A DNA stretch of 64,000 bases. Origin: an uncultured delta proteobacterium (GTDB lineage Bacteria; Myxococcota_A; Polyangia; Polyangiales; Polyangiaceae). This document shows positions 1 through 64,000 of this stretch, piece by piece; within the stretch, counting starts at the first letter, position 1; each line of letters begins with the position of its first letter. The notes under the pieces are model-generated. The model saw nothing but the letters and a program-made list of their open reading frames with translations. It had not been told where the DNA came from and searched no databases. Both the position numbers and the translations under genes were made by a program. The DNA lies in the NCBI GenBank assembly GCA_963850305.1, contig CAWKKR010000008.1, positions 1,600,001 to 1,664,000 of the forward strand, given 5' to 3'.

Positions 1-1161
1 CACCTCGGCTCGTTGCCGGCGTTCTACACGTCGGTCGAGCTCTTCCAGGCGAACGACGCGCTCACGGTCGCCGAGCTGCGCGAGCGCGTGCGGAAGCGTG
101 AACGGAACGAGAGCGAGCTCGCGCTGGACCCGGAGTTCTTCCGGGCCTGGGCGCGCCGTTTCGGCCGGTTCGCGGACGTGCAGCTCAAGCGCGGCGCGTC
201 CGGGAACGAGATGACGCGCTTCCGCTACGACGTCGTGCTGCGCGCGACCGCGCCGGCGAAGGGCGCCGTTCGGGACGTCTCCGCGACGAGCTTCGACGGC
301 GCGCGTTCCCACCTCGAATCGAATGGGAGCACCACTTGCTTCCGCGACATCCCGAACGCACGGCTGGTCCGGGAGTTTGCAGCCGTGAACGTGCTCGCCG
401 CCGCGTCCGAATCCGCCACGGTCGCGAGCGTGCGCGCGTCGCTCGCCGGGGCCACCGCGGGGAACGAGCCCGAGCCGTTCTGGTCGCTGGGACCGTCGGC
501 GCGCGTCGAGTTCGCCGCGTCGGGCAAGCTCGACCATTTCGACGTCCATGTCGCGCCGATGATGGACGCGCCCGAGGACGTCGGAGCGGCCGCCGAGACT
601 CTGCGGTCCGAGCCGGCGGATTTCTCCGCCTTCGCGAATAGGCCGCGTGCGCGGAGCCCGGGTACCGTGGGCGTCGCGGCGCTTCGCGAGCATGCGCGCG
701 CGTCGTTGCCCGACTACATGGTGCCGTCCGCGTTCGTCGCGCTCGACCGGCTGCCGCTCACGCCGAACGGCAAGCTCGACCGAAAGGCGCTCCCCGAACC
801 GCGCGCGGAACGCGAAGCCGCCCCGCGCGCCTGCGTCGCGCCGGAGAACGACATCGAGGAGCTGATCCTGAGCGTCTGGCAAGAGCTCCTGAACGTCGAC
901 CAGCTCGGCGCGACGGAAAACTTCTTCGACCTCGGTGCGAACTCGCTCCTCATGGTGCAGGCGAACGCGCAGCTCAAGCTCCGGCTGGGCCGCAAAGTCT
1001 CGCTCCTCGACATGTTCCGCTTCTCCAGTGCGAAGGCGCTCGCCGCGCACCTCGGCCGGGGCTCCAGCATCGAGATGCCGGCTCCGGGTGACGGTCGCGC
1101 GCAGGCGCGAAGGGACGCGCTGAGCCGGCAGCGAGAGTTACGGGCGGCGCGAGTGCGGTGA
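1..1161 (+). CDS. NRPS C-terminal fragment (methyltransferase-like insert, adenylation C-subdomain, peptidyl carrier protein); 5' end outside window
   Basis: NEMTRFRYDV (methyltransferase-interrupted A domains), LPDYMVPS..LPLTPNGKLDRKAL (A9/A10), FFDLGANSLL (phosphopantetheine Ser); no thioesterase. Confidence 0.9.
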   Translation, partial: HLGSLPAFYTSVELFQANDALTVAELRERVRKRERNESELALDPEFFRAWARRFGRFADVQLKRGASGNEMTRFRYDVVLRATAPAKGAVRDVSATSFDGARSHLESNGSTTCFRDIPNARLVREFAAVNVLAAASESATVASVRASLAGATAGNEPEPFWSLGPSARVEFAASGKLDHFDVHVAPMMDAPEDVGAAAETLRSEPADFSAFANRPRARSPGTVGVAALREHARASLPDYMVPSAFVALDRLPLTPNGKLDRKALPEPRAEREAAPRACVAPENDIEELILSVWQELLNVDQLGATENFFDLGANSLLMVQANAQLKLRLGRKVSLLDMFRFSSAKALAAHLGRGSSIEMPAPGDGRAQARRDALSRQRELRAARVR

Positions 1162-1178
1162 CGGAAGCGTCCGGGCTA

Positions 1179-2990
1179 TCACGCCAGTTCCCGCGGCTCC
1201 GGCGCTTCCACGGGTTCGTCGGGCTCCGTCACGATCTCGTAGTGCGCTTTGCCGGCGGGGATCATGGGGTACACGTTGGCTTCCTTGCTGACGATGACGT
1301 CCATGACGACGGTGCCCTTCGTGGAAAGGCCCTTCTCGAGCACGGCGCGGATCTCGCTGGGCTTCTCGGCGCGAAGGCCCGTCGCGCCGTACGCTTCGGC
1401 GATCTTCACGAAGTCGGGGAAGTACTTCATGCCGACCTCGGAGTAGCGGCGGGAGTAAAAGAGTTCCTGCCACTGGCGGACCATGCCGAGGAAGTTGTTG
1501 TTGAGGATGATGACCTTGACGCTCAGTCCTTCGTGCACGCAGGTCGCGAGCTCCTGGATGCACATCTGGAAGGAGCCGTCGCCCGAGACGCAGAGGACGG
1601 GTTCGCCGGGGTTGCCCATGGCGGCGCCCATCGCCGCGGGTAGGCCATAGCCCATCGTTCCGAGGCCGCCGGAGGTGAGCCACTTGCGCGGATCGTCCGC
1701 GGGGTAGTACTGCGCGGCCCACATCTGATGCTGGCCGACGTCGGTCGAGCAGATGTAGCGACCCTTGGTGAGGTCGGCGAGCTCCATCAGCACGCGCTGC
1801 GGCATGATGACGTCGGTCTTGTCGTGGAACTTGAGCGGGAAGAGCCGTTGCCACTCGCGGAGCTGCGCCCACCACGCGCTGCGCGCCGGTGCGGCGGCCG
1901 CGGGCAGGGCGTCGATGAGCTGGCGCGTGACGGTCTTCGCGTCACCGACGATCGGGAGATCGACCTTGATGCTCTTGTTCACGCTCGAAGGATCGATATC
2001 GACGTGGATCTTCTTTGCCTTGAGCGCGAAAGAATCCGGCCTGCCCGTGACGCGATCGTCGAAGCGCGCGCCGATGTTCACGATGAGCTCGGCTTCCGCC
2101 ATCGCCATGTTCGCGGTGTAGGTGCCGTGCATGCCGAGCATGCCGAGGTACTGCGGGTGCCCGGGTGGGAACGAGCCGAGCGCCATGAGCGTCGGCGTGA
2201 CGGGTAGATTCAAGCGCTCGGCGAGCTCGAGGATCTCGGGTGCCGCGCCCGCGTTGACGACGCCGCCGCCGATATAGAGCACGACCTTGTCCGTCTTCGT
2301 GATGAGGTCGACGGCCTTCTTCACCTGGAGCGGGTGGCCCTTGACGGTCGGCTTGTACGACGGAATATCGACGCTCTCGGGCCAGACGAAGGGGTACTCG
2401 TTCCACGTCACGTCCTTCGGGATGTCGACGAGCACCGGTCCCGGTCGACCCGTGCGCGCGACGTAGAATGCTTCCTTCAGGGTCGCTGCGAGGTCCTTGA
2501 CGTCCTTGACGAGGTAATTGTACTTCGTGCACGGCCGCGTGATGCCGACTATGTCGGCTTCCTGGAACGCGTCGTTGCCGATGCTGCTCGTCGCGACCTG
2601 CCCGGTAATGGCGACCAGCGGCGTCGAGTCCATCATCGCGTTCGCGAGGCCCGTGACGAGGTTCGTCGCGCCGGGCCCGCTCGTCGCCATGCAGACGCCG
2701 ACCTTGCCCGTGGAGCGCGCATAACCTTCCGCAGCGTGAGCCGCGCCCTGCTCGTGACGGACGAGGATGTGGTTGATGCGATCTTTGGCTTTATGGAGCT
2801 CGTCGTACACGTGGAGGATCGCGCCGCCGGGGTACCCGAAGATGATGTCGACGCCTTCCTTGACGAGGGACTCCACGACGATACGCGCGCCGCGCATGGT
2901 CTCACCCACCGGCGTGACCGACGGCCGCTCGAGACGTGTCGTGCCGCTTGCAGGTTTTTCGGCTGGCCTCGGCCCAGTGGCGCCGCTCAT
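1179..2990 (-). CDS. ilvB: Acetolactate synthase large subunit
   Basis: IFGYPGGA, RHEQGA, TSGPGATN, GDGSFQM..NN ThDP motif; start chosen at the ATGA overlap with the leuB stop. Confidence 0.95.
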   Translation of the reverse strand: MSGATGPRPAEKPASGTTRLERPSVTPVGETMRGARIVVESLVKEGVDIIFGYPGGAILHVYDELHKAKDRINHILVRHEQGAAHAAEGYARSTGKVGVCMATSGPGATNLVTGLANAMMDSTPLVAITGQVATSSIGNDAFQEADIVGITRPCTKYNYLVKDVKDLAATLKEAFYVARTGRPGPVLVDIPKDVTWNEYPFVWPESVDIPSYKPTVKGHPLQVKKAVDLITKTDKVVLYIGGGVVNAGAAPEILELAERLNLPVTPTLMALGSFPPGHPQYLGMLGMHGTYTANMAMAEAELIVNIGARFDDRVTGRPDSFALKAKKIHVDIDPSSVNKSIKVDLPIVGDAKTVTRQLIDALPAAAAPARSAWWAQLREWQRLFPLKFHDKTDVIMPQRVLMELADLTKGRYICSTDVGQHQMWAAQYYPADDPRKWLTSGGLGTMGYGLPAAMGAAMGNPGEPVLCVSGDGSFQMCIQELATCVHEGLSVKVIILNNNFLGMVRQWQELFYSRRYSEVGMKYFPDFVKIAEAYGATGLRAEKPSEIRAVLEKGLSTKGTVVMDVIVSKEANVYPMIPAGKAHYEIVTEPDEPVEAPEPRELA

Positions 2991-4078
2991 TGCGCTTCGA
3001 ATGCTCGACATACGTGGTCTCCCATTTCGTTCGTCTCCACCTGCCCCCCGAGATCCGCGGTCCGATGTCCGCTTGCCAGCACCAGATCGATCGCGCGCTC
3101 GACGCGCTCGGCTTCGTTCTCCATCCCGAGCGAGGAGCGGAGCATCATCGCGACGGAGGCGATCGTGCCGAGCGGGTTCGCGATACCCTTGCCGGCGATG
3201 TCGGGAGCGGAGCCGTGGATGGGCTCGTACAGACCCGCTCCGTCGCCGAGACTCGCGCTCGGCAAGAGCCCGATGGAGCCGGCGAGCACTGCGGCCTCGT
3301 CCGTCAGGATGTCGCCGAAGAGGTTTCCCGTGACGACGACGTCGAAGCGCGTCGGCTTCTTGATGAGGTCCATCGCGCAAGAGTCCACGAACTGATGCTC
3401 GAGCGTCACGTCGGGATATTCCCTGGCAAGCTCGTTCACGGTCCGCCTCCACAGCTGCGACGCTTCGAGCACGTTCGCCTTGTCCACGGACATGACCCTC
3501 TTCTTCCGGCCGCGGGCGATCTCGAACGCAACCTTCGCGACGCGCCGGACCTCTTCCACGCTGTACGTCATCGTGTTGAACGCGCGCTGTCCGTCCGGGT
3601 CGAAGCCGCGCGGCTCGCCGAAGTAGACGTCACCGAGCAGCTCGCGCACGACCACCATGTCCGTGCCGCGGACGATCTCTTCCTTCAGAGGCGACGCTCC
3701 GACCAGTGAGGGGACCGCGCGCACCGGACGGAGATTCGCGTAGACGCCGAGCATCTTTCGCAGATCGAGCAACCCCTTTTCCGGACGCCGATCGCCGGGC
3801 ACGCCGTCGTACTTCGGCAAGCCGACCGCGCCGAGCAGCACGGCGTGAGCCGTCTTCAGTGCCTCGCGTGTCTCGTCGGGGAGAGCGGGCTTTCCGGCGT
3901 CGAGCGCGCAGCCGCCAATCTGAGCTTCGACCATCTCGAAACGACGCCCCGCGTGATTGAATGCGAGCTCGAGCACGCGCGCTCCTTCACGGCACACCTC
4001 GGGCCCGATGCCGTCACCCGGGAGCGTTACGATCCGTGGGATCTCCGCGGTTGCGCCCGCGGGCTTCGTGGTGCTCAT
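2987..4078 (-). CDS. leuB: 3-isopropylmalate dehydrogenase
   Basis: LPGDGIGPEV, DKANVL, NLFGDILTD, EPIHGSAPDIAGKGIANP. Confidence 0.97.
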   Translation of the reverse strand: MSTTKPAGATAEIPRIVTLPGDGIGPEVCREGARVLELAFNHAGRRFEMVEAQIGGCALDAGKPALPDETREALKTAHAVLLGAVGLPKYDGVPGDRRPEKGLLDLRKMLGVYANLRPVRAVPSLVGASPLKEEIVRGTDMVVVRELLGDVYFGEPRGFDPDGQRAFNTMTYSVEEVRRVAKVAFEIARGRKKRVMSVDKANVLEASQLWRRTVNELAREYPDVTLEHQFVDSCAMDLIKKPTRFDVVVTGNLFGDILTDEAAVLAGSIGLLPSASLGDGAGLYEPIHGSAPDIAGKGIANPLGTIASVAMMLRSSLGMENEAERVERAIDLVLASGHRTADLGGQVETNEMGDHVCRAFEAQ

Positions 4079-5661
4079 GGACTGCTTTCTTCTTGGGGCT
4101 GCCGCAGGTTGGGCGCGCGGCTCGTCACTTCAACGGACTGCGGTGGTTGAACGGTTTCGGTCACCGAGAGAAACTTGTTGATGGCCGAGAGGTACGCAAG
4201 AACGCTCGCCTCGACGATGTCGGTGTTCACGGCCCGGCCGGTGAACTCCTTGCCCCCGATCGCGACACGCAGTGCGACTTCGCCGAGCGCGTCTCGGCCC
4301 TCGCCCACGGCGCGGATCTCGAAATTCACGACCCGTCCCGGGTAACCGGTGATCTGATCGATCGCGATGCAGGAGGCCTCGACCGGGCCGTCGCCGAGGG
4401 CGGCCGCCGCGTAGGTGCGTCCCTCACGCTTGAGCTGCACGGTCGCAGAGGCGGGCTTCACGGAGCCTGTCATGGCTTGCACGAGGTTCAGTTCATAGGG
4501 CGGTGCAGCCTGGGGACGACCGTCCAGTGCGAGCTCGATCAAGGCATCGTCGTCGAGCGGCTGTCCGCTCTCGCACGCCTTGAGGAAGCGATCGTAGATG
4601 TGGTTGAGCGACGCGCCTCCCAGGGGATAGCCGAGCTCCGCGAGGCGCGAGCCGAGCGCTTTCCGCCCGGAATGACGCCCGAGGACGATCTGAGTCGGAG
4701 GCGCGCCGACCGACTCCGGCGTCATGATCTCGTAGGTGCGCCGATCCTTGAGCATCCCCTGCTGATGCACACCAGCTTCGTGGGCGAACGCGTTCCGTCC
4801 AACGATGGCCTTGTTTCGTTGTACGGCGCAGCCGGTGAGCGCGGACAGGATCTGGCTGGTCGCGTAGATCTGCTCGGTGACGATGCCCGTCTCGAACGGC
4901 AGCACGTCACTCCGCACGCGAAGCGCCATCGTGAGCTCCTCGAGGGACGCGTTGCCCGCACGTTCCCCGATGCCATTGATGGTGCACTCGACCTGACGAG
5001 CGCCGCCCTCGATCGCGGCGAGCGAGTTGGCCACGGCGAGCCCCAGATCGTTGTGGCAATGCGTCGAGAGGACGACCTTGTCGATGCCGCGGATCTTCGA
5101 CTTCAGCAACTGAAACCGCGCCTTGTACTCGGACGGCACCGTGTACCCGACGGTGTCCGGGATGTTCACGACGTGGACGCCTTCGTCCACGACCGCCTGG
5201 ATCGTCCGCAGGAGAAAGTCTTCCCGCGTACGCGTGGCGTCCTCCGGGCTGAACTCGACCTCGCCAAAGAGCTTCCTGGCAAGGCGCGCCGAGCGCACCA
5301 TGAGGTCGAGCGCCTGGTCTTCGTTCAAGCCGGTCTTCGCGTCGAGGTGAAGCTGGCTCGTGCCGAAGAAGATGTGCAGGCGTGCATGCGCTGCCGGCTC
5401 CAGCGCGCGCGCGCACGCTTCGATGTCCGCGTCGACGCATCGGGCGAGTGCCGCGATCGTCGGTCGACGCACTTCCCGGCAAATGGCGCGGACGCCCTCG
5501 AGGTCTTCCTCGCTCGCGGCGGGAAATCCGGCTTCGATGACGTCGACGCCGAGCTTGTCGAGCTGTCGAGCGAGCACGAGCTTCTGTGCCGCGGTCATCC
5601 CGTAGCCCGGCGACTGCTCGCCGTCTCTCAGGGTCGTGTCGAAGATTCGAATCCGCTCCAT
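4075..5661 (-). CDS. leuA: 2-isopropylmalate synthase
   Basis: IFDTTLRDGEQSPG, HCHNDLGLA, GIGERAGN, C-terminal regulatory domain (GDGPVEA). Confidence 0.96.
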   Translation of the reverse strand: MERIRIFDTTLRDGEQSPGYGMTAAQKLVLARQLDKLGVDVIEAGFPAASEEDLEGVRAICREVRRPTIAALARCVDADIEACARALEPAAHARLHIFFGTSQLHLDAKTGLNEDQALDLMVRSARLARKLFGEVEFSPEDATRTREDFLLRTIQAVVDEGVHVVNIPDTVGYTVPSEYKARFQLLKSKIRGIDKVVLSTHCHNDLGLAVANSLAAIEGGARQVECTINGIGERAGNASLEELTMALRVRSDVLPFETGIVTEQIYATSQILSALTGCAVQRNKAIVGRNAFAHEAGVHQQGMLKDRRTYEIMTPESVGAPPTQIVLGRHSGRKALGSRLAELGYPLGGASLNHIYDRFLKACESGQPLDDDALIELALDGRPQAAPPYELNLVQAMTGSVKPASATVQLKREGRTYAAAALGDGPVEASCIAIDQITGYPGRVVNFEIRAVGEGRDALGEVALRVAIGGKEFTGRAVNTDIVEASVLAYLSAINKFLSVTETVQPPQSVEVTSRAPNLRQPQEESSP

Positions 5662-5969
5662 GGTTCCTCGTGTCGCCTTGAGCTTCTGGGCCGTGTGGGT
5701 GCGCCGCTGGCACTTCCGGCGCCGACCGCGGCTCCGAGCGCTCGATCCGCCTTCGCGCCTTCGCTCCGGCGTGCAAGCCTGCCGCAAAATTGCCGCGGGA
5801 ACGCGGCCCAGGCGATGCGGTTCTATGGTAGCGGCGCGGCGTTCCGGCAAGCAAGTCCGCGGTAGAACCAGTTCGAGTGATCCCCTGCCTCGTTCTGCTC
5901 GCACGTTCAGGAGTAACGGGACGATCCTGCTGCAACCGTGGGGGCAAGCCGGACGTAACCTTGGGTCGG

Positions 5970-6389
5970 ATGCCGCGAACGCTCTTCCTGCTGGCGGCGG
6001 GCCTCGTGTTTGCCGGATGCTCGACGAAGCTCGAGTCGGGCTCGCCGGTGACCGATGCGGGTGACGAAGATCGCCACGCGCCGTGGGCGGCGGGGACCCT
6101 GACACAAGGGCTATGCACCAGCTTTCCCTCGACGTGTCAGGCTTCTGCTCCCGACTACGCGACCGTGGTGGTGCCCATCTTGAACGCGAAGTGCAACGGC
6201 TGCCACAGCGGAGTCGACGGCGGGCCCTGGCCGCTCACGAACTTCGAGGATGTAGAGCACTGGCAGGACGTGCTCGTGGCCGAGCTCGCGAACTGCGGGA
6301 TGCCGCCCGCCGATGCCGGGCCCACGCTCTCGGACGACGAGCGGGCGACGCTCCTCTCCTGGCTAGCTTGCGTGCCATTCGAGCCGTGA
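5970..6389 (+). CDS. Putative lipoprotein with one c-type haem motif
   Basis: Lipobox-like LVFAGC, CNGCH, distal MPP and LSDDERATLLSW helix. Confidence 0.7.
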   Translation: MPRTLFLLAAGLVFAGCSTKLESGSPVTDAGDEDRHAPWAAGTLTQGLCTSFPSTCQASAPDYATVVVPILNAKCNGCHSGVDGGPWPLTNFEDVEHWQDVLVAELANCGMPPADAGPTLSDDERATLLSWLACVPFEP

Positions 6390-6414
6390 GCCGGAAATAA
6401 GCTTTGCGCAGTAG

Positions 6415-6431
6415 TTAACCTCGGTTAATAT
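6415..6431 (+). promoter_or_regulatory. Palindrome TTAACC-tc-GGTTAA overlapping a TAATAT -10-like box; candidate MarR operator
   Basis: Perfect 6-bp inverted repeat in an AT-rich patch about 10 bp before the marR start. Confidence 0.55.
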
Positions 6432-6437
6432 AAGAAG

Positions 6438-6926
6438 GTGACCGCGCGGGCGCTTGCCAACGACAAACCCGACGTCGCCGGGGTGCACGCGGCGATCGAG
6501 TGTCTCGGCCGGCTATCGGAGCTGTATCGGCAGCGGCGCGAGCAGCTCGCCGCGAGCGTCGGGCTCACGGACACGGAGTGGGGCGTGCTCGAGGAGATCG
6601 CCACGGAGCATTTCATGCCGAGCTTCTTCGCGCGCAAGAGGGAGAGCTCCGCGGCGGCCGTGTCGAAGATCCTCCGACAGGTGATGGACAAGGGCCTCGT
6701 CGTCGCGACGATCGCGAAGGACGATGCGCGTCAGCGTAAGTACGCGCTGACGTCGAAGGGGAAGAGGCTGATGGCGCGCCTGCGCGAGAGCCGCGAGGAC
6801 GCGATACGCGAAGTGTGGCTGACGCTCGGCGCCGCGAGAATGCGCGCGTTCACGGATTTCGGAACCGAGCTGATCGGACGCCTGGAGAGTTACGCTGCGG
6901 CTGCGGATATTTCGAAGGATCGGTGA
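6438..6926 (+). CDS. MarR-family transcriptional regulator
   Basis: [35 protein letters not shown] winged-helix pattern. Confidence 0.85.
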
Positions 6927-6931
6927 AGAAC

Positions 6932-8361
<1,430 letters not shown>

Positions 8362-8365
<4 letters not shown>

Positions 8366-8976
8366 ACTCTTCCAAACGTATTCGCCTGGCCGGTCCCGGC
8401 ATTGCCGTGCGCGGGAACGACATCGACACGGATCGCATCATCCCGGCGCGCTTCCTCAAGACCGTCGTGTTCGACGGGCTCGGGGAGCACACGTTCGAGG
8501 ACGATCGCGCGCAGCTCCGCGACGCGGGGAAGACGCATCCGTTCGACGATGCGCGATTTTCGTCGGCGCGGGTGCTCCTCGTGAACGAGAATTTCGGTTG
8601 CGGTTCCTCGCGCGAGCACGCGCCGCAGGCGATTCTCCGATGGGGCAAGGGGATCCAGGTGATCGTGGGCCAATCCTTTGCCGAGATCTTTCACGGCAAC
8701 TGCGTCGCGCTCGGTATCCCGTGCGTCGTGGTGGACGCGCCGACCATCGCCGCATTGATGGACGCGGTGGAGGCGAGTCCATCGGTCGAGGTCGCCGTCG
8801 ACCTGTCGACGAAGACGGTCGCGGCTGGCGACAAGACGTTCGCGTTCTCGATGCCCGAAGGACCCCGCCAGCAATTCCTCGAAGGGCGCTGGGACGGCGT
8901 GGGGGAGCTCCTCGCCATGAAGGACGCGATCCGGGAGACCGCCGGGCGCGTGCCGTACTTCGACGACTTCGCCTGA
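8362..8976 (+). CDS. leuD: 3-isopropylmalate dehydratase small subunit
   Basis: [35 protein letters not shown] overlap with leuC. Confidence 0.97.
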
Positions 8977-9015
8977 ATCTCGAACTCCGGACGAAGGCTC
9001 GACTCTTCGGCGGAG

Positions 9016-10230
9016 TCAGTGAAACTTCGCGAGCCGCACGACGGCCCAGACGAAGCCGAGTGCGGCGCCGAGCGAGCGACCGAACCCGGGCGCGACGGCG
9101 GCGAGGAGCACGCGGAGAAACGGGTTCGCGCGGACGCTTCTCGGCGTGAGGATATCGTCACGGAGCTTCGCGCCGTCCTCGGGGGAGGGGGGGCGGAGTC
9201 CGAACTGGACGGTGCCCGCGATGCGGCCGATGTCCACGAACGGGAGCACGAGCGTGAAGGGCGCCAGTACACCCGCAAGGAGCGACGTCCACAAAGTCGC
9301 ACCGACCAACCAACCCAGAATGAACGCTCCAGCGGCGGATGGAACGGCGCAGGGCGCAAGCAGGGACACGAGCCGAAGCGCGCCCGCTCCTTTGAAGGCG
9401 CCGAGCGCGACGAGAGCCGCGACCAGCACCGGCGGGATGAACGACGACGCGCGTGACGATAGAGAACGTTCCGGGACGACGGACAGGGCCGCGCGATCGG
9501 CGTTCGAACCCAGGTGCCGTGTCATGCCCGGCACGTGAGCAGCACCGACGATCGCGACGATGCGTCTCCCGGCCGCGTTCTCGACGGAGGCCATGAGATA
9601 GCGATCGCGCTCCGTGATGAGCGGCGTCTCGAGCGCGGGCATCTCGCGCGCGAAGGTCGTCATCGCGTCCGTCATCGTCTCGCGCTCTTTGAGCTTCTCG
9701 ACCTGGGCTTCATCGATGTCCGATGCCGCGAAGGGAAGCATGACGAGCACGAAGAGAACCTTGGCGCGGTCGAGCAGGCCGAGGCTCCGGTAGCAGCGCA
9801 TGAGCGTCGCCTGGACGTCGCGATCGGCGAGCACGACCTGTGCGCCGATGCGACGTGCTTCGTCCACCGCAGCGAGCATCTCCTCGCCTGGCCGGACGCC
9901 GAGGCGATCGCCGAGACGCTTTTGAAAGCCGGAGAAGAGCAAGCTCGAGAGGAAGAGCCCCGCGCGATCACCCCGCACGATCGCCAGCGCGTCGAGGAGG
10001 CGCCAGCGGCCTTCGTCGGCGAGGGTCTGCAAGCGCGGCTCGTCCAGCTCGACGCACACCGTGTCCGGACGGAGCTCGTCGATGACGCGACGGACCTCGT
10101 CCACGCTCTTCCTCGAGACGTGCGCGGTGCCGACGAGGAAGAACTCGCGCCCCGCGTGCTCCAGCCGCGTGACGTGCCCGGTCGTTTCGTCGGACGCGGC
10201 CGGTCGCGCGCCGGGGGTGTCGCCTTCCAT
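9016..10230 (-). CDS. TraB/GumN (pheromone-shutdown-like) family protein with C-terminal membrane region
   Basis: LVGTAHVS, VCVELDEPR, ERDRYLM, VGAAHVPGM. Confidence 0.85.
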   Translation of the reverse strand: MEGDTPGARPAASDETTGHVTRLEHAGREFFLVGTAHVSRKSVDEVRRVIDELRPDTVCVELDEPRLQTLADEGRWRLLDALAIVRGDRAGLFLSSLLFSGFQKRLGDRLGVRPGEEMLAAVDEARRIGAQVVLADRDVQATLMRCYRSLGLLDRAKVLFVLVMLPFAASDIDEAQVEKLKERETMTDAMTTFAREMPALETPLITERDRYLMASVENAAGRRIVAIVGAAHVPGMTRHLGSNADRAALSVVPERSLSSRASSFIPPVLVAALVALGAFKGAGALRLVSLLAPCAVPSAAGAFILGWLVGATLWTSLLAGVLAPFTLVLPFVDIGRIAGTVQFGLRPPSPEDGAKLRDDILTPRSVRANPFLRVLLAAVAPGFGRSLGAALGFVWAVVRLAKFH

Positions 10231-10260
10231 GGGGAAAGGACAGTATAGGTTCTCGTCGCC

Positions 10261-11421
10261 TTGGTGTTATCCGATCGAAGTCGCGTCGTGTCGCATCCGA
10301 ACGTGCTCGCGTCGGCGCTCGCGTCGCGCCGCGAGGCGGGACGCACTCACCTCGATCTCACGATCTCGAATCCGACGCGCGCCGCAGTCGCGTACGACGC
10401 GCCGCGGATCGTTCGCGAAATGTGCACGGCGGAGGCCCTGGTCTACGAACCCGAGCCGTTCGGGCTCGCGTCGGCACGGAACGCCGTCGCGGCGCTTGCC
10501 ACGAAGAATGGCGTCTACGTCGAGGCCGACCGAGTCGTTCTGACGGCGAGCACGAGCGAGGCGTACGCATTCCTGTTCAAGCTCCTGTGCGACCCGGGCG
10601 ATGCGGTGCTCGTCCCGGAGCCGAGCTATCCGTTGTTCGAGCACCTTGCGCGCTACGAGGGCGTGCGCGCGACGACGTACCCGCTCCGGTACGACGGCGC
10701 ATGGCACCTCGACGTGGCCGAGCTCCGAGCGCGCGTCGGCTCGAACACGCGGGCAGTCGTGGTCGTCAGTCCGAACAATCCGACGGGCTCCTTTCTCAAG
10801 CGGGACGAGCTCGGCGCGCTCGCGGAGCTGGGCCTTCCGATCGTGTCGGACGAAGTGTTCGCGCCGTACGCGTTCGGCGAGGATGCCCGACGCGTCGCGA
10901 CCGCCCTGGAAGCTCGCGATACGCTGGTGTTCGCGCTGGACGGATTGTCGAAGCGGGCCGCGTTACCGCAGTTGAAACTGTCGTGGATCACCGTGGGAGG
11001 CCCTCCTGCGCTGGCCGGCGTCGCGCTCGACGGCCTCGCGCACCTCGCGGACACGTACCTGTCCCCGGGCGGCCCGGTCCAGCACGCGCTGCCCGCCTTG
11101 CTGGCACTCGGTGAAGAGCCGCAGGCGGCCATCCGCGAGCGCACCTTCGCGAACCACGCGACCCTCGTCGCGCGAAGTCGGGGAACTTCAATCACGCCGT
11201 TCCACGTGGAAGGGGGCTGGTACGCCGCCGCCCGGCTTCCGGCGGTGAAGACCGAAGAGGAATGGGTTCTCGGGCTCCTCGACGCCTGCGACGTGCTCGT
11301 GCAACCGGGTTGGTTTTACGACTTCGCGGACGAGCCGGTCGTGGTCCTGAGTTTGCTCACGCCGGGGGCGGACTTCGACGCCGGGCTCGAGCGCATGGCG
11401 GAATACGTCGAGGGAGGGTGA
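10261..11421 (+). CDS. PLP-dependent aminotransferase class I/II
   Basis: SPNNPTG, SDEVF, GLSK (PLP lysine). Confidence 0.9.
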   Translation: MVLSDRSRVVSHPNVLASALASRREAGRTHLDLTISNPTRAAVAYDAPRIVREMCTAEALVYEPEPFGLASARNAVAALATKNGVYVEADRVVLTASTSEAYAFLFKLLCDPGDAVLVPEPSYPLFEHLARYEGVRATTYPLRYDGAWHLDVAELRARVGSNTRAVVVVSPNNPTGSFLKRDELGALAELGLPIVSDEVFAPYAFGEDARRVATALEARDTLVFALDGLSKRAALPQLKLSWITVGGPPALAGVALDGLAHLADTYLSPGGPVQHALPALLALGEEPQAAIRERTFANHATLVARSRGTSITPFHVEGGWYAAARLPAVKTEEEWVLGLLDACDVLVQPGWFYDFADEPVVVLSLLTPGADFDAGLERMAEYVEGG

Positions 11422-11461
11422 ATCCGTCTCAGCGGCGCCGGTGAGCCCGGTGCCCCAAACG

Positions 11462-12250
11462 CTACCCGCGCCGCGCGCCGCGCCTTCGACGGACCATCTG
11501 GGCTCCCAGCGCGAGAGCGAAGAGGCCCGCATCCAGTCCGCCTTCGCGAGCGTCGTTCGCGCCGATCCGGCACCCGCAGCCCCCCTGCTTCGGCTGGACC
11601 TCCTCTTTCTTCTCATTGTCGGTCGGGCCGCCTTGCCAGTACGCGGGGTCGTCGGTGCTCAGCTCTTTCTTCGGCGGAGGCTGGTCCTGATCCTTCGTAT
11701 CCGAGTCGGTCTTGTCCTTCTTCTTCTCCCCCGTGAACACGACGGCGCGCCGGTCGATGACGTCGTTGTCGCCTTCGAAGACCACGCGCGTCGTTCCGCC
11801 GAGACTCGCGTCGGTACGGCCGTCCTTCACGACGACGTCGTATTCTCCGGCTTCGTAACCGTTCTTGCGCGTCACCTTGAAGGAAAAGCGGGTGCGCTTC
11901 TGGATCTGCCCGTTGCTCGGATCGAGAAATCCGACGTCGACGCTCTCGACCAGGGGCTGCTTGTTCTGGAGGGGTACGTTGCGCAGCTGCGGCCCGTCTT
12001 TGCCGTCGACCAGCGCGCGTTCGTAATAGACCACCGGGGTGAACGAGAACCGCATCGGCAACGTCGCTTCGTCCGGCGCGCGGTTCAAGAAAATCGAGAC
12101 GTCGATGGTCCAGCCGTGACTGTCGCTCTCCTTGAGAGACTTGGTCTTCCACTCCACGCGGCCGCCGGCGATGGCCGACCCGGCGAGCAAAAGCACGCCG
12201 AGGGAGAGAGCCGCGGTCAGAATGCGTCGCGCTGCACCGATCTTCGTCAT
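11462..12250 (-). CDS. Secreted protein with MYXO-CTERM-like sorting signal
   Basis: Signal peptide; C-terminal GGCGCR, hydrophobic segment, RRRR. Confidence 0.75.
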   Translation of the reverse strand: MTKIGAARRILTAALSLGVLLLAGSAIAGGRVEWKTKSLKESDSHGWTIDVSIFLNRAPDEATLPMRFSFTPVVYYERALVDGKDGPQLRNVPLQNKQPLVESVDVGFLDPSNGQIQKRTRFSFKVTRKNGYEAGEYDVVVKDGRTDASLGGTTRVVFEGDNDVIDRRAVVFTGEKKKDKTDSDTKDQDQPPPKKELSTDDPAYWQGGPTDNEKKEEVQPKQGGCGCRIGANDAREGGLDAGLFALALGAQMVRRRRGARRG

Positions 12251-12324
12251 AGTCGACCTCCGAGGCGTCGACCGTACACCTTCCCCCGCGGATTTCGCGA
12301 GCCGAGCGCACCGAAACCGTCGTT

Positions 12325-12975
12325 TCAGTCGAGCCCGGGCGGACAAATGCAACGAAACAGCAGCGCGGATTCCCTTCCCGCGCTGACGTACGTCGGACGG
12401 TCGGCGCCCACCACCGCCGGACAGTGCCGCTCGACCGTCACTCCGTCGCGATTCAGCTCGCCCGCGATCAGCCACTCGAGGAGCTCGGTGCCGGGTGCCG
12501 GGTCCGGCTTCATCTCGCGGCCCGGCTCGATCTTGAAGAGGTAGAGGCCCGCGTCGCGCGTCTCGAGCAAGGTCTCGATCTGGCCGTAGGGGGTCTTCTT
12601 GGCGGAGCGTGGAAACGCGCCCGGGGTGCGCCTGACCTCGACGGACGCCGCGCGAGCGCGCCCATCGAGCGCCGCCGGCTTGTCGAGCCGGATGTCGACG
12701 AACTCCGCGGTGGGATGCACTCCGAGGAGCATCGCGGCGAGCTCTTCCGTCGCCATCTCGATGAGCTGAAACCGCCGAAACTTGAGCACCGCGATCACTT
12801 CGTCCGCGGTCACGTCGTAGTCGCAGGTGAGCGCGATGCGTCCCGTCCGACCCGCCTGGCTCAGATCCATCCCGAGCGCGAGATCGAGGTGCACGCGTTG
12901 CTCCCGTTCGCGTTCCTGGGGCCTCACCCCGACGACGCAGTCGATCTCGAGCCCGCGAATTCGAACCAAGTCCAT
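12325..12975 (-). CDS. folB: Dihydroneopterin aldolase with C-terminal cupin-like extension
   Basis: VGVRPQER..QRVHLDL, CDYD, FQLIEM, RLDKPAAL; about 95 extra beta-rich residues. Confidence 0.8.
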   Translation of the reverse strand: MDLVRIRGLEIDCVVGVRPQEREREQRVHLDLALGMDLSQAGRTGRIALTCDYDVTADEVIAVLKFRRFQLIEMATEELAAMLLGVHPTAEFVDIRLDKPAALDGRARAASVEVRRTPGAFPRSAKKTPYGQIETLLETRDAGLYLFKIEPGREMKPDPAPGTELLEWLIAGELNRDGVTVERHCPAVVGADRPTYVSAGRESALLFRCICPPGLD

Positions 12976-13042
12976 GTGTACTCCCGCGTTACGTCGCGCC
13001 GAGTCCAAGTGTTAGCATGGGGCAGGGGAGCGGTTTCATCGT

Positions 13043-13260
13043 AGGGGGTCTTGACCCCCGCGGCTCGCTTCGCGACCGCTCCCCCGCCGCCTTCGGCGGG
13101 CTCGCTTGGTTCAAGGGGGGCCTTGCCCCCCGCGGCTTGCTTCGCAACCGCTCCCCCCGCCGCCTTCGGCGTGCTCGCTTGGTTCAAGGGGGGCCTTGCC
13201 CCCCGCGGCTTGCTTCGCAACCGCTCCCCCCGCCGCCTTCGGCGGGCTCGCTCCGCGAGC
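13043..13260. repeat. Three tandem REP-like units of about 72 bp built from GC hairpins
   Basis: Units GGGGG-(TCTTGA/GCCTTGC)-CCCCC, GCGG..GCTTCGC..CCGC and CCCGCC-GCCTTC-GGCGGG start at about 13044, 13115 and 13188. Confidence 0.85.
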
Positions 13261-13325
13261 CTAGTTCCGCACCTCTTTGATCGCTCGGGGACGACGCTGC
13301 TCGTCGATGCGGAACCTACTAAATC

Positions 13326-13359
13326 GCCGCGGAGGGCCTCGGGTGAAGCCCTCCGCGGC
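13326..13359 (-). terminator. Strong hairpin just downstream of the 13374-14051 gene
   Basis: GCCGCGGAGGGC-N10-GCCCTCCGCGGC, perfect 12-bp stem; only a short T tail. Confidence 0.5.
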
Positions 13360-13373
13360 TGCGGTCATCGGAT

Positions 13374-14051
13374 TCAATGCGTCGGTCCGGTCACGAGCGC
13401 GGCCGTGGGCACCGCGCCGTTCGTCCCCGCGTCAGCGGCGGGAGGCGAGTTCGCGGCCGGTGCGACCACCGGCGCGACGTTCGCGGGCGGTGATGCCGCC
13501 GGTGCGACGTTCACCGCGGGCACGACGATGGGCGTCGGGCTAGCGGGTGGAGCGACGACCGGCGCCGTCACGGGCGGCGACGCCGACGGCGCGATCGCCG
13601 CCGGAGCCGTTGCTACCACGCCGTGTATCGCGGCCTTTTGCCGCTTGCCCATCGTGTGACGGGCCACCCGCGTCGCACGCACCTTCTCCGCGGCGTCTGT
13701 CTTCGACTCCAGGGTGCGCTGAGCCACCTTCTTCGGCAAGAAACCGAAGGAGGCAAACTCCGGACTGTTCTCACCGAACAGCCCCGCCGCATAGTTCCGG
13801 ACGCACGTGAGTATCGCATCCGTCTCGGTACGTTGCGATTCGTCGACGTCGTGAAGCTGCGAAGCCTTCGCCCGCGCAGCGGTCAGCGACGTCATCGTAT
13901 CCACGTGTGCCTGGATCTTTGCTTGCACATCCTTGCTTGCCACGAGCTTGCCCGCGACGGGCATGCTTGCGTCAGGCGCGAGCTTGGCGAGTGCCGAGAT
14001 CACGCTTTGCTCCAGGTTGATGATGACTGTCCTATTTGAATTACCGAACAT
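13374..14051 (-). CDS. Hypothetical protein, helical N-terminus and Pro/Ala-rich tail
   Basis: ORF with GGAAGAAG upstream; ARHTMGKRQK motif I associate with Polyangiaceae hypotheticals. Confidence 0.7.
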   Translation of the reverse strand: MFGNSNRTVIINLEQSVISALAKLAPDASMPVAGKLVASKDVQAKIQAHVDTMTSLTAARAKASQLHDVDESQRTETDAILTCVRNYAAGLFGENSPEFASFGFLPKKVAQRTLESKTDAAEKVRATRVARHTMGKRQKAAIHGVVATAPAAIAPSASPPVTAPVVAPPASPTPIVVPAVNVAPAASPPANVAPVVAPAANSPPAADAGTNGAVPTAALVTGPTH

Positions 14052-14459
14052 GACTTCTTCCTTTTGTGAATTGCGGCGTCCGATATGAACGTCGCACATG
14101 AGGTACCAACCAACGGCGAGATTGGATTCTTCCAAAAATACTTTTTTTGAAATTCGGCCCGTCGTTCGAGTCAGTGCCGTTCATTCCGCAGCCCCTCCCG
14201 TGCATCACGCGCAGCCCCTCGCTCGCGCATTTGCAGCGAGTTTTCCGGCATTCTGCGCACGCGCGACCGATCGCGGCGTCGTGCTCATTGCCCGCGATGC
14301 GATGACGGGATCGTGCGGCGCGCCCACAAGGTCCCGCGGTGTGGCACCCAATTCACAGGGTGTGGCAACAAAGATACATACCACGACAGCAAGATCATAG
14401 TGCGCAGCGACGACATCGCGCCGCGTAGTAACGGACCCACGCGGCGTGATAGTCGAGTC

Positions 14460-15160
14460 TCACGGCGTGGTGGTCGATCCACGCGCCCGACGGAGGTGAC
14501 CTCACGCCGTGTGAAGCGGGAATCACGGCCGACGGAGGTGTTCTCACGCTGTGTGAAGCGGGAATCACGGCCGACGGAGGTGTTCTCACGCTGTGTGAAG
14601 CGGGAATCACGGCCGACGGAGGCGTCCTCAACGGCGCGCGATCCACTTCTCACGGCCGACGGAGGTGACCTCACGCCGTGTGAAGCGGGAATCACGGCCG
14701 ACGGAGGTGTCCGCACGGCGCGTGAAGCGGGTATCGCGCTCGTGAGAACGCGTCCTCACGGCCGACGGAGGTGTCCTCGCGCCGTGTGAAGCGGGAATCA
14801 CGGCCGACGGAGGTGTCCGCACGGCGCGTGAAGCGGGTATCGCGGCCGTGAGAACGCGTCCTCACGGCCGACGGAGGCGTCCTCACGGCGCATGATCCAC
14901 TTATCACGGCCGACGGAGGTGTCGTCACGGCGCATGATCCACTCATCACGACCGACGGAGGTGTCCATCGCGACGCGTGATCCACTTATCACGGCGGACG
15001 GAGGTGTCGTCACGGCGCGTGATCCGCTTATCACGCCCGACGGAGGTGTCCTCACGGTGAGCGATCCACTTATCAGGACCGACGGAGGTGTCCTCACGGC
15101 GGACGGATATGTCCTCACGCTGCGTGATCCAGTTGTCGCGGCGGACGGACGCGTCCATCC
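14460..15160. repeat. Tandem array of about 33 units of 21 bp with 42-bp higher-order period
   Basis: Near-constant TCACGGCCGACGGAGGTGTCC mostly alternates with variable units such as TCACGCCGTGTGAAGCGGGAA and TCACGGCGCGTGATCCGCTTA. Confidence 0.9.
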
Positions 15161-15328
15161 CGCGGTCGAGGGGCGGGTCGTCGCGACGTGTGAGGCGCCC
15201 CGGCGCCATGCGGGGGGATCGCGCCGTGATCGTTTGGTGGACGCCCGCGTCTGCCGAGACCTGACCTACGGTTCCTCGGGGAACCCCGCGAAGCTCCTTG
15301 TAGGAGGTCCGGACATGGAAGATGCTCG

Positions 15329-16348
15329 ATGATCTTCCCCTGGGGCAAAGTGGGTCGTCGTTCACCAACCGAGTCCGTGGCGCGGATATACCGCGCGTTC
15401 CTGCGCCAGCGCACGTGGCCGCAGGCGGAGCTCGCGCGCGAGGTGGGCATCGGCGTTGCGGCGCTCCGGAAGCGGCTGGACGAGCTGACCACGCTCGGAA
15501 TGCCGCTCGAGCGGGAGGATGACCTACCGCAGGTCTACTGGAGCGTGCCCGCGACGTGGTTCCCCGACAGCGTCGCACTGGACAAGGACGAAGTCGCGGA
15601 TCTGCTACACGTGCTCTGGCACACGGCGCGGGGGCGGCGCCGCGACCGGCTCCTGCGCCTCGTGCTCGACGCTCGTCGTGATCGCGCGACCATCGCGGCG
15701 ACAGAATCCGCGATCGTGACGCACGAGGTATCGGAAGCGGAAGAGACGTTTCTCCCGATTTTGGAAGAGGCCATGACCGCGAACAGGCCCGTGCGCCTGC
15801 GATTCTACTCCACCGAGCGCGGCATCGTGGAGTCCAGGCACGCGTCGGTGCACCGCGTGGACGTCGGCCCCCCGACGCGACTCGTCGCGACGTGCCACCG
15901 GACGAACGAGCTCCGGTGGTTCCGCGTCGACAACATCGTCGATGTCAGCATCGACCGCGAAACGTCCTTCCGCGCCGCCAGCGACGAAGCTGTTCGTCGC
16001 TTCTGTGCGGACAGCATCGATGGGTTCAGGGGCGCTACCGAGACCGAGGAACACGCGTTCTTCGTGCGTAACCCCGAGGCGCGATGGGTCGCCAAGAATC
16101 TTCTCGCTCCGATGCGGGCAGTGGATGCCCCGGACGGAATTACGGTGTCCGTGACAACTGCCGGAGCGATGCGCGTCGCACGCTTCGTCGTCGGTCTTGG
16201 CGGCGCCGCTCGAGCGGAGAGCGCTCGACTCCGGACACTCGTCGAAGAGCTCGCACGGGGGGCGCTCCGCCGCTCGGCGCAACCTGGACGGCTCGCGAAG
16301 GCAGCCACGGGAATACCTGAACGACCGCGCAGACGCGCGAATAGATGA
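15329..16348 (+). CDS. WYL-domain transcriptional regulator (HTH-WYL-WCX)
   Basis: N-terminal HTH QAELAREVGIGVAALRKRLDEL; LVATCHRTNELRWFRVDNI WYL signature; may start at GTG 15350. Confidence 0.85.
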   Translation: MIFPWGKVGRRSPTESVARIYRAFLRQRTWPQAELAREVGIGVAALRKRLDELTTLGMPLEREDDLPQVYWSVPATWFPDSVALDKDEVADLLHVLWHTARGRRRDRLLRLVLDARRDRATIAATESAIVTHEVSEAEETFLPILEEAMTANRPVRLRFYSTERGIVESRHASVHRVDVGPPTRLVATCHRTNELRWFRVDNIVDVSIDRETSFRAASDEAVRRFCADSIDGFRGATETEEHAFFVRNPEARWVAKNLLAPMRAVDAPDGITVSVTTAGAMRVARFVVGLGGAARAESARLRTLVEELARGALRRSAQPGRLAKAATGIPERPRRRANR

Positions 16349-16424
16349 GGGTGCGGGGACTATGAGTGGGAGTCGGATGCGACGTATCGGCTACGACTAA
16401 TCGAACGAAATGATCATGCAAACG

Positions 16425-17006
16425 CTACCGCGGAGGCACCGGCGTGGCCCACAGCGCGCCAACATCGAACTCTATGGCCTCGAACGGCACGGCGCGCACT
16501 GGTTCGTCTCCGCGAAACGTTTCGAGCAGGATCCAGCGGTGGTTCTCCAGTGCATACGTCTCGATGATCCGGACCGCGGGATCCACGATCCACGCGAAGC
16601 TCACGCCGGCCCGCGCATAGAGAGGCATCTTGTCGGCGCGATCGAACGCTGCGCTGGACGGCGACACGATCTCGCATATCCAGTCAGGTGGGAGATCGAA
16701 CCAAGCCGTTCGCGGCAGCTCGGGCATGCGCTCCACTCGCCATCCCGCCCAGTCCGGAACGAGGACATCGCCTCCCGGCAGGTGAAGCTCTGGCTCGAGC
16801 AGAATCCACCATCCGCCGGGTCCCCCGCGGCCGCGCTGGAACGGCGGCGACAGCTCTCCGCCGAGAGCCGACGCTGCGGCAGTGTGCAACGGCCCCGGCC
16901 GAGGGCTCGTGACAAGCTCGCCGGCTACGATCTCGGCGACGAGGTTCGACGGTACTGCCGCGAGATCCGCGTAGGTGGCGCGACGTGTGGCTCGGACGGA
17001 CGACAC
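16425..17006 (-). CDS. Uma2-family (DUF820) putative endonuclease
   Basis: ATYADL..AEIVAGEL..PRP, GGWWILLEPE, VPDWAGWR, PDWICEIVSPS, KMPLYA. Confidence 0.9.
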   Translation of the reverse strand: MSSVRATRRATYADLAAVPSNLVAEIVAGELVTSPRPGPLHTAAASALGGELSPPFQRGRGGPGGWWILLEPELHLPGGDVLVPDWAGWRVERMPELPRTAWFDLPPDWICEIVSPSSAAFDRADKMPLYARAGVSFAWIVDPAVRIIETYALENHRWILLETFRGDEPVRAVPFEAIEFDVGALWATPVPPR

Positions 17007-17135
17007 GAAGACAGGGTAGCAGCTCAAGGGAGGCGAGCCGGACCAGAGGGAGAAACGACGCGACGCTCCCACGGGGCGTCGGCGTGGTGGGGGTTGACGG
17101 TCCAGTCCCTCGTTGCTAGCTTCCGCTCCCATAGA

Positions 17136-17176
17136 TTGCAGACCCCTTAGACCCCGGAGAGTCTTACGACTCAAAA
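17136..17176 (+). promoter_or_regulatory. Putative promoter (TTGCAG-N17-GAGTCT) containing the mini-array target and its TTT PAM
   Basis: -35-like TTGCAG at 17136-17141; reverse complement of 17152-17176 is TTT-TGAGTCGTAAGACTCTCCGGGG; the promoter assignment is inference. Confidence 0.5.
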
Positions 17177-17329
17177 CATCGGAAGCTGAAGGTTCACGTA
17201 GTCACTTCAGCTGGCGTGGATGCGATGCTGCTTCTGGAGTGGCGCCAGCTGAGCCTGCCAAGGCTCGCCACAGCAATCGTGAGGCGGATTGGGTTCGAGC
17301 GCCGCTAAAACTGTTGGTGCCCGCGGCGC

Positions 17330-17436
17330 TGCGGGGCGCTGCTCATCGCTCGGCCCGATTGAAGTTGAGTCGTGAGACTCGCCGGGGGCAACGTTCGGCG
17401 CTCTCCACCGCGTTCGCGCGGTGGCCTCGTTGAAGT
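17330..17436 (+). ncRNA. CRISPR mini-array (degenerate repeat, 35-nt spacer, near-consensus repeat); candidate CreA/CreR-like regulatory RNA
   Basis: 17401-17436 matches the repeat 34/36; 17330-17365 ends GGCCCGATTGAAGT versus consensus GGCCCCGTTGAAGC; spacer matches 17152-17173. Confidence 0.8.
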
Positions 17437-17538
17437 GGCTCCGAATTCCGAGCAATGGGCAGCGCCGCGCTGCGCTGCCGACGCTCCGCCTGATCGTTTT
17501 GACCTTCCGCGACCGTCCTCCCTTGGCAGAGGTGACAC

Positions 17539-20166
17539 GTGAGCATTGAATTCGCAGCGGCCTTTCACGCCCCCCTCACCGGCAACCCGAGCTTCCCGTG
17601 GCAGAGGGCGCTCTTCAGAGCGGTTCATCCGGGGCAATCGGGAGCATCGATTTCCCGAGGCATGCGACATCCCGACGGGACTCGGCAAGACGTCCGTCAT
17701 CGCAGTCTGGCTCCTCGCGCTGGCGCATCACGCCGTGAGCGAAAGTGCGCGCAGTTTCCCGCGCCGCCTCGTGTACGTCGTGAATCGACGTACCGTCATG
17801 GATCAATCGACGCGCGAGGCGGAACGTCTTCGCGAGAAGCTTTCAACGGCTGGCGAGCTGCGTGACGTAGCTCGACGCTGGCGTCACTCTGCTCTTACGA
17901 CCCGTCGGGCTCCCCTCTCGCAATCAGCACGCTGCGGGGTGAGTTCGCTGACAACGCCGAATGGCGCGACGATCCGGCCCGCCCCGCGGTCATCGTTGGT
18001 ACCGTCGACATGATCGGAAGCCGGTTGCTGTTCGCGGCTAGGGCCGGCTTCAAGTCCGTCCCCTTCATGCTGGTTTCCTCGGGCAGGACGTATTGCTGGT
18101 ACACGACGAGGCGCATCTCGAGCCGGCGTTTCAGGCGCTCATCGAGGAAGTTAGGCGAGAACAGAGTCATTTCCCGTGGGAGCGGGACCGTTTCGCTGTG
18201 ACGGCGTTGTCCGCGACGGCTCGCACCGGCACGAGCTCCTTTTCACTCACGGCCTCGGATCTCGAGAACGATGTCGTACGGAAGAGATTTTACGCGAAGA
18301 AGGGGCTCCGCATGCACCCTCTCGCGGAAGGCAAGAAGCTCCCCGATGCGCTCGCCGAGCTCGCGAGAAACCCCGACTTCGACGGGCAGGCCGTCGTCGT
18401 CTTCATGCGGCGGGTGAAGGACGTCGAAGCCGTCCGTGCGGCGCTGGATGGATCACCATCGTCCACGGCAGTCCTCACGGGAACGTTGCGCGGGTTCGAG
18501 CGCGACCAATTGGCACAGACCAATGGCGTGTTCGCTCGGTTCATGCCACCGCACGACCGAGATCCGAGGTGCACACCGCAGTCTGGCACGGTCTTTCTGA
18601 TCTCGACGTCCGCTGGTGAGGTGGGAGTCAACCTTTCTGCGGATCATCTCGTCTGTGACCTCGCTCCGTTCGACAGCATGGTTCAGCGCTTTGGGCGGGT
18701 GAATCGTTTCGGCCACGGAAAGGCCAGCATCGACATCGTCGTCGACGAGAGCGCGGCCAGGGGAGACGACATGTTCGCCTCCTCCATCCAGAAAACGCGG
18801 GCGCTTCTCGCGCGCCTTCCGAGAGTCGGCACGTTCCGAGCGGCTCGATGCGAGCCCCGCAGCTCTGGGTGAGCTCCCGTACCTCGAACGATTGGCGGCA
18901 TTCTCGCCTCAACCCGAGATCCCTCGCGCGAGCGATGTCCTGTTCGACGCCTGGGCGCTGACCTCCATCCGCGACCTTCCCGGCAGACCTCCCGTTGCTG
19001 ATTATCTTCACGGAGAGGAAGAGTGGGAGCCTCCAGAGACGTACATCGCTTGGCGGCGAGAGGTCGAGTACGTCACGGGAGACCTTCTTGATGAGCACCC
19101 CCCGGACGAACTCCTGGAAGACTATCCGCTCAAGGCACATGAGCTTTTGCATGACCGGACCGAGCGTGTCATCGAGCAGCTTGCCAAGATCGCCAACCGC
19201 TTCCCTGACCAAACGGTCTGGGTGCTCGAAGAGAACGGCAGCGTCCATCAAAAGGCACTGACTGTCTGGTTGAGCGGCGACAAGAAAACGGCCATCGACC
19301 GGCTAGCGCGCCGAACGGTGGTGTTACCGCCCCGCGTCGGAGGCTTAAAGGAAGGTCTGCTGAACGGCGCGAGCGCCTTCGACGAGCAGCAGCAGTACGA
19401 TGTCGCGGACGAGTGGGGGGACGAATCCGGCAAGCGTCGAGTTCGGCGAAACGATCCGGCTCCGCAAAGCGGTATGCGATTGGTTCGGAGCATCGTACCC
19501 CTGGGGGACCCTGATGAGTCGGATGCGGAGGGCCGCGCGCCAGTGCTCGAGAGCTGGTACTGGTTCGTGAAGCCGCGCTTCGCCGATGACGACGGTTCGC
19601 GGACGGCGCGCGCGTCGGAGTCGCTCGAGGCGCATCTGGGAAAGGCTGGAAGATCTGCTGCTGCGATTGCCGCCCGACTGTTGAATCCTGATGAATCGAC
19701 TGCAGTGCGGCTCGCCGCCGAATGGCACGATCTCGGCAAGAACCGGAACCTTTGGCAGCGCTCGATCGGGAACCTTGGAACGGAGGTCTTCGCGAAGTCT
19801 GGGCCGGAGATGACTCCGCGAAACATCACGCGCTACCGGCACGAATTCGGCTCTTTGATCGATATTCGGTTCAGAAAAGAGTTCGTTGCCCTGCCTCGCG
19901 AACAACAAGACCTGATCCTTCACCTCGTCGCGGCGCATCACGGACGCGCCCGCCCACACTTCCCACTGGAAGAATCGTTCGATCCGGAGCACACGGACAG
20001 TGTGGCGCTGGAGACCGCTCGATCGGTCCCTCGGAGGTTCGCCACGCTGCAGGCGCGATACGGTCGCTGGGGTCTGGCCTACCTGGAGTCGCTCGTCAGG
20101 GCAGCCGATGCGCTCGCGTCTCAGGACATCGGCGGGTCGGACGCGGGCAGAGTGAAGGGCCAATGA
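17539..20166 (+). CDS. cas3: Type I-G Cas3 helicase with C-terminal HD nuclease; at least 4 frameshifts in this sequence
   Basis: FPWQ, DIPTGLGKT, PRRLVYVVNRR, VGTVDMIGSRLLF, DEAH, QRFGRVNRFG, HDLGK, RHE, HHG, YGRWGLAYLE spread over different frames. Confidence 0.93.
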
Positions 20167-21047
20167 CCACCACCGGCCGATCCGAAGCATCGGTCCGCTG
20201 CGATCCGACCAATCCGGGCCAGTTTCTCGCTTGCTGCGGAATCCTGGAGCTTGCTCATCGCCGATTCGGCAGCGGAGCTACAGGCTGGTTCTCGACCGAC
20301 GGGCGGCGATTCTGCCTCGACGTGGGAGCGTCGAGCGATGCGCCGACACTACGGACGCTCCTGACAGAGCTGTGTTCCTGTGAGGTGACGAACACGATGA
20401 GCCCCGACGCGCTTCGCCGAAGGGCCGAGTTCGATGCGATGAACGGGCGCGAGAATCGAGGGCGCGGGAAGGGAAGACGAGAAGAAGGAGCTCGAATCAC
20501 TCTGGCGTGAATCACCTGTCATCTTCGGGGCACCATTCCACTTCACGGTCGACTGGCACCAGGACGACCGCGGTCGCGGTTCGACCTTCAAGACGTGGGC
20601 GGGGCAGCGGTCGATCATCGACATCGCCCGGGGTATGCACACCGCGGCGCGTGCCGCCCTCTCGGACATTGACACGATCGAGCAAATCCTCGGGGCAACG
20701 TCACGTGGCTCCGGGCTGCCGTTCAATTTCGACTCCGACCTGGGCGGTCAAGCGGCCCCGTTGGACGTGGGATTCAGCTTCGATCCTCTACCGACTATGT
20801 CCTTGGCCGCGCGTCCGGTGACCGAGCTCTGCGCGTTCATCGGGTTGCAACGCTTTCGCCCGGAGCGCGTCCGGAGGGAAATCGCTACCAGTATGCCCTG
20901 TGGTGGACCCCACTTCCCGCGGGCGTCGCCAGCGCGATGGCCTCGTGCTCTATCGATTCTCTGGAGCGCTCGCTCTTCGAGTTCCGGCTCTTGTACCGGA
21001 CCAAGTACCTGAAGAGTTTCTTGTCAGCAAAACCCGTCATGAGGTGA
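20163..21047 (+). CDS. csb3: Type I-G large subunit Cas8g (Csb3/GSU0052-like); at least 2 frameshifts
   Basis: DPTNPGQFLACCGILELA, KTWAGQ, LCAFIGLQRFRP, RTKYLKSF; lies between cas3 and cas7; ATGA overlap with cas3. Confidence 0.8.
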
Positions 21048-21050
21048 CCA

Positions 21051-22118
21051 GTGGCTACGAAATTGAATAGTTACGACACATTCCTGAGCGACGGAGGGCC
21101 AGCGGCACTCGTCATTCGCGAACACCTGATGAGCGTGGAAGGCGCGGACGGCGTCCTGTTTCCGGCGACGTTCGCGGCCAGCGAAGACAAGACTTTCAAG
21201 GGCGGCTACAACATCGACAATCTCGGGAATGGGAAGAACGTCTGCCTGGTCGATAGCGTCGGCTCGCAGGCGAATCGGTTGGAGCCCATCTTCTCCACCG
21301 ACCCATACAAGAAGCTCGTTCCGCAAGTGGTCGTCAAAGCGGGGCCGAGGGGTGTCAACCTGCTAGACGCAGGACACCGCGCCGCGGATGCGGTGATTCG
21401 ATGCTCGACCCTTCAGGAGGAACTGCAAGCTGCCTTCAGGGCGGCGATGCGCGGGGACGCCGCGCCGCTCGCCAAGATCGCACCGACGTCGCTCGTGTTC
21501 GGGGTGTGGGATTCTCGAGACACTCAAGCCAAGCTGCCCCGCCTGATCGCCTCGACGATACGAGCGTTCAATGTTCAGCGTCTTACTCGCTCGGCACAAT
21601 ACGTGCCGGCAACTGAGTACATAGCCGACGAGTTGCTGGAGGACACCGACGACAAGAAGATGAAGGACGCCTACTCTGCGAAGGGATTCGTGCACGTCCC
21701 GGCGTCTGCCACGCCGGGAGGCGTCGTGGCGGAGGCCGTCCGTCGGGATGCGTCGCTGCACCTTGCTGCGTTGCGGCTGCTCGGTGCAGGGAAGGATCCG
21801 GAAAAGTCGCTCGCGCTCAAGCGATACGTTTTTGGTCTCGCCTTGACCGCGTTCACGTTTTCGCCGGCGGGGTATCTCCGTCAGGGGTGCAATCTCGTAG
21901 CAGATCCTGAAAAAAAGCGTGACTTCAGGGTCGTCTTCAACGACGGACGGAGGGAACCAAGCGGCATCACCCACGATGATGCGATCTCCTATGCGGTGCT
22001 CGTTGCAGAGGCTTTCGGCGTCGGTGAGGATCGAGAGGTAGCTTTCGAGGTGCAACGCGCGAAAGCTGACCTCAGCGGAGAAAAAGTAAAGAAGCCAAAG
22101 AGCAAGGGAAAGCCGTGA
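21051..22118 (+). CDS. csb1: Type I-G Cas7 (Csb1)
   Basis: LFPATFA, VDSVGSQANRLE, HRAADA, PTSLVFGVWDS, YLRQGCNL. Confidence 0.93.
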   Translation: MATKLNSYDTFLSDGGPAALVIREHLMSVEGADGVLFPATFAASEDKTFKGGYNIDNLGNGKNVCLVDSVGSQANRLEPIFSTDPYKKLVPQVVVKAGPRGVNLLDAGHRAADAVIRCSTLQEELQAAFRAAMRGDAAPLAKIAPTSLVFGVWDSRDTQAKLPRLIASTIRAFNVQRLTRSAQYVPATEYIADELLEDTDDKKMKDAYSAKGFVHVPASATPGGVVAEAVRRDASLHLAALRLLGAGKDPEKSLALKRYVFGLALTAFTFSPAGYLRQGCNLVADPEKKRDFRVVFNDGRREPSGITHDDAISYAVLVAEAFGVGEDREVAFEVQRAKADLSGEKVKKPKSKGKP

Positions 22119-23727
22119 CATCGGGTGCCCAGCTTTGCGTGACGGTGCGCTTTCTGCAGCCCACGTTTCACGGGCGCGCGGAGGGGGGGCGAGGCGAATG
22201 GCCGCCATCCCCCCTTCGCCTGTTCCAAGCACTCGTGGCCGCAGCGGCGCGCTTGCAGCCGACTGGCTTCGACAATCGAACCCGGGAAGCGTTTCGGTGG
22301 CTGGAGCGGTGCGCGGCCCCGACGATCGTCGCGCCCGTCGCACAGGAGACGACTGGGATGAGGCTCTCGGTGCCGAACAATGCGATGGACATCGTCGCGC
22401 GCGCGTGGTGTCGAGGAAACGATTCGGAGACGGGTGACGCGGACCCTCGGACGCATCGGACCATGAAGACCGTGCGTCCGTACTGGCTTCACGGCGCGCG
22501 GGTCCGCTACATCTGGTCGTCGAACGAGGTGTCGCTAACCGCGGACGTAGCCGATCGCGTGGTTCGTGTTGCTCGCCATCTGACGCATCTTGGCTGGGGC
22601 ATGGATCAGGTGGTGGGTGATGCCTCGGTCATGAGCGCCGTCGAGCCTCCGGCAGCCGATGAGGACGAATGGCGCCCGTCGAGCGACATCTCTAACAGTG
22701 GTCTCCGGACTCCCGTTAGAGGCACCTTGGACGACCTCGAGGAGCATCACCACGCCTTCATGAATCGAATTGCGCCCGCCGGCTTTTCGGCGCCACCTCC
22801 CATCTCCGCATACAAGGTATTCGAGTATCGACGAGCATCCGATCCAAAGGCACGTCCGGTCGCGGTGTTTTCCATTCTCCGTCCCGGTGGCATGGCCTTT
22901 CGTGCGTTCGATCCTGCACGGAAGGCGCTCACGGTAGCTGGAATGCTTCGCCACACCGCCGAGGAGGCAGCCATTGCTTCCGGGTGGCCCGCTGCCAAGG
23001 TAGCTGGCTTCGTTATGGGGCACAGTGAACGCGGAGTGTCGACGCCAGTCGGTATCGAGCGTTTCGCGTATCTACCCCTGCCCAGCATCGAGTCCCGCGG
23101 TGGCGGCAAACAAACCGTCGGAAGCATCCGCCGCGTTGCCATCACTTCGTTCGCTGAAGACGTGAGTGCTGAGGTGGCGTGGGCGCGTCGCGGAATCTCC
23201 GGACGAGACCTCTTCGACGAGGACACGGGCGAGGCGGTTGCGTCCCTCGTGCTTCTCCAGAACGCCGACGCGGCGACGCAGCGTTACTTCGTCCCGGCGA
23301 GCACCTGGACTAGTGTCACTCCCGTTGTCCTTCCCGGATACGACGATCCGGATCACCTCCGCCAGAAGGCAAGCCGGAGCACGACGCCTGATCAACGGAA
23401 ACGATACCTGGAACGCCTGTCGGGCAGGATTGATCACCTCATCCGAAAGGCGCTTCGTCAATTTGGACTATCCGAGCTCTTGGCACAGCATGCCGACCTC
23501 GAATGGCGGAAGGTCGGGTTCCTCGCCGGGGTCGGGCACGCGGATCGATACGGAGTCCCCGATCATCTGCGCAGGTTTTTAGGTACCACGTGCGACTCCG
23601 GTTTCATGATTCCATGGGCAAGCCGATCTCGGTGCCGGGTCCGTTGTGTGTTGGCGGCGGTCGATACGCCGGAGTCGGCCTTTTCGTGGGAGACGATGGC
23701 CTGACGTCACCGTCGACGAGCGCATGA
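22115..23727 (+). CDS. csb2: Type I-G Cas5/Cas6 fusion (Csb2); frameshift near 23580
   Basis: EWPPSPLRLFQALVA, HLGWG, YLPLPSI, WTSVTPVVLPG; G-rich loop GPLCVGGGRYAGVGLF in the shifted frame ending 23727. Confidence 0.9.
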
Positions 23728-23845
23728 CGGCCTCTTCAAGTCGTCCCGAAGCCGGGGGTCAGTCCCCACCAAACGTTGCGAATCGCGGGTACGCGCCAAA
23801 CAGCTGCCACTCCCCCTCCTGACGACTGCTCCCCCGGCGCTCGTC

Positions 23846-24056
23846 CTACGCGGCACGCAGCGCCTCGCGCATCACGCGATCGCGAATCGAGCCCTTCAGC
23901 GCGTCCGCCGTCAGCAGGTCCACGTGTTTGCCGAGCCACTGCTCGAGCTGGTCGCGAAGGCGACTCAGGGCGAACATCCCGACGGACGTCTCGAACTCGA
24001 CGAGCAGATCGACGTCGCTGTTCGGACCCGCTTCGTCACGCGCCACCGAACGATAC
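23846..24056 (-). pseudogene. 5'-truncated minimal nucleotidyltransferase (MNT antitoxin) without HEPN partner
   Basis: SVARDEAGPNSDVDLLVEFE..VDLLT..RDRVMREA; the usual FG before SVAR is absent. Confidence 0.7.
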
Positions 24057-24164
24057 CGCGGACGGTTACTCGAGTCAGGTGGAGGACATCGCATGACAAC
24101 AAACAGCGCCGAACTCGGGCTTTCCGAGGAGCCGGCGGTCCCCGAGGCCCGCGCGAAACCCCTA

Positions 24165-24192
24165 CTCTCCACCGCGTTCGCGCGGTGGCCCC
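24165..24192 (+). CRISPR. Orphan CRISPR repeat lacking its last 8 nt
   Basis: CTCTCCACCGCGTTCGCGCGGTGGCCCC is identical to repeat positions 1-28. Confidence 0.85.
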
Positions 24193-24283
24193 ATGACCCT
24201 GAAAAAGTCAGGTCAGGGGTGGCCCCATGACCCTGCAAAATTCGCCCGGCTCATGGACCCATGAGAGCAAACCGGCAGCCGTC

Positions 24284-24856
24284 TCACCCCCAAATCCGCC
24301 CCAACCTCAGCTCTATCGCGTCGAACGGCTCCGCTCTCACGACGTCCTCCTCGCCATGAAGCCCGACCACCGACCAGCGTCCGCTTTCGAGGCGGAGCAC
24401 TTCCAGCGTTTTGGCGAGTGGATCGATCAGCCAGGCGTGTGGCACTCCAACCTGAGCGTAGAGGGGGAGCTTCTTGATGCGATCGAAGCGCGCGGTCGAC
24501 GGCGACAGGATTCCGCAAACCCAATTCGGGCAGATCTCGATGAACGGGCCGTTGGGGGCGATTGGCATCCGCTCGCGGCGCCACCCGGCGAGGTCGGGCA
24601 CGACGATGTTGCCGTCGAGGTGGACCTCCGGTTCGTCGAGGATCCACCATCCGCCGGGTCCACCATCGCCGAACTGGAACGGCGGCAGGAGGCTTCCGCC
24701 GACCGCCGAGCCCGCGACGGAGTGGCGCCCGGCTGGGCGTGGGCTCGCGTGCAGCTCGCCGCCGACGATCTCCCCGATGACGTCGTCGCCGAGCGCGACG
24801 AGATCGTCGTACGTGGCGTTGCGTCGAGCGGGTTCCACCGCGCGGAAGGATATCAC
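24284..24856 (-). CDS. Uma2-family putative endonuclease
   Basis: ATYDDL, GGWWILDEPE, VPDLAGWRR, KLPLYA; CGILSPS where paralogues have CE(I/V)LS. Confidence 0.9.
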   Translation of the reverse strand: MISFRAVEPARRNATYDDLVALGDDVIGEIVGGELHASPRPAGRHSVAGSAVGGSLLPPFQFGDGGPGGWWILDEPEVHLDGNIVVPDLAGWRRERMPIAPNGPFIEICPNWVCGILSPSTARFDRIKKLPLYAQVGVPHAWLIDPLAKTLEVLRLESGRWSVVGLHGEEDVVRAEPFDAIELRLGRIWG

Positions 24857-24861
24857 CTTTC

Positions 24862-26817
24862 ATGACCGAGAGCCCTGCGTCTAGTTTGCCGGCCGCTCCG
24901 TCTCCCCCACCCGAAGAGGTGGCCCGCGCGAAACACCTCCCGCTCCCCCTTCTGAAGACCGACAGCCCCGCGCTCGTCCCCGCGCGGATGATCAACGAGC
25001 TCTTCTACTGCGAGCGGCTCATGTATCTCGAGTGGGCGCAGAGCGAGTTCGCCGACAACGCGTTCACCGTCGATGGTCGATCGGTCCATCGACGCGCCGA
25101 CGAAGCCAAACCCCTGCCGGAGCCGGCACGGCGCTCGTCGAAGAGGAAGGATTCGGCGAAGGCTGACACGAACGACGGCGAGGCCGACACGGGTGAATCT
25201 GCTCCGTCAGTCGACGGCCCTCCCTATACTGCACGGTCCGTCTGGCTCTCGTCAGAGCGACTGGGCATCACCGCGAAGATCGACGTCGTGGAAGGGGAGG
25301 GCGGGCGCGTCGTGCCCATCGAGTACAAGCGAGGGAGCAAGCCTGAAATACCCGAGGGCGCGTACCTGCCCGAACGCGCTCAGTTGTGCGCGCAAGTACT
25401 GCTCCTCCGAGACCACGGATACCAATGCGACGAGGCCGCCATCTACTTCGCCGCGGATCGGCGGCGCGTGTCGATCGCGATCGACGAGGCGCTCGTGGCG
25501 CTCACGCTCGACGCCGTTCGGCGCGCCCGAGACGTTGTGCAGGCTGGCGAACTACCTCCGCCCCTCGTCGACAGTCCGAAATGCGACGGCTGCTCGCTCG
25601 TCGGGATTTGCCTCCCCGACGAAACGAACCTCCTCCGGGCGCTGGAGGGAGTCGAGGCGCCGCAGGAAGCGCCCGAAGATCCCGAAGCGCCCGTCCTGGA
25701 GCCGGCGCTCGTCGAGTTGTACGGGCCGCTCGAGAAGGATCCGTGGGACCTTGCCGGGCCGGAGCCTCAACCAATTCCGGCGGAGCTCCGTCGATTGCAT
25801 CCGGCGCGCGATGACAAGCTACCGGTCTACGTTCAGGCGCAGGGCGGGCGGATAACGCTCAGCGGAGAACGTCTCTCGATCTGGACCAAGGACGACGGCG
25901 CGATCGAAGCTCGGCTCGGAAACACTTCCCAGATTTCGCTCTTCGGCAATATTCAGATCACTCCGCAGGCGCTTCGCACCGTGCTCGAGCGTGGGATCCC
26001 GGTTTCACTCTTTACTTACGGGGGATGGTTCATCGGGCGCGCCGTGGGGCACGACTCGAAGAACGTCGAGCTGCGCCTTGCGCAGTACGCGGGCGCGACC
26101 GATCCCGCCACGTCGCTCCGATTGGCGCGAGGATTCGTCGTATCGAAGATCTTGAACTGTCGAACCCTGCTGCGTCGCAACCACGAGAAAGCCAGCGCGG
26201 TCGTGCTCTCGGAACTCAAGCAGCTTGCGCGCAAAGCAGCGGAAGCAGATTCGCTGGGCGAGCTCCTGGGACTGGAGGGCACCGCGGCGCGGGCCTACTT
26301 CTCGGAGTTCACGGGCATGTTGAAGCCGGAGGATAGCGAGACCGCGGTGTTCGACCTGGACGGACGGAATCGGCGACCACCCAAGGACCCGATCAATGCG
26401 CTCCTGTCGTTCGCCTATTCCCTGCTCTCCAAGGACTTCGCGCTGACCCTGCACGCGGTCGGGCTCGATCCGCTCCTCGGCTTCTACCACCAACCGCGAT
26501 TCGGCCGCCCCGCGCTCGCGCTCGACATGATGGAGGAGTTCCGGCCACTGGTTGCCGACTCCGTGGTGATCGGCGTCGTGAACAACGGCGTCGTTCGGGC
26601 CAGCGACTTCGTTCGGTCCCCAGCTGGCACGGCGCTGAAGCCGGCGGCGCGCCGGCGTCTGATCCTCGCCTATGAACGGCGCATGGACCAGCTCACGACG
26701 CACCCGACGTTCGGCTACCGAATCAGCTACCGACGCGTGCTCGAGGTTCAGGCAAGATTGCTCGGCCGCATGCTGCTCGGCGAATTGAAAGAATACCCGG
26801 CGTTCCGCACGCGGTGA
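24862..26817 (+). CDS. cas1: Cas4-Cas1 fusion
   Basis: YCER, KIDVVE, PIEYKRG, KCDGCSLVGIC (Cas4 Fe-S/RecB); LLGLEGTAARAYF, RRPPKDPINALLSFAY, GFYH, LDMMEEFRP (Cas1). Confidence 0.96.
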   Translation: MTESPASSLPAAPSPPPEEVARAKHLPLPLLKTDSPALVPARMINELFYCERLMYLEWAQSEFADNAFTVDGRSVHRRADEAKPLPEPARRSSKRKDSAKADTNDGEADTGESAPSVDGPPYTARSVWLSSERLGITAKIDVVEGEGGRVVPIEYKRGSKPEIPEGAYLPERAQLCAQVLLLRDHGYQCDEAAIYFAADRRRVSIAIDEALVALTLDAVRRARDVVQAGELPPPLVDSPKCDGCSLVGICLPDETNLLRALEGVEAPQEAPEDPEAPVLEPALVELYGPLEKDPWDLAGPEPQPIPAELRRLHPARDDKLPVYVQAQGGRITLSGERLSIWTKDDGAIEARLGNTSQISLFGNIQITPQALRTVLERGIPVSLFTYGGWFIGRAVGHDSKNVELRLAQYAGATDPATSLRLARGFVVSKILNCRTLLRRNHEKASAVVLSELKQLARKAAEADSLGELLGLEGTAARAYFSEFTGMLKPEDSETAVFDLDGRNRRPPKDPINALLSFAYSLLSKDFALTLHAVGLDPLLGFYHQPRFGRPALALDMMEEFRPLVADSVVIGVVNNGVVRASDFVRSPAGTALKPAARRRLILAYERRMDQLTTHPTFGYRISYRRVLEVQARLLGRMLLGELKEYPAFRTR

Positions 26818-26832
26818 CGTCTCGGAGGAACG

Positions 26833-27123
26833 ATGCGCCAAACGTACATCGTCAGCTACGACATCTCGAACCCGAAGCGCTTGCGCAAGGTGTTCCAGCT
26901 CATGCGCGGGTACGGCGATCATCTTCAGCTTTCTGTCTTTCAGTGCGAGCTGAACCACCGAGAGCTCATCGAGCTTCGCGCGCGTCTGTCCGACATCATC
27001 CACATTGCAGAAGACCAGGTGATGTTCGTGGATGTCGGCCCCGTCGAGGGCCGCGGCAGCACATCCATCTCGGCGATCGGGCGTCCCTACCTGTACCCTG
27101 AGCGCCACGCGATCGTCGCGTGA
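26833..27123 (+). CDS. cas2: Cas2
   Basis: YIVSYDISNPKRLRKV, HLQLSVFQC, DQV; GGAGG ribosome site. Confidence 0.96.
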   Translation: MRQTYIVSYDISNPKRLRKVFQLMRGYGDHLQLSVFQCELNHRELIELRARLSDIIHIAEDQVMFVDVGPVEGRGSTSISAIGRPYLYPERHAIVA

Positions 27124-27355
27124 TGCATATGAATCTCGATCAGCTCGTTGTCCGCGCGTATGATCGAGCGGTCCGGTGCGGCTCGCACCCGCGCACCCTC
27201 TCGCAAAAGAGGGTTTGTTCCTTGAAAACCCAGCGTCGCGCGACACGGAAAGTGGTCCGCCGCGTGACGTCTCGCCACCCCAAGCGGCACCCCAAATCGA
27301 CCCTCTCGCAATTCACCTCGCAGAGCCCCGCTTTCGAAGCGAATCGGCGAGGTGC
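27124..27355 (+). promoter_or_regulatory. CRISPR leader
   Basis: Non-coding gap between cas2 and first repeat; ACCCTCTCGCAA occurs at 27195 and 27300. Confidence 0.75.
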
Positions 27356-28438
27356 CTCTCCACCGCGTTCGCGCGGTGGCCCCGTTGAAGCCGCAGCGAT
27401 ACTTGCGGTATGCAGTTCTCGCGATCCGTCGCTCTCCACCGCGTTCGCGCGGTGGCCCCGTTGAAGCGACCGCTGCGTCGGTGCCGATCGATCGGCGATC
27501 CATTCGCTCTCCACCGCGTTCGCGCGGTGGCCCCGTTGAAGCTCGCATCGCAGCCGTCGTCGACTTCGAGGATCGATGCTGCGCGCTCTCCACCGCGTTC
27601 GCGCGGTGGCCCCGTTGAAGCCTGCGCCGACGACACGTCTTGCAGCGTGCGTCGACATCCTCTCCACCGCGTTCGCGCGGTGGCCCCGTTGAAGCCGAGT
27701 CCGAGCGCGACGCTGGCTCGGCAGAGATGTCGACTCTCCACCGCGTTCGCGCGGTGGCCCCGTTGAAGCCTACGTGCCGCCGCCGATCCATTCCGCGATG
27801 TCCGACGAAGCTACTCTCCACCGCGTTCGCGCGGTGGCCCCGTTGAAGCCGACGCTTGTCATGCAGCGTCGGCTCCGCGGCCTCCGGCCGCCTCTCCACC
27901 GCGTTCGCGCGGTGGCCCCGTTGAAGCCACACTGAGCCAGCAGTTGGTCCGCGTCTGCGCGAGCGCTCTCCACCGCGTTCGCGCGGTGGCCCCGTTGAAG
28001 CTCAGAGGCACGCGAGCTCGATCGTGGCCTGAGCATGCAGCTCTCCACCGCGTTCGCGCGGTGGCCCCGTTGAAGCGTCGGCGACGTGCGCGAGATGCGT
28101 GCGCCATCACGGCTCTCCACCGCGTTCGCGCGGTGGCCCCGTTGAAGCCCGCCAGCCGATGTCCGCAGCGATCGACGGCGCCTGACTCTCCACCGCGTTC
28201 GCGCGGTGGCCCCGTTGAAGCGTGTAGCTCGCGTGCGCGAGCAGCCGCTCGCGAGGATCTCGCCTCTCCACCGCGTTCGCGCGGTGGCCCCGTTGAAGCC
28301 CGGACGCTCTGCGCCGCGTCGGCGGTCGCTGACGTACTCTCCACCGCGTTCGCGCGGTGGCCCCGTTGAAGCTCCACATGCCGGTCTGGGCGACGTGCTC
28401 GTCACATCTGCCTCTCCACCGCGTTCGCGCGGTGGCCC
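27356..28438 (+). CRISPR. CRISPR array: 14 full repeats CTCTCCACCGCGTTCGCGCGGTGGCCCCGTTGAAGC, one truncated trailer repeat, 14 spacers of 36-44 nt
   Basis: Repeats start at 27356, 27432, 27507, 27586, 27660, 27734, 27814, 27892, 27966, 28041, 28113, 28186, 28264, 28337 and 28412 (27 nt only). Confidence 0.99.
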
Positions 28439-28564
28439 TACGCCGCCATCGTCGTAGCCTGTGCCCCCAAGACGGCGGTGTGGACGGAATTTCTTGCCGT
28501 GCGACATGTGCAGCGTGAGCCGGTGGGCTCGTCCGCAACGGACGCACACAATCCGGAGGCACGC

Positions 28565-29405
28565 ATGCTCACTCTGCACGACAAGATGGAACAGGATCTC
28601 GAACTTGCCGGCTACGCCAAGCGAACCCGTCAGGCGTATCTCGCATCCATCCGCGACTTGGAGCGGTTCCACGGCCGCTCGGGGGACCGATTGGGTCAGG
28701 AAGAGATCCGGCGTTGGGTTCGCCACCTCACCGGCCAGGGACGAAGTCCGGAGCGGCTCCGCAAGCACTTTGCGGCGCTCAAGTTCCTCTACGCTCGCAC
28801 CCTGGGACGCCCTGCGCTGACTGCCTTTCTCGCTTGGCCCACTGCGCGGCAACGAACGCCCGTCGTTCTCAGTCCTCACGAAGTCGTCGCACTGTTGGGC
28901 GCGATCCGGTCGCCGAAGTACCGTGTGTTCTTTTCGTTGGTCTACGGCACCGGAATGCGCCTGTCCGAAGCGTGTCGACTCGAAACATCCGACATCGACG
29001 CGCAACGCGGCGTGATTCACGTGCGCCACGCGAAGGGTGGGCGCGACCGCTTCGTGATGCTGTCGCCGCAGCTCCTTGGGTCGTTGAGGGCGTACTGGCG
29101 TTTCGCGCGGCCGCCCGCGCCGTACCTGTTCACCGCTCGAACCGGGAGGCCGATCCATCCCGAGGTTGCCCGCAACGCCATGACCGCCGCCGCGAAGGCG
29201 GCCGGCCTGGCAAAGCGAGTGACGCCTCACGTACTTGCGCCACAGCTTCGCCACACATCTCCTCGAGCGGGGTGTCGACATTCGAGTCATCCAGGTGCTG
29301 CTCGGGCACATGAGTATTCGGACCACGGCGCGTTACACGCGCGTGTCGACCGGGATGATCGCGGACACCGTCAGCCCCTTGGATCTGCTCCCTCGCACCG
29401 GATAG
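28565..29405 (+). mobile_element. Tyrosine recombinase/integrase with N-terminal SAM-like domain; frameshift near 29236
   Basis: YGTGMRLSE, KGGRDR, TPHVL then [22 protein letters not shown] in the shifted frame. Confidence 0.88.
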
Positions 29406-29476
29406 CAGCCGGCCGATTGCGTCCTTGGTTCGTCCGAGCCCACCCGCGGGAGCCCAACGCAATGAACATGAACGTA

Positions 29477-29630
29477 GCCTCTACGACGTCGAGGTCCCGA
29501 CCATCAACTACCACCTGAAGAAGGTGTTCGAGGACAAGGAGTTCACCATCAAGGGCTTCGCGATGGACGACGAGCGCCCGAAGCGCGGCGGCTCGGTCCT
29601 GAGCGATCGCTACTTCGAAGACGCCCTAGG
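29477..29630 (+). pseudogene. Internally deleted RhuM-family remnant
   Basis: LYDVEVPTINYHLKKVFED joined directly to EFTIKGFAMDDER..GGSVLSDRYFED, two motifs normally far apart in RhuM. Confidence 0.65.
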
Positions 29631-29838
29631 CGCCGCGCGTCCTGCGCCCGCCTGTGACCGGCCCCTTCGTTCCGTAGGAAGCGGGCTTCGGGTTCGACGT
29701 GGATCGCGTGGCTCCGGATCCGGCAACCACGGCTTGGAAGCAGCTCGCGCGCTTCTTCGCGTCCTTTCGGCGCGGGAGCCCAAGTGTGGAGCCGGTGACG
29801 GGTGGTTCGGTGCAGATTGGTGCGCTAGCGTGGAGGCC

Positions 29839-30177
29839 ATGCCCACACTCCCGCCCGACGTGCTCGCGGCGCTGACGCGCTTTCGTTCCGCGCTGGACGA
29901 GCGCTTCGGCGAACGAGTGCGGGAAGTACGACTGTTCGGTTCGCACGCGCGCGGTGACGCGAACGAAGACAGCGACGTCGACGTGTTCGTGACCATCGAA
30001 GGACTGACGGGCGCCGAGCGCTCCGATGTCCTGACGCTCGCCTACTACGCGGATCTCGCTGGAGAGGAAGACGTCCTGCTCTCGCCTCTCGCGTACTCGA
30101 CCGAGCAGGCCGCGGAGCTGCGTCGCCGTGAGCGACGCCTCCTCATGGACATCGATCGCGAGGGGGTCGCGCTTTGA
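29839..30177 (+). CDS. MNT nucleotidyltransferase antitoxin
   Basis: LFGSHARGDANEDSDVDVFV; GGAGG ribosome site. Confidence 0.88.
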   Translation: MPTLPPDVLAALTRFRSALDERFGERVREVRLFGSHARGDANEDSDVDVFVTIEGLTGAERSDVLTLAYYADLAGEEDVLLSPLAYSTEQAAELRRRERRLLMDIDREGVAL

Positions 30178-30581
30178 CGGACGAGAACCAGCGCGCCAAC
30201 ATCGCCGTCGAGATCGCGCGCGCCGAGCGGGCGCTGCGTTCGGCGCGGCTCCTTTGCGACGCAGGCGAAGCGGCGGATGCCGTCAGCCGCGCGTACTACG
30301 CAGCCCTCCACTACGCGCGCGCCTTGCTCCTCACGCGGGCAACCGAGCCGCGAACGCACCGGGGCGTCCTGCGCCTGATCAGCCGAGATTTCGTGCGCAC
30401 CGGGCAACTGTCACCGGATACGGCCGCAGCGCTGTCGAAGCTCGAAAAACAACGTCTCGAAGCGGACTACAGCGCAGAGCTGGTATTCACCGACGCAGAG
30501 GCGACCACCGAGCTCGCCGCGGCGACCTCGTTCATCGATGCGGTGACGGGGATCCTTCGCCGGGACGGGTGGATCGCGTAG
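30174..30581 (+). CDS. HEPN-domain protein, partner of the MNT
   Basis: AVSRAYYAALH, PRTHRGV, RLEADY; TTGA overlap with the MNT. Confidence 0.88.
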   Translation: MTDENQRANIAVEIARAERALRSARLLCDAGEAADAVSRAYYAALHYARALLLTRATEPRTHRGVLRLISRDFVRTGQLSPDTAAALSKLEKQRLEADYSAELVFTDAEATTELAAATSFIDAVTGILRRDGWIA

Positions 30582-30607
30582 CCGTGGGGTCGCGACGGGC
30601 GCCCCAG

Positions 30608-30940
30608 TTGACGTAAACGGGGCGGTACGGCTGCTTCTGGATCTCCTCGATCGCTTCGTCGAGCTCCTGCTCGAAGAGCAGTGGGTACTCGGCATACGCC
30701 GCCCACTGTGCGTTTTCGTGCGCAATGAGGCGCTCGGCCTCCTCCGTGTAGATGAGGTTCACGGACGAGCTCGGGTCGCCCGAGTGCGAGCAGATCCACA
30801 CCGGGCGCGAACACCGCCAGATCGACGTCCGAGTCAGGACGTTCGGCTGCGCGAGCCACCGACCCGAAGAGCACCGCGAGCCGAACGTCGGTGCGCCCGG
30901 CGAGAGCGGCCTTGAGGTTTGCGGCGGCGGACGGAGTCAT
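30608..30940 (-). pseudogene. Chimeric toxin-antitoxin debris: MNT N-terminus followed by a possible RelE/ParE-like fragment
   Basis: LAVLFGSVARAAERPDSDVDLAV from 30940; VNLIYTEEAERLI..PLLFEQELDEAIEEI from 30762 (family tentative). Confidence 0.55.
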
Positions 30941-31092
30941 GCCATCCACGATAGCTTGAAAGTCGAGCTCCTTCGAGCCCTGGGCGTGGCTCGACTTGGT
31001 TCGCAGATCCTGCGAGCGCACGGCCGCACCCTCGACCCCGAGATGCAAGAGGGGAGCGTCCCTATCGGCGGGGGCGAGACCGCGGGGCAGCG

Positions 31093-31662
31093 TCACGTCG
31101 CCACGTCGGCCCAGAGAGTCGACAGATCGATTTCGATCGCGTCGAACGGAACGGCGCGAACCCTGGCATCGTCCCGGAAAGCGACGACGCGCGCCCACCC
31201 GTCCGGGCCGAGCCGCAAGACTTCGAGGAGCTTCTGATCGGGGTTCACCAGCCACACGAACGAGACCGCCTCGCGCGCGTAGACGCCGAGCTTGTCGGTC
31301 CGATCGCTCTTCTCCGTCGACGCCGACAGCACCTCGCAGACCCAATCTGGCGCGAGCGTGAGATACGGTTCGCGTGGAACCTCCGCCAGCCGGCTCCGGC
31401 GCCAGCCGCCGAGGTCGGGTACGAGAATGTCGGCTCCCAGATGCAGCTCTGGTCCGTCCAGGATGATCCATCCACCCGGACCGCCGCGGCCGCGCTTGAA
31501 GGGAGGCCCGAGCTCTTCTCCGAGTGCGCTTGCGGCGGCGGCATGCGCCAGCGCCGGACGGGGGCTGAGGCGCAGCTCGCCGTTCACGATCTCCGCGACA
31601 AGGTGGCGAGGCGTCGCAAGGACGTCAGCGTAGGTCGCGATGTGTCGAGCTGGCCGGGACAC
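31093..31662 (-). CDS. Uma2-family putative endonuclease
   Basis: ATYADVL, GGWIILDGPE, VPDLGGWRR, PDWVCEVLS. Confidence 0.9.
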   Translation of the reverse strand: MSRPARHIATYADVLATPRHLVAEIVNGELRLSPRPALAHAAAASALGEELGPPFKRGRGGPGGWIILDGPELHLGADILVPDLGGWRRSRLAEVPREPYLTLAPDWVCEVLSASTEKSDRTDKLGVYAREAVSFVWLVNPDQKLLEVLRLGPDGWARVVAFRDDARVRAVPFDAIEIDLSTLWADVAT

Positions 31663-32017
31663 CCTGCGAACATTAGCGCGAAGCGGCGGCGGCCAAGGAA
31701 GCCAAAGGCCGGGCCGGGACGCGACATAACGCCCGAACCGCGAAACAGCCGCTATTCTCGTTCGGCGACTGGAGCGCCCCCAAGCGGATAAAGATGGGGG
31801 CGCACCGGAGGGACGAGCGCGTCGGGAGGGGTTGCCGGCGCCGGGCCAGGTTGCTGGCCCCGGGACGAAGGTGCAGCCGCGCCTGCGCATCGGGGTGACG
31901 GGCGCGGCGGGAACGACCAGCGGCCGCCAGCGCTTTCAGGTGAAGCTGGTCGCGGCAGAGCCTCGCCCAAGTTCGCCGCTTCGCGGCGAGGATGCTACCG
32001 TTCACGGCGGGGTCTTC

Positions 32018-33226
32018 ATGACACGCGTCACCTTTCTTTTTTCGGTCGCCTCTCTGGTTGTCGTTGCCTGCGGGGCGCGGACGGACGGCGCTGGGCCCCT
32101 CGATCTCGGGGGTCCGCTCGGCTCGGGCGAAGGAACCTCACTCGGCGGCGGCGGCGGTGGTGCGGGCCGAGGCGGCACGGCTGGCTCCGGTGGCGTCGGG
32201 CGAGGCGGTACGGCTGGCTCCGGTGGCGTCGGGCGAGGCGGTACGGCTGGATTCGGAGCCGTGTCGGGTTATGGGGGCTGCGGCGAGTTCGGCTGCGCTG
32301 CGGGCGGGTGTTTCGATTGCAACGTGGGTGGCTATTACGGCGGGGGCGGTTACGCCACGGGCGGCGCGAGCGGTTCGTGCGCGTTTCCGACCTGTGGGGA
32401 ATGTCCGGATTGCTTTTCCCAGTGCCTTTGCGTCGACTCGGATCCCGCCTTCTGCGAGAGCGTCTGCTACGGCGGCGGCGCGGGGTTCTCGGGCTCCGGC
32501 GGCACGGGTGGCGGTGGGTGCGAACCCGCACTGTGTCCGACGAGCAGCGGCGGGTCGCCCATCGTGCTTCAGGGGTGTTGCACGAACTACGGCGCGTGCG
32601 GCATCGACACGACCGCGCTCGAGGGATTCTTGCAAGTGCCGCTCGGGTGCGAAGACCGCTCGGAGCCGGGCTTCGACACCACCGGTTGTGCTCCCATGAA
32701 GACTCCGCTCGACTCGCAACCAGTTCTGGCAGGTTGTTGCCGCAGCGATGGCCGATGCGGGGTGGATCTAGGTTCTCTCGGACTTGGCTGCGTGCTCAAT
32801 ACCGGACAGCCCGCGTACTGCAACTTGCCCGACGGCGGAACAGGTGGGTTCTACGGAGCCGGAGGGTCGCCGGGTACGGGCGGGTTTTACGGAAACGCCG
32901 GCACTCCGGGTTCCGGCGCGAGCCCGGGAGCTGGCGGCGCCGCCGCGCAGTGCGCCGCACAGGCCACGTCGGAGTGCGAGACGTGCGCGTGCGAGAGCTG
33001 CACGAGCACGTTTCTCTCGTGCTTCGCCGACGCGGGTTGCCCGCAGATCCTCCAATGCGCGAACGAAGTCGGGTGTACCGGCATCAACTGCTACCAGCCG
33101 TCCACCTGTCAGAAGGTCATCGACGCGACGGGGGGGCCGAGCAGCGCCTCGGTCGCCATCGCAATCCCGTTGTTCCAGTGCCTCGCCAGCGCGGGCTGCG
33201 ACTGCGGGTTCGCTAGCGCTCAGTGA
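32018..33226 (+). CDS. Gly/Cys-rich putative lipoprotein
   Basis: Lipobox LVVVAC, Gly-rich linkers, Cys-rich modules. Confidence 0.75.
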   Translation: MTRVTFLFSVASLVVVACGARTDGAGPLDLGGPLGSGEGTSLGGGGGGAGRGGTAGSGGVGRGGTAGSGGVGRGGTAGFGAVSGYGGCGEFGCAAGGCFDCNVGGYYGGGGYATGGASGSCAFPTCGECPDCFSQCLCVDSDPAFCESVCYGGGAGFSGSGGTGGGGCEPALCPTSSGGSPIVLQGCCTNYGACGIDTTALEGFLQVPLGCEDRSEPGFDTTGCAPMKTPLDSQPVLAGCCRSDGRCGVDLGSLGLGCVLNTGQPAYCNLPDGGTGGFYGAGGSPGTGGFYGNAGTPGSGASPGAGGAAAQCAAQATSECETCACESCTSTFLSCFADAGCPQILQCANEVGCTGINCYQPSTCQKVIDATGGPSSASVAIAIPLFQCLASAGCDCGFASAQ

Positions 33227-33290
33227 GCGGCGGTGGGCCGCGACGCGGCCTCGACGATACCGACGGGCCACGCGAGCTGTTCTCGCCGCC
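33216..33290. repeat. 75-bp direct repeat, copy 1 (copy 2 at 34603-34677); duplicated 3' end of the 34607-35041 gene
   Basis: 71/75 identity by manual alignment. Confidence 0.85.
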
Positions 33291-33543
33291 GCCACCCGAG
33301 GAAACCATGCACGAGCACCGGGCTGCTCCGCCGCTGTCCCGCTTTTCGGTCTCTCACCGAAAGTGACGAGGCGCAGTGCTTGCGACATGGCGCATGAATT
33401 GCATCGTCCATGGCGACGCTGGATCTTGCGGTCGTTGGCGGTGCGCCCGAGACGGATGGTCTCGCGAACTGTGCGGCACGCCCGATGCAGCCATGCACGG
33501 AGATGCAACCATGCACAGGACCGAATTGGTTCGAGGTGAAGAG

Positions 33544-34464
33544 ATGTTGAGGACGAATTCACTTGCGACGCTGCTGTTCTTCCTGATCATCGCGGCCGGA
33601 GCGGCGGTCGCGTACGCGCTCAACGGCGCGGCGCTGCTCGCGGACGCGGCGGTTCTCGCCGTGGCGTTGGCGCTGGCGCTGATCGTGTCCGTGTCGGTGA
33701 AGATTGCTGCGCCGTGGGACAAAGCGGTCGTCTTGCGCCTGGGCCGATTTCGGGGGCTCCGCGGGCCCGGCATATTTTTCATCATTCCGGTGATCGACAC
33801 GATCCCCTACTGGATCGACACTCGAGTGATTACCTCGTCCTTCAAGGCGGAGAAGACGCTGACGAAGGACACGGTCCCCGTCGACGTCGATGCCGTGCTT
33901 TTCTGGAAGGTCGTCGATCCCGAGAGAGCGGCGTTGGCCGTCGCGGATTACGGGACCGCGATCAGCTGGGCGTCCCAGACGGCGCTGCGCGACGTCATCG
34001 GCAAGACGGTGCTATCGGACATGCTGGAGGGTAGAGGCAAGATCAGCGGCGAATTGCAGCAAGTCATCGACCAGCGGACGGAGCCTTGGGGCGTCAACGT
34101 CATCAACGTCGAGGTCAGGGACGTGTTGATCCCGCCGGCTCTCGAGGATGCGATGTCGATGCAGGCGCAGGCAGAGCGCGAGCGACAGGCTCGGGTGATC
34201 TTGGGCGATTCGGAACGCCAGGTCGCAGAGAAGTTCGGCGAGGCAGCGAAGACCTATCACGACGATCCGATCGCTCTGCACCTCCGTGCGATGAACATGC
34301 TTTACGAGGGGCTCAAGCAGAACGGGACGATCGTCCTCGTGCCGAGTTCCGCGCTGGACACGATGCAACTCGGCAATCTCGCCGGAATGACGGCGCTAAC
34401 GATGGCCTCGGCAAAGAACGGCGCGGCCAAGGAGCCCGAACCCGCCATTCAGCATGACGCCTGA
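33544..34464 (+). CDS. SPFH/band-7 (slipin/stomatin) family membrane protein
   Basis: VVLRLGRF..GPG, TKDTVPVDVDAV, QTALRDVIG, QAQAERERQAR. Confidence 0.92.
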   Translation: MLRTNSLATLLFFLIIAAGAAVAYALNGAALLADAAVLAVALALALIVSVSVKIAAPWDKAVVLRLGRFRGLRGPGIFFIIPVIDTIPYWIDTRVITSSFKAEKTLTKDTVPVDVDAVLFWKVVDPERAALAVADYGTAISWASQTALRDVIGKTVLSDMLEGRGKISGELQQVIDQRTEPWGVNVINVEVRDVLIPPALEDAMSMQAQAERERQARVILGDSERQVAEKFGEAAKTYHDDPIALHLRAMNMLYEGLKQNGTIVLVPSSALDTMQLGNLAGMTALTMASAKNGAAKEPEPAIQHDA

Positions 34465-34606
34465 CCTCCTTCGCTGGCAGCCTCTCGACGACGCCGCGGG
34501 TCGCCGTCGGGAAGGTTGCCGATTCCGAGCGCTCGCGGACGAGAACATCCGCCCCGACGTCGTTTCCGAGCTTCGCTCCAGAGGCAAGGAGTGGGTCCGC
34601 GCGCGC

Positions 34607-35041
34607 TCAGTGAACGGCGGTGGGCTGCGACGCGGCCTCGACGATACCGATGGGCCACGCGAGCGGTTCTCGCCGCCAACCGTCGTCGCCCGCTTTGCGG
34701 GAATCCACGCGAAGGTCGTAGTGGCCCACGACGGGTGGAAACGGGAGGCCGAACGTCCGCATGCGGTACCGCGGCGTCACCGGACGATGCGAGAATGCGT
34801 CCGTGGGCGTCTCCAGCCCCGTGATGGCCACCATGACGAACCGAACTTCGAAGTCGTGTCCGTACTCGTCCGGTGCGACGTGGAAGTAAGCGTGAATCTC
34901 CAGCGGCACGAGACCGTGGGGAGGGGCAGGTGCTCCTTGCGGCACGTTGATCTGTTCGACGAGGTTGAACAGCGTCACGTTGTTCGAGTGTTGATCGACG
35001 GAGGACCCGCCGCACACGGCAAGAAAGTAGCACCGGGGCAT
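34607..35041 (-). CDS. Hypothetical protein (DUF6941-like)
   Basis: SSVDQHSNNVTLFNLVEQ; clean ORF; family tentative. Confidence 0.65.
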   Translation of the reverse strand: MPRCYFLAVCGGSSVDQHSNNVTLFNLVEQINVPQGAPAPPHGLVPLEIHAYFHVAPDEYGHDFEVRFVMVAITGLETPTDAFSHRPVTPRYRMRTFGLPFPPVVGHYDLRVDSRKAGDDGWRREPLAWPIGIVEAASQPTAVH

Positions 35042-35089
35042 CCGTCGCTTTTAGCACCGGTCGCCGCGTCGCGGCCGTCGTTGCCGCTC

Positions 35090-35764
35090 TCAGGGCCAGG
35101 GAGCGGCGGTTGCGAAATAGACGACTGTCTCGGCACCCGTGAGAAACAAGGCGAGGCCGCAGAACCCGCACCCGAGCGATAGCAAGCGTGCGCCCCGCGC
35201 CGTCGTGACGAGGCCGTAGCCAAGACAGCACCGCACGACGCCGTTCGCGAAATGATACGACGCGGCCGCGAGCCCGAAAAGGTACGCCATCGCCGCGAAG
35301 GGGACCCCGAGCGCCGACGTCGTCGAGAGCGTTTCGGTCAGCGTCGGATAGTAGTCCGCCGGCCTGAGCCGTCCAAGGGCCTGGGCGAACCGCAGCACCC
35401 ACACGTGGTAGGCGACGAACCCGAACGTCACGCCGCCGGTCACTCGTTGGAGGGGCTTCGACCAGCTCTTCGAGTGGGCCGCCAGGGCCGGGTGGCGCGG
35501 CCGTTCCATCGGATTCGCGATGACCCACGCGCCGAAGCCCGCGTGAAAAAGCAGGGGCACCTGGACGAATACGACCTCCAGCGCGAAGAGCCAGGAGCTC
35601 CGCTGTATCCGGCCGGGTAGGTCGTCATACGCTGCGCGTCCTTGCAACGCATGCGCGTTCAGCCAAAGATGCACCAGCAAGAAGGCGCCGACGGGAATCA
35701 CGCCTGTCGCCGAATGCAGCGCGAACCACCGGAACGACCGTCGCTCCTTCGCCAGATCCGTCAT
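35090..35764 (-). CDS. Succinate dehydrogenase cytochrome b558 subunit-like membrane protein
   Basis: LHSATGVIPVGAFLLVHL, PLLFHA, LQRVTG, YHFANG: haem-ligand His pattern. Confidence 0.8.
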   Translation of the reverse strand: MTDLAKERRSFRWFALHSATGVIPVGAFLLVHLWLNAHALQGRAAYDDLPGRIQRSSWLFALEVVFVQVPLLFHAGFGAWVIANPMERPRHPALAAHSKSWSKPLQRVTGGVTFGFVAYHVWVLRFAQALGRLRPADYYPTLTETLSTTSALGVPFAAMAYLFGLAAASYHFANGVVRCCLGYGLVTTARGARLLSLGCGFCGLALFLTGAETVVYFATAAPWP

Positions 35765-37643
35765 GGTCGTCGCCGTCACTCTTCGCGCTCGGAAACCAAG
35801 GATAGCTCGGGCGAGCGGGTTTTCGGTCGCGGTTTTTGGCGCGGCCGCCTGCGTCTTCTTCACGTCGTGCGGCTCGGGATCGCGCGTCGCGACGGTTCCG
35901 GTTCCCTCGCTTGCCGGAACGCCGGGCGCGCAGGCGGCGTACCGGCGGATAGAATCCCGCTGGACGGATCTCCCCGAAGAGCGTCGCGGCGAACTAGACC
36001 CGGCGTTGCGTGACTTCCTTGGTCGGTACGGCGCGGATGATCGCGCCCGCAGGGTGCGGGTTCTCCTGGCGTGGATCGACATCGATCGCGGCCACGCGAG
36101 CGAAGCGCACTCCCTCCTTTCGACCGTTCGCGCCGGACCGGCCGGCGCCGTGCATGATTTTGCCGATGTCGCCGAGGCGCGCGCGGTGGCTCACGACGGC
36201 CATTTCGGCGCCGCCCTCGGATTGCTCGAACCGCTCCGGGGGAAGCTGGTGGACCCTGGTGTCCGCGGTCTGTACTCGAAGGAGCTGGTTCTGGCGCTCG
36301 TCGCCACCGCGCGGTTCGACGACGCGATGCAAGCGATGCTCGACTGGGCGGAACAGGCGGCCCCCATCGAGCGCGAGGACGTTCTGGCCGAAATCGAAGG
36401 CATCGTTCGCGGTATACCCGCGTCGTCGCTCGAGGCCGCGTTCCTCAAGCTCGTCGAGGAAGATCGCGCCGACGTCGGCGCGCAGCGCTCGTCGCGCTCC
36501 GAGGCGCGCCGTTGGCTGCTGATGTCGGCGCGCTCGCGGCTGGAGCGTGTCGCGCTGACGGAACGCGACCCGGAGCTTGCCCGACGGCTCCTGGAGTCGA
36601 GCCCCGTCGAACTCGGGCACGACGACGAGCGGGAGGCGATCTCGGCGCTTGCCGCGGAGAGCGCCGTTGCTGCGCGCGTCGCGGGTCGCGCGCTCGGCGT
36701 CGTTCTCGACGTTTCGGACGACGTGTCGCGACGGCGTTCGGCCCAGGTCGTCGAAGGGATGACACGGGCGCTCGGGTTGCCGGAGGCCGCAACGCGCGAA
36801 GATGCGGTCCGGCTAGTCACGCGCGACGCCTCGGAGCCGGGCGAAGTGGAGCGCGCTCTGGCCGCGCTCGCCGGCGACGGCGCGACGATTCTCGTCGGCG
36901 GGGTGACCGGGGATGCTGCGATTGCTTGTTCGGTCTTCGCCGAACAAAAGCACGTTCCGGTGATCGTACTCGGGGACCCCCCTGCGACGGCATCGGCGGC
37001 GTTCACGTTCGCCGTCGGTGACGACCCGGCGGCGGTCGAACTGGCCGTCAAGCGCGCCCTGGACGCTGCGGGCGTCCACTCGGTGGCTCGCGTCGGTCCC
37101 GCCGGCGTCCCGTGCGACGCTCGGGCGGCGACCGTTGCCGCTTCTCGATTTCCGCTCGAAGAATGGAAGCGGGCCGCCATCGAGGCGCTCGTTCTGGCTG
37201 GCGATCCCGAGTGCACGCGCGACGCCGCCCAGGACGTGGCGAGCGCGGGGCTTTCGCCATTGCTCATCGTGGGTCTGGAGTCGGCAGAAGGTGCAGACCC
37301 GTTACCGGGCCGCAAGCTCCTCGTCGGCGCCGGGCAGTTCCCGCTGGCAGCCCACGCTCTCACCACGGACGAGCGAGCGTGGGTCGAGCGCTTCGGTTCG
37401 GGTCCGTCCTGGTACGAAACGCTCGGTCGCGACGCCGCGCTCCTCGGGGCTGCGGCGCTCGCCGACTTCCCGCTTGCGCACGTCGAAGACCACGCGGCCG
37501 TCGCCACTCTCCACGCGCGCGCGCGTGATGCGCTGCTGAAAGCGCGCGCCGCGCTTTGGTCGACTGCCTCGCGCGGGTTCGACGGCAACCACGTGCTGCC
37601 ACGCGACTTCAGCACGGCCCCACCGGGAGAGGCTCCTCCGTGA
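35763..37643 (+). CDS. Putative lipoprotein, TPR-like plus periplasmic-binding fold (LpoA-like)
   Basis: FFTSC lipobox-like, helical repeats, RLVTRDAS and LGRDAA in the C-terminal half; start uncertain. Confidence 0.6.
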   Translation: MVVAVTLRARKPRIARASGFSVAVFGAAACVFFTSCGSGSRVATVPVPSLAGTPGAQAAYRRIESRWTDLPEERRGELDPALRDFLGRYGADDRARRVRVLLAWIDIDRGHASEAHSLLSTVRAGPAGAVHDFADVAEARAVAHDGHFGAALGLLEPLRGKLVDPGVRGLYSKELVLALVATARFDDAMQAMLDWAEQAAPIEREDVLAEIEGIVRGIPASSLEAAFLKLVEEDRADVGAQRSSRSEARRWLLMSARSRLERVALTERDPELARRLLESSPVELGHDDEREAISALAAESAVAARVAGRALGVVLDVSDDVSRRRSAQVVEGMTRALGLPEAATREDAVRLVTRDASEPGEVERALAALAGDGATILVGGVTGDAAIACSVFAEQKHVPVIVLGDPPATASAAFTFAVGDDPAAVELAVKRALDAAGVHSVARVGPAGVPCDARAATVAASRFPLEEWKRAAIEALVLAGDPECTRDAAQDVASAGLSPLLIVGLESAEGADPLPGRKLLVGAGQFPLAAHALTTDERAWVERFGSGPSWYETLGRDAALLGAAALADFPLAHVEDHAAVATLHARARDALLKARAALWSTASRGFDGNHVLPRDFSTAPPGEAPP

Positions 37644-38096
37644 CGGAGCGCGAAATCCTCCTCCCGAACCGCCACGCGACGAAAACGCTCGGGGCTGCAA
37701 TTGGCCGTGAACTCACGCCGAGTGATCTCTTCGTGCTCTCCGGGCCGCTCGGCTCCGGGAAGACGTTCCTCGTTCGCGCGGTGTGTCGAGCGCTCGGTCT
37801 CTCTCCGAACATTCGCGTGACGAGCCCGACGTTCACGCTCGTTCACGAGTACTCTACGGTGCCCCCGGTCCTTCATGCGGACCTGTACCGTCTCGAGACT
37901 CCCGCGGACGTCGCAGAGCTCGGGCTCCTCGAGCAGCGAGAATCAGGGACGAGCGCTGTTCGTGGAATGGGGCGAACCTTATATGGACGTGCTCGGGGGC
38001 GACGCCGTGATCGTAGAGTTCGAACTCGCTCCGAGACGTGCCCGAGTCCGCGCGACGGGGCACTCCTCCGCGGCCCGTGTCGCGTCCCTTTTGTGA
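37640..38096 (+). CDS. tsaE: tRNA t6A biosynthesis ATPase; frameshift near 37950
   Basis: LSGPLGSGKT, VTSPTFTLVHEY, HADLYRL, then FVEWGE in another frame. Confidence 0.9.
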
Positions 38097-38141
38097 GCGC
38101 GCTTTACGGACGTCGAACGGTTCGGTGTTAGAGTTGGGGCC

Positions 38142-38951
38142 GTGAGCATCGACGCTGCGGAAGCCCCTGCGTCCCCCGAGCCCCTTCTGGAACGACTGAC
38201 GGCTCCCGTGTTCGATGCGCTCGACGCGCTCGGAACGTTCGTCACACTCACGTTCGAGACACTCCTCTGGATGGTGCGTCCCCCGTATCGTATCGGCCAG
38301 CTCTTTTCCGCGATGGAGTTCATAGGTGTGCAGTCGGTCTTCATCGTGTCGCTGACCGGCACCTTCAGCGGCATGGTCCTCGCTCTCCAGACCGTGAATA
38401 CATTGCGTCAGTTCAGTGCCGAGGGTGTCGTCGGTTCGGTGGTCGCGATTTCCCTGACACGCGAGATAAGCCCGGTCTTCGCGGCGCTGATGGTGACCGC
38501 CCGCGCCGGCAGCGCCATGGCGGCCGAGCTCGGCAACATGCGCGTGACCGAGCAGATCGACGCCATTTTGACGATGGGTGTAAGCCCGGTACAGTACCTG
38601 CTGTCGCCGCGGCTGATCGCGTCCGTGGCAATGATGCCGCTCCTCTGCATCCTTTACTCGTGTCTCGGCATGGCCGGCGCATGGCTGGTCGCGGTCCACG
38701 GTCTCGGCGTCGACCCCGGCGTATTTCTATCGAATATCGAGAAGTACATGGTGCCGCGGGACTTTTTCATGGGTGAGGTCAAATCCCTCGTGTTCGGGTT
38801 TCTCATCGCCGCGATATCCTGCAATCAAGGCTTCCACGCGAGCGGTGGGGCTCGGGGCGTCGGTCTGGCGACGACGCGCGCGGTCGTGGAGAGCGCCGTC
38901 GCGATCCTCATAGCGAATTACGTCATCACGAGCTTCATGACGAACATCTGA
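38142..38951 (+). CDS. mlaE: MlaE-family ABC permease
   Basis: REISPV, GSAMAAELGNMRVTEQIDA, GARGVGLATTRAVV. Confidence 0.93.
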   Translation: MSIDAAEAPASPEPLLERLTAPVFDALDALGTFVTLTFETLLWMVRPPYRIGQLFSAMEFIGVQSVFIVSLTGTFSGMVLALQTVNTLRQFSAEGVVGSVVAISLTREISPVFAALMVTARAGSAMAAELGNMRVTEQIDAILTMGVSPVQYLLSPRLIASVAMMPLLCILYSCLGMAGAWLVAVHGLGVDPGVFLSNIEKYMVPRDFFMGEVKSLVFGFLIAAISCNQGFHASGGARGVGLATTRAVVESAVAILIANYVITSFMTNI

Positions 38952-39001
38952 GGGGAATTTCTGGTATCCTCCGCCTTTGGTCGCGGAAGGGATTTCCAGA
39001 A

Positions 39002-41872
39002 ATGCGCAGACTCCATACCTTTGCTTTCTTGTGCAGCGCTCTCATGTCCGCTGCACCGGCCTTTGCGGTTTCCACGACGCTGGTCATCAGCGAGTTCCGG
39101 ACGCGCGGTCCGAACGGCGCGAACGACGAATTCGTGGAGATCTTCAACAAGTCCGGCGCGACCGTCGCCGCAGGCGGATTCATGCTCAGGGCGGCCGACG
39201 CCGCCGGCAACACGGCCGCCCTCGCGCAGATCCCGGCGGGCACGAACATCGCATCGAAGCATTTCTACCTGTTCGCGAACAACGGCACCCAGGGCTACTC
39301 CGGGTCGGTCTCGCCCAACCAGACGTATACGCAGAGCATCCCCGACAGCGGCGGCATCGCGATCCTGAATGCCAGCAGCGTGATCATTGACGCGGTCGGC
39401 ACGAGCGCCACGAGTGCCTACGTGGAGGGCACGCCTCTCGCGCCGATGACCGCGAACGTCAATCAGAGCTATGAGCGCAACGACGGAGGGTGCGCCGCGA
39501 CTCAGGATACGGACGACAACGCCGCAGATTTTCGCTTCAACGCGGCGTCGTCCGGGCCGCAAAATAGCAGCTTCAATTGCTCGAGCTGTTCCGGCGTCGT
39601 GTGCGACTCGCCCCCGAACAGCCAGTGCTGGGCCACCGCGGGTACCTGTTCCGCCGGGACCTGCAATTACAAGCAGTCGGCGACCGGCACGTCCTGCAGC
39701 GATGGAGACGCTTGCACGGTCGGAGACTCCTGCGATTCGAGCGGCAACTGCGCCTCGGGTTCCGCGGCCGTGTGCAATTCGCCCCCGGCAAACGCGTGTT
39801 CCGATCCGCAGACGCTCGTCACGTACAGCCCCGCTGGCGTCTGTTCTTCGCTGGCTGGCTGCACGTACCAGAGCACATCGACTCAGTGCCCCTTCGGGTG
39901 CAACGGAAGCACGGCGCAGTGCAATCCCGACCCTTGTACGAACGTGAGTTGCACCACGCCGCCCACCAACGGCTGCTACGCCGCGGGGGGAACGTGTTCG
40001 AAGGGCTCATGCACGTATCTGCCCAACCCCGCCCTGACGCCCTGTACGGACGGCAACGCCTGCACGGTCGGAGATCAGTGTGACGGCAGCGGCACTTGCG
40101 AGCCTGGCACGGCGAAGCCCATCGACGACGGCAATCCCTGCACGCTGGATAGCTGCGATACCACCACGGGTGTGGTGTCACACACGAACGAGGACGGGAC
40201 GAATTGCGACGACGGGAACCTGTGCAACGGCGTCGCGACGTGCGTGGCTGGCGTCTGTACGAACGGCGCGCCCGTCGCCTGTACGACGCCCCCGATCGGT
40301 GGCTGCTACGCCGCGACGGGCACGTGCGCCCCGACGTCCGGCGCCTGTACGTACCCGCCGCTCAGTCAGGGCACTGCATGTGACGATGGCGAGAAGTGTA
40401 CGAGCCAGGACCAGTGCGATGGTAGCGGAGCGTGCAAGGGCTCGACCGTCGTCTGCACTCCGGGAGCGCCGACGTGCAGCGACGCGAATACCTCGACCAC
40501 ATTTTCCGGCGGAACGTGCCAGTCGGGGAACGGAACCTGCTCCTTCACGTCGAAGAACACCGCCTGCGCCTTCGGCTGTAACGCGGCCTCCGGTCTCTGC
40601 AACGCGGACCCCTGCATCGGCGTAGTGTGCAACACGCCACCGGCCGGCTTGCCCTCGGATCTTTGCCTGTCGAGCACCGGAACCTGCAGTGGGGGAACGT
40701 GTACTTACCCGCTGAAGGCTTCCGGCGCGAGCTGCGACGATGGGGATCCGTGCACCGGTAACGACCAGTGCAGCTCCGCGGGGAAGTGCGCCGGTACTCC
40801 GCTCCTCTGCAACACGCCACCCAACCCCGTATGCAAAGACTCCGGGACTTCCACCCAGGCCTCCGTGAACGGAACGTGCACGGCCGGGTCCTGTGGCTAC
40901 GTGACCGCCGACGTCGTGTGCCAGTTCGGCTGTGACGGCGCGACGGGCCTCTGCAAGGGCGACCCCTGCGCGACGGTCACCTGCGATCAGCCCCCGCTCG
41001 ACGGATGCCATCAGGCCCAAGGAACGTGCACCAACGGAAGCTGTGCATACGATCTGAAGCCGTCCGGTTCGAGCTGCGATGACGGCAATGCGTGCACGGA
41101 AAACGACGTCTGCGACGACACCGGCACCTGCGCCGGCGCCGCGCTCGAGTGCAATACTCCTCCCGCGTCCACCTGCTCGGACGCAAACACTTCGGTCGCT
41201 TATGCGTCGGCGGGCACCTGCGGAGCGGGTACCTGCGCGTATGCTCCGACGAGCACCGCATGCCCGAACGGGTGCGACGCCACGACCGGCCTCTGCAAGG
41301 GCGATCCCTGCGCAAGCGTGACCTGCGCGACGCCACCTGGCGCGTGCTTCCTCGACACCGGAACCTGTGCCGGGGGCACGTGCACGTACAGCCCGCGTCA
41401 GAGCGGCGTGCCCTGCGACGACGGCAATGCTTGCACGGCCGGCGACGAATGTGACGGTGCGGGGAATTGCGTGCCCGCGTCGACCGTGTGTGGGGACGGC
41501 GGCCCGAAGACCGACGGTGGTCCGGGCCCGGCCGCGGGGGGCGCTCCGAACCTCGACGGAGGCGTGCACGCTGGCGGTGCGAGCTCCGGCGGAGCGGCCG
41601 CTTCCGACGGCGGTCCGAGCGCAGGGGGAACGAACACCGGCGGAGCCGCCGGTGGCGGTGGCGGTGCTATTGGCGGCGGCGGTGTGGGCGGCTTCGTGAA
41701 CCTCCCGGACGGCGGGCTCGTACCGGAGGGTGGGACCGGATTCTCGAACGCCGGAGTGCGCGGTGGTTGCGGCTGCAGCGTGCCCGATACGAGGAGCCGA
41801 GCGCCGTGGCCGCTCTCGTTGCTCGCCCTGGGCGCCATCGTTCTACGCCGGCGAAGGCGACGAGCCGCGTGA
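39002..41872 (+). CDS. Surface protein: lamin-tail domain, Cys-rich repeats, MYXO-CTERM
   Basis: LVISEFRTRG..DEFVEIFN; repeated CDDGNACT; GGCGCSV..RRRRRR. Confidence 0.88.
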   Translation: MRRLHTFAFLCSALMSAAPAFAVSTTLVISEFRTRGPNGANDEFVEIFNKSGATVAAGGFMLRAADAAGNTAALAQIPAGTNIASKHFYLFANNGTQGYSGSVSPNQTYTQSIPDSGGIAILNASSVIIDAVGTSATSAYVEGTPLAPMTANVNQSYERNDGGCAATQDTDDNAADFRFNAASSGPQNSSFNCSSCSGVVCDSPPNSQCWATAGTCSAGTCNYKQSATGTSCSDGDACTVGDSCDSSGNCASGSAAVCNSPPANACSDPQTLVTYSPAGVCSSLAGCTYQSTSTQCPFGCNGSTAQCNPDPCTNVSCTTPPTNGCYAAGGTCSKGSCTYLPNPALTPCTDGNACTVGDQCDGSGTCEPGTAKPIDDGNPCTLDSCDTTTGVVSHTNEDGTNCDDGNLCNGVATCVAGVCTNGAPVACTTPPIGGCYAATGTCAPTSGACTYPPLSQGTACDDGEKCTSQDQCDGSGACKGSTVVCTPGAPTCSDANTSTTFSGGTCQSGNGTCSFTSKNTACAFGCNAASGLCNADPCIGVVCNTPPAGLPSDLCLSSTGTCSGGTCTYPLKASGASCDDGDPCTGNDQCSSAGKCAGTPLLCNTPPNPVCKDSGTSTQASVNGTCTAGSCGYVTADVVCQFGCDGATGLCKGDPCATVTCDQPPLDGCHQAQGTCTNGSCAYDLKPSGSSCDDGNACTENDVCDDTGTCAGAALECNTPPASTCSDANTSVAYASAGTCGAGTCAYAPTSTACPNGCDATTGLCKGDPCASVTCATPPGACFLDTGTCAGGTCTYSPRQSGVPCDDGNACTAGDECDGAGNCVPASTVCGDGGPKTDGGPGPAAGGAPNLDGGVHAGGASSGGAAASDGGPSAGGTNTGGAAGGGGGAIGGGGVGGFVNLPDGGLVPEGGTGFSNAGVRGGCGCSVPDTRSRAPWPLSLLALGAIVLRRRRRRAA

Positions 41873-41910
41873 CGCCGGCGCGGTGAGCGCCCGCGGGTCC
41901 CTGACTCGCG

Positions 41911-42543
41911 TCACGGCCTCTTCTGATACGTTCCGACGAGCTCTGCACGACCTAGAACGTGGCCCTGCATCGCCCGTTCGAGCTCGACCTTCGTCGGTGC
42001 GGTGAGGCCGAGGACGGAATCGAGTGCATACAGCTCGTGCACGTACCGGTGGCGGCCGACTGGCGGACATGGGCCGCCGTAGCCGGCGTTGCCGAAATCG
42101 TTCCTTCCGGTTTGCGTTCCGGGCGGCAGGCCCGAGATAGCGGCGTTCTCCGGCAGGCCCGCGCTCGATGCGGGGATGTCGGAGAGCACCCAGTGAACCC
42201 AGGTTCGCGTCGGCGCCGCGGGATCCGGAGCGTCGGGATCGTCCTCGATCAACGCGAAGCTTTTCGTGCCCGCGGGAGCGCCGGACCAGGTCAGCGGCGG
42301 CGACACGTTCGCGCCCTGGCACGTGTACTTCGAGGGGATCGGCTGGAAGGGGGCGAACGCCGACGACGTGAGGGTCAGCTTGGAAACGGGCACGGCCTCG
42401 AGTTTTTCCGAGCCAGACCGAGTCGCCGCGGAAGTCGATCGCGCCTCGCACGAGGGGAGGCCCAGGGCCGCCGCTAACGCCAGCAGAAACGCCGGGCTGA
42501 CGCTCCGTCGCCCGCACCGTCCTCCGCTCGAATCGACGTCCAT
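41911..42543 (-). CDS. YbhB/YbcL (PEBP) family protein
   Basis: NVSPPLTWS, DPDAP, WVHWV, YGGPCPP..HRY. Confidence 0.92.
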   Translation of the reverse strand: MDVDSSGGRCGRRSVSPAFLLALAAALGLPSCEARSTSAATRSGSEKLEAVPVSKLTLTSSAFAPFQPIPSKYTCQGANVSPPLTWSGAPAGTKSFALIEDDPDAPDPAAPTRTWVHWVLSDIPASSAGLPENAAISGLPPGTQTGRNDFGNAGYGGPCPPVGRHRYVHELYALDSVLGLTAPTKVELERAMQGHVLGRAELVGTYQKRP

Positions 42544-42620
42544 CTTCGGCGATTGTAGTGCCGGACACCCGCTCGTCCACGGGAGTTCCTGCGATCATTT
42601 GGTGTAGCATCGCCGGCCTC

Positions 42621-44567
42621 ATGCAGAGCGCGGCCCAGGATCCGGCTTCACCGGAGGCGTCGGTCGACGGGATGGCGGGCGCCCGCGCGGCCGCCCTCCG
42701 CCGGCTCGCGCGCCTCCGCGCGTGCGCGACCCCCATGCTGCTCCTCGGGCCGATCGCGATGGTGCTGACCGTCGACATTGCGCGCCGTGGCTCCCGGCTG
42801 CTGGCGTTCGACGGCTTTTATCGAGAGACGTACCTGGCCGCCGTCGTGGAGAGCGTCATCGTCTGGGGGACCTTGCTCTATGCGTCGTCGCGCCGTCGCG
42901 GGGCCGTTCGGTGGGTTCTCGCGACGCTTTTCGTGGTTGGTATGACGCTCACCGTGGGGGGCCAGCGGTACTTTCACGACCAGTACAACGCCTACCTGAA
43001 CGTCGATGTGTCCGTCTTTGCATCGAACTTGATGGACAGCGTCTTCAACCAGCTCTTCGCCGACATCGGCAACTACCTCATCGCGAAGATACCGCCGCTC
43101 TGCGTGGCGCTGTTTCTGGTGTGGGCCGCGCGCCGCGTGATTCGCCCGCACCGTCGTCCGGCCGTCGTCACCGCGGCGCTCGCACCGGTCTTTCTCGTGG
43201 CGTCCTTCTTCATCCCGACCCAGCACCGCCATATCCAGGCGGCGACGCCGGATGTTCTTTATCTCGAGGCCATCGGCGGCCTCATTCGCACCCAGCTCGG
43301 GTTCACGGATCAGTCGCGCCAGCTCCGACCCAAGGTGAGGCACTCGCTGCCCGTCGTTCTCGCGAACCCGCGGCGCACGGGACCGCGTCCGAACATTCTT
43401 TTCGTGATTCTGGAGAGCGTCCGCGCCGATGCCGTGTGCATCGAGCCGGAGGAACATTGCCGGCGCACGCCCTATTCGGATGCACTCGTGCCGGATCGGT
43501 TTCCCCTGTTGCAGATGCGTTCGCTCGACTCGTGCACGGCGATTTCCCTGGCGGTGCTCTGGTCGGGCGTGGGCCCGAACGAGCCGAGAGAAGTCTTGCA
43601 CACCTGGCCGCTGATCTTCGATTACGCGAAGGCGGCCGGGTACGACACCGCGTTCTGGACGTCCCAGAACATGATGTTCGGTAACGCGCGGCTCTGGGTC
43701 AAGAACCTCGGAGTGAGTCAATTCACCAGCGCGACGGAGCTGGATCCGACGTCGGACCTCGACATGGGAGCTCCCGAAAAGCTGCTCGCCGATCATGTCG
43801 CCGCTCACATCGGCGAGCTCAAGGAGCCGTTCCTGGCGGTCGTCCAGTTCTCCAACATGCACTACCCGTACATGGTGGATCGCAAGGGCGAGATGCCGTT
43901 CGTGCCGTGGACGACGAGCAAGGCACCGGACGATAACGAGCACTTTTTCAATTACTACCTGAACGGGGTTCGCCAGCAGGACGCCCACGTCGCGGCGATC
44001 CTCGAGCGCGTGAAGAAGAGCGCGCTCGGCGATCACACGATCATCGTTTACACGAGCGACCACGCCGAGGCATTTCGCGAGCACGGACAGATGGGGCACA
44101 CGTTCAGCGTGCTCGACGAGGAGGTCCACGTGCCTGCCTGGATCGACGCACCCAAGGGTACGCTCAGCGCGGATCAGGAGCAGAACCTTCGTCAGAAGCG
44201 CCACGCCTTCACGTTTCACGTCGATCTCACCGCGACGATCCTCGATCTCCTGGGTGTCTGGGACGACCCCGGGATCGCGCGCTACCGATCCAGGATGCTC
44301 GGCATGAGCTTGCTGCGCCCCGGGAGCAACGAGGGCGCCATCCCGCTCACGAACTGCGCGGGGGTCTGGAGCTGCGCGTTCGAGAACTGGGGCTACATGC
44401 GAAAGAACCTGAAGCTCGAGGCGCGGGCCTGGGACCCCGAGTGGCATTGTTTCGACGTCGCCGGCGACCCGGGCGAGAAGACGAACCTGGGCCGCGCTGC
44501 GTGCGGCGACCTCGAGGACAGGGCACTCGCGACGTTCGGACGTCTCCCAGGGGGAGAGCGGCGTTGA
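42621..44567 (+). CDS. Membrane-anchored sulfatase/LTA-synthase-like protein
   Basis: N-terminal TM helices, PNILFVILESVRAD, MHYPY, TSDHAE..EHG..GH; start uncertain. Confidence 0.8.
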   Translation: MQSAAQDPASPEASVDGMAGARAAALRRLARLRACATPMLLLGPIAMVLTVDIARRGSRLLAFDGFYRETYLAAVVESVIVWGTLLYASSRRRGAVRWVLATLFVVGMTLTVGGQRYFHDQYNAYLNVDVSVFASNLMDSVFNQLFADIGNYLIAKIPPLCVALFLVWAARRVIRPHRRPAVVTAALAPVFLVASFFIPTQHRHIQAATPDVLYLEAIGGLIRTQLGFTDQSRQLRPKVRHSLPVVLANPRRTGPRPNILFVILESVRADAVCIEPEEHCRRTPYSDALVPDRFPLLQMRSLDSCTAISLAVLWSGVGPNEPREVLHTWPLIFDYAKAAGYDTAFWTSQNMMFGNARLWVKNLGVSQFTSATELDPTSDLDMGAPEKLLADHVAAHIGELKEPFLAVVQFSNMHYPYMVDRKGEMPFVPWTTSKAPDDNEHFFNYYLNGVRQQDAHVAAILERVKKSALGDHTIIVYTSDHAEAFREHGQMGHTFSVLDEEVHVPAWIDAPKGTLSADQEQNLRQKRHAFTFHVDLTATILDLLGVWDDPGIARYRSRMLGMSLLRPGSNEGAIPLTNCAGVWSCAFENWGYMRKNLKLEARAWDPEWHCFDVAGDPGEKTNLGRAACGDLEDRALATFGRLPGGERR

Positions 44568-44607
44568 GAAATTCGCAGCAACAAACCCTCGAAATCTCGG
44601 AGCCTAC

Positions 44608-45687
44608 ATGACGGCCATCGAATCCATCGATCTCTTTCGCGAATCCACGGCGTGTACCCAGCCGGGAACGCAGCTCAGGCTCGTTCGTGCGGAGGCCGCG
44701 CTGTTTCGCAAGTGGTTCGCCGCGACCGGCATGCCCGACTACGTCGAGACGTTCGATCTCGCGGCGATCCCGTATCCGACCGCGTTCGGCCTGTTCCGCG
44801 CGCACCGGACGCTGTCTCCCTTCGTGACGATCACGAATCGGATGACGGTGGTCCGGTTCAAGGACAGCGAAGGCAAGACGAGGACGTTGCTCTTCGATCC
44901 GAGCGACGTCGAGCTCGGCGCAAACGTGCCCTTTTATCGGGACCTCGCGGCGAAGACACCGAAACCCCTGCTCGCGCTCGGGTTGAAGCGTTTCGCCAGC
45001 GTGTCGGAGCATCTGCTCCGCGTCGGCATCGCGCCCGAGGAGGTCGATTATCTCGCGTTCGATCACCTGCACACCCAGGACGTGCGCCGCCTCGTCGGAA
45101 CGCGAAGCGCCGCCGCCGACATTTCACCGAACGGTCCGATCGCGCCGCTTCTTCCGAACGCGAAGCTCCTCGTGCAGCGCGTCGAACTCGAGCACGTTCG
45201 CGAGCTACATCCGATTCAGGCGCCCTGGTATCAACCCGAGACGTATCGTGATCTGCGGCCCGAGGCGATCTTGCCGCTCGACGGCGACGTGATCCTCGGT
45301 GAAGGCGTGGCTCTCCTGTCCACGCCCGGGCACGCGACCGGAAATCAATCGCTCGTACTCAACACGCGGACGGGCATCTGGGCGATGAGCGAGAACGTCA
45401 TTGCCGCGGAGCTCCTCGCGCCGGAGCTCTCGCAAATTCCCGGTGTGCGCGAGTCAGCCCGGCGCTGGGGCAACGAGGTGATCCTGAACGGCAACACCCT
45501 CGAAGCTACGGCCCTCCAGTACAACTCGATCATCAAGGAGAAGAGCGTCGTCGATCGTTCGACGAGGGATGATCGATTCTTGCAATTTTTCCCGACGTCC
45601 GAGCTCACGCAGAACTGGATCAGCCCCGGAACGCGACCGACGTTCGTGCACGGCAAGGTCACGCACGGCCATCTACGACTGTCGTGA
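44608..45687 (+). CDS. Metallo-beta-lactamase-fold protein
   Basis: VDYLAFDHLHTQD, TPGHATGN. Confidence 0.75.
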   Translation: MTAIESIDLFRESTACTQPGTQLRLVRAEAALFRKWFAATGMPDYVETFDLAAIPYPTAFGLFRAHRTLSPFVTITNRMTVVRFKDSEGKTRTLLFDPSDVELGANVPFYRDLAAKTPKPLLALGLKRFASVSEHLLRVGIAPEEVDYLAFDHLHTQDVRRLVGTRSAAADISPNGPIAPLLPNAKLLVQRVELEHVRELHPIQAPWYQPETYRDLRPEAILPLDGDVILGEGVALLSTPGHATGNQSLVLNTRTGIWAMSENVIAAELLAPELSQIPGVRESARRWGNEVILNGNTLEATALQYNSIIKEKSVVDRSTRDDRFLQFFPTSELTQNWISPGTRPTFVHGKVTHGHLRLS

Positions 45688-45726
45688 CTCGGTCCGACGC
45701 ACCGTCCGGCCCGAGCGTCTCGCGCG

Positions 45727-46680
45727 TCAGCTCAGCTCGAGCATGCGATCGATCGGAAGCTTCGCTCGAAGCCTCAGCTCTTCCGGCATCTCGATCCGCG
45801 GCTCCAGATCCTTCAGGCAGAGATAGAGCTTTTCCATCGTGTTCATGCGCATGAAGGGGCACTCGTTGCACGCGCAGTTACCGTCCGGCGGTGCCGCGAT
45901 GAACGTCTTCCCGGGCGCGGCTCGCTCCATCTGGTGCAGAATGCCGGACTCGGTCACGACGATGTAGGTGTCCGCGGGGTCGGTAATTGCGAACTTGAGG
46001 AGCGCGGTGGTCGAACCCACGAAATCGGCCATGGCGAGCAAGGGCTCTTCGCATTCCGGATGAGCAATCACCTTCGCGCCCGGGTGTCGCTCCTTCAGGT
46101 CCACGAGCTTGCGGAGGCTGAACGTTTCATGAACGACGCAGCTTCCCGGCCAGAGTTGCATGTCGCGCCCCGTTTCCTTCACCAGATAGCGTCCGAGGTT
46201 CCGGTCCGGAGAAAACAGGATCTTTCGACCTGCCGGGATCGCCTGAACGATCTTCTTCGCGTTGCTGGACGTGCAGATGTAGTCGCTCTCCGCTTTTACT
46301 TCGGCCGAGCAATTGATGTACGTGATCGAGACCGCACCCGGGTGCTCGGCTTTCCACTTCCGGAACGCGTCCACCGGGCAACCGTCTGCGAGCGAGCAAC
46401 CCGCCTTCATGTCCGGCACCACGACGACGCGCTCCGGGTTCAAGATCTTTGCCGTCTCCGCCATGAAATGGACGCCGGCGAACGCGATGACGTCCGCCTT
46501 GGTCTTCTTTGCTTCCTGCGCGAGCTGCAGCGAATCTCCGATGAAGTCGGCAAGATCCTGGATCTCGCTCTCCTGGTAGTAGTGGGCGAGCAGGATGGCG
46601 TTCCGTTCCTTCTTCAGCCTGCGGATCTCGCTCTCGAGATCTCTTTCGCGAACCGGCGCCGCGCGTCCGAGCGAAATCAT
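45727..46680 (-). CDS. nadA: Quinolinate synthase
   Basis: [43 protein letters not shown]. Confidence 0.96.
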
Positions 46681-46738
46681 GGGCCACAAGATAGGACGAA
46701 CGAGCGCGACCTGCCAGGTGACGCGCGTCCGTTCGAAT

Positions 46739-47734
46739 TCAATCCGCGGGCGGCTTGTCCACTTTCGGAACGGCGGCCGCGAAGCGTTCGGCGAACGTCT
46801 CCGGCGGAACGGCCTTCGCGACGTCGAGCTCGAAACCTGGGACCGTCTTCGGCGCGAGCTTGCCGAGGAGCTCCTCGATTTCCCGCTTGCTCAGGCCATG
46901 GGCACCAAGCGCCTCCGCATTCACCGAGCCCGGCTTTCCGACCAGTCCGCCGTTCTCCGCCGAGACGAGTGAGCGGAGCGCCGCGAGTTCCATCCTCGAT
47001 AGTTTCGCGCCGGCCACGTCGTAGTCGATCCATGCCTCGTAACTGAGCGGCGCGACGCGCTGGAGCATGCCGGCCATCACGCGCCCGAATTCCTGAATTT
47101 CCCACTGTGCGTGAGGGTCCACGCGCAGCGTCAGAAAGTGGAGCAGGTTGTGTAGATCGATCTTCCAGTACCACTGCGTGTACGTCGAGAGCGGCAGATC
47201 GATCCGCGCGAGCTCTCGCGCGATGTCCTCGCCCATCATCCACTCGTACGCGCCGCGGCTCGCGTCACGGATCGTGTTCCATCGCTCGAGCGCCTCGTCG
47301 TAGCGCGCCGGATCCGCGGCTTGGCCGCTTCTTCCTTGGTTGTTGCGGCGACTTTGTTCCTGAAACTGCCCCGCGGGCGGGGTGTAAAAGAGCATGGGCA
47401 TGAGCGAGTAGCGTCCGGAATACTCGTTCACGTTCGCGGTTCGATGCCGGATCCACTGTCGTGCGACGAACATCGGCATGGAGCAATGGAACTTGAGCTC
47501 CACCATCTCGCTCGGTGTCGTGTGCGCGTGCCGCCGCAGATAACGAAGTAGCCCGCGCGTCTGGCTCTGCTTTCGCGTGCCGTACCCATAGCTCACGCGG
47601 GCGGCGCGCTCGACGCACTCGTCCGTGCCCATGTAGTCGACGAGCGAGACGAACCCATGGTCGAGCACGGGAAAGTAAAGACCGAGGATCTCCTCGGCTG
47701 CGGGTGCGACGGGTCTGCGAGTACTGGAAGACAC
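46739..47734 (-). CDS. thyX: FAD-dependent thymidylate synthase
   Basis: [32 protein letters not shown]. Confidence 0.96.
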
Positions 47735-47859
47735 GAGGATCCGTCTATCATTACTCGCCCCGCGCGCCCACGGCGAGCGGCGTCCACCGCGAGTCGAGAG
47801 CGCCCTCGAACGAAGTGCTACCGTGGAGCTTCGTTGTCACGTAGCGCCAGGACCAACGT

Positions 47860-50800
47860 CGGAGATCCGACCCGGCCGCGCCTGCTCGCGGCGGCGGTGG
47901 TGTTCGTCGCCGTCTTGGAGGGCGCGATGAGCGCCGCTCGCACCGGACCCCCGACGGCGACGGCGGCGACGCCCGAGTTCGTCCGTGGCGCCCGGTGGTT
48001 CCCGGTCGTCGACGACCCCAATCCGCGCCTCACGATGTCCGAGCCGGACGGCAGCGTTCGTGTCGTGGAACGCGGGCTCCGGCTCGTCGAGCATCCCGAC
48101 GGGCGGATCGAGCGCGCGGCGGATCTGCTACCTGCCGACGGCCCGCTCGCGGCGCTCGAGCTTCCGGCGCGCTTCGGGGGCGGGTTCCTGTTTTCCGTCA
48201 ACGATCGCGGAACGAGGCTCTGGCGAGCGCAATCCTGGACGGCGCGGCTCGCCCCTCTCACGCGGCTGCCGTTCGAGTCCACGAGCATCGTCGCAGGGTT
48301 CGATCGTCTCTATGCCTCGAGCGCGAGCACCCACGCGCTCGTCGGGGTCGATCCCGCAACGGGAGCGCTCGTCGGAGGCGGGGCCCTTCCCGATGCGCCG
48401 GCGTATGGCGGCGCCGCGTTCGCCGACGCGTGGATGGGGGCCGTCGAGGTGGACATCCGGGGCGGTCTCGTCACCTTCGACGCGGGTGCGAGCTTCCACC
48501 CGGTGCGCGTGCCACTCGTGACACCGGGTGTTTTCGAGCAAGGCGGTCGCGTGGTGCTCGGAACGAACGACGGCGCGTTTGCGCTTTCGCCGTCCGGGGA
48601 ACTGGAGCGCCTCGACGGCCCGACCGCGGATGCGGTGTTCGACGATCTCCGTCCAGTGCCATCGCCAGACTCCGAAGACGACGATGTGCCGCTCACGTCC
48701 GGGCATCCTCGCGAGAACGTGCTGGGCGGCCGTTCGCTCGAGGTCGTGGCGCTCCGTGGTTTGCCGGACTCGTCGACGACTGCGGTCGTCGTCGCGAACG
48801 GCGTCCTCGCACGCGTCGATCTCATCGACGGCAAGATTCTGGCGGTCGACGCGCACGCCGTGCCTCCCGGTTCCGATTGCGAGGCCATCCGACTGTTTTC
48901 GGGCCTCGGTTTCGTGTGTGGTGAAGATCGAGGTGGGACGAGCGTCTATGCGCTGCACGTGCCGCTCACGCTGGCCCCGGTGCTCGCCTACCCGGCGCCG
49001 CGGGTGGTGCTATCGGGTGGGACCGGCTCGATCGCCGTCAGGGGCGGATGTCCGGGCTCGGTTCGCGATGATTCGACATATTGCATCGTGCCGGCGTCCG
49101 GCCCGCGCCGGGAAATTCGTGTCATGGGCAATCCCGGCGTGGAGCGGGTCGTCCCTCTGGGCGATGGTCGCGTGGTCGTCATCGTTCCGCCTGGCCGTGG
49201 AAGGTCCGGGGCGATCACGGTCGTTCCCGTCTCGGGCCCGCTCGAAGTGCACCCGTTGTCCCTCGACGCCGTGCCGTCGGACGAGAAGCGACTCGTGGAG
49301 CGAGGCTCGTGGCTCGATGGCGTCGTCGAGCGTGACACCGGAAAGCTTTCGGCGTGGATCGCCGGGTCCGAGCCGTTCCTGGGGGTTCGAGATCGGCCTC
49401 GGCGGCTCCGTCGTCGCTGGACCCGCGCGGACGGGGGTCGACCGCGCCAGCTTCTGTGGAGAACTTGCGTTCGTCACCGATGACAGAGGGGGAGGGAGTG
49501 AATCGACCGACGGCGGCCAGACCTGGTCCGATGCGGACCTGCCCGCCTCGGCGGATCCGGACGAGGCATCGTCGGTCCACGAACGCGGCTGTACGCGGGT
49601 TGGCGCCAGCATCGGTTCCTGGGTGAGGATCGGTTGGGGCAAAGCCGTCGGATCGCCCGCGCTGGCGCTGGCGGCAGAACCCCCCATGGTCAAGATGCCT
49701 CCTGCGCCGTTCGTGACTTGGGCGTTCGAGTGTGCGGCCACGGGCGAAGAGGAGACCTCCGCGAAGGTGGCCGCCGAGAACGGCGGTCCGCGACCGCCGC
49801 CCGAGTCGCCCGCAAGCGCTGCGAGACCGTCGTCAAGCGCAGTCCAGGAGCTCGAGACGAGCGCATTCCGTCCCTTTCTCGGTATGCCGAGCCCCCCACT
49901 TTTGGCCACGGATCTCGGTTTCGACTTCGGGACCGAGGATCAGATCGTGGAGGCGCGCGGCTACGCGTGGGGGGCGCGCGATGGGGAGTGGGATCGTGTG
50001 GGCAGATGGCAAGTGCGGGTCGCGGATCGCTTTCGGGTGAAGCACTCGATTTGGTCGACCGCACCCTCCCGATCGCCTTGGGCCGACGCCGCCTCGGCGG
50101 CCGAAGTGTTCGGGAGCGAACCCTCTCACCGAATCTCGAACGAGTGGAACGCGCTTGTCGATCCGGTCGAGGACGCGGGCGTTCTCCTGATGCGCACGGG
50201 CTCGGCGGTGCAGCTAGTAGCCATCGAACGGGATCGTGCGATGGTCGTCGCCGAAAATACCGAGCAATTTTCGCTCGACCGCATCGTTTCGGCCGTGAAG
50301 GTGCGCGACCGTTTTTACCTGGGTTCGGTCCCCGGCCCGCGCTCCCTCGACATTCTGTCCTTCGATCACGGGGAACTGGCGACCCTCGGCTCTTATCCTC
50401 GGTTTTCCGACCCTCGTTACGCAGAGTCCGATGCCCGCGTCGTCCGCACCGCTCGCGGCGACGGTCTCGGCATCTGGGTCATCGGCAGAGGCCAGTTCGG
50501 GACGGCAGGTGGCGGCGATACTTGGTTCGTATACCCGGTCGATCCAGCGACGGGATATGCGGGTCGTCCGACCGTCGTTCATCGGGACGTTCTCGCTCAT
50601 TCGCCCCGTCCGTGCGATCTCGATGCGGACGGCTGGGTCCTCACGTACGACGTGAGCCCGAGCGTTGGCCGGATCGACTTCACGAACACGCGCGAAAACC
50701 CGTCGATCGGGCGGGTAGAGGCTCGCTTGCTGCTCAATGATGACGGGCTCTGCCTCGATTCACTGGCAGCGCAGGTCGACGGGGACCCTCCCAAGCGTCT

Positions 50801-50900
50801 CGAACCCACTGCCGCGTCGTCGAATACTCATCGTGGCGCGGAGCTCACGCTCACCGATCGCGCGACGGACCATCGGTGGGGATTTCGCTGCAGTCCATGA
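47860..50900 (+). CDS. Large secreted hypothetical protein (beta-propeller-like); frameshift near 49385; start uncertain
   Basis: Two long overlapping ORFs (to 49483 and to 50900); BNR-like TFDAGASF and STDGGQTW. Confidence 0.65.
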
Positions 50901-51142
50901 CGCTTCGTCAGCGCCATCTTTCACTTGTGAAAAGACTGCTCACTCGATCTGAACGACGGGAGGATCGCGCGGGCGTTTGAGGCCCGTTTAGATTGCAATC
51001 CCTGCTCTCGACTGCTACCGATATCGCGTCCGCGTGGAGTGAGGCTGTCCCCCCCGGCCCCTCTGCGCGGACACTTTCGTTCCCCGCGGGCAAAGCGGCG
51101 CGAGTCGCGCCGTGTGGGTCGGACAGCGCGCTCCAGTACCGC

Positions 51143-51961
51143 TCAGGAGTTCCTTTTCCCGAGCTCTGCGGACCGATGCGCAGCTTTCTCCACCGCGTCG
51201 ATGAACGTGCTCCGCAGACCGCCGCGCTCCAGAGCCGCCAGACCCGCGATGGTGGTCCCTCCAGGGCTGGTCACCATGTCTTTCAGCTTGGCCGGATGCT
51301 CTCCGGTTTCGAGCAAGAGCTTCGCGGATCCGTAAACGGTCTGCGCCGCGAGCAACACGGCGACGTCCCGCGGAAGCCCCATCTTCACGCCCCCGTCGGC
51401 GAGCGATTCGATCACGAGCATCACGTACGCGGGTCCGCTACCGGAAAGGCCCGTCACCGCGTCGAGATGGGTTTCGTCGAGCACGACGGTTCGACCCACC
51501 GCGTCGAAAAGGCGCCGCGCCGTTTCGAGGTCCATCGAGGACGCGCGCGCGCCGCCGCTGATCGCGGTCGCCCCCGAGAGAGCGAGCGCGGGAGTGTTGG
51601 GCATGGCGCGGACGACGCGCGCGCCGCTTCCGAGGCCCGCCTCGAGCGTACGAATGGACACGCCTGCAGCGATCGATATCACCAGATGCTCTTCGCCGAC
51701 GAGGTTGCCGCACTCCGAAAGGATTGCAGGAATGACTTGCGGCTTGACGGAAAGCACGAGGACGTTCGCCCAATTCACCAGATCGACGTTCGATGAGTGT
51801 GTTTCGATGCCATGGGTCGTGGCGAGCTCGGTAAGCCGCGCGGCGCGCGAATCGCTGGCACGGACCCCAGCCGAGGAGACGACCTTGGAAACGAGGAGAC
51901 CCGAGATCAGGGCGCCCGCCATGTTGCCCGCGCCCAGAAAGCCGATGCGTGTCGTGTTCAT
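51143..51961 (-). CDS. proC: Pyrroline-5-carboxylate reductase
   Basis: GFLGAGNMA, VKPQ, RAMPNTP, SGSGPAY, VTSPGGTT. Confidence 0.96.
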   Translation of the reverse strand: MNTTRIGFLGAGNMAGALISGLLVSKVVSSAGVRASDSRAARLTELATTHGIETHSSNVDLVNWANVLVLSVKPQVIPAILSECGNLVGEEHLVISIAAGVSIRTLEAGLGSGARVVRAMPNTPALALSGATAISGGARASSMDLETARRLFDAVGRTVVLDETHLDAVTGLSGSGPAYVMLVIESLADGGVKMGLPRDVAVLLAAQTVYGSAKLLLETGEHPAKLKDMVTSPGGTTIAGLAALERGGLRSTFIDAVEKAAHRSAELGKRNS

Positions 51962-52004
51962 TTCGTATTCCGTCCGTTGACCGGGCGACCTCTCGCGAGT
52001 CCGA

Positions 52005-52715
52005 TCATGCCGGGATACCGAGGGCGCGCAACGCCGATCGCACGTCCTTCGGGGATCGACACGCCACGACGCCCGCCGGCAACCTTCGGGAATTCGGCTC
52101 GTTCGTGACCCAGATGGCCCTGGCTCCGACGCCAAGAGCGCCTTCGACATCGGCCACCCACGCGTCGCCGACATGAACGAGTTCCGAGGTTTCGACGCCC
52201 AGACCGGCGGCAACGAACTCGAAGATCCGCGGATCGGGCTTCTCGAAGCCGAGTCGTCCGGAGTCGGCGACGACGGAGAAATACGAATGAAAGCGCATCT
52301 CCTCGAGTAACTCCGCGAGCCGGCCCTCCGAGTTCGAGACGATGCCGAGCGGTACGGCGCGCGCAGCGAGCTCCTGCACGAGCTCCATCATTCCTGGAAT
52401 GGGCTTCCGCCACAGGTTCTTGCGTGGCTGCTCGCTCCACAGAAAATCGACCAGAGCCGCGGTCATGTCGGGTTGCGAGTCGCCTGCCGCACGAACTCCG
52501 GCGCGTTCGAGGAGCGACGACATGAACGATCGCCACGCCTCGTAACCCGTCTCGCCGCGTCGCTTCGCCTCGTTGTACGCATCCCACGCGGCGGGACATT
52601 CCGCGTCCAGCCGAGCCACGTCGACGCGCGCTCCGCGCTCCTCGACGCGGCGGCTCACCAGCTTCGTGTCGAGTTCGGCGAGCGTTTGCCCATAGTCGAA
52701 GGTCACGGCGATCAT
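52005..52715 (-). CDS. HAD-family hydrolase
   Basis: FDYGQTL, VSN, KPDPRIF, HVGD..DVEGA. Confidence 0.9.
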   Translation of the reverse strand: MIAVTFDYGQTLAELDTKLVSRRVEERGARVDVARLDAECPAAWDAYNEAKRRGETGYEAWRSFMSSLLERAGVRAAGDSQPDMTAALVDFLWSEQPRKNLWRKPIPGMMELVQELAARAVPLGIVSNSEGRLAELLEEMRFHSYFSVVADSGRLGFEKPDPRIFEFVAAGLGVETSELVHVGDAWVADVEGALGVGARAIWVTNEPNSRRLPAGVVACRSPKDVRSALRALGIPA

Positions 52716-52725
52716 TTGCTCGGCC

Positions 52726-53820
52726 TCAACCGAAGAATCCCTTGAGCTTTTCGACGAGCGTGCGCGGGTGGGGTTGCACGTCTTGCCCGAGTTCGCGACC
52801 GAGCTCTTCGATGAGCGCCTCCGCGCGTGGCGACAGATTCGTCGGGACCTCGACGCTGACCGTCACGACCTGATCGCCGCGTCCGGCGCGGTACCGATGA
52901 GGCGCGCCCTTGCCCTTCACGCGAAGCACGCTCCCAGGCTGCGTCGAGGCGGGTACTCGCACTTTCAGGTTTCCAGCCAAGCTCGGCACTTCTATCTCCC
53001 CTCCGAGCGCGGCGACGGCGAACGTCACCGGTACCGTGCAGTGGAGATCGTCGCCTTCCCGGGTGAAGAACGAATGCGCCTCGACGTATATGAGGATCTC
53101 GAGATCGCCCGCGGGCTTGTCGGGACGAGTGCGGTTGCCGGCTCCCTCGATCACGCGGGTCGCTCCGTTTTCGATCCCCGCCGGGATCGTGACCTCCAGA
53201 CAGCTCGCGACCCGGCACAGTCCGCGGCCGCTGCAGCTGGAGCAGCGAGTGGTCGGAACCGTACCGCGGCCCCGACATGCCGAGCACGGCCGCTCGATCG
53301 CGACGGGCAGTACTCCCTGCTGGAACCGAACCCGGCCGCGCCCGCCACAAGCGGCGCATCGATCCACACGACTCCCTGGTTCCCCGCCGGCACCGGCGCA
53401 GTGGTCGCAGGTGTCCAGGCGATCATAGGAGATTTCCTTGGTGCACCCGAGCACGGACTCTTCGAACGTGAGGGACAGCTTCTGGCGCAGATCGCCGCGA
53501 TCGCCGGTCCGGATGCCGAACGCTCCCAGAAGATCGCCGAACAAGCCGTCGAGACCGAGGGAGCCGAGATCGACGAAACCAGGTCCGGCCGGCGTCCCCT
53601 GTCCGAACGCGGACGGCCCGAAGCGGTCATAAGCGGCGCGCTTCTCGTCGTCTTGCAGAATCTGGTACGCGGTGTTGATCTCCGTGAACCGAGCCTGAGC
53701 CGAGGGGTCGTTCGGATTTCGATCAGGATGGTGGAGGACCGCCAATTGACGAAAAGCGGTCCGGATATCGCCCTGGGTGGCGTTCCGATCGACGCCTAGG
53801 ACTTCGTAGGGGTCCCGCAC
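52726..53820 (-). CDS. dnaJ: DnaJ chaperone
   Basis: DPYEVLGV, HPD, four CxxCxGxG repeats. Confidence 0.93.
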   Translation of the reverse strand: MRDPYEVLGVDRNATQGDIRTAFRQLAVLHHPDRNPNDPSAQARFTEINTAYQILQDDEKRAAYDRFGPSAFGQGTPAGPGFVDLGSLGLDGLFGDLLGAFGIRTGDRGDLRQKLSLTFEESVLGCTKEISYDRLDTCDHCAGAGGEPGSRVDRCAACGGRGRVRFQQGVLPVAIERPCSACRGRGTVPTTRCSSCSGRGLCRVASCLEVTIPAGIENGATRVIEGAGNRTRPDKPAGDLEILIYVEAHSFFTREGDDLHCTVPVTFAVAALGGEIEVPSLAGNLKVRVPASTQPGSVLRVKGKGAPHRYRAGRGDQVVTVSVEVPTNLSPRAEALIEELGRELGQDVQPHPRTLVEKLKGFFG

Positions 53821-53998
53821 GCGCTCCGCATAGCATGGGCGGCGCCCAGCCGCGTCCTCGGGGTGGTGCCCGTCGCGCTCCGCCACCAATGACCCCGCCT
53901 GCGCGAGGGCGTGTAAACCAGCGGTTCCCCGATGAAGGCCACATTCCGGCCAAACGCCCTTGGCGTCTCGGGAACGCGGACGTTACGCTGGCCGCCGC

Positions 53999-54388
53999 AT
54001 GTCGGACGGATCGGATCGACGACGAGACTTTCGTGCTCCGATAGAGCTCAGGGTCGAATACAAGCGCCTGAACACGTTCTTCGCAGATTACACGAAGAAC
54101 ATCTCGCGCGGCGGCACCTTCATTGGAACCGATCGCCCCCTGGACGTCGGGACGGAGTTCATGTTCGCACTCGATCTGCCGACCCTCGCCGAACCGTTAC
54201 GTCTCCGCGGCCGCGTCATGTGGGTGACGTCTACCGACGAAGCCAGCAAGGCTAATCCGGCCGGCATGGGAATCGAGTTTCAATACGCCAACGCCGACGA
54301 GCGCCGGGACATGGAAAAGATGGTCGAGGATCTGGTGGTATCACAGCTTGGCGAGCACCTGGCCGCGAAGCTCCTCGGCAAGGATTGA
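53999..54388 (+). CDS. PilZ-like protein (myxobacterial TIGR02266-like)
   Basis: RRDFR, NISRGGTFI, GMGIEF. Confidence 0.85.
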   Translation: MSDGSDRRRDFRAPIELRVEYKRLNTFFADYTKNISRGGTFIGTDRPLDVGTEFMFALDLPTLAEPLRLRGRVMWVTSTDEASKANPAGMGIEFQYANADERRDMEKMVEDLVVSQLGEHLAAKLLGKD

Positions 54389-54407
54389 GCTCGAGGCTCC
54401 CTGGCGC

Positions 54408-56639
54408 TCACGGCACTTCGACGTCGGCTGGAATCTTGACGTCTACACGCTTGCGGTCGGCCGAGAGATCGCGGGCGATCGCGACCTCCACGAGGTCGAT
54501 GGACTCGCTCTTCGCGACGAGCGCGAGCTTCTCTCGGGCCCGAGCGTCGTTGGCGACGTAGGCGTTCATCGCCGTATAGAAGTTCGCCTCCGTCTGCTCG
54601 GCGCGGGTCCGTGCGGCGGCAAGCAGCTGTTCGTCGCTCAGACGACCGGTGGCCCAGGAGCGCAGGCGTGCGGGCCACCCGGCGTCGTCGTCGATCTTGG
54701 CGAGGGCTTCCTCCACCGTTCCGTCACTCGGCGCGCCGAGCCGTCGTTCCAGCAGTCGTAGCCACAGGGCCGCGTAGACGAGGTCGTCAGGGGCAAGATT
54801 CGCGTCAATCGCGCGTCGAACGGCGTCGCGGGAAGATCTCAGGTCGCCGTGCGTCAGTCCGCGCCGGGCTGCATCGAGTATGGTTGCCGTGAGTTGATGC
54901 AGGTCGTTCGCGGACGCGGCGTACGCGCGGAGCGTCGCTCTACGGGCGCCATCCATGTTCCCGTACTGTTCGAGCACCCGCGCGAGGGTGCGTTCTGCGG
55001 TAGCCTGCTCGGGGCTGGTGTGCGCTAGCTGACGTGCGTCGAGCGCTCGATAGAGCGCCGCGTCGAGCGACTTCGACGCCGAGACTCCGTCTCCTTCGTC
55101 GCGATAGATCTGGAACATCGCGAGATCCGCTTCGGCCACGGTCCCGGGATCGGAGGATTCCGTGGCAATTTTCGCGACCGATTCGAGCGATGCCAGAGCG
55201 TCACGCTGATCTCCACGCTGCCTGTCGATCGCCGCCAGCATCTCGAACGCCGGAAGAGTCGGCTCCGCCTTCACCGACGCCTCGACAAGCGGCCGCGCGG
55301 AGACGAGATCGCCGGACCGCGCCTCGAGCGTACCCATCGCGAAGCGCACGCGGGCGACACTCGGGTTCACTTCCCTCGCAAGCGGAGGCTTTTCTGCGAG
55401 GGCGAGGAGCGGCGCCGCTTCCTCGAACGTGCGGCGCGCCGCCGCGATGTCCCCCTCCGCGTCCTGCGTCATCAGTCCCTCGAGCACGTAGCCGAGTGCC
55501 CATGACGCCGCGTCGACTCTCGCCGTTTTCTCGACAGGCGTCGCCAGAAGGATGGGTGCGACCTCTGACATGCCGTGGCGCATCAGCAAGGTCGAAATGG
55601 GCATCACGCCGCGGAGCGTATTGGGCTCGACGCGGTAAAGTTCCACGGCGGCTCCCCAGGCCGCCGCTTGAGCCAGCTCCGGGTCCAGTGAAACGTCGGC
55701 GTCCGCGGCGCCCATACGGTCGAAGCTACTGAAGAGCTCGAGCCACGCCTCGGGGTCGTTCTCTTCGGCGGCCCGCCGCAAGGCCTCGTGAAGATGCGGC
55801 GAGACGACTCGCGCGACTCGGGGCGCTTCCATGGCCGCAAGTGCGCCGGCGGGATTCCCATTTCGCAGGTACAGGGCGGCGAGGGCCATCGCTCCCGTGC
55901 GAACGGCGCGGTAGGCTTCAACCGCCTCATCGCGTTCGAAGTCGTCGCTCGGTGGCATCTGATCTTTGCTGTAGTCGATCGCGCGATCGACCCACTCGAC
56001 GATGGCGTCGCTCGCGGCGCGTACGTTCTCCGGACTCGGGTCCCACAGCGCCTGTCCCACGGCGCTTCGCTCGTCATTTCCCGCCGCCTGGAGCGGACCT
56101 CGACTTCGTGTCTTTTCTTCCCAGTCGCGGATCGCACCGATGTGTGTCTGGGCTTCGGTCAGCTCCGACCCTTTCGGCAGCACGCGCGTCAACATCGAGT
56201 AGAGCGCGAGTGCACGACCTTCGGCGCCCTGGCGCGCGACCGCGTTCGCGGCCGAGACCAGCGCGTTCGTCCGTCCGTCGAGCATGCTAGGATGAAACTC
56301 GCCGGCGCGTACGAGGTAAAGGGCGCCCTCCACTGCGTCCAGGCCGGCATCTTCGTGCCCGCTATCGAAGATGTTCGACGCGCGACCGAGCTGATATCGG
56401 ACGACACCTATCAGCCGATCCGTCCGCGCCGGGCTCGGATTCTTCGTTCGCAGCAGATCGGCCACCTCGCTGGCGAAATGTTCGTCGCTCACTTCGACCG
56501 GATGGACCGCCGAGGGAGCTGCAACGGGCGTCGCCGGGCGGACCGCAGCCCGCGGCGCGCAGCCTGGTTCCGTGGCGAGCACGCTGACCGCGGCCGGAAT
56601 CAGGAAGCTGCCTCGAGACCAAAATCTGCCGCTCTTCAT
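54408..56639 (-). CDS. Hypothetical TPR-like (lipo)protein
   Basis: Long ORF, signal region ending EPGC, helical repeats. Confidence 0.65.
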   Translation of the reverse strand: MKSGRFWSRGSFLIPAAVSVLATEPGCAPRAAVRPATPVAAPSAVHPVEVSDEHFASEVADLLRTKNPSPARTDRLIGVVRYQLGRASNIFDSGHEDAGLDAVEGALYLVRAGEFHPSMLDGRTNALVSAANAVARQGAEGRALALYSMLTRVLPKGSELTEAQTHIGAIRDWEEKTRSRGPLQAAGNDERSAVGQALWDPSPENVRAASDAIVEWVDRAIDYSKDQMPPSDDFERDEAVEAYRAVRTGAMALAALYLRNGNPAGALAAMEAPRVARVVSPHLHEALRRAAEENDPEAWLELFSSFDRMGAADADVSLDPELAQAAAWGAAVELYRVEPNTLRGVMPISTLLMRHGMSEVAPILLATPVEKTARVDAASWALGYVLEGLMTQDAEGDIAAARRTFEEAAPLLALAEKPPLAREVNPSVARVRFAMGTLEARSGDLVSARPLVEASVKAEPTLPAFEMLAAIDRQRGDQRDALASLESVAKIATESSDPGTVAEADLAMFQIYRDEGDGVSASKSLDAALYRALDARQLAHTSPEQATAERTLARVLEQYGNMDGARRATLRAYAASANDLHQLTATILDAARRGLTHGDLRSSRDAVRRAIDANLAPDDLVYAALWLRLLERRLGAPSDGTVEEALAKIDDDAGWPARLRSWATGRLSDEQLLAAARTRAEQTEANFYTAMNAYVANDARAREKLALVAKSESIDLVEVAIARDLSADRKRVDVKIPADVEVP

Positions 56640-56805
56640 GTTGGGTGGCGCCGAGGAGTAGCAAGTAGCATTAGTCTCCGGGCCTCGCACCTCGGAAGCG
56701 TCGTGTTTTCACCGGCGAAACGCCGATTGACCCGGAAGCTCGGGCGGCCTGACTCGCCTCGGAACGTTCGGCCGGCGCTCACGCGATCCCATCGCGTCCT
56801 CCCGT

Positions 56806-58004
56806 TCAGAAGAGAACGTCCACGTGCAATCGGAGGCCGTAGATGTTCCCCCCGAGCTGCCCACCCAGCGGCAACACGACGCCGGCGCTCGGAATTACCT
56901 TGCCGAACTGAGCGAGGATCCGAGGCTCCAGCACGAACTGGAATGGCGTGGGGGAGACGGCTGCCGACGAGTAGTCCAGGGACGGCGACGCCACGTACGC
57001 GATCCACGCCGTGAGCGCGGCGTGCACGTGATCGAGCACCTCGTAGCTCGCCGTTCCGTCGAGTACCGCGGTGAATGCGACACCGTTCAGTGAGAACGAT
57101 CCATCTCCGTTGGGGCTCGGTGCATAGATGCTTCCCCGATCTTGGGCATGATCGCGGCCTTAACTTCCGCGCCCACCCGGAGTCGGTCCGCGCGGTGTCG
57201 AAATGTCAGCGCCGGCGTGATCGGCAGCCGCTTCGTCGCATAGAGCTCCTGATCGTGCCATCCATTCGCCGCATCCGCGATCGTCTGCAGGCGACCCTTC
57301 GTCCATCCGGACGCATCGGGCAAGTCCGTCGCGTCAGGGTTGCCCTGCGCGGTTGGAATGCCGATGCCTAGGCGAACGGCCCATTCCGTGTTGCCCGGGT
57401 CCGTCAGGCGATACGTGCCAGCGAGCTCCACGTTTCCAAGCGCGTTCACCGACGAGTTTTGTCCCGTCGGATCCTTCGTCGTCCCGATCGTCCACGGGAC
57501 GCGCAGAGACACGCGAAACGTCGATGACAGATCGTCGAAGGCGCCCGCAAGGAAAGCGTAACTCGACGAGCTACCCGTCGTCGTGTCTCCGGTCACGGTG
57601 CTCGCGGGGCCCGGGACGGGCGCCGACCCGAAGCCGAGCAAGCCCTCCACGAAGATTGCGAACGTCTTTCTGAAGGGTCGGGGTGCCTGCTCGGCCTTCG
57701 GTTCGTTCTTCGGTTTCGGGTTCGCACCGGAGGCGTCATTGTTCGTGTCGTTCGCGTCCGCATCGTCGCCGGTGTCGGCGCTGCTGCCCTTTGCGGGCGG
57801 CTTGTCTCTTCCCGGCACGAACTGGCCTTCATCGGCCGTGGTTTCCGTTTCGGCAGGATCTTTTTCCCCCGCCTCCATCATGCCGGCGTTTCGCTCCGAT
57901 CCGGTGTCCTCGGACTGCTTCCTCTTGCCCTTCGCCAACGATGTCGACGCGACGGCGAACACGGTACACGCTGCGACCCAGCCCCTAATCTCTTGCGCTC
58001 GCAT
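56806..58004 (-). CDS. Putative outer-membrane protein; frameshift near 57130
   Basis: Signal peptide, acidic linker, amphipathic strands (ALGNVELAGTY), terminal LHVDVLF in the second frame. Confidence 0.6.
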
Positions 58005-58171
58005 GGCTCTCCCTCAATCGAAAATGGGCCCGAATGCCGTAAAAATGGCGGATCCTTCGCCGACCCGCGCCCGCGCCCCAGCCGAGGCGCGGGGACGTTA
58101 CCATTTGAGTCGATCGCGAGGTTCGCTTTCGAACGTTCCCCGGCGAAGAAAGACGCTCTACGCTGAGCACG

Positions 58172-61100
58172 ATGAGCGACGAGTCACCGCTGGCGCCGAA
58201 GCGACTCGCCGACTTCGAAGTGATTCGCAGATTGGGCGTGGGTGGCATGGCAGAGGTCTTCCTCGCGAAGAAGCGAGGCGCCGAGGGCACGTACAAGCTC
58301 CTCGTTCTGAAGCGAATCTTGCCAGCTCACGATTCGCGACGATTTCGGACGATGTTCGCCGAGGAAGCGCAGCTCGCGACGCGTCTCAATCATCCAAACA
58401 TCGTTCAGGTCTATGACTTTCAGGACTACGGCGACGAGGGGCAGCTCCTGAGCATGGAGTACGTCGAAGGCCCCGACTTGCGAAAATTGCAGCGGGGCGC
58501 GCACTCCAAGAAGACCCGAATTCCGCCGTACGTAGCAGCGTACATCGTGGCCGAAGTGGCCAAGGGTCTTCACTACGCCCACGAGCGTCGCGACGAAGGC
58601 GGCAAGCCTCTGCAGATCGTGCACCGCGACGTGTCGCCGCAGAACGTGTTGCTCAGCTTCGATGGTGCCGTGAAGGTCGCCGATTTTGGCATCGCGAGCG
58701 CGAGCCTGTTCCGCGACGAGCCCGGGGTCCTGAAAGGGAAGACCGGCTACATGTCGCCCGAGCAAGCCCGTGCCGAAAAGGTCGATCGCCGCACGGATGT
58801 GTATTCGCTCGGCGTAGTGTTTCACGAGTTGCTCACCGGCAGAGCGCTCCACGGCTCCGCGGAAGGCGCCGAGCTTCTCGAGGCCGTGCGCGCCGGACGC
58901 GTCGAGCCGCCGAGCCTTTATGCCCGAGAGGTTCCGCTGGAGCTCGAGTCGATCGTGATGCGGGCTCTGTCGCGGGACCGAGAAGAGCGGTTTCAGACGG
59001 CGCGCGATCTCGCCTCCGCGATCACGCGCGTGCTGTTCCAGAAGCAGGAGCCGGTGGACGCACACGTGCTCGAGCTGTCGATCGCAGAGTTCGTCGGACG
59101 CGAACATACCTCGCCGGGCCTGGTCGAACCGGGTGAAGCAGAGCCGCGGGTCGAGTCCGAGCACGGCCGCTCGGCGGAACGCGACGACGGCACGTCCTCG
59201 GGTGTGGGTACCGGGCAGGACCGCGAGACCGGTCCGGGCGGTCCCGTTCGCCCGCTGCACGAACGCGCGGGCCGCGAGGTGCGGCACGTCGCGATCGTCC
59301 GCCTCACGCTCGTCGGATTCGCGAAGCTCGAAAGCTCGCTGGGTGCAGCTCACACGGCGCGGTTCTTCGATCGCCTGCGGAGCATCCTGGACGAAGTCGC
59401 GTGGAAGCGTGGCGGACGCTGGTCGTGGGACGCGCCTTCCGGGGCGCGCGACTTCGAGAAGGACCCTGCGGCCATGGCGGTGGTCGGTTTGCTCGCGAAC
59501 CCCGCGCGCTCTTCGGCGGACGCCGCGTCGCTGGCCGTGGACGTTCACGACGTCATTCAAGGAGCCTCCGACGATATACCCGAACCGATCCAGGCAACGG
59601 TCGGCATCGTGCGAGGGATAGCCACGGGTCGCCGCGATCGTGCCGGGCACCTGGTGGGTCACACGCTCCAAGAGCCGGCAGAGTTCCTCGCGAAACTCAT
59701 CGGCGACCAGGCTCCACCGGGTCAGACGTGGGTGGCAGGCGGCCTCTATCGGCTCGTTCGGCGAGACTTCGTGTGGGGTGACGCCCCGACCATCGCGCTC
59801 GAGCCTTCCGAGAAGAGTGCACTCCCGAGGAGCATGCGGATCTACGCTCTAGAGCGTCCGCTCACGCGCGAGGAAAAGCGCGAGCAGATGTCGCATGCCC
59901 CCCGCGATCTCGTGGGACGCGATACGGAGCTCGCGGATCTCCATGCCGCGTATCATCGCGCCGTCACTCCCGCGAAAGAGCACGGGATAGGACAGGTCAC
60001 CGCGCGAGTCATCAGTGGGGAAATGGGCATCGGCAAGACTGCGCTCGTGAACGCGCTCGCCTCGGAATTGCCACCCGATGCGCGCGTCGTCCGGATCGAG
60101 TGCTCGCCGGCTTCGAGCGAGCTCCCATTTTCTGCGGTGGGGCAGTTCGTGCGCGAATTCACCGGTACCCGCATGGATCAGCCGATGGCCGAGGCGCGGG
60201 CGATCGCGCTCGAGGCGCTCGGGGAATTCGCCGGAGGACGCAACCGGGACGACATCGTGACCCGACTTGCGCAGCTCGGTACCGGAAGGCTCGCGGAAGC
60301 CTCGGACGAAGCGGACGTCGCTCACAATCGACGACTCCTCACATCGGGAGTGCGACGTCTCTTCGCGCGCGCCGCCGTCGAGGCACCGCTCGTGGTAGTG
60401 CTCGACAGCCTGCAGTGGTGCGACCGCGCCAGCCTGGAGCTGGTCACGAGCCTCGTCCGGCGCGGCGACCCGCTCCCCGTGCTGACGCTTCTCGTTGCGC
60501 GCCCGGACGACAGGGTCGTTCCACTCATCGAGGGGATCGTTCGTGTCGAGCTGCGAGGTCTCAACGCCGACAACCAGGTTCGATTGATACAGGCGCATCT
60601 CGGCGCGACGGAAGGGGTGGCTCAGGTTTGCGCGGATCTGCTCCCCAGGGTCGCGGGTAATCCCTTCTTTCTGCTCGAGATGATCGACGCGTTACTGGAG
60701 CGTGGTGCTCTCGAGCTCCGCGAGCGCGGCGAGGGCGAGGAGCCCGCTCTCGTTCGAACGGAGCGCAGCGAGGATAGCCGTCAGCCTTTACCATCGACCC
60801 TGGAACAGCTCATCGCGGATCGTCTGAACGAGCTGCCTGCGGAGGAGCACGCGGTGGTTCTCTGGCTCGCCGTGACCGGTGGTCCCCTGGCCGTCGTGGA
60901 CTTGCGTGCTCTTGGCGTCGCAGACCCGGAGGAAGCCGTGGTGCGGCTCTGTGCCCGCGGACTCTGCGACGACCGCGGGGACGTCGTCGACGTGCGCCAT
61001 CCGTTGACTCGCGATGTCGCGTACATGGCCATCGAGCCCAGCGATCGGGAGGTCATGCATCGAAAACTGGGAATGCTCCTCGCGAGCCGTCCCACCGTCG

Positions 61101-62561
61101 AAGGGCTCGGCGCCGCCATCGTCGCGCAGCACCTGGCCCGCGGGAACGCGCGCGCCGAGGCCGCGACGTTCTATCTCAACGCCGCCTCCGCCGCGCAGGC
61201 AAGCTACCAGCTTCTCCTCGCCGCTCGTTATTATGGACGCGCGGTGAAGCTCGCTCCGCGCCTCGAGCCGAGCCGCCTGGCCGCGTTCGAGGCGCTCGAG
61301 ACGATCGCGCGGATCCAGGGCAAGTGGCGCGATCGGCGACGATATCTGGCGTCGCTACGCCACCTTTCGCGCGACAGCCGGAAGCCGTACTGGGTTGCGG
61401 TCGCCCTCATCCGCACCGCGAGATTCGATCTCGACGCCGGGCGCCTCGCTCGCGGGCTCACGCTGGCCCAGAAGGGGGAGACCGTGGCTCGCGCGACGCG
61501 CTCGGCGAGACTCGAAGTGGAAGCTCAGCTCTTGATGGCGGAGATGCTCCGGGACCTCGGAGACATGCAAGGCGCACTTGCGGCGTGTGACCGCGCCCTC
61601 GACACGGCCGAGCGCGCGACAGTGCCGGCTCGTCTTCGTGCCGAAGTCCTCCGCGCTCGCGGGACACTGCTGCTCAGAGTCGGCCGCGTCCAGGAAGCCG
61701 TCAACGCGCACGCCGACGCGATCGCCGTCTTCCGGCAGGTGGGCGCACGGCGTCTCGAGGCTCGCGCGAAGAACTCGCTCGCCTTCGCGATGTTCGTGCT
61801 CGGACGTTTCGAGGACGCGATTGCACTCGGGCTCGAGGCCATTCGCATCGATCTCGCAATCGGCGGGCGCTTTCAGATAGCACGCACCCTCGCCAATATC
61901 GGGCGGTCCTTCGCACGGCTCGGGGACTACGCTCGGGCCGAGATCGTATCTCGGAAGGGCGCGCGAAGCGCATCAACGTTACGGCGACCAGGACGGCCGA
62001 GCGGAAACCCTGCTCGCCACCGCGGAAGTGTTACTCGAGATGCACGAGATCGAACCCGCCGTGGAACTGGTCGGCGACGCGGGCGCCCTCACCGCCGTCA
62101 CGGGCAGCGCTTACGACGCCGTTCACGAGAAGATCCTCAGGGCGCTGCTGGCTCGGCAGGCGGGAGACTCCGGCGCGGCCGTCATGCACGCATTCGATGC
62201 GCGTCAGGTCGCCGAGGCTCAAGCGTACGTCGCGTTCCACTTCTATGCGATGGCCATCGAAGCGCGCGCCCGCGTCGACATCGGCGAACACCACACGGGT
62301 ATTCTCCTTGCGACGACGGCGAGCGGTGCCATCGAGACCATCCAGGGTTCGGAGTACGGGCTCGAAACTCGAGCCCTGTGTGCGGAGGCACTCGCCGCGG
62401 CGAAGTCGCCCCAGGCGCCGGAGATGCGCGAGCGAGCTGCGCGACACGCCCGAAAAATCCGCGAATCGATCCGCGCAGCCGAGTTCCAGACGTCGCTTGG
62501 CGGCCGAGCCGTCGTTCGAGAATTGCTCCCGGCGTCGAGCGATCCCGCAGGCGTGGGGTAG
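58172..62561 (+). CDS. Ser/Thr kinase fused to cyclase-like, ATPase and TPR regions; frameshift near 61945
   Basis: LGVGGMAEV, HRDVSPQN, DFG, YMSPEQ, GEMGIGKT, GNPFFL; C-terminus continues in ORF 62028-62561. Confidence 0.9.
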
Positions 62562-64000
62562 TCACTCGATCCGACTCGGCAGCGGTGCGCGCCCCGCCGA
62601 GCCGTCGGCGTACCGCGAGTCGAGATAATCGAGCAGCGCGTCGGTCGCCCGCTCGAGGCTTCCACGCCGCGAGAACGTGTGGTCCGTATCCTCGACGAAG
62701 ACCATACGGAAGTTCGTGACGTCGCGCAGCTTTCGTCCGCGCGGGCCCAGGTGGAACTCCAGATAGTCGAGCCCGTCGTCCTCGGAGCCCACGATGAACA
62801 GCGAATCGGTTCCGCGGGCGCAGATCATCCGCAGGTTCAGGAGGACGTCTTCTTCATGCGGGGACTGCCGGAACGCACGGTTCGCGTAACGACGCGCGTG
62901 CGCCATCGCCAACAAACGGAGCCGATTCGCGATCCCACGCGCGTCGATCTTCCCGCGCGCGAGCCGGACGTACGTGCTCGGTTCGAGGAGCGCCCGCTTG
63001 TAGAAGCAAGTCGACTTGAAGCTCTGTCTCATCACGCTCTCCAGCGTGTCCCCCGGTCGCCAGGCGAGGCGGCGCGGATTCATGAGGACTTGCCCCGAGA
63101 CGCGCCGGTCTGCGAGCGCCGTCTGGAACGCGACGTACGCGCCCGAGCAGAGCCCGACGAGGACGAATTGCTCGCAGCCGCGCCTGCTCAGCCACTCCAT
63201 GGCTTGCTGCACATCCCCTACGGCGCTCTTCGAATACATGCGCGGCCCCGGGGGACTCGCCGTCGCGGGATGACTATCGCCGATCCCCGCCAGGTCGAAG
63301 CGCAGCGAACGATATCCGCTTGCGCCCATTGCGCGCGCCAGCTTCACGTACATTCGGTTCGGACCGACGTGGTGGTTGGTGCCTACGCTGAGCATCAATA
63401 CCCCGACGCGCGCTCGCGCCCCCCGGGGATGGTCCGCGGGCTCCGAGAAAATCCCGAAAAGATTGCGAGCCAGCCCGAAGGCGATCGGCGTTTCACGGAC
63501 GCCTTCGATGAAGGCCGGCCTGGGAGGCCCCAGCGATGGCGGTCCGACCTTGGGCGTTTCGGCGGACGACGGAGGGTAGGCTTCCGAAAGCCATTCGGTG
63601 ATGGCTTCAAGCGTGTCTCCCGCCACGTCGCGTTCGCGGGGTTCGACCATCATTGCCGCGAAGCCCTGGAGCTGCCGAGAGGCGACATCGACCCCGAGCT
63701 TTTTCAACGCATTCGGGAGAGGCCCCTCTTCACGCAGATCGTCGCGACCGATGAGCAAGGCGCGCTTTGCGGGACGTGTCGTGAGTCGGAGTAGATCGAT
63801 CGATTGCAGATGCTCGAGAGTCTTGGCGGTGTACAGATATCCCATCGTCTCCAGGTCGCCATGCTCGAGTCGCTCGCGACGCGCGCCCGCGGCCATGCGC
63901 AACTCACGTGCGAAGGCTCGTCCCGAGACGCACGGGGCCCACAAGACCAGGTTGTCGATGGCGCCTTCGACGGCGGCGACGTTGACAGCAAGCGTCGCGC
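62562..64000 (-). CDS. Two-domain alpha/beta hydrolase; 5' end outside window
   Basis: LVLWAP, HHVGPNRMYV, RFDLAGIGDS, GLCSGA, DHTFS. Confidence 0.85.
   Translation of the reverse strand, partial: ATLAVNVAAVEGAIDNLVLWAPCVSGRAFARELRMAAGARRERLEHGDLETMGYLYTAKTLEHLQSIDLLRLTTRPAKRALLIGRDDLREEGPLPNALKKLGVDVASRQLQGFAAMMVEPRERDVAGDTLEAITEWLSEAYPPSSAETPKVGPPSLGPPRPAFIEGVRETPIAFGLARNLFGIFSEPADHPRGARARVGVLMLSVGTNHHVGPNRMYVKLARAMGASGYRSLRFDLAGIGDSHPATASPPGPRMYSKSAVGDVQQAMEWLSRRGCEQFVLVGLCSGAYVAFQTALADRRVSGQVLMNPRRLAWRPGDTLESVMRQSFKSTCFYKRALLEPSTYVRLARGKIDARGIANRLRLLAMAHARRYANRAFRQSPHEEDVLLNLRMICARGTDSLFIVGSEDDGLDYLEFHLGPRGRKLRDVTNFRMVFVEDTDHTFSRRGSLERATDALLDYLDSRYADGSAGRAPLPSRIE

Follow-up and report, generated by a model that had tools for sequence, protein, structure and literature searches.

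Regulatory crRNA-like guides explain how CRISPR systems sense the level of their own effector and respond to anti-CRISPR attack. Such guides have been tested in types I-B, I-E, I-F and V-A; type I-G is barely described. CreR RNAs made from degenerate mini-CRISPRs are established experimentally for I-B, I-E and V-A, and the accessible text of the same study reports that manual inspection also turned up creA-like elements for I-U, as I-G was formerly called (Liu et al., bioRxiv 10.1101/2023.03.10.532045). In the CreTA unit of Halobacterium hubeiense (I-B), one self-targeted promoter, whose PAM is on the complementary strand, drives creT and creA as a single transcript, and partial seed pairing gives Cascade-dependent repression with no cleavage (Cheng et al. 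2021, PMC8501985). For I-F1, Cascade and a mini-array RNA act as repressors and Cas3 is dispensable; the same source tabulates 235 I-G loci, 4% of them with a mini-array (Shmakov et al. 2023, PMC10120712). CrePA, from an Acinetobacter I-F system, is a CreA-repressed protein toxin (Shu et al., bioRxiv 10.1101/2024.01.05.574328).

The I-G effector itself has been studied: it contains Cas3 as an integral subunit and does not bind DNA stably without it, and the 8-nt handle arises from Csb2 cleavage 4 nt 3' of the base of the hairpin (PMC9638904). In the sections of the literature accessible to us we found no experimental study of a regulatory I-G guide, only the I-U mention and the I-G table count, both of them computational. 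The idea is therefore already described, though not experimentally for I-G.

We analyzed a 64,000-nt stretch of DNA (the window) from an uncultured member of the Polyangiaceae. Positions 17330-17436 are probably a degenerate type I-G mini-CRISPR, yielding a crRNA-like guide that makes Cascade repress nearby transcription. The unit and its surroundings contain the following features.

17152-17173, minus strand: protospacer-like target, 20/22 identical to spacer nt 1-22, with an internal palindrome GAGTC-N4-GACTC
17174-17176, minus strand: PAM 5'-TTT (TTC in the related genome G222; TTN for I-G from PMC9638904)
17184-17212, plus strand: hairpin AGCTGAAG / CTTCAGCT just 5' of the small ORF; folds and alignment place a hairpin of other sequence at the same place in G222
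17216-17308, plus strand: small ORF MDAMLLLEWRQLSLPRLATAIVRRIGFERR, 30 codons with a GTG start (33 codons with an ATG start in G222)
17330-17365, plus strand: degenerate repeat, made up of block B (17335-17353), linker CCCG (17354-17357) and handle ATTGAAGT (17358-17365)
17366-17400, plus strand: spacer-like guide segment of 35 nt, nt 1-22 complementary to the target
17401-17436, plus strand: near-consensus repeat, 34/36 to the main-array repeat CTCTCCACCGCGTTCGCGCGGTGGCCCCGTTGAAGC, with the 8-bp hairpin intact
17448-17466, plus strand: block B', reverse complement of B (17 Watson-Crick pairs and one G-U of 19), 100% conserved in G222

As far as the accessible text of each source goes, the closest described elements compare as follows. 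Like CreR units, this one is a degenerate repeat-spacer-repeat inside a cas locus with a partial PAM-proximal match near a putative cas promoter, and Cascade-dependent autorepression without cleavage would be expected of it. The present unit differs in the length of pairing, which is greater (22-28 nt), in the position of the target about 190 nt upstream of the guide, across the small ORF, and in the predicted long-range helix that encloses it. CreTA of H. hubeiense shares the order of self-targeted promoter region (a candidate one here), short ORF and guide gene, the complementary-strand PAM, two repeats that degenerate differently, and a stem-loop accompanying the short ORF. Its toxin, however, is the RNA of a six-codon mini-ORF that starts strongly and contains tandem rare codons, and seed pairing in that unit covers only nt 1-5 and 7-11. 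The present ORF has 30-33 codons and a weak start and looks selected at the protein level; its toxicity is putative, and the broken cas genes here speak against it. Class 1 mini-arrays are likewise stand-alone repeat pairs near cas3 with partial, PAM-flanked self-targets in promoter regions (putative in the present case) and tolerated mismatches, but the validated case is an I-F1 unit between cas3 and cas8, I-G being counted only (Shmakov et al.). CrePA, as proposed here, has a protein-coding gene under a CreA-type guide, although that toxin is described as a phage-derived protein that halts cell division and the present peptide is without detectable relatives. New details here are the long-range helix formed by B and B', the conserved ORF between target and guide, and the frameshifted cas3g and cas8g2.

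Locus and proposed guide unit

The locus encodes Cas3g, Cas8g2, Csb1/Cas7g, Csb2, Cas4-Cas1 and Cas2. We took as the type I-G signature set cas3g (helicase, C-terminal HD), cas8g2/csx17, csb1/cas7g, csb2 (a Cas5-Cas6 fusion), a cas4-cas1 fusion and cas2. Pfam matched GSU0053, GSU0054, Cas1 with Cas4, and Cas2. NCBIfam recognized Csb1/Cas7g and Csb2 among the window's proteins and Cas3g and Cas8g2 among the G222 orthologues, and TIGR04106 matched the window at 20470-20880. A previous reading of this DNA, made from the sequence without database searches (the sequence-only reading), had assigned the locus to type I-G; the signature set bears this out, with cas3g and cas8g2 frameshifted here.

15329-16348, plus strand: WYL-domain regulator gene (Pfam WYL, HTH_PafC), with a 72% identical orthologue at the same position in G222
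17539-20166, plus strand: cas3g, apparent pseudogene in the assembly, with frame changes near 17617, 17873, 18034-18056 and 18832
20163-21047, plus strand: cas8g2 (GSU0052 family), with apparent frameshifts at ~20454 and ~20874
21051-22118, plus strand: csb1/cas7g, open
22115-23704, plus strand: csb2, open
24862-26817, plus strand: cas4-cas1 fusion
26833-27123, plus strand: cas2
27356-28447, plus strand: main CRISPR array, 14 identical 36-nt repeats and a worn terminal repeat, spacers of 36-44 nt

The locus is scarred elsewhere too, by a truncated repeat (24165-24192) and by the insertion of a gene pair.

The guide unit lies 100 nt upstream of cas3g, with a complete I-G gene set, and 9.9 kb from the main array, close to the 10 kb first estimated. 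Its letters and coordinates were verified, and the 34/36 repeat and the spacer fall exactly where the sequence-only reading had put them. The degenerate repeat is identical to the consensus at 17/36 positions overall and at 11/14 over the last 14 (counted by hand). As in CreR/CreA elements, ectopic degenerate repeats thus surround one spacer-like segment within the cas locus and outside the array, and this arrangement supports the anatomy of a CreA/CreR-type mini-CRISPR.

One structural claim did not survive. The degenerate copy had been credited with a short hairpin in the register of the consensus, but the predicted local hairpin stops about 16 nt before the handle, not 4. A repeat lacking its own hairpin in the canonical register does not assure processing by Csb2, and this predicted loss counts against our preferred explanation. 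In the predicted fold, the 3' part of the spacer is paired with the 3' end of the downstream repeat.

Blocks B and B', each single-copy in the genome, form a predicted long-range helix of 19-22 bp around the handle, spacer and repeat, and exactly 4 nt separate the last pair of the helix from the handle. Folding of 17330-17472 gives z = -5.3 (-4.75 in G222), with 0/200 shuffles as stable, and the consensus structure has 45 pairs, three of them compensatory. Rfam returned a single miRNA match, a meaningless one whose 21 bits fall short of the gathering score of 168. The final pair stands at the distance at which Csb2 cuts after the repeat hairpin, and the helix probably helps to set the 5' end of the guide; ending in the register of the canonical stem, it could let Csb2 or RNase III excise the guide from a 'split repeat hairpin'. 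Such a helix in the register of the lost hairpin, if real, would be a new way of making a guide 5' handle and could inform the design of compact guide cassettes.

Self-target match

The first 22 nt of the spacer agree with the minus strand of 17152-17173 except at positions 9 and 16 (20/22), and 5'-TTT stands beside the target on the protospacer strand, both as the sequence-only reading had described. A repeat search gave the inverted pair as 21/23 (17152-17174 / 17365-17387). The earlier observation that the match stops after nt 22 is essentially true: the whole spacer agrees with the target at 24/35 positions and its last 13 nt at 4/13. That reading also named a TTN PAM and 8-nt handles for I-G, and both are in print (PMC9638904); the PAM identity used here is this literature value rather than one derived from the system's own spacers. 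The self-match is partial, PAM-proximal and flanked by the PAM of the subtype, with its distal part unpaired in both species. The palindrome occurs in target and spacer alike, and a dimeric DNA-binding protein could read the same site.

Controls support a highly non-random match of this PAM-flanked, seed-anchored kind. When 2000 shuffled spacers were compared with the same 2-kb region over their first 22 nt, the highest score was 17/22; 13 array spacers reached 13-17/22 (0/13 above 17). Own-genome matches of main-array spacers at up to 6 mismatches numbered 0/14. The 22-mers had no third site at up to 3 mismatches in the 6.26-Mb genome, and the core 15-mer, at up to 1 mismatch, occurred at the target and spacer sites only, with none upstream of the WYL gene. 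The sequence-only reading had allowed that the 22-bp pair might recur genome-wide as the ends of a miniature mobile element. No recurrence was found in the 6.26 Mb, and such an element is ruled out by the single-copy state of both the inverted pair and B/B'.

A handle-based scan covered 33 I-G stretches, one of which (L036, genome G396) contributes a negative only. Among 78 isolated handle-like sites in 26 of the stretches, the outliers were the present unit (18/20, TTT) and that of G222 (17/20, TTC), the remaining sites scoring at most 16/20; none of 42 further handle-like sites in the seven other loci scored above 16. A mini-array in genome G166, considered as a further self-targeter, was rejected: its best target (14/20, TTA) is within background, and its region had no match in five other genomes.

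Conservation in a related genome

G222, one congeneric Polyangiaceae MAG, carries this module in the corresponding position, and there the cas3g that follows (875 aa) and cas8g2 are both intact. Its PAM is TTC, and its spacer matches its target at 17/20, 23/28 and, overall, 24/35 positions. In both species pairing begins at spacer nt 1, fades after nt 22-28 and totals 24/35. At positions 3, 8, 14 and 20, spacer and target have both been altered to the same base between the species (p ~8e-4 under a crude independence model with two species). Covariation of spacer and target in related I-G loci, which the sequence-only reading had proposed looking for, is thus seen at four positions in one relative, so that joint evolution extends over two species of one genus. 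The solo repeat of G222 keeps its stem through a compensatory A-U to G-C change, and B and B' are 100% conserved against a mean column identity of 80% across the region.

The comparative support comes from these two genomes of one genus. In a DNA search of 383 genomes of the family, only G222, besides the genome itself, shares more than the bare CRISPR repeat; no copy of the element turned up in the other 381. A scan of genome contigs for the degenerate repeat plus handle pattern found, besides the contig of G222 itself, a single chance match within a Clostridia coding region. In metagenome contigs the pattern occurred twice: in a contig that is identical to G222 over the region, and by chance between genes resembling those of ribosomal proteins. 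A covariance model of the 146-nt structure, run over 483 kb of loci, scored the training pair at 168-173 bits and everything else at 44 bits or less. The stronger of these lesser matches fall in stretches containing CRISPR arrays.

Candidate promoter and small ORF

The sequence-only reading had placed a promoter, TTGCAG-N17-GAGTCT (17136-17164), under the target. We rejected it: it scores 5/12 to the sigma-70 consensus (hand count), below the scan threshold, and is not kept in G222. At a threshold of 9/12, the sigma-70 scan found no site in either species, and no sigma-54-type -24/-12 spacing was found by eye. The best candidate is the following.

17094-17122, plus strand: putative promoter TTGACG-17 nt-TAGCTT, 8/12 by hand count and below the scan threshold

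Its block GGGGG(T/C)TTGACGG is the only promoter-like block conserved in G222. If TTGACG at 17094 is a promoter element, the target would lie at about +23 to +45. A start site upstream of the target puts target and spacer in one transcript, where they are predicted to pair with each other, and such pairing could compete with guide maturation.

Both species have the small ORF between target and guide. Its alignment with G222 has 17 invariant columns, different synonymous codons at 7/12 conserved residues compared, and two internal indels, both multiples of three. Tandem Arg-Arg is conserved, as AGG-CGG here and CGA-CGA in G222, and 7/30 codons are used at fewer than 10 per 1000 in this genome. 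A profile search with the small peptide against 1.84 billion representatives returned eight matches, all to proteins of 149-1010 residues and each consisting of 4-10 short stretches; we read them as low-complexity matches, with no relatives of the peptide detected.

Proposed regulation and alternatives

We infer that the unit is transcribed, processed, bound by Cascade and used in repression. The guide would consist of the 8-nt handle AUUGAAGU, the 35-nt spacer and the repeat hairpin; within an I-G effector it would use its PAM-proximal 22-28 nt to pair with the TTN-flanked site at 17152-17173, and the bound complex would block transcription. Because the PAM-distal third cannot pair, binding would occur without a license to cleave. 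The target lies just 3' of the TTGACG block, and the guide would pair with the non-template strand for rightward transcription; from this placement, the repressed unit is probably the leader transcript, comprising the small ORF, the guide and the cas3g-cas8g2-cas7g-csb2 operon with no terminator between them. The loop would be negative feedback of the CreR type, with the same layout as PcreTA in Halobacterium hubeiense, a co-transcribed unit. In this genome it is probably idle, since cas3g and cas8g2 read as frameshifted.

With Cas3 integral to the I-G effector, binding without cutting is less obviously safe than in I-B, I-E and I-F. As Cas3 also aids DNA binding in the I-G effector (PMC9638904), the conserved 22-28-bp self-target offers a natural case for the pairing lengths that separate binding from cutting. 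This case comes from two uncultured Polyangiaceae genomes, with the partner genes apparently broken in the present one.

The best-surviving alternative, possible though doubtful, keeps the guide mechanism just described but makes the unit a CreTA/CrePA-like pair for addiction or abortive infection, in which the 30-33-residue cationic peptide or its mRNA is a toxin silenced by the Cascade guide and freed on effector loss or inhibition. The small ORF does occupy the position of creT in co-transcribed creT-creA units (PMC8501985), CreA-controlled protein toxins are known from CrePA (10.1101/2024.01.05.574328), and the two-species conservation with synonymous differences and in-frame indels, the tandem Arg-Arg, the rare codons and the hairpin kept ahead of the start codon are all as a toxin gene might show. 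But cas8g2 and cas3g are apparently broken here while the small ORF and promoter-side region are intact, in which case selection should have acted against a potent toxin, provided that the frameshifts are not errors of assembly. Hallmarks of CreT are also absent. Known CreT toxins require strong initiation signals (PMC8501985), whereas the present ORF has a GTG start and no clear Shine-Dalgarno motif at normal spacing. Its hairpin stands before the ORF, not after it, and its tandem Arg codons differ between the species. The AGG-CGG and CGA-CGA pairs are presumably read by different tRNAs, which argues against the sequestering of one rare tRNA, and the peptide's lack of detectable relatives is a further point against toxicity.

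Equally doubtful is a combined model in which the element is a purpose-built RNA that has traded the repeat hairpin for a split B/B' helix in the canonical register and carries a cationic-peptide toxin released when the I-G effector is inhibited. If this reading were true, it would give a peptide-toxin and guide module for a subtype with Cas3 as an integral effector subunit, and would raise the question of how a resident nuclease stays silent on a 22-28-bp self-match.

A cis-acting RNA stem is a very improbable explanation: the 22-nt arms would then form a processing or stability element around the small ORF in the cas-operon leader, with no role for Cascade. The arms do pair in single-strand folds of both species, covariation is equally expected of an RNA stem, and a G-U pair in that stem would account for the mismatch at position 9. 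However, the arms (A and A') interleave with the better-supported B/B' helix in the order A, B, A', B', and the two cannot both exist as nested stems. Of the six mismatches in the two species together, five would not form wobble pairs, and folding of the G222 region gives a structure only slightly more stable than shuffles (z = -1.75). A stem also gives no reason why pairing starts at the exact handle-spacer junction in both species, why both have a TTN flank, or why a conserved repeat hairpin follows 35 nt on.

It is likewise very improbable that the two copies are operators of a dimeric DNA-binding protein, such as the adjacent WYL regulator, that reads GAGTC-N4-GACTC, one of them overlapping an old spacer. 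Both copies have the same 5+4+5 palindrome, both change symmetrically in G222 at positions 3 and 14, as a shifted regulator specificity would produce, and the regulator gene is conserved next door. Yet the identity runs at least 7 nt past the palindrome on one side only, in inverted orientation and with covariation at position 20; its boundary is the handle, and the TTN flank is kept. The core 15-mer lacks a third genomic copy, including upstream of the WYL gene, and the genome contains 14 instances of the generic palindrome, about 7 being expected, which apart from the two copies do not cluster at the locus.

Self-targeting spacers often go with decayed systems, and the apparent inactivation of cas3g and cas8g2, together with the scars in the locus, would suit the final remaining unit of a second, lost array, with a spacer taken by accident from neighboring DNA, the broken genes being an escape from autoimmunity; such debris is scarcely credible, however, given that G222 retains the unit alongside intact cas3g and cas8g2, that spacer and target covary with a partial-pairing pattern alike in both species, that the B/B' flanks are structured and perfectly conserved, and that a fresh self-spacer would match over its full length rather than at 24/35.

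Putative guide unit and its target

A type I-G CRISPR-Cas locus lies in the window, with a candidate guide module between a Uma2-family gene and cas3g.

Features of the type I-G locus
15329–16348, WYL-domain regulator gene
16425 to about 17027, minus strand, Uma2-family gene
17539–20166, cas3g
about 20163–21047, cas8g2
21051–22118, csb1/cas7g
22115–23704, csb2
23846–24238, minus strand, nucleotidyltransferase gene, left member of an inserted pair
24284–24856, minus strand, second Uma2 gene, right member of the inserted pair
24862–26817, cas4-cas1
26833–27123, cas2
27356–28447, main array of 14 identical 36-nt repeats and a worn terminal repeat

In the module, a degenerate repeat (17330–17365) ends in the handle ATTGAAGT (17358–17365) and is followed by a spacer (17366–17400) and a solo repeat (17401–17436) identical to the array repeat at 34 of 36 positions. 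All sequence letters quoted in the sequence-only reading are in place. Counting from its first nucleotide, the spacer matches the target (17152–17173) at 20/22 positions, with TTT adjoining on the protospacer strand; a repeat search of the window returned the inverted pair 17152–17174/17365–17387 at 21/23 identity. The match is not due to chance, because shuffled 22-mers (n = 2000) never had a best score above 17/22 within 2 kb around the site, real array spacers (13 tested) reached 13–17 by the same 22-nt scoring, and no spacer of the 14 in the array has a match elsewhere in the genome at six or fewer mismatches. A repeated element, such as a mobile element with the 22-bp pair recurring genome-wide as its ends, is ruled out: no copy of the 22-mers, of their core 15-mer or of the blocks that flank the unit, B (17335–17353) and B' (17448–17466), lies outside the module in the 6.26-Mb genome.

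Judged from its sequence, the module would work like CreR/CreA guides, which are crRNA-like regulatory RNAs, and like the ‘regulatory mini-arrays’ of class 1 systems. We think it quite probable that some guide mechanism underlies the module, as a regulator or an antitoxin. Of these two, plain autoregulation by the guide is favoured, with moderate confidence, over a toxin module. The match described in the sequence-only reading is confirmed, and its interpretation holds in part: a guide acting on its own locus is supported, whereas its promoter and the local hairpin of its degenerate repeat are not.

Conservation in a second species

Cas7g protein was searched in 401 genomes of the order, with a match in 26, and the region's DNA was searched in 383 genomes of the family. 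In the DNA search, similarity beyond the bare repeat was seen, apart from the window genome itself, only in G222, a second Polyangiaceae genome from the same genus. Upstream of its cas3g, G222 has the layout of the window: promoter-like block, target, hairpin, small ORF, degenerate repeat with the handle ATTGAAGT, 35-nt spacer and solo repeat.

Relative to the window, the G222 spacer and target have both changed to the same base at positions 3, 8, 14 and 20. This covariation has a probability of about 8e-4 by a crude independence model; since positions 3 and 14 also pair in an internal palindrome, full independence of the four positions does not hold. The G222 PAM is TTC, TTN as in the window. 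In each species pairing begins with the first spacer nucleotide, and the boundary is sharp in G222 because the last handle base mismatches. Pairing declines past nt 22 in the window and past nt 28 in G222, with 24/35 identities in each. Position 6 is mismatched in G222 and is described as unpaired in other type I effectors (PMC10120712, PMC8501985). Five of the 36 positions in the G222 solo repeat depart from the array repeat of that genome, and two of the five form a compensatory pair that preserves the stem. Across both species, the spacer-target pattern is the one expected under selection on a guide together with the DNA it targets.

Candidate promoter and possible feedback

The promoter that had been proposed under the target, TTGCAG-N17-GAGTCT, controlling the cas operon and/or a toxin, is not borne out. 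It scores 5/12 by count and is not conserved, and a scan of both species gave no passing sigma-70-type site. The sole conserved promoter-like block is GGGGG(T/C)TTGACGG, with TTGACG at 17094–17099; 17 nt past TTGACG stands TAGCTT in the window and CAGTGT in G222. If this block is a promoter, transcription would start near 17129, the target would lie at about +23 to +45, and the guide would pair with the non-template strand. Pairing with that strand is the effective roadblock orientation in Cascade- and dCas9-based silencing.

A scan of the + strand before cas3g saw no intrinsic terminator, so one promoter may serve the small ORF, the guide and the cas operon. Such sharing would create a negative feedback loop. 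A start near 17129 would also put the target in the transcript, able to pair with the spacer in cis according to predicted folds; this pairing and the B/B' helix described below are alternatives because they interleave.

Small ORF between target and guide

A hairpin at 17184–17212 lies between target and guide, and its G222 equivalent has the same fold with a different sequence. In both species a small ORF follows on its 3' side (17216–17308, GTG start, 30 codons in the window; ATG start, 33 codons in G222). The two versions align with 17 invariant columns, including W-R and A-I-x-R-R-I-G-F, and use different synonymous codons at 7 of the 12 conserved residues compared. The two indels within the ORF are 6 and 3 nt, and those outside have other lengths. 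The invariant columns, synonymous changes and indel lengths may be taken as signs of translation. The peptide would be cationic and partly hydrophobic; 7/30 codons are rare (used fewer than 10 times per 1000 in this genome), and a profile search detected no relatives.

The small ORF possibly encodes a toxin, with the guide as antitoxin, because it is placed like creT, the toxin gene of co-transcribed creT-creA units (PMC8501985), and protein toxins controlled by CreA-type guides have been described (10.1101/2024.01.05.574328). We nevertheless regard such a toxin module as unlikely: the ORF is without CreT hallmarks, and it is intact in the window genome, where the effector genes appear to be broken.

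Predicted RNA structure

The degenerate repeat lacks a local hairpin in the canonical register. Where a short hairpin and a 4-nt linker had been read, the predicted local hairpin stops about 16 nt before the handle. Block B, at degenerate-repeat positions 6–24, is the reverse complement of block B', which begins 12 nt downstream of the solo repeat; 17 of the 19 positions form Watson-Crick pairs and one forms G-U. Both blocks are identical in the window and G222, in a region with a mean column identity of 80%. The predicted fold of 17330–17472 places a 19–22-bp helix around handle, spacer and repeat, with z-scores of −5.3 (window) and −4.75 (G222) and no shuffle equally stable. Of the 45 pairs in the consensus fold, three are compensatory, one of which extends the B/B' helix. 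In both species the fold also joins the spacer's 3' portion to the 3' terminus of the solo repeat, via differing sequences.

The final helix pair, G17353–C17448, falls at repeat position 24, the canonical stem end, 4 nt before the handle. The studied I-G Csb2 is reported to cleave 4 nt 3' of the hairpin base, giving an 8-nt handle (PMC9638904). Because the helix ends at this cut distance, we infer that it may replace the lost repeat hairpin. Alternatively, RNase III may cleave the helix. The motif CTCCGA-NN-TCCGAG, between the solo repeat and block B' (17437–17447 and the G222 equivalent), is kept in both species and is not accounted for by the B/B' helix.

Distribution and precedents

Within the genomes and collections searched, the module family is limited to two congeneric species. 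Neither the two collection scans nor a covariance-model search brought in further members, and a handle-based scan of 33 I-G stretches, including L036 of genome G396, gave no further convincing self-target. In genome G166, a mini-array of two units stands between the WYL gene and cas3g (stretch L033, 12968–13075, + strand), oriented opposite to cas3g. Its first unit keeps the handle GTTGAAGC with a changed hairpin; its second keeps the hairpin (27/36) but no longer has the handle. The mini-array folds into a strong structure (z = −3.1), and the best self-target, 14/20 with TTA, is no better than background.

CreA-like elements are reported to have been found manually for I-U, the former name of I-G, among other subtypes (Liu et al., 10.1101/2023.03.10.532045), and Shmakov et al. 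list 235 I-G loci with a mini-array in 4% (PMC10120712). Our literature search turned up no experiments on a guide of the I-G subtype. Three details may be new: the helix that encloses the unit and keeps the register of the missing hairpin, the conserved peptide ORF in the module, and pairing as long as 22–28 bp in a subtype whose effector includes Cas3.

State of the cas genes

In G222, cas3g (an 875-aa ORF) and cas8g2 are both intact. Measured against them, the window's cas3g changes frame near 17617, 17873, 18034–18056 and 18832, and its cas8g2 near 20454 and 20874. These six frame-changing indels over 17539–21047 form three frame-restoring pairs (+1/−1, −1/+1, +1/−1), and the total cas3g-cas8g2 length is 3512 nt in each genome. 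The shifted stretches, found as separate tblastn matches, still code for homologous protein (76–79% identity in the shifted frames). No frame change sits at a homopolymer. The WYL gene, cas7g, csb2, cas4-cas1 and cas2 are open in the window, unlike cas3g and cas8g2. Rampant indel error is unlikely, given the 557 high-GC3 open frames with 500 codons or more in this genome. The indels mark either real pseudogenes, which is our reading, or local assembly errors. Cas8g is reported to be required for stable DNA binding, as is Cas3 in the I-G system that was studied (PMC9638904), so the regulatory loop is probably idle in the window genome and functional in G222.

The two Uma2 paralogues, putative endonuclease genes both on the minus strand (16425–17027 and 24284–24856), bracket the cas3g–csb2 block and are 72% identical over 145 nt. 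In G222 no Uma2 gene separates the WYL gene from the module, which makes the left copy an insertion peculiar to the window genome. Between csb2 and cas4-cas1 lies a truncated CRISPR repeat (first 28 nt, without the handle), and 3' of it, beside the inserted minus-strand pair, a 26-nt duplication (24184–24209/24218–24243, 92% identical). The whole feature spans 24165–24243 and looks like a scar left by insertion into a repeat. Long tandem repeats upstream of the WYL gene (14487–15156, about 16 copies of a 42-nt unit with several sub-periods; 13044–13252, 2.9 copies of a 73-nt unit) have no spacers, which rules out a CRISPR-like nature. A tyrosine recombinase/integrase gene (28478–29518) begins about 30 nt past the worn terminal repeat of the array.

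Follow-up and report, generated by a model that had tools for sequence, protein, structure and literature searches.

In the 64,000-nucleotide stretch of DNA analysed here (the window), the segment directly 5' of a type I-G cas operon would be the coding body of a small gene, the first cistron of that operon, whose expression would be controlled by the operon's own Cascade. We consider it very likely, from the sequence features described below, that the arrangement is a repression circuit of the CreA/CreR type, and probable, from amino-acid conservation between two species, that the frame encodes a genuine protein in this lineage. In the model that we favour, a single transcript would start near position 17131 and carry the small ORF, a CRISPR mini-array and then cas3g, cas8g, cas7g and csb2, and Csb2 would excise a crRNA-like guide from it. 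Loaded with this guide, Cascade would recognise a partly matching site beside a TTN PAM at +22 to +46 of its own transcription unit, and would stop transcription without cutting, as the CreA/CreR precedent suggests. Because Cascade and its guide would block transcription, the product, a small basic protein predicted to be beta-beta-alpha, would be made mainly once Cascade is lost or inhibited. Judging by its position, it may be a CreP-like growth-arrest toxin, which would make the cell dependent on Cascade or abort infection by anti-CRISPR phages. By analogy, this is the most likely single role, tentatively held, and should the gene be real the chances of a toxic product appear evenly balanced.

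Layout of the locus

The source genome (6.26 Mb, 11 contigs, ~ 66% GC) carries cas3g, cas8g, cas7g, csb2, cas4/1 and cas2 at this locus, as identified with NCBIfam and Pfam, and the CRISPR array of the locus is found at 27356-28437. The closest named relatives of cas3g are labelled Polyangiaceae and Polyangiales, and comparison of the whole window with Rfam returned no matches. A preliminary description of this DNA had likened the segment to creTA modules, with a promoter region targeted by Cascade. Reading of the sequence bears out the order promoter, target, ORF, degenerate repeat, spacer, repeat and cas3 (Table 1), and the creTA-like layout is supported as well, the promoter being a predicted one.

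Table 1. Features of the segment and its surroundings (positions in the window)
Feature	Position	Strand	Basis or remark
Predicted sigma70-type promoter, TTGACG (17094-17099), 17 nt, TAGCTT (17117-17122)	17094..17122	+	sequence; function inferred
Predicted transcription start and leaderless start position	17131..17134	+	window ATAG where G004 has ATG
Open frame of the small protein (P0001), 57 codons and TAA	17135..17308	+	contains the earlier 27-codon ORF; alternative start GTG 17216
Target of the mini-array spacer: protospacer 17173 to 17152, TTT PAM 17176 to 17174	17152..17176	-	within the 5' part of the small ORF
Four hairpins of the preliminary description, probably incidental	17184..17330	+	inverted repeats; 17/32 pairs kept in G004
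Arm 1 of the long-range stem, where the hairpin of the upstream repeat would be	17325..17353	+	26/26 pairs in both genomes
Degenerate upstream repeat, 3' end: 4 nt and 8-nt 5' handle ATTGAAGT (17358-17365)	17354..17365	+	10/12 bases same in G004
Spacer of the regulatory crRNA-like guide, 35 nt	17366..17400	+	sequence
Downstream repeat, near-identical to the array repeat	17401..17436	+	sequence
Arm 2 of the long-range stem, within the cas3g leader	17448..17476	+	pairing with arm 1
cas3g, cas8g, cas7g and csb2 (type I-G)	17539..23704	+	NCBIfam, Pfam; cas3g, cas8g and csb2 with frame breaks

Guide and target

The mini-array consists of two repeat-like units around one spacer, the upstream unit having retained the 8-nt 5' handle. 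Twenty of the first 22 bases of the spacer match the target, which has a TTT PAM alongside, and a scan of the whole genome returned this target as the only site that has a TTN PAM, matches the 5-nt seed exactly and agrees at 14 or more of 22 bases. TTN is the PAM reported for type I-G in the portions of the literature available. Hence, the spacer is partly complementary to a site beside the predicted cas promoter, with the PAM of the subtype, as is characteristic of CreR and CreA. In G004, a genome of the same genus, the -35 hexamer, the handle and the repeat are the same as in the window, the target has a TTC PAM and mismatches at positions 6, 15, 16, 21 and 24 within the first 28, and spacer and target have changed together between the two genomes.

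Base-pairing of the guide is expected ~ 22-43 nt past the predicted transcription start, on the non-template strand, and Luo et al. (PMC4288209) report that type I-E Cascade represses from this strand within transcribed DNA. Furthermore, no terminator was found on the plus strand ahead of cas3g, and the ORF sits on the predicted cas transcript.

A long-range stem encloses the mini-array

Of the structures seen, the one conserved best is a stem of 26 pairs at the edge of the segment, which encloses the handle, the spacer and the repeat. G004 retains every one of the 26 pairs, one of them through a compensatory change, which, given two sequences, is conservation and not covariation. Compared with shuffled sequences, the duplex scores z = -4.7 and z = -6.6 in the two genomes, and its pair probability is high in the local fold and lower in the full G004 leader. 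The last of the hairpins noted earlier overlaps arm 1.

Moreover, the end of arm 1 precedes the 8-nt handle by exactly 4 nt, and Csb2 cleaves 4 nt 3' of the hairpin base according to the part of the published description at hand (PMC9638904). Because the two distances match, the long-range helix may substitute for the lost hairpin of the upstream repeat, and would in this way form a permuted repeat for Csb2. Processing by RNase III is an alternative explanation for the stem.

Hairpins within the segment

The four perfect inverted repeats listed in the preliminary description are present at 17184-17212 (8 bp), 17207-17252 (10 bp), 17251-17266 (6 bp) and 17298-17330 (8 bp), and the first two stems are indeed mutually exclusive, since they overlap. 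The segment, chosen post hoc, holds six inverted repeats of at least 6 bp against a mean of 1.7, and that number is reached in 1 of 300 shuffled sequences and in 12 of 300 genome windows taken at random. Its folding energy is unremarkable (z = -0.14; 83 of 200 shuffles fold equally well), and the equivalent segment of G004 gives z = -0.02 with two inverted repeats of at least 6 bp. When G-U pairs are allowed, 4/8, 5/10, 3/6 and 5/8 pairs of the respective stems are kept in G004, which amounts to 17 of 32, two of them with changes on both sides. The earlier suggestion of a structured RNA toxin or a structured leader is thus not supported, with hairpins that lack conservation and a folding energy no better than chance; on this comparison the hairpins are probably incidental.

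The conserved Shine-Dalgarno site, start and rare-codon mini-ORF of the CreT type were not seen when the two-genome alignment was inspected by eye, and the z values above indicate no stable conserved hairpin such as CreT RNAs have. In the predicted fold of the window, part of the ORF region (17192-17266) pairs with 17521-17545, which holds the cas3g ribosome site and start codon; this pairing is probably incidental because the G004 fold does not contain it.

Coding signal and predicted protein

The frame upstream of the 27-codon ORF stays open to 17135. Its equivalent in G004 is a 65-aa ORF, intact from ATG to stop, with 45% identity to the window frame 17135-17308 and a stop codon at nearly the same place. 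Over the core codons (17186-17296), a permutation test on a frame-blind DNA alignment gave 19 identical residues of 37 against 12.6 expected (P = 0.0015) and a BLOSUM score with P = 0.00015 at a nucleotide identity of 59%, while frames +1 and +2 gave P = 0.70 and 0.99 in the same test. The three indels that separate the window from G004 in the core (3, 6 and 3 nt) are all in frame. The dN/dS ratio is ~ 0.33-0.62, varying with method and region, and GC by codon position resembles that of the cas genes. The score has P = 0.08 in a neutral simulation of the whole ORF, and the third-position excess has P = 0.04 in the core and 0.23 overall. For the part upstream of ATG 17225 alone, constraint has P = 0.08-0.25 and is only suggestive. 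The codon-usage score is highest in this frame, though it reaches -0.13 and 0.02 in the two genomes versus 0.23-0.43 for the cas genes; rare codons are scattered in the window ORF, and none under 4% occur in G004. As just two independent loci are available, the window and G004, every one of these statistics rests on one pair.

A protein-coding ORF under a targeted promoter, as in CreTA, is therefore indicated by frame-specific constraint in one sequence pair, with an uncertain start in the window. The idea of a repressed peptide gains real support in this respect, since the comparison with a second species reveals constraint on the frame at the protein level.

AlphaFold predicts a beta-beta-alpha arrangement for both proteins with modest confidence (mean pLDDT 67 and 59), and the peptide is basic with an amphipathic C-terminal helix. 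Membrane peptides of type I toxin-antitoxin systems have a hydrophobic helix of transmembrane length. No hydrophobic segment of that length is present here (top 19-residue hydropathy 0.9-1.1, GRAVY near 0), and assignment to these peptides was rejected on hydropathy.

Start of the gene

The ORF at 17225-17308 translates as had been stated, and its ATG lies inside the loop of the second stem. The 27-codon boundary that was drawn from this ATG is probably wrong, since the position is CTG in G004. Another in-frame codon, GTG at 17216, has an ATG at the equivalent G004 position. Hence, a leaderless product of 58-65 aa, or one of 30-33 aa from GTG 17216, is more likely than one of 27 aa.

The predicted promoter has 8 of 12 matches, which is below the threshold of the promoter scanner, hence its absence from the scanner's list, and the G004 equivalent of the -10 hexamer is weaker (CAGTGT). 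The ATG of G004 sits 8 nt after the -10 position, at the leaderless peak of the genome, and the ATAG found at the leaderless position in the window is one base out of frame. Reads of the one DNA run aligned to the window leave 17131-17288 uncovered. The GTG 17216 option has no well-placed Shine-Dalgarno site. Taken on sequence, we lean slightly towards a leaderless start at the transcription start; an internal start at GTG 17216 is rather unlikely, and one at ATG 17225 improbable. On the genome-wide scale, a clear leaderless-gene signal was observed in the window's genome, where TAnnnT lies 6, 7, 8 or 9 nt ahead of ATG at 35, 28, 42 and 44 of 2189 crude starts respectively, compared to 1, 3, 1 and 3 of 1945 internal controls at the same spacing.

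Relatives of the leader and of the small protein

Among 60 relatives, G004 is the only one to carry the leader, and at least one of 300 family genomes has a DNA match to it beyond the repeat, most of the weaker matches entering only as tallies. A search of metagenomes for the leader pattern gave two loci; the sequence of L065 is the same as that of G004, and L064 was rejected as a leader homologue, being a chance match. Both L065 and L066 have the G004 sequence and were left out of the count of independent loci. In 117 cas3g upstream regions (80, 6 of 8, 30 and the window), the cassette was found only in the window, in G004 (L032) and in the duplicate L066; nine of these regions have less than 500 nt upstream, and an operon may begin with a gene other than cas3. 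Two unpublished genomes, G155 and G499, are counted only within the tallies of cas3g upstream regions and of family leader matches. With the duplicate set aside, the small protein is present at 2 of 116 cas3g upstream regions, and it is therefore no general I-G subunit. At L067, which has the nearest other cas3g (64%), a WYL-like gene runs to cas3 without the cassette, and in five other genomes of the genus no match to the cas3g N-terminus or to the WYL protein was found.

A six-frame profile search with the small protein gave strong matches in 2 of 7 genomes of the genus and 2 of 331 of the family. Three further weak matches in the family (E 0.001-0.008 per genome) lie inside longer frames and were rejected, their number being about that expected by chance. 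Of 77 stretches with the small-protein pattern in genome contigs and 123 in viral contigs, none was confirmed. No homologue was found among proteins of near lengths in a set of 5.8 billion, in the ESM Atlas at 0.9 or above, or by tblastn of phages and plasmids, and no family in Pfam, NCBIfam or PHROGs (Pfam and PHROGs searched up to E = 10). HMMER over 1.84 billion representatives gave one hit, an unrelated tandem-repeat protein. Fold searches returned no match at E ≤ 0.001 or Z ≥ 5, which does not make the fold new; several ubiquitin-like chains rank high (the N-terminal half being compared with the beta-grasp), all with Z of 3.5 or less.

State of the cas operon

In comparison with the intact G004 genes, cas3g, cas8g and csb2 of the window contain nine non-triplet indels, which were merged into seven events in 6.0 kb. 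The genome background amounts to no more than 27 events over 122 kb and 114 genes (Poisson P = 0.0004), so that the excess over 17540-23690 is at least ~ 5-fold. The WYL-domain gene, cas7g and cas4/1 have no non-triplet indels relative to G004. The frame breaks correspond either to a locally ill-polished assembly or to a real recent decay of the interference module. In the accounts available, I-G Cascade binds DNA stably only with Cas3; a real decay would therefore put an end to repression, and the toxin would be silenced by the ATAG or the peptide would be harmless. With real breaks and translation from GTG 17216, an unrepressed intact peptide would be tolerated, which argues against a toxin.

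Alternative explanations

A growth-arrest toxin has to be weighed against a small protein that is genuine but not toxic and shares the regulation of the cas genes (an accessory or modulator of Cascade, or cargo), the guide being a plain CreR autorepressor. We hold this to be a serious possibility though short of probable: all the coding evidence fits it equally well, the ORF and cas3g would share a transcript with no detected plus-strand terminator between them, and many CreR elements have no toxin in the accessible text of Liu et al. (bioRxiv 10.1101/2023.03.10.532045). Its occurrence at 2 of 116 loci speaks against a general subunit, however, and the characterised genes between a CreA target and a mini-array are toxins in the accounts at hand. 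A further alternative is that the segment codes for no protein, being a leader or what is left of an older, decaying gene; the autorepression of cas (CreR) would then be all that functions. The absence of a canonical start at the 5' end of the window frame, the weak codon usage, a dN/dS of up to 0.6, the lack of a homologue beyond G004 in the collections searched and the cassette-free L067 would all fit this reading, but the frame-specific conservation of amino acids (P = 0.0015), the three of three in-frame core indels and the intact G004 frame speak against it, and we regard it as rather doubtful.

A structured RNA, either a CreT-like RNA toxin or a two-state switch of the overlapping hairpins, would account for inverted repeats that outnumber those of most shuffles and for a hairpin near the first-stem position in both genomes, in a different register, and known CreT RNAs are described, in the available sources, as poorly conserved in sequence. 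Yet folding is at z ~ 0 in both genomes, the 17 of 32 pairs kept include the two changed on both sides, and no Shine-Dalgarno site, start, run of consecutive rare or proline codons or stop module is conserved by eye; this explanation is very improbable. The toxin reading can also be extended into an I-G toxin-antitoxin module, in which a new family of tiny leaderless protein toxins would be combined with a permuted-repeat guide that matures only after the polymerase has passed the whole mini-array. The window would then represent an exit from addiction, the toxin start having been broken first and the decay of cas3g, cas8g and csb2 having followed; we consider this extension unlikely.

Comparison with known systems

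Characterised CRISPR-repressed toxins are, in the literature available, RNAs in types I-B and I-F and one phage-derived protein, CreP, a CreA-repressed toxin of the I-F system of Acinetobacter baylyi ADP1 (Shu et al., bioRxiv 10.1101/2024.01.05.574328). As with CreP and CreA in the accessible text, a protein gene within a cas locus would here be targeted by a guide from a two-repeat mini-array, through a partial match with the cognate PAM. CreP is described there as a 103-aa phage KilAC domain protein with a Shine-Dalgarno site, targeted beside the -35 and shown to block division, whereas the present product belongs to a type I-G locus, would have ~ 58-65 aa and probably a leaderless start, matches no family and has the target inside its ORF. 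Membership of the KilAC CreP family was rejected, the ORF being of 57-65 aa without a Pfam or PHROG match up to E = 10, versus ~ 100 aa for KilAC.

The degenerate upstream repeat with its 8-nt handle, the near-intact downstream repeat and the spacer partly matching near the cas promoter are shared with CreR (Liu et al.) and with regulatory mini-arrays (Shmakov et al., 10.1101/2023.03.03.530964), as far as the accessible texts describe them, and CreR elements are predicted for I-U (= I-G) in Figure S7 of Liu et al. Unlike the elements described in those texts, the present one has a constrained ORF between target and guide, and the 26-pair stem encloses the guide. The order of targeted promoter, repressed element, degenerate repeat, spacer, repeat and cas gene is also that of CreT in Haloarcula and Halobacterium (PMC8501985) and in Pseudomonas aeruginosa (bioRxiv 10.64898/2026.06.02.729485), according to the available parts of these reports. 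There, CreT has a strong Shine-Dalgarno site, an ORF of 4-6 codons in which rare or proline codons follow one another, and a hairpin that it needs, whereas none of these features is conserved here and amino acids are conserved instead; assignment to the CreT RNA toxins was rejected for want of both the Shine-Dalgarno/rare-codon module and a conserved hairpin. The locus would act like CreAP or CreR and belongs neither to the KilAC CreP family nor to the CreT RNAs.

The circuit is already known. What appears new is that in type I-G it would control a miniature protein of no recognised family, together with the stem around the mini-array. Neither an I-G CreTA protein toxin nor a long-range stem enclosing a mini-array was found in the part of the literature covered, and bioRxiv supplements may list I-G cases. 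CRISPR-repressed toxins explain the persistence of CRISPR and the response to anti-CRISPR phages, and an I-G case with an unrelated miniature protein, if true, would widen this class. The enclosing stem suggests how a repeat without a hairpin of its own could be processed by a Cas6-type nuclease. If the ORF is harmless, the locus would be one more CreR autoregulator.

Other observations at this and a further locus

At a further locus, L075, a handle-like motif was observed at 2140-2400 inside an apparent small gene upstream of cas3g, which we take to be Bro-N-like. The motif is followed by a stretch that matches a site ~ 200 nt upstream (TTC PAM, 14/20, first 9 exact), and a repeat hairpin was not seen there.

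Upstream of the cas operon in the window, a WYL-domain gene (15329-16348) is likely a second regulator of the locus; it is syntenic in G004 and apparently also in L067. Three related stretches of the Uma2 family flank the CRISPR locus, at 16425-16990 (minus strand), at 24284-24856 (minus strand) and near 31438-31604. One of them separates the WYL gene from the cas leader in the window, and in G004 the WYL gene adjoins the leader directly. A solitary repeat without the 3' handle (24165-24192), followed by a short duplicated motif, lies between a nucleotidyltransferase gene (23846-24238, minus strand) and a Uma2-family gene. Finally, a degenerate tandem array with units of ~ 21/42 nt occupies 14464-15155, upstream of the WYL gene.
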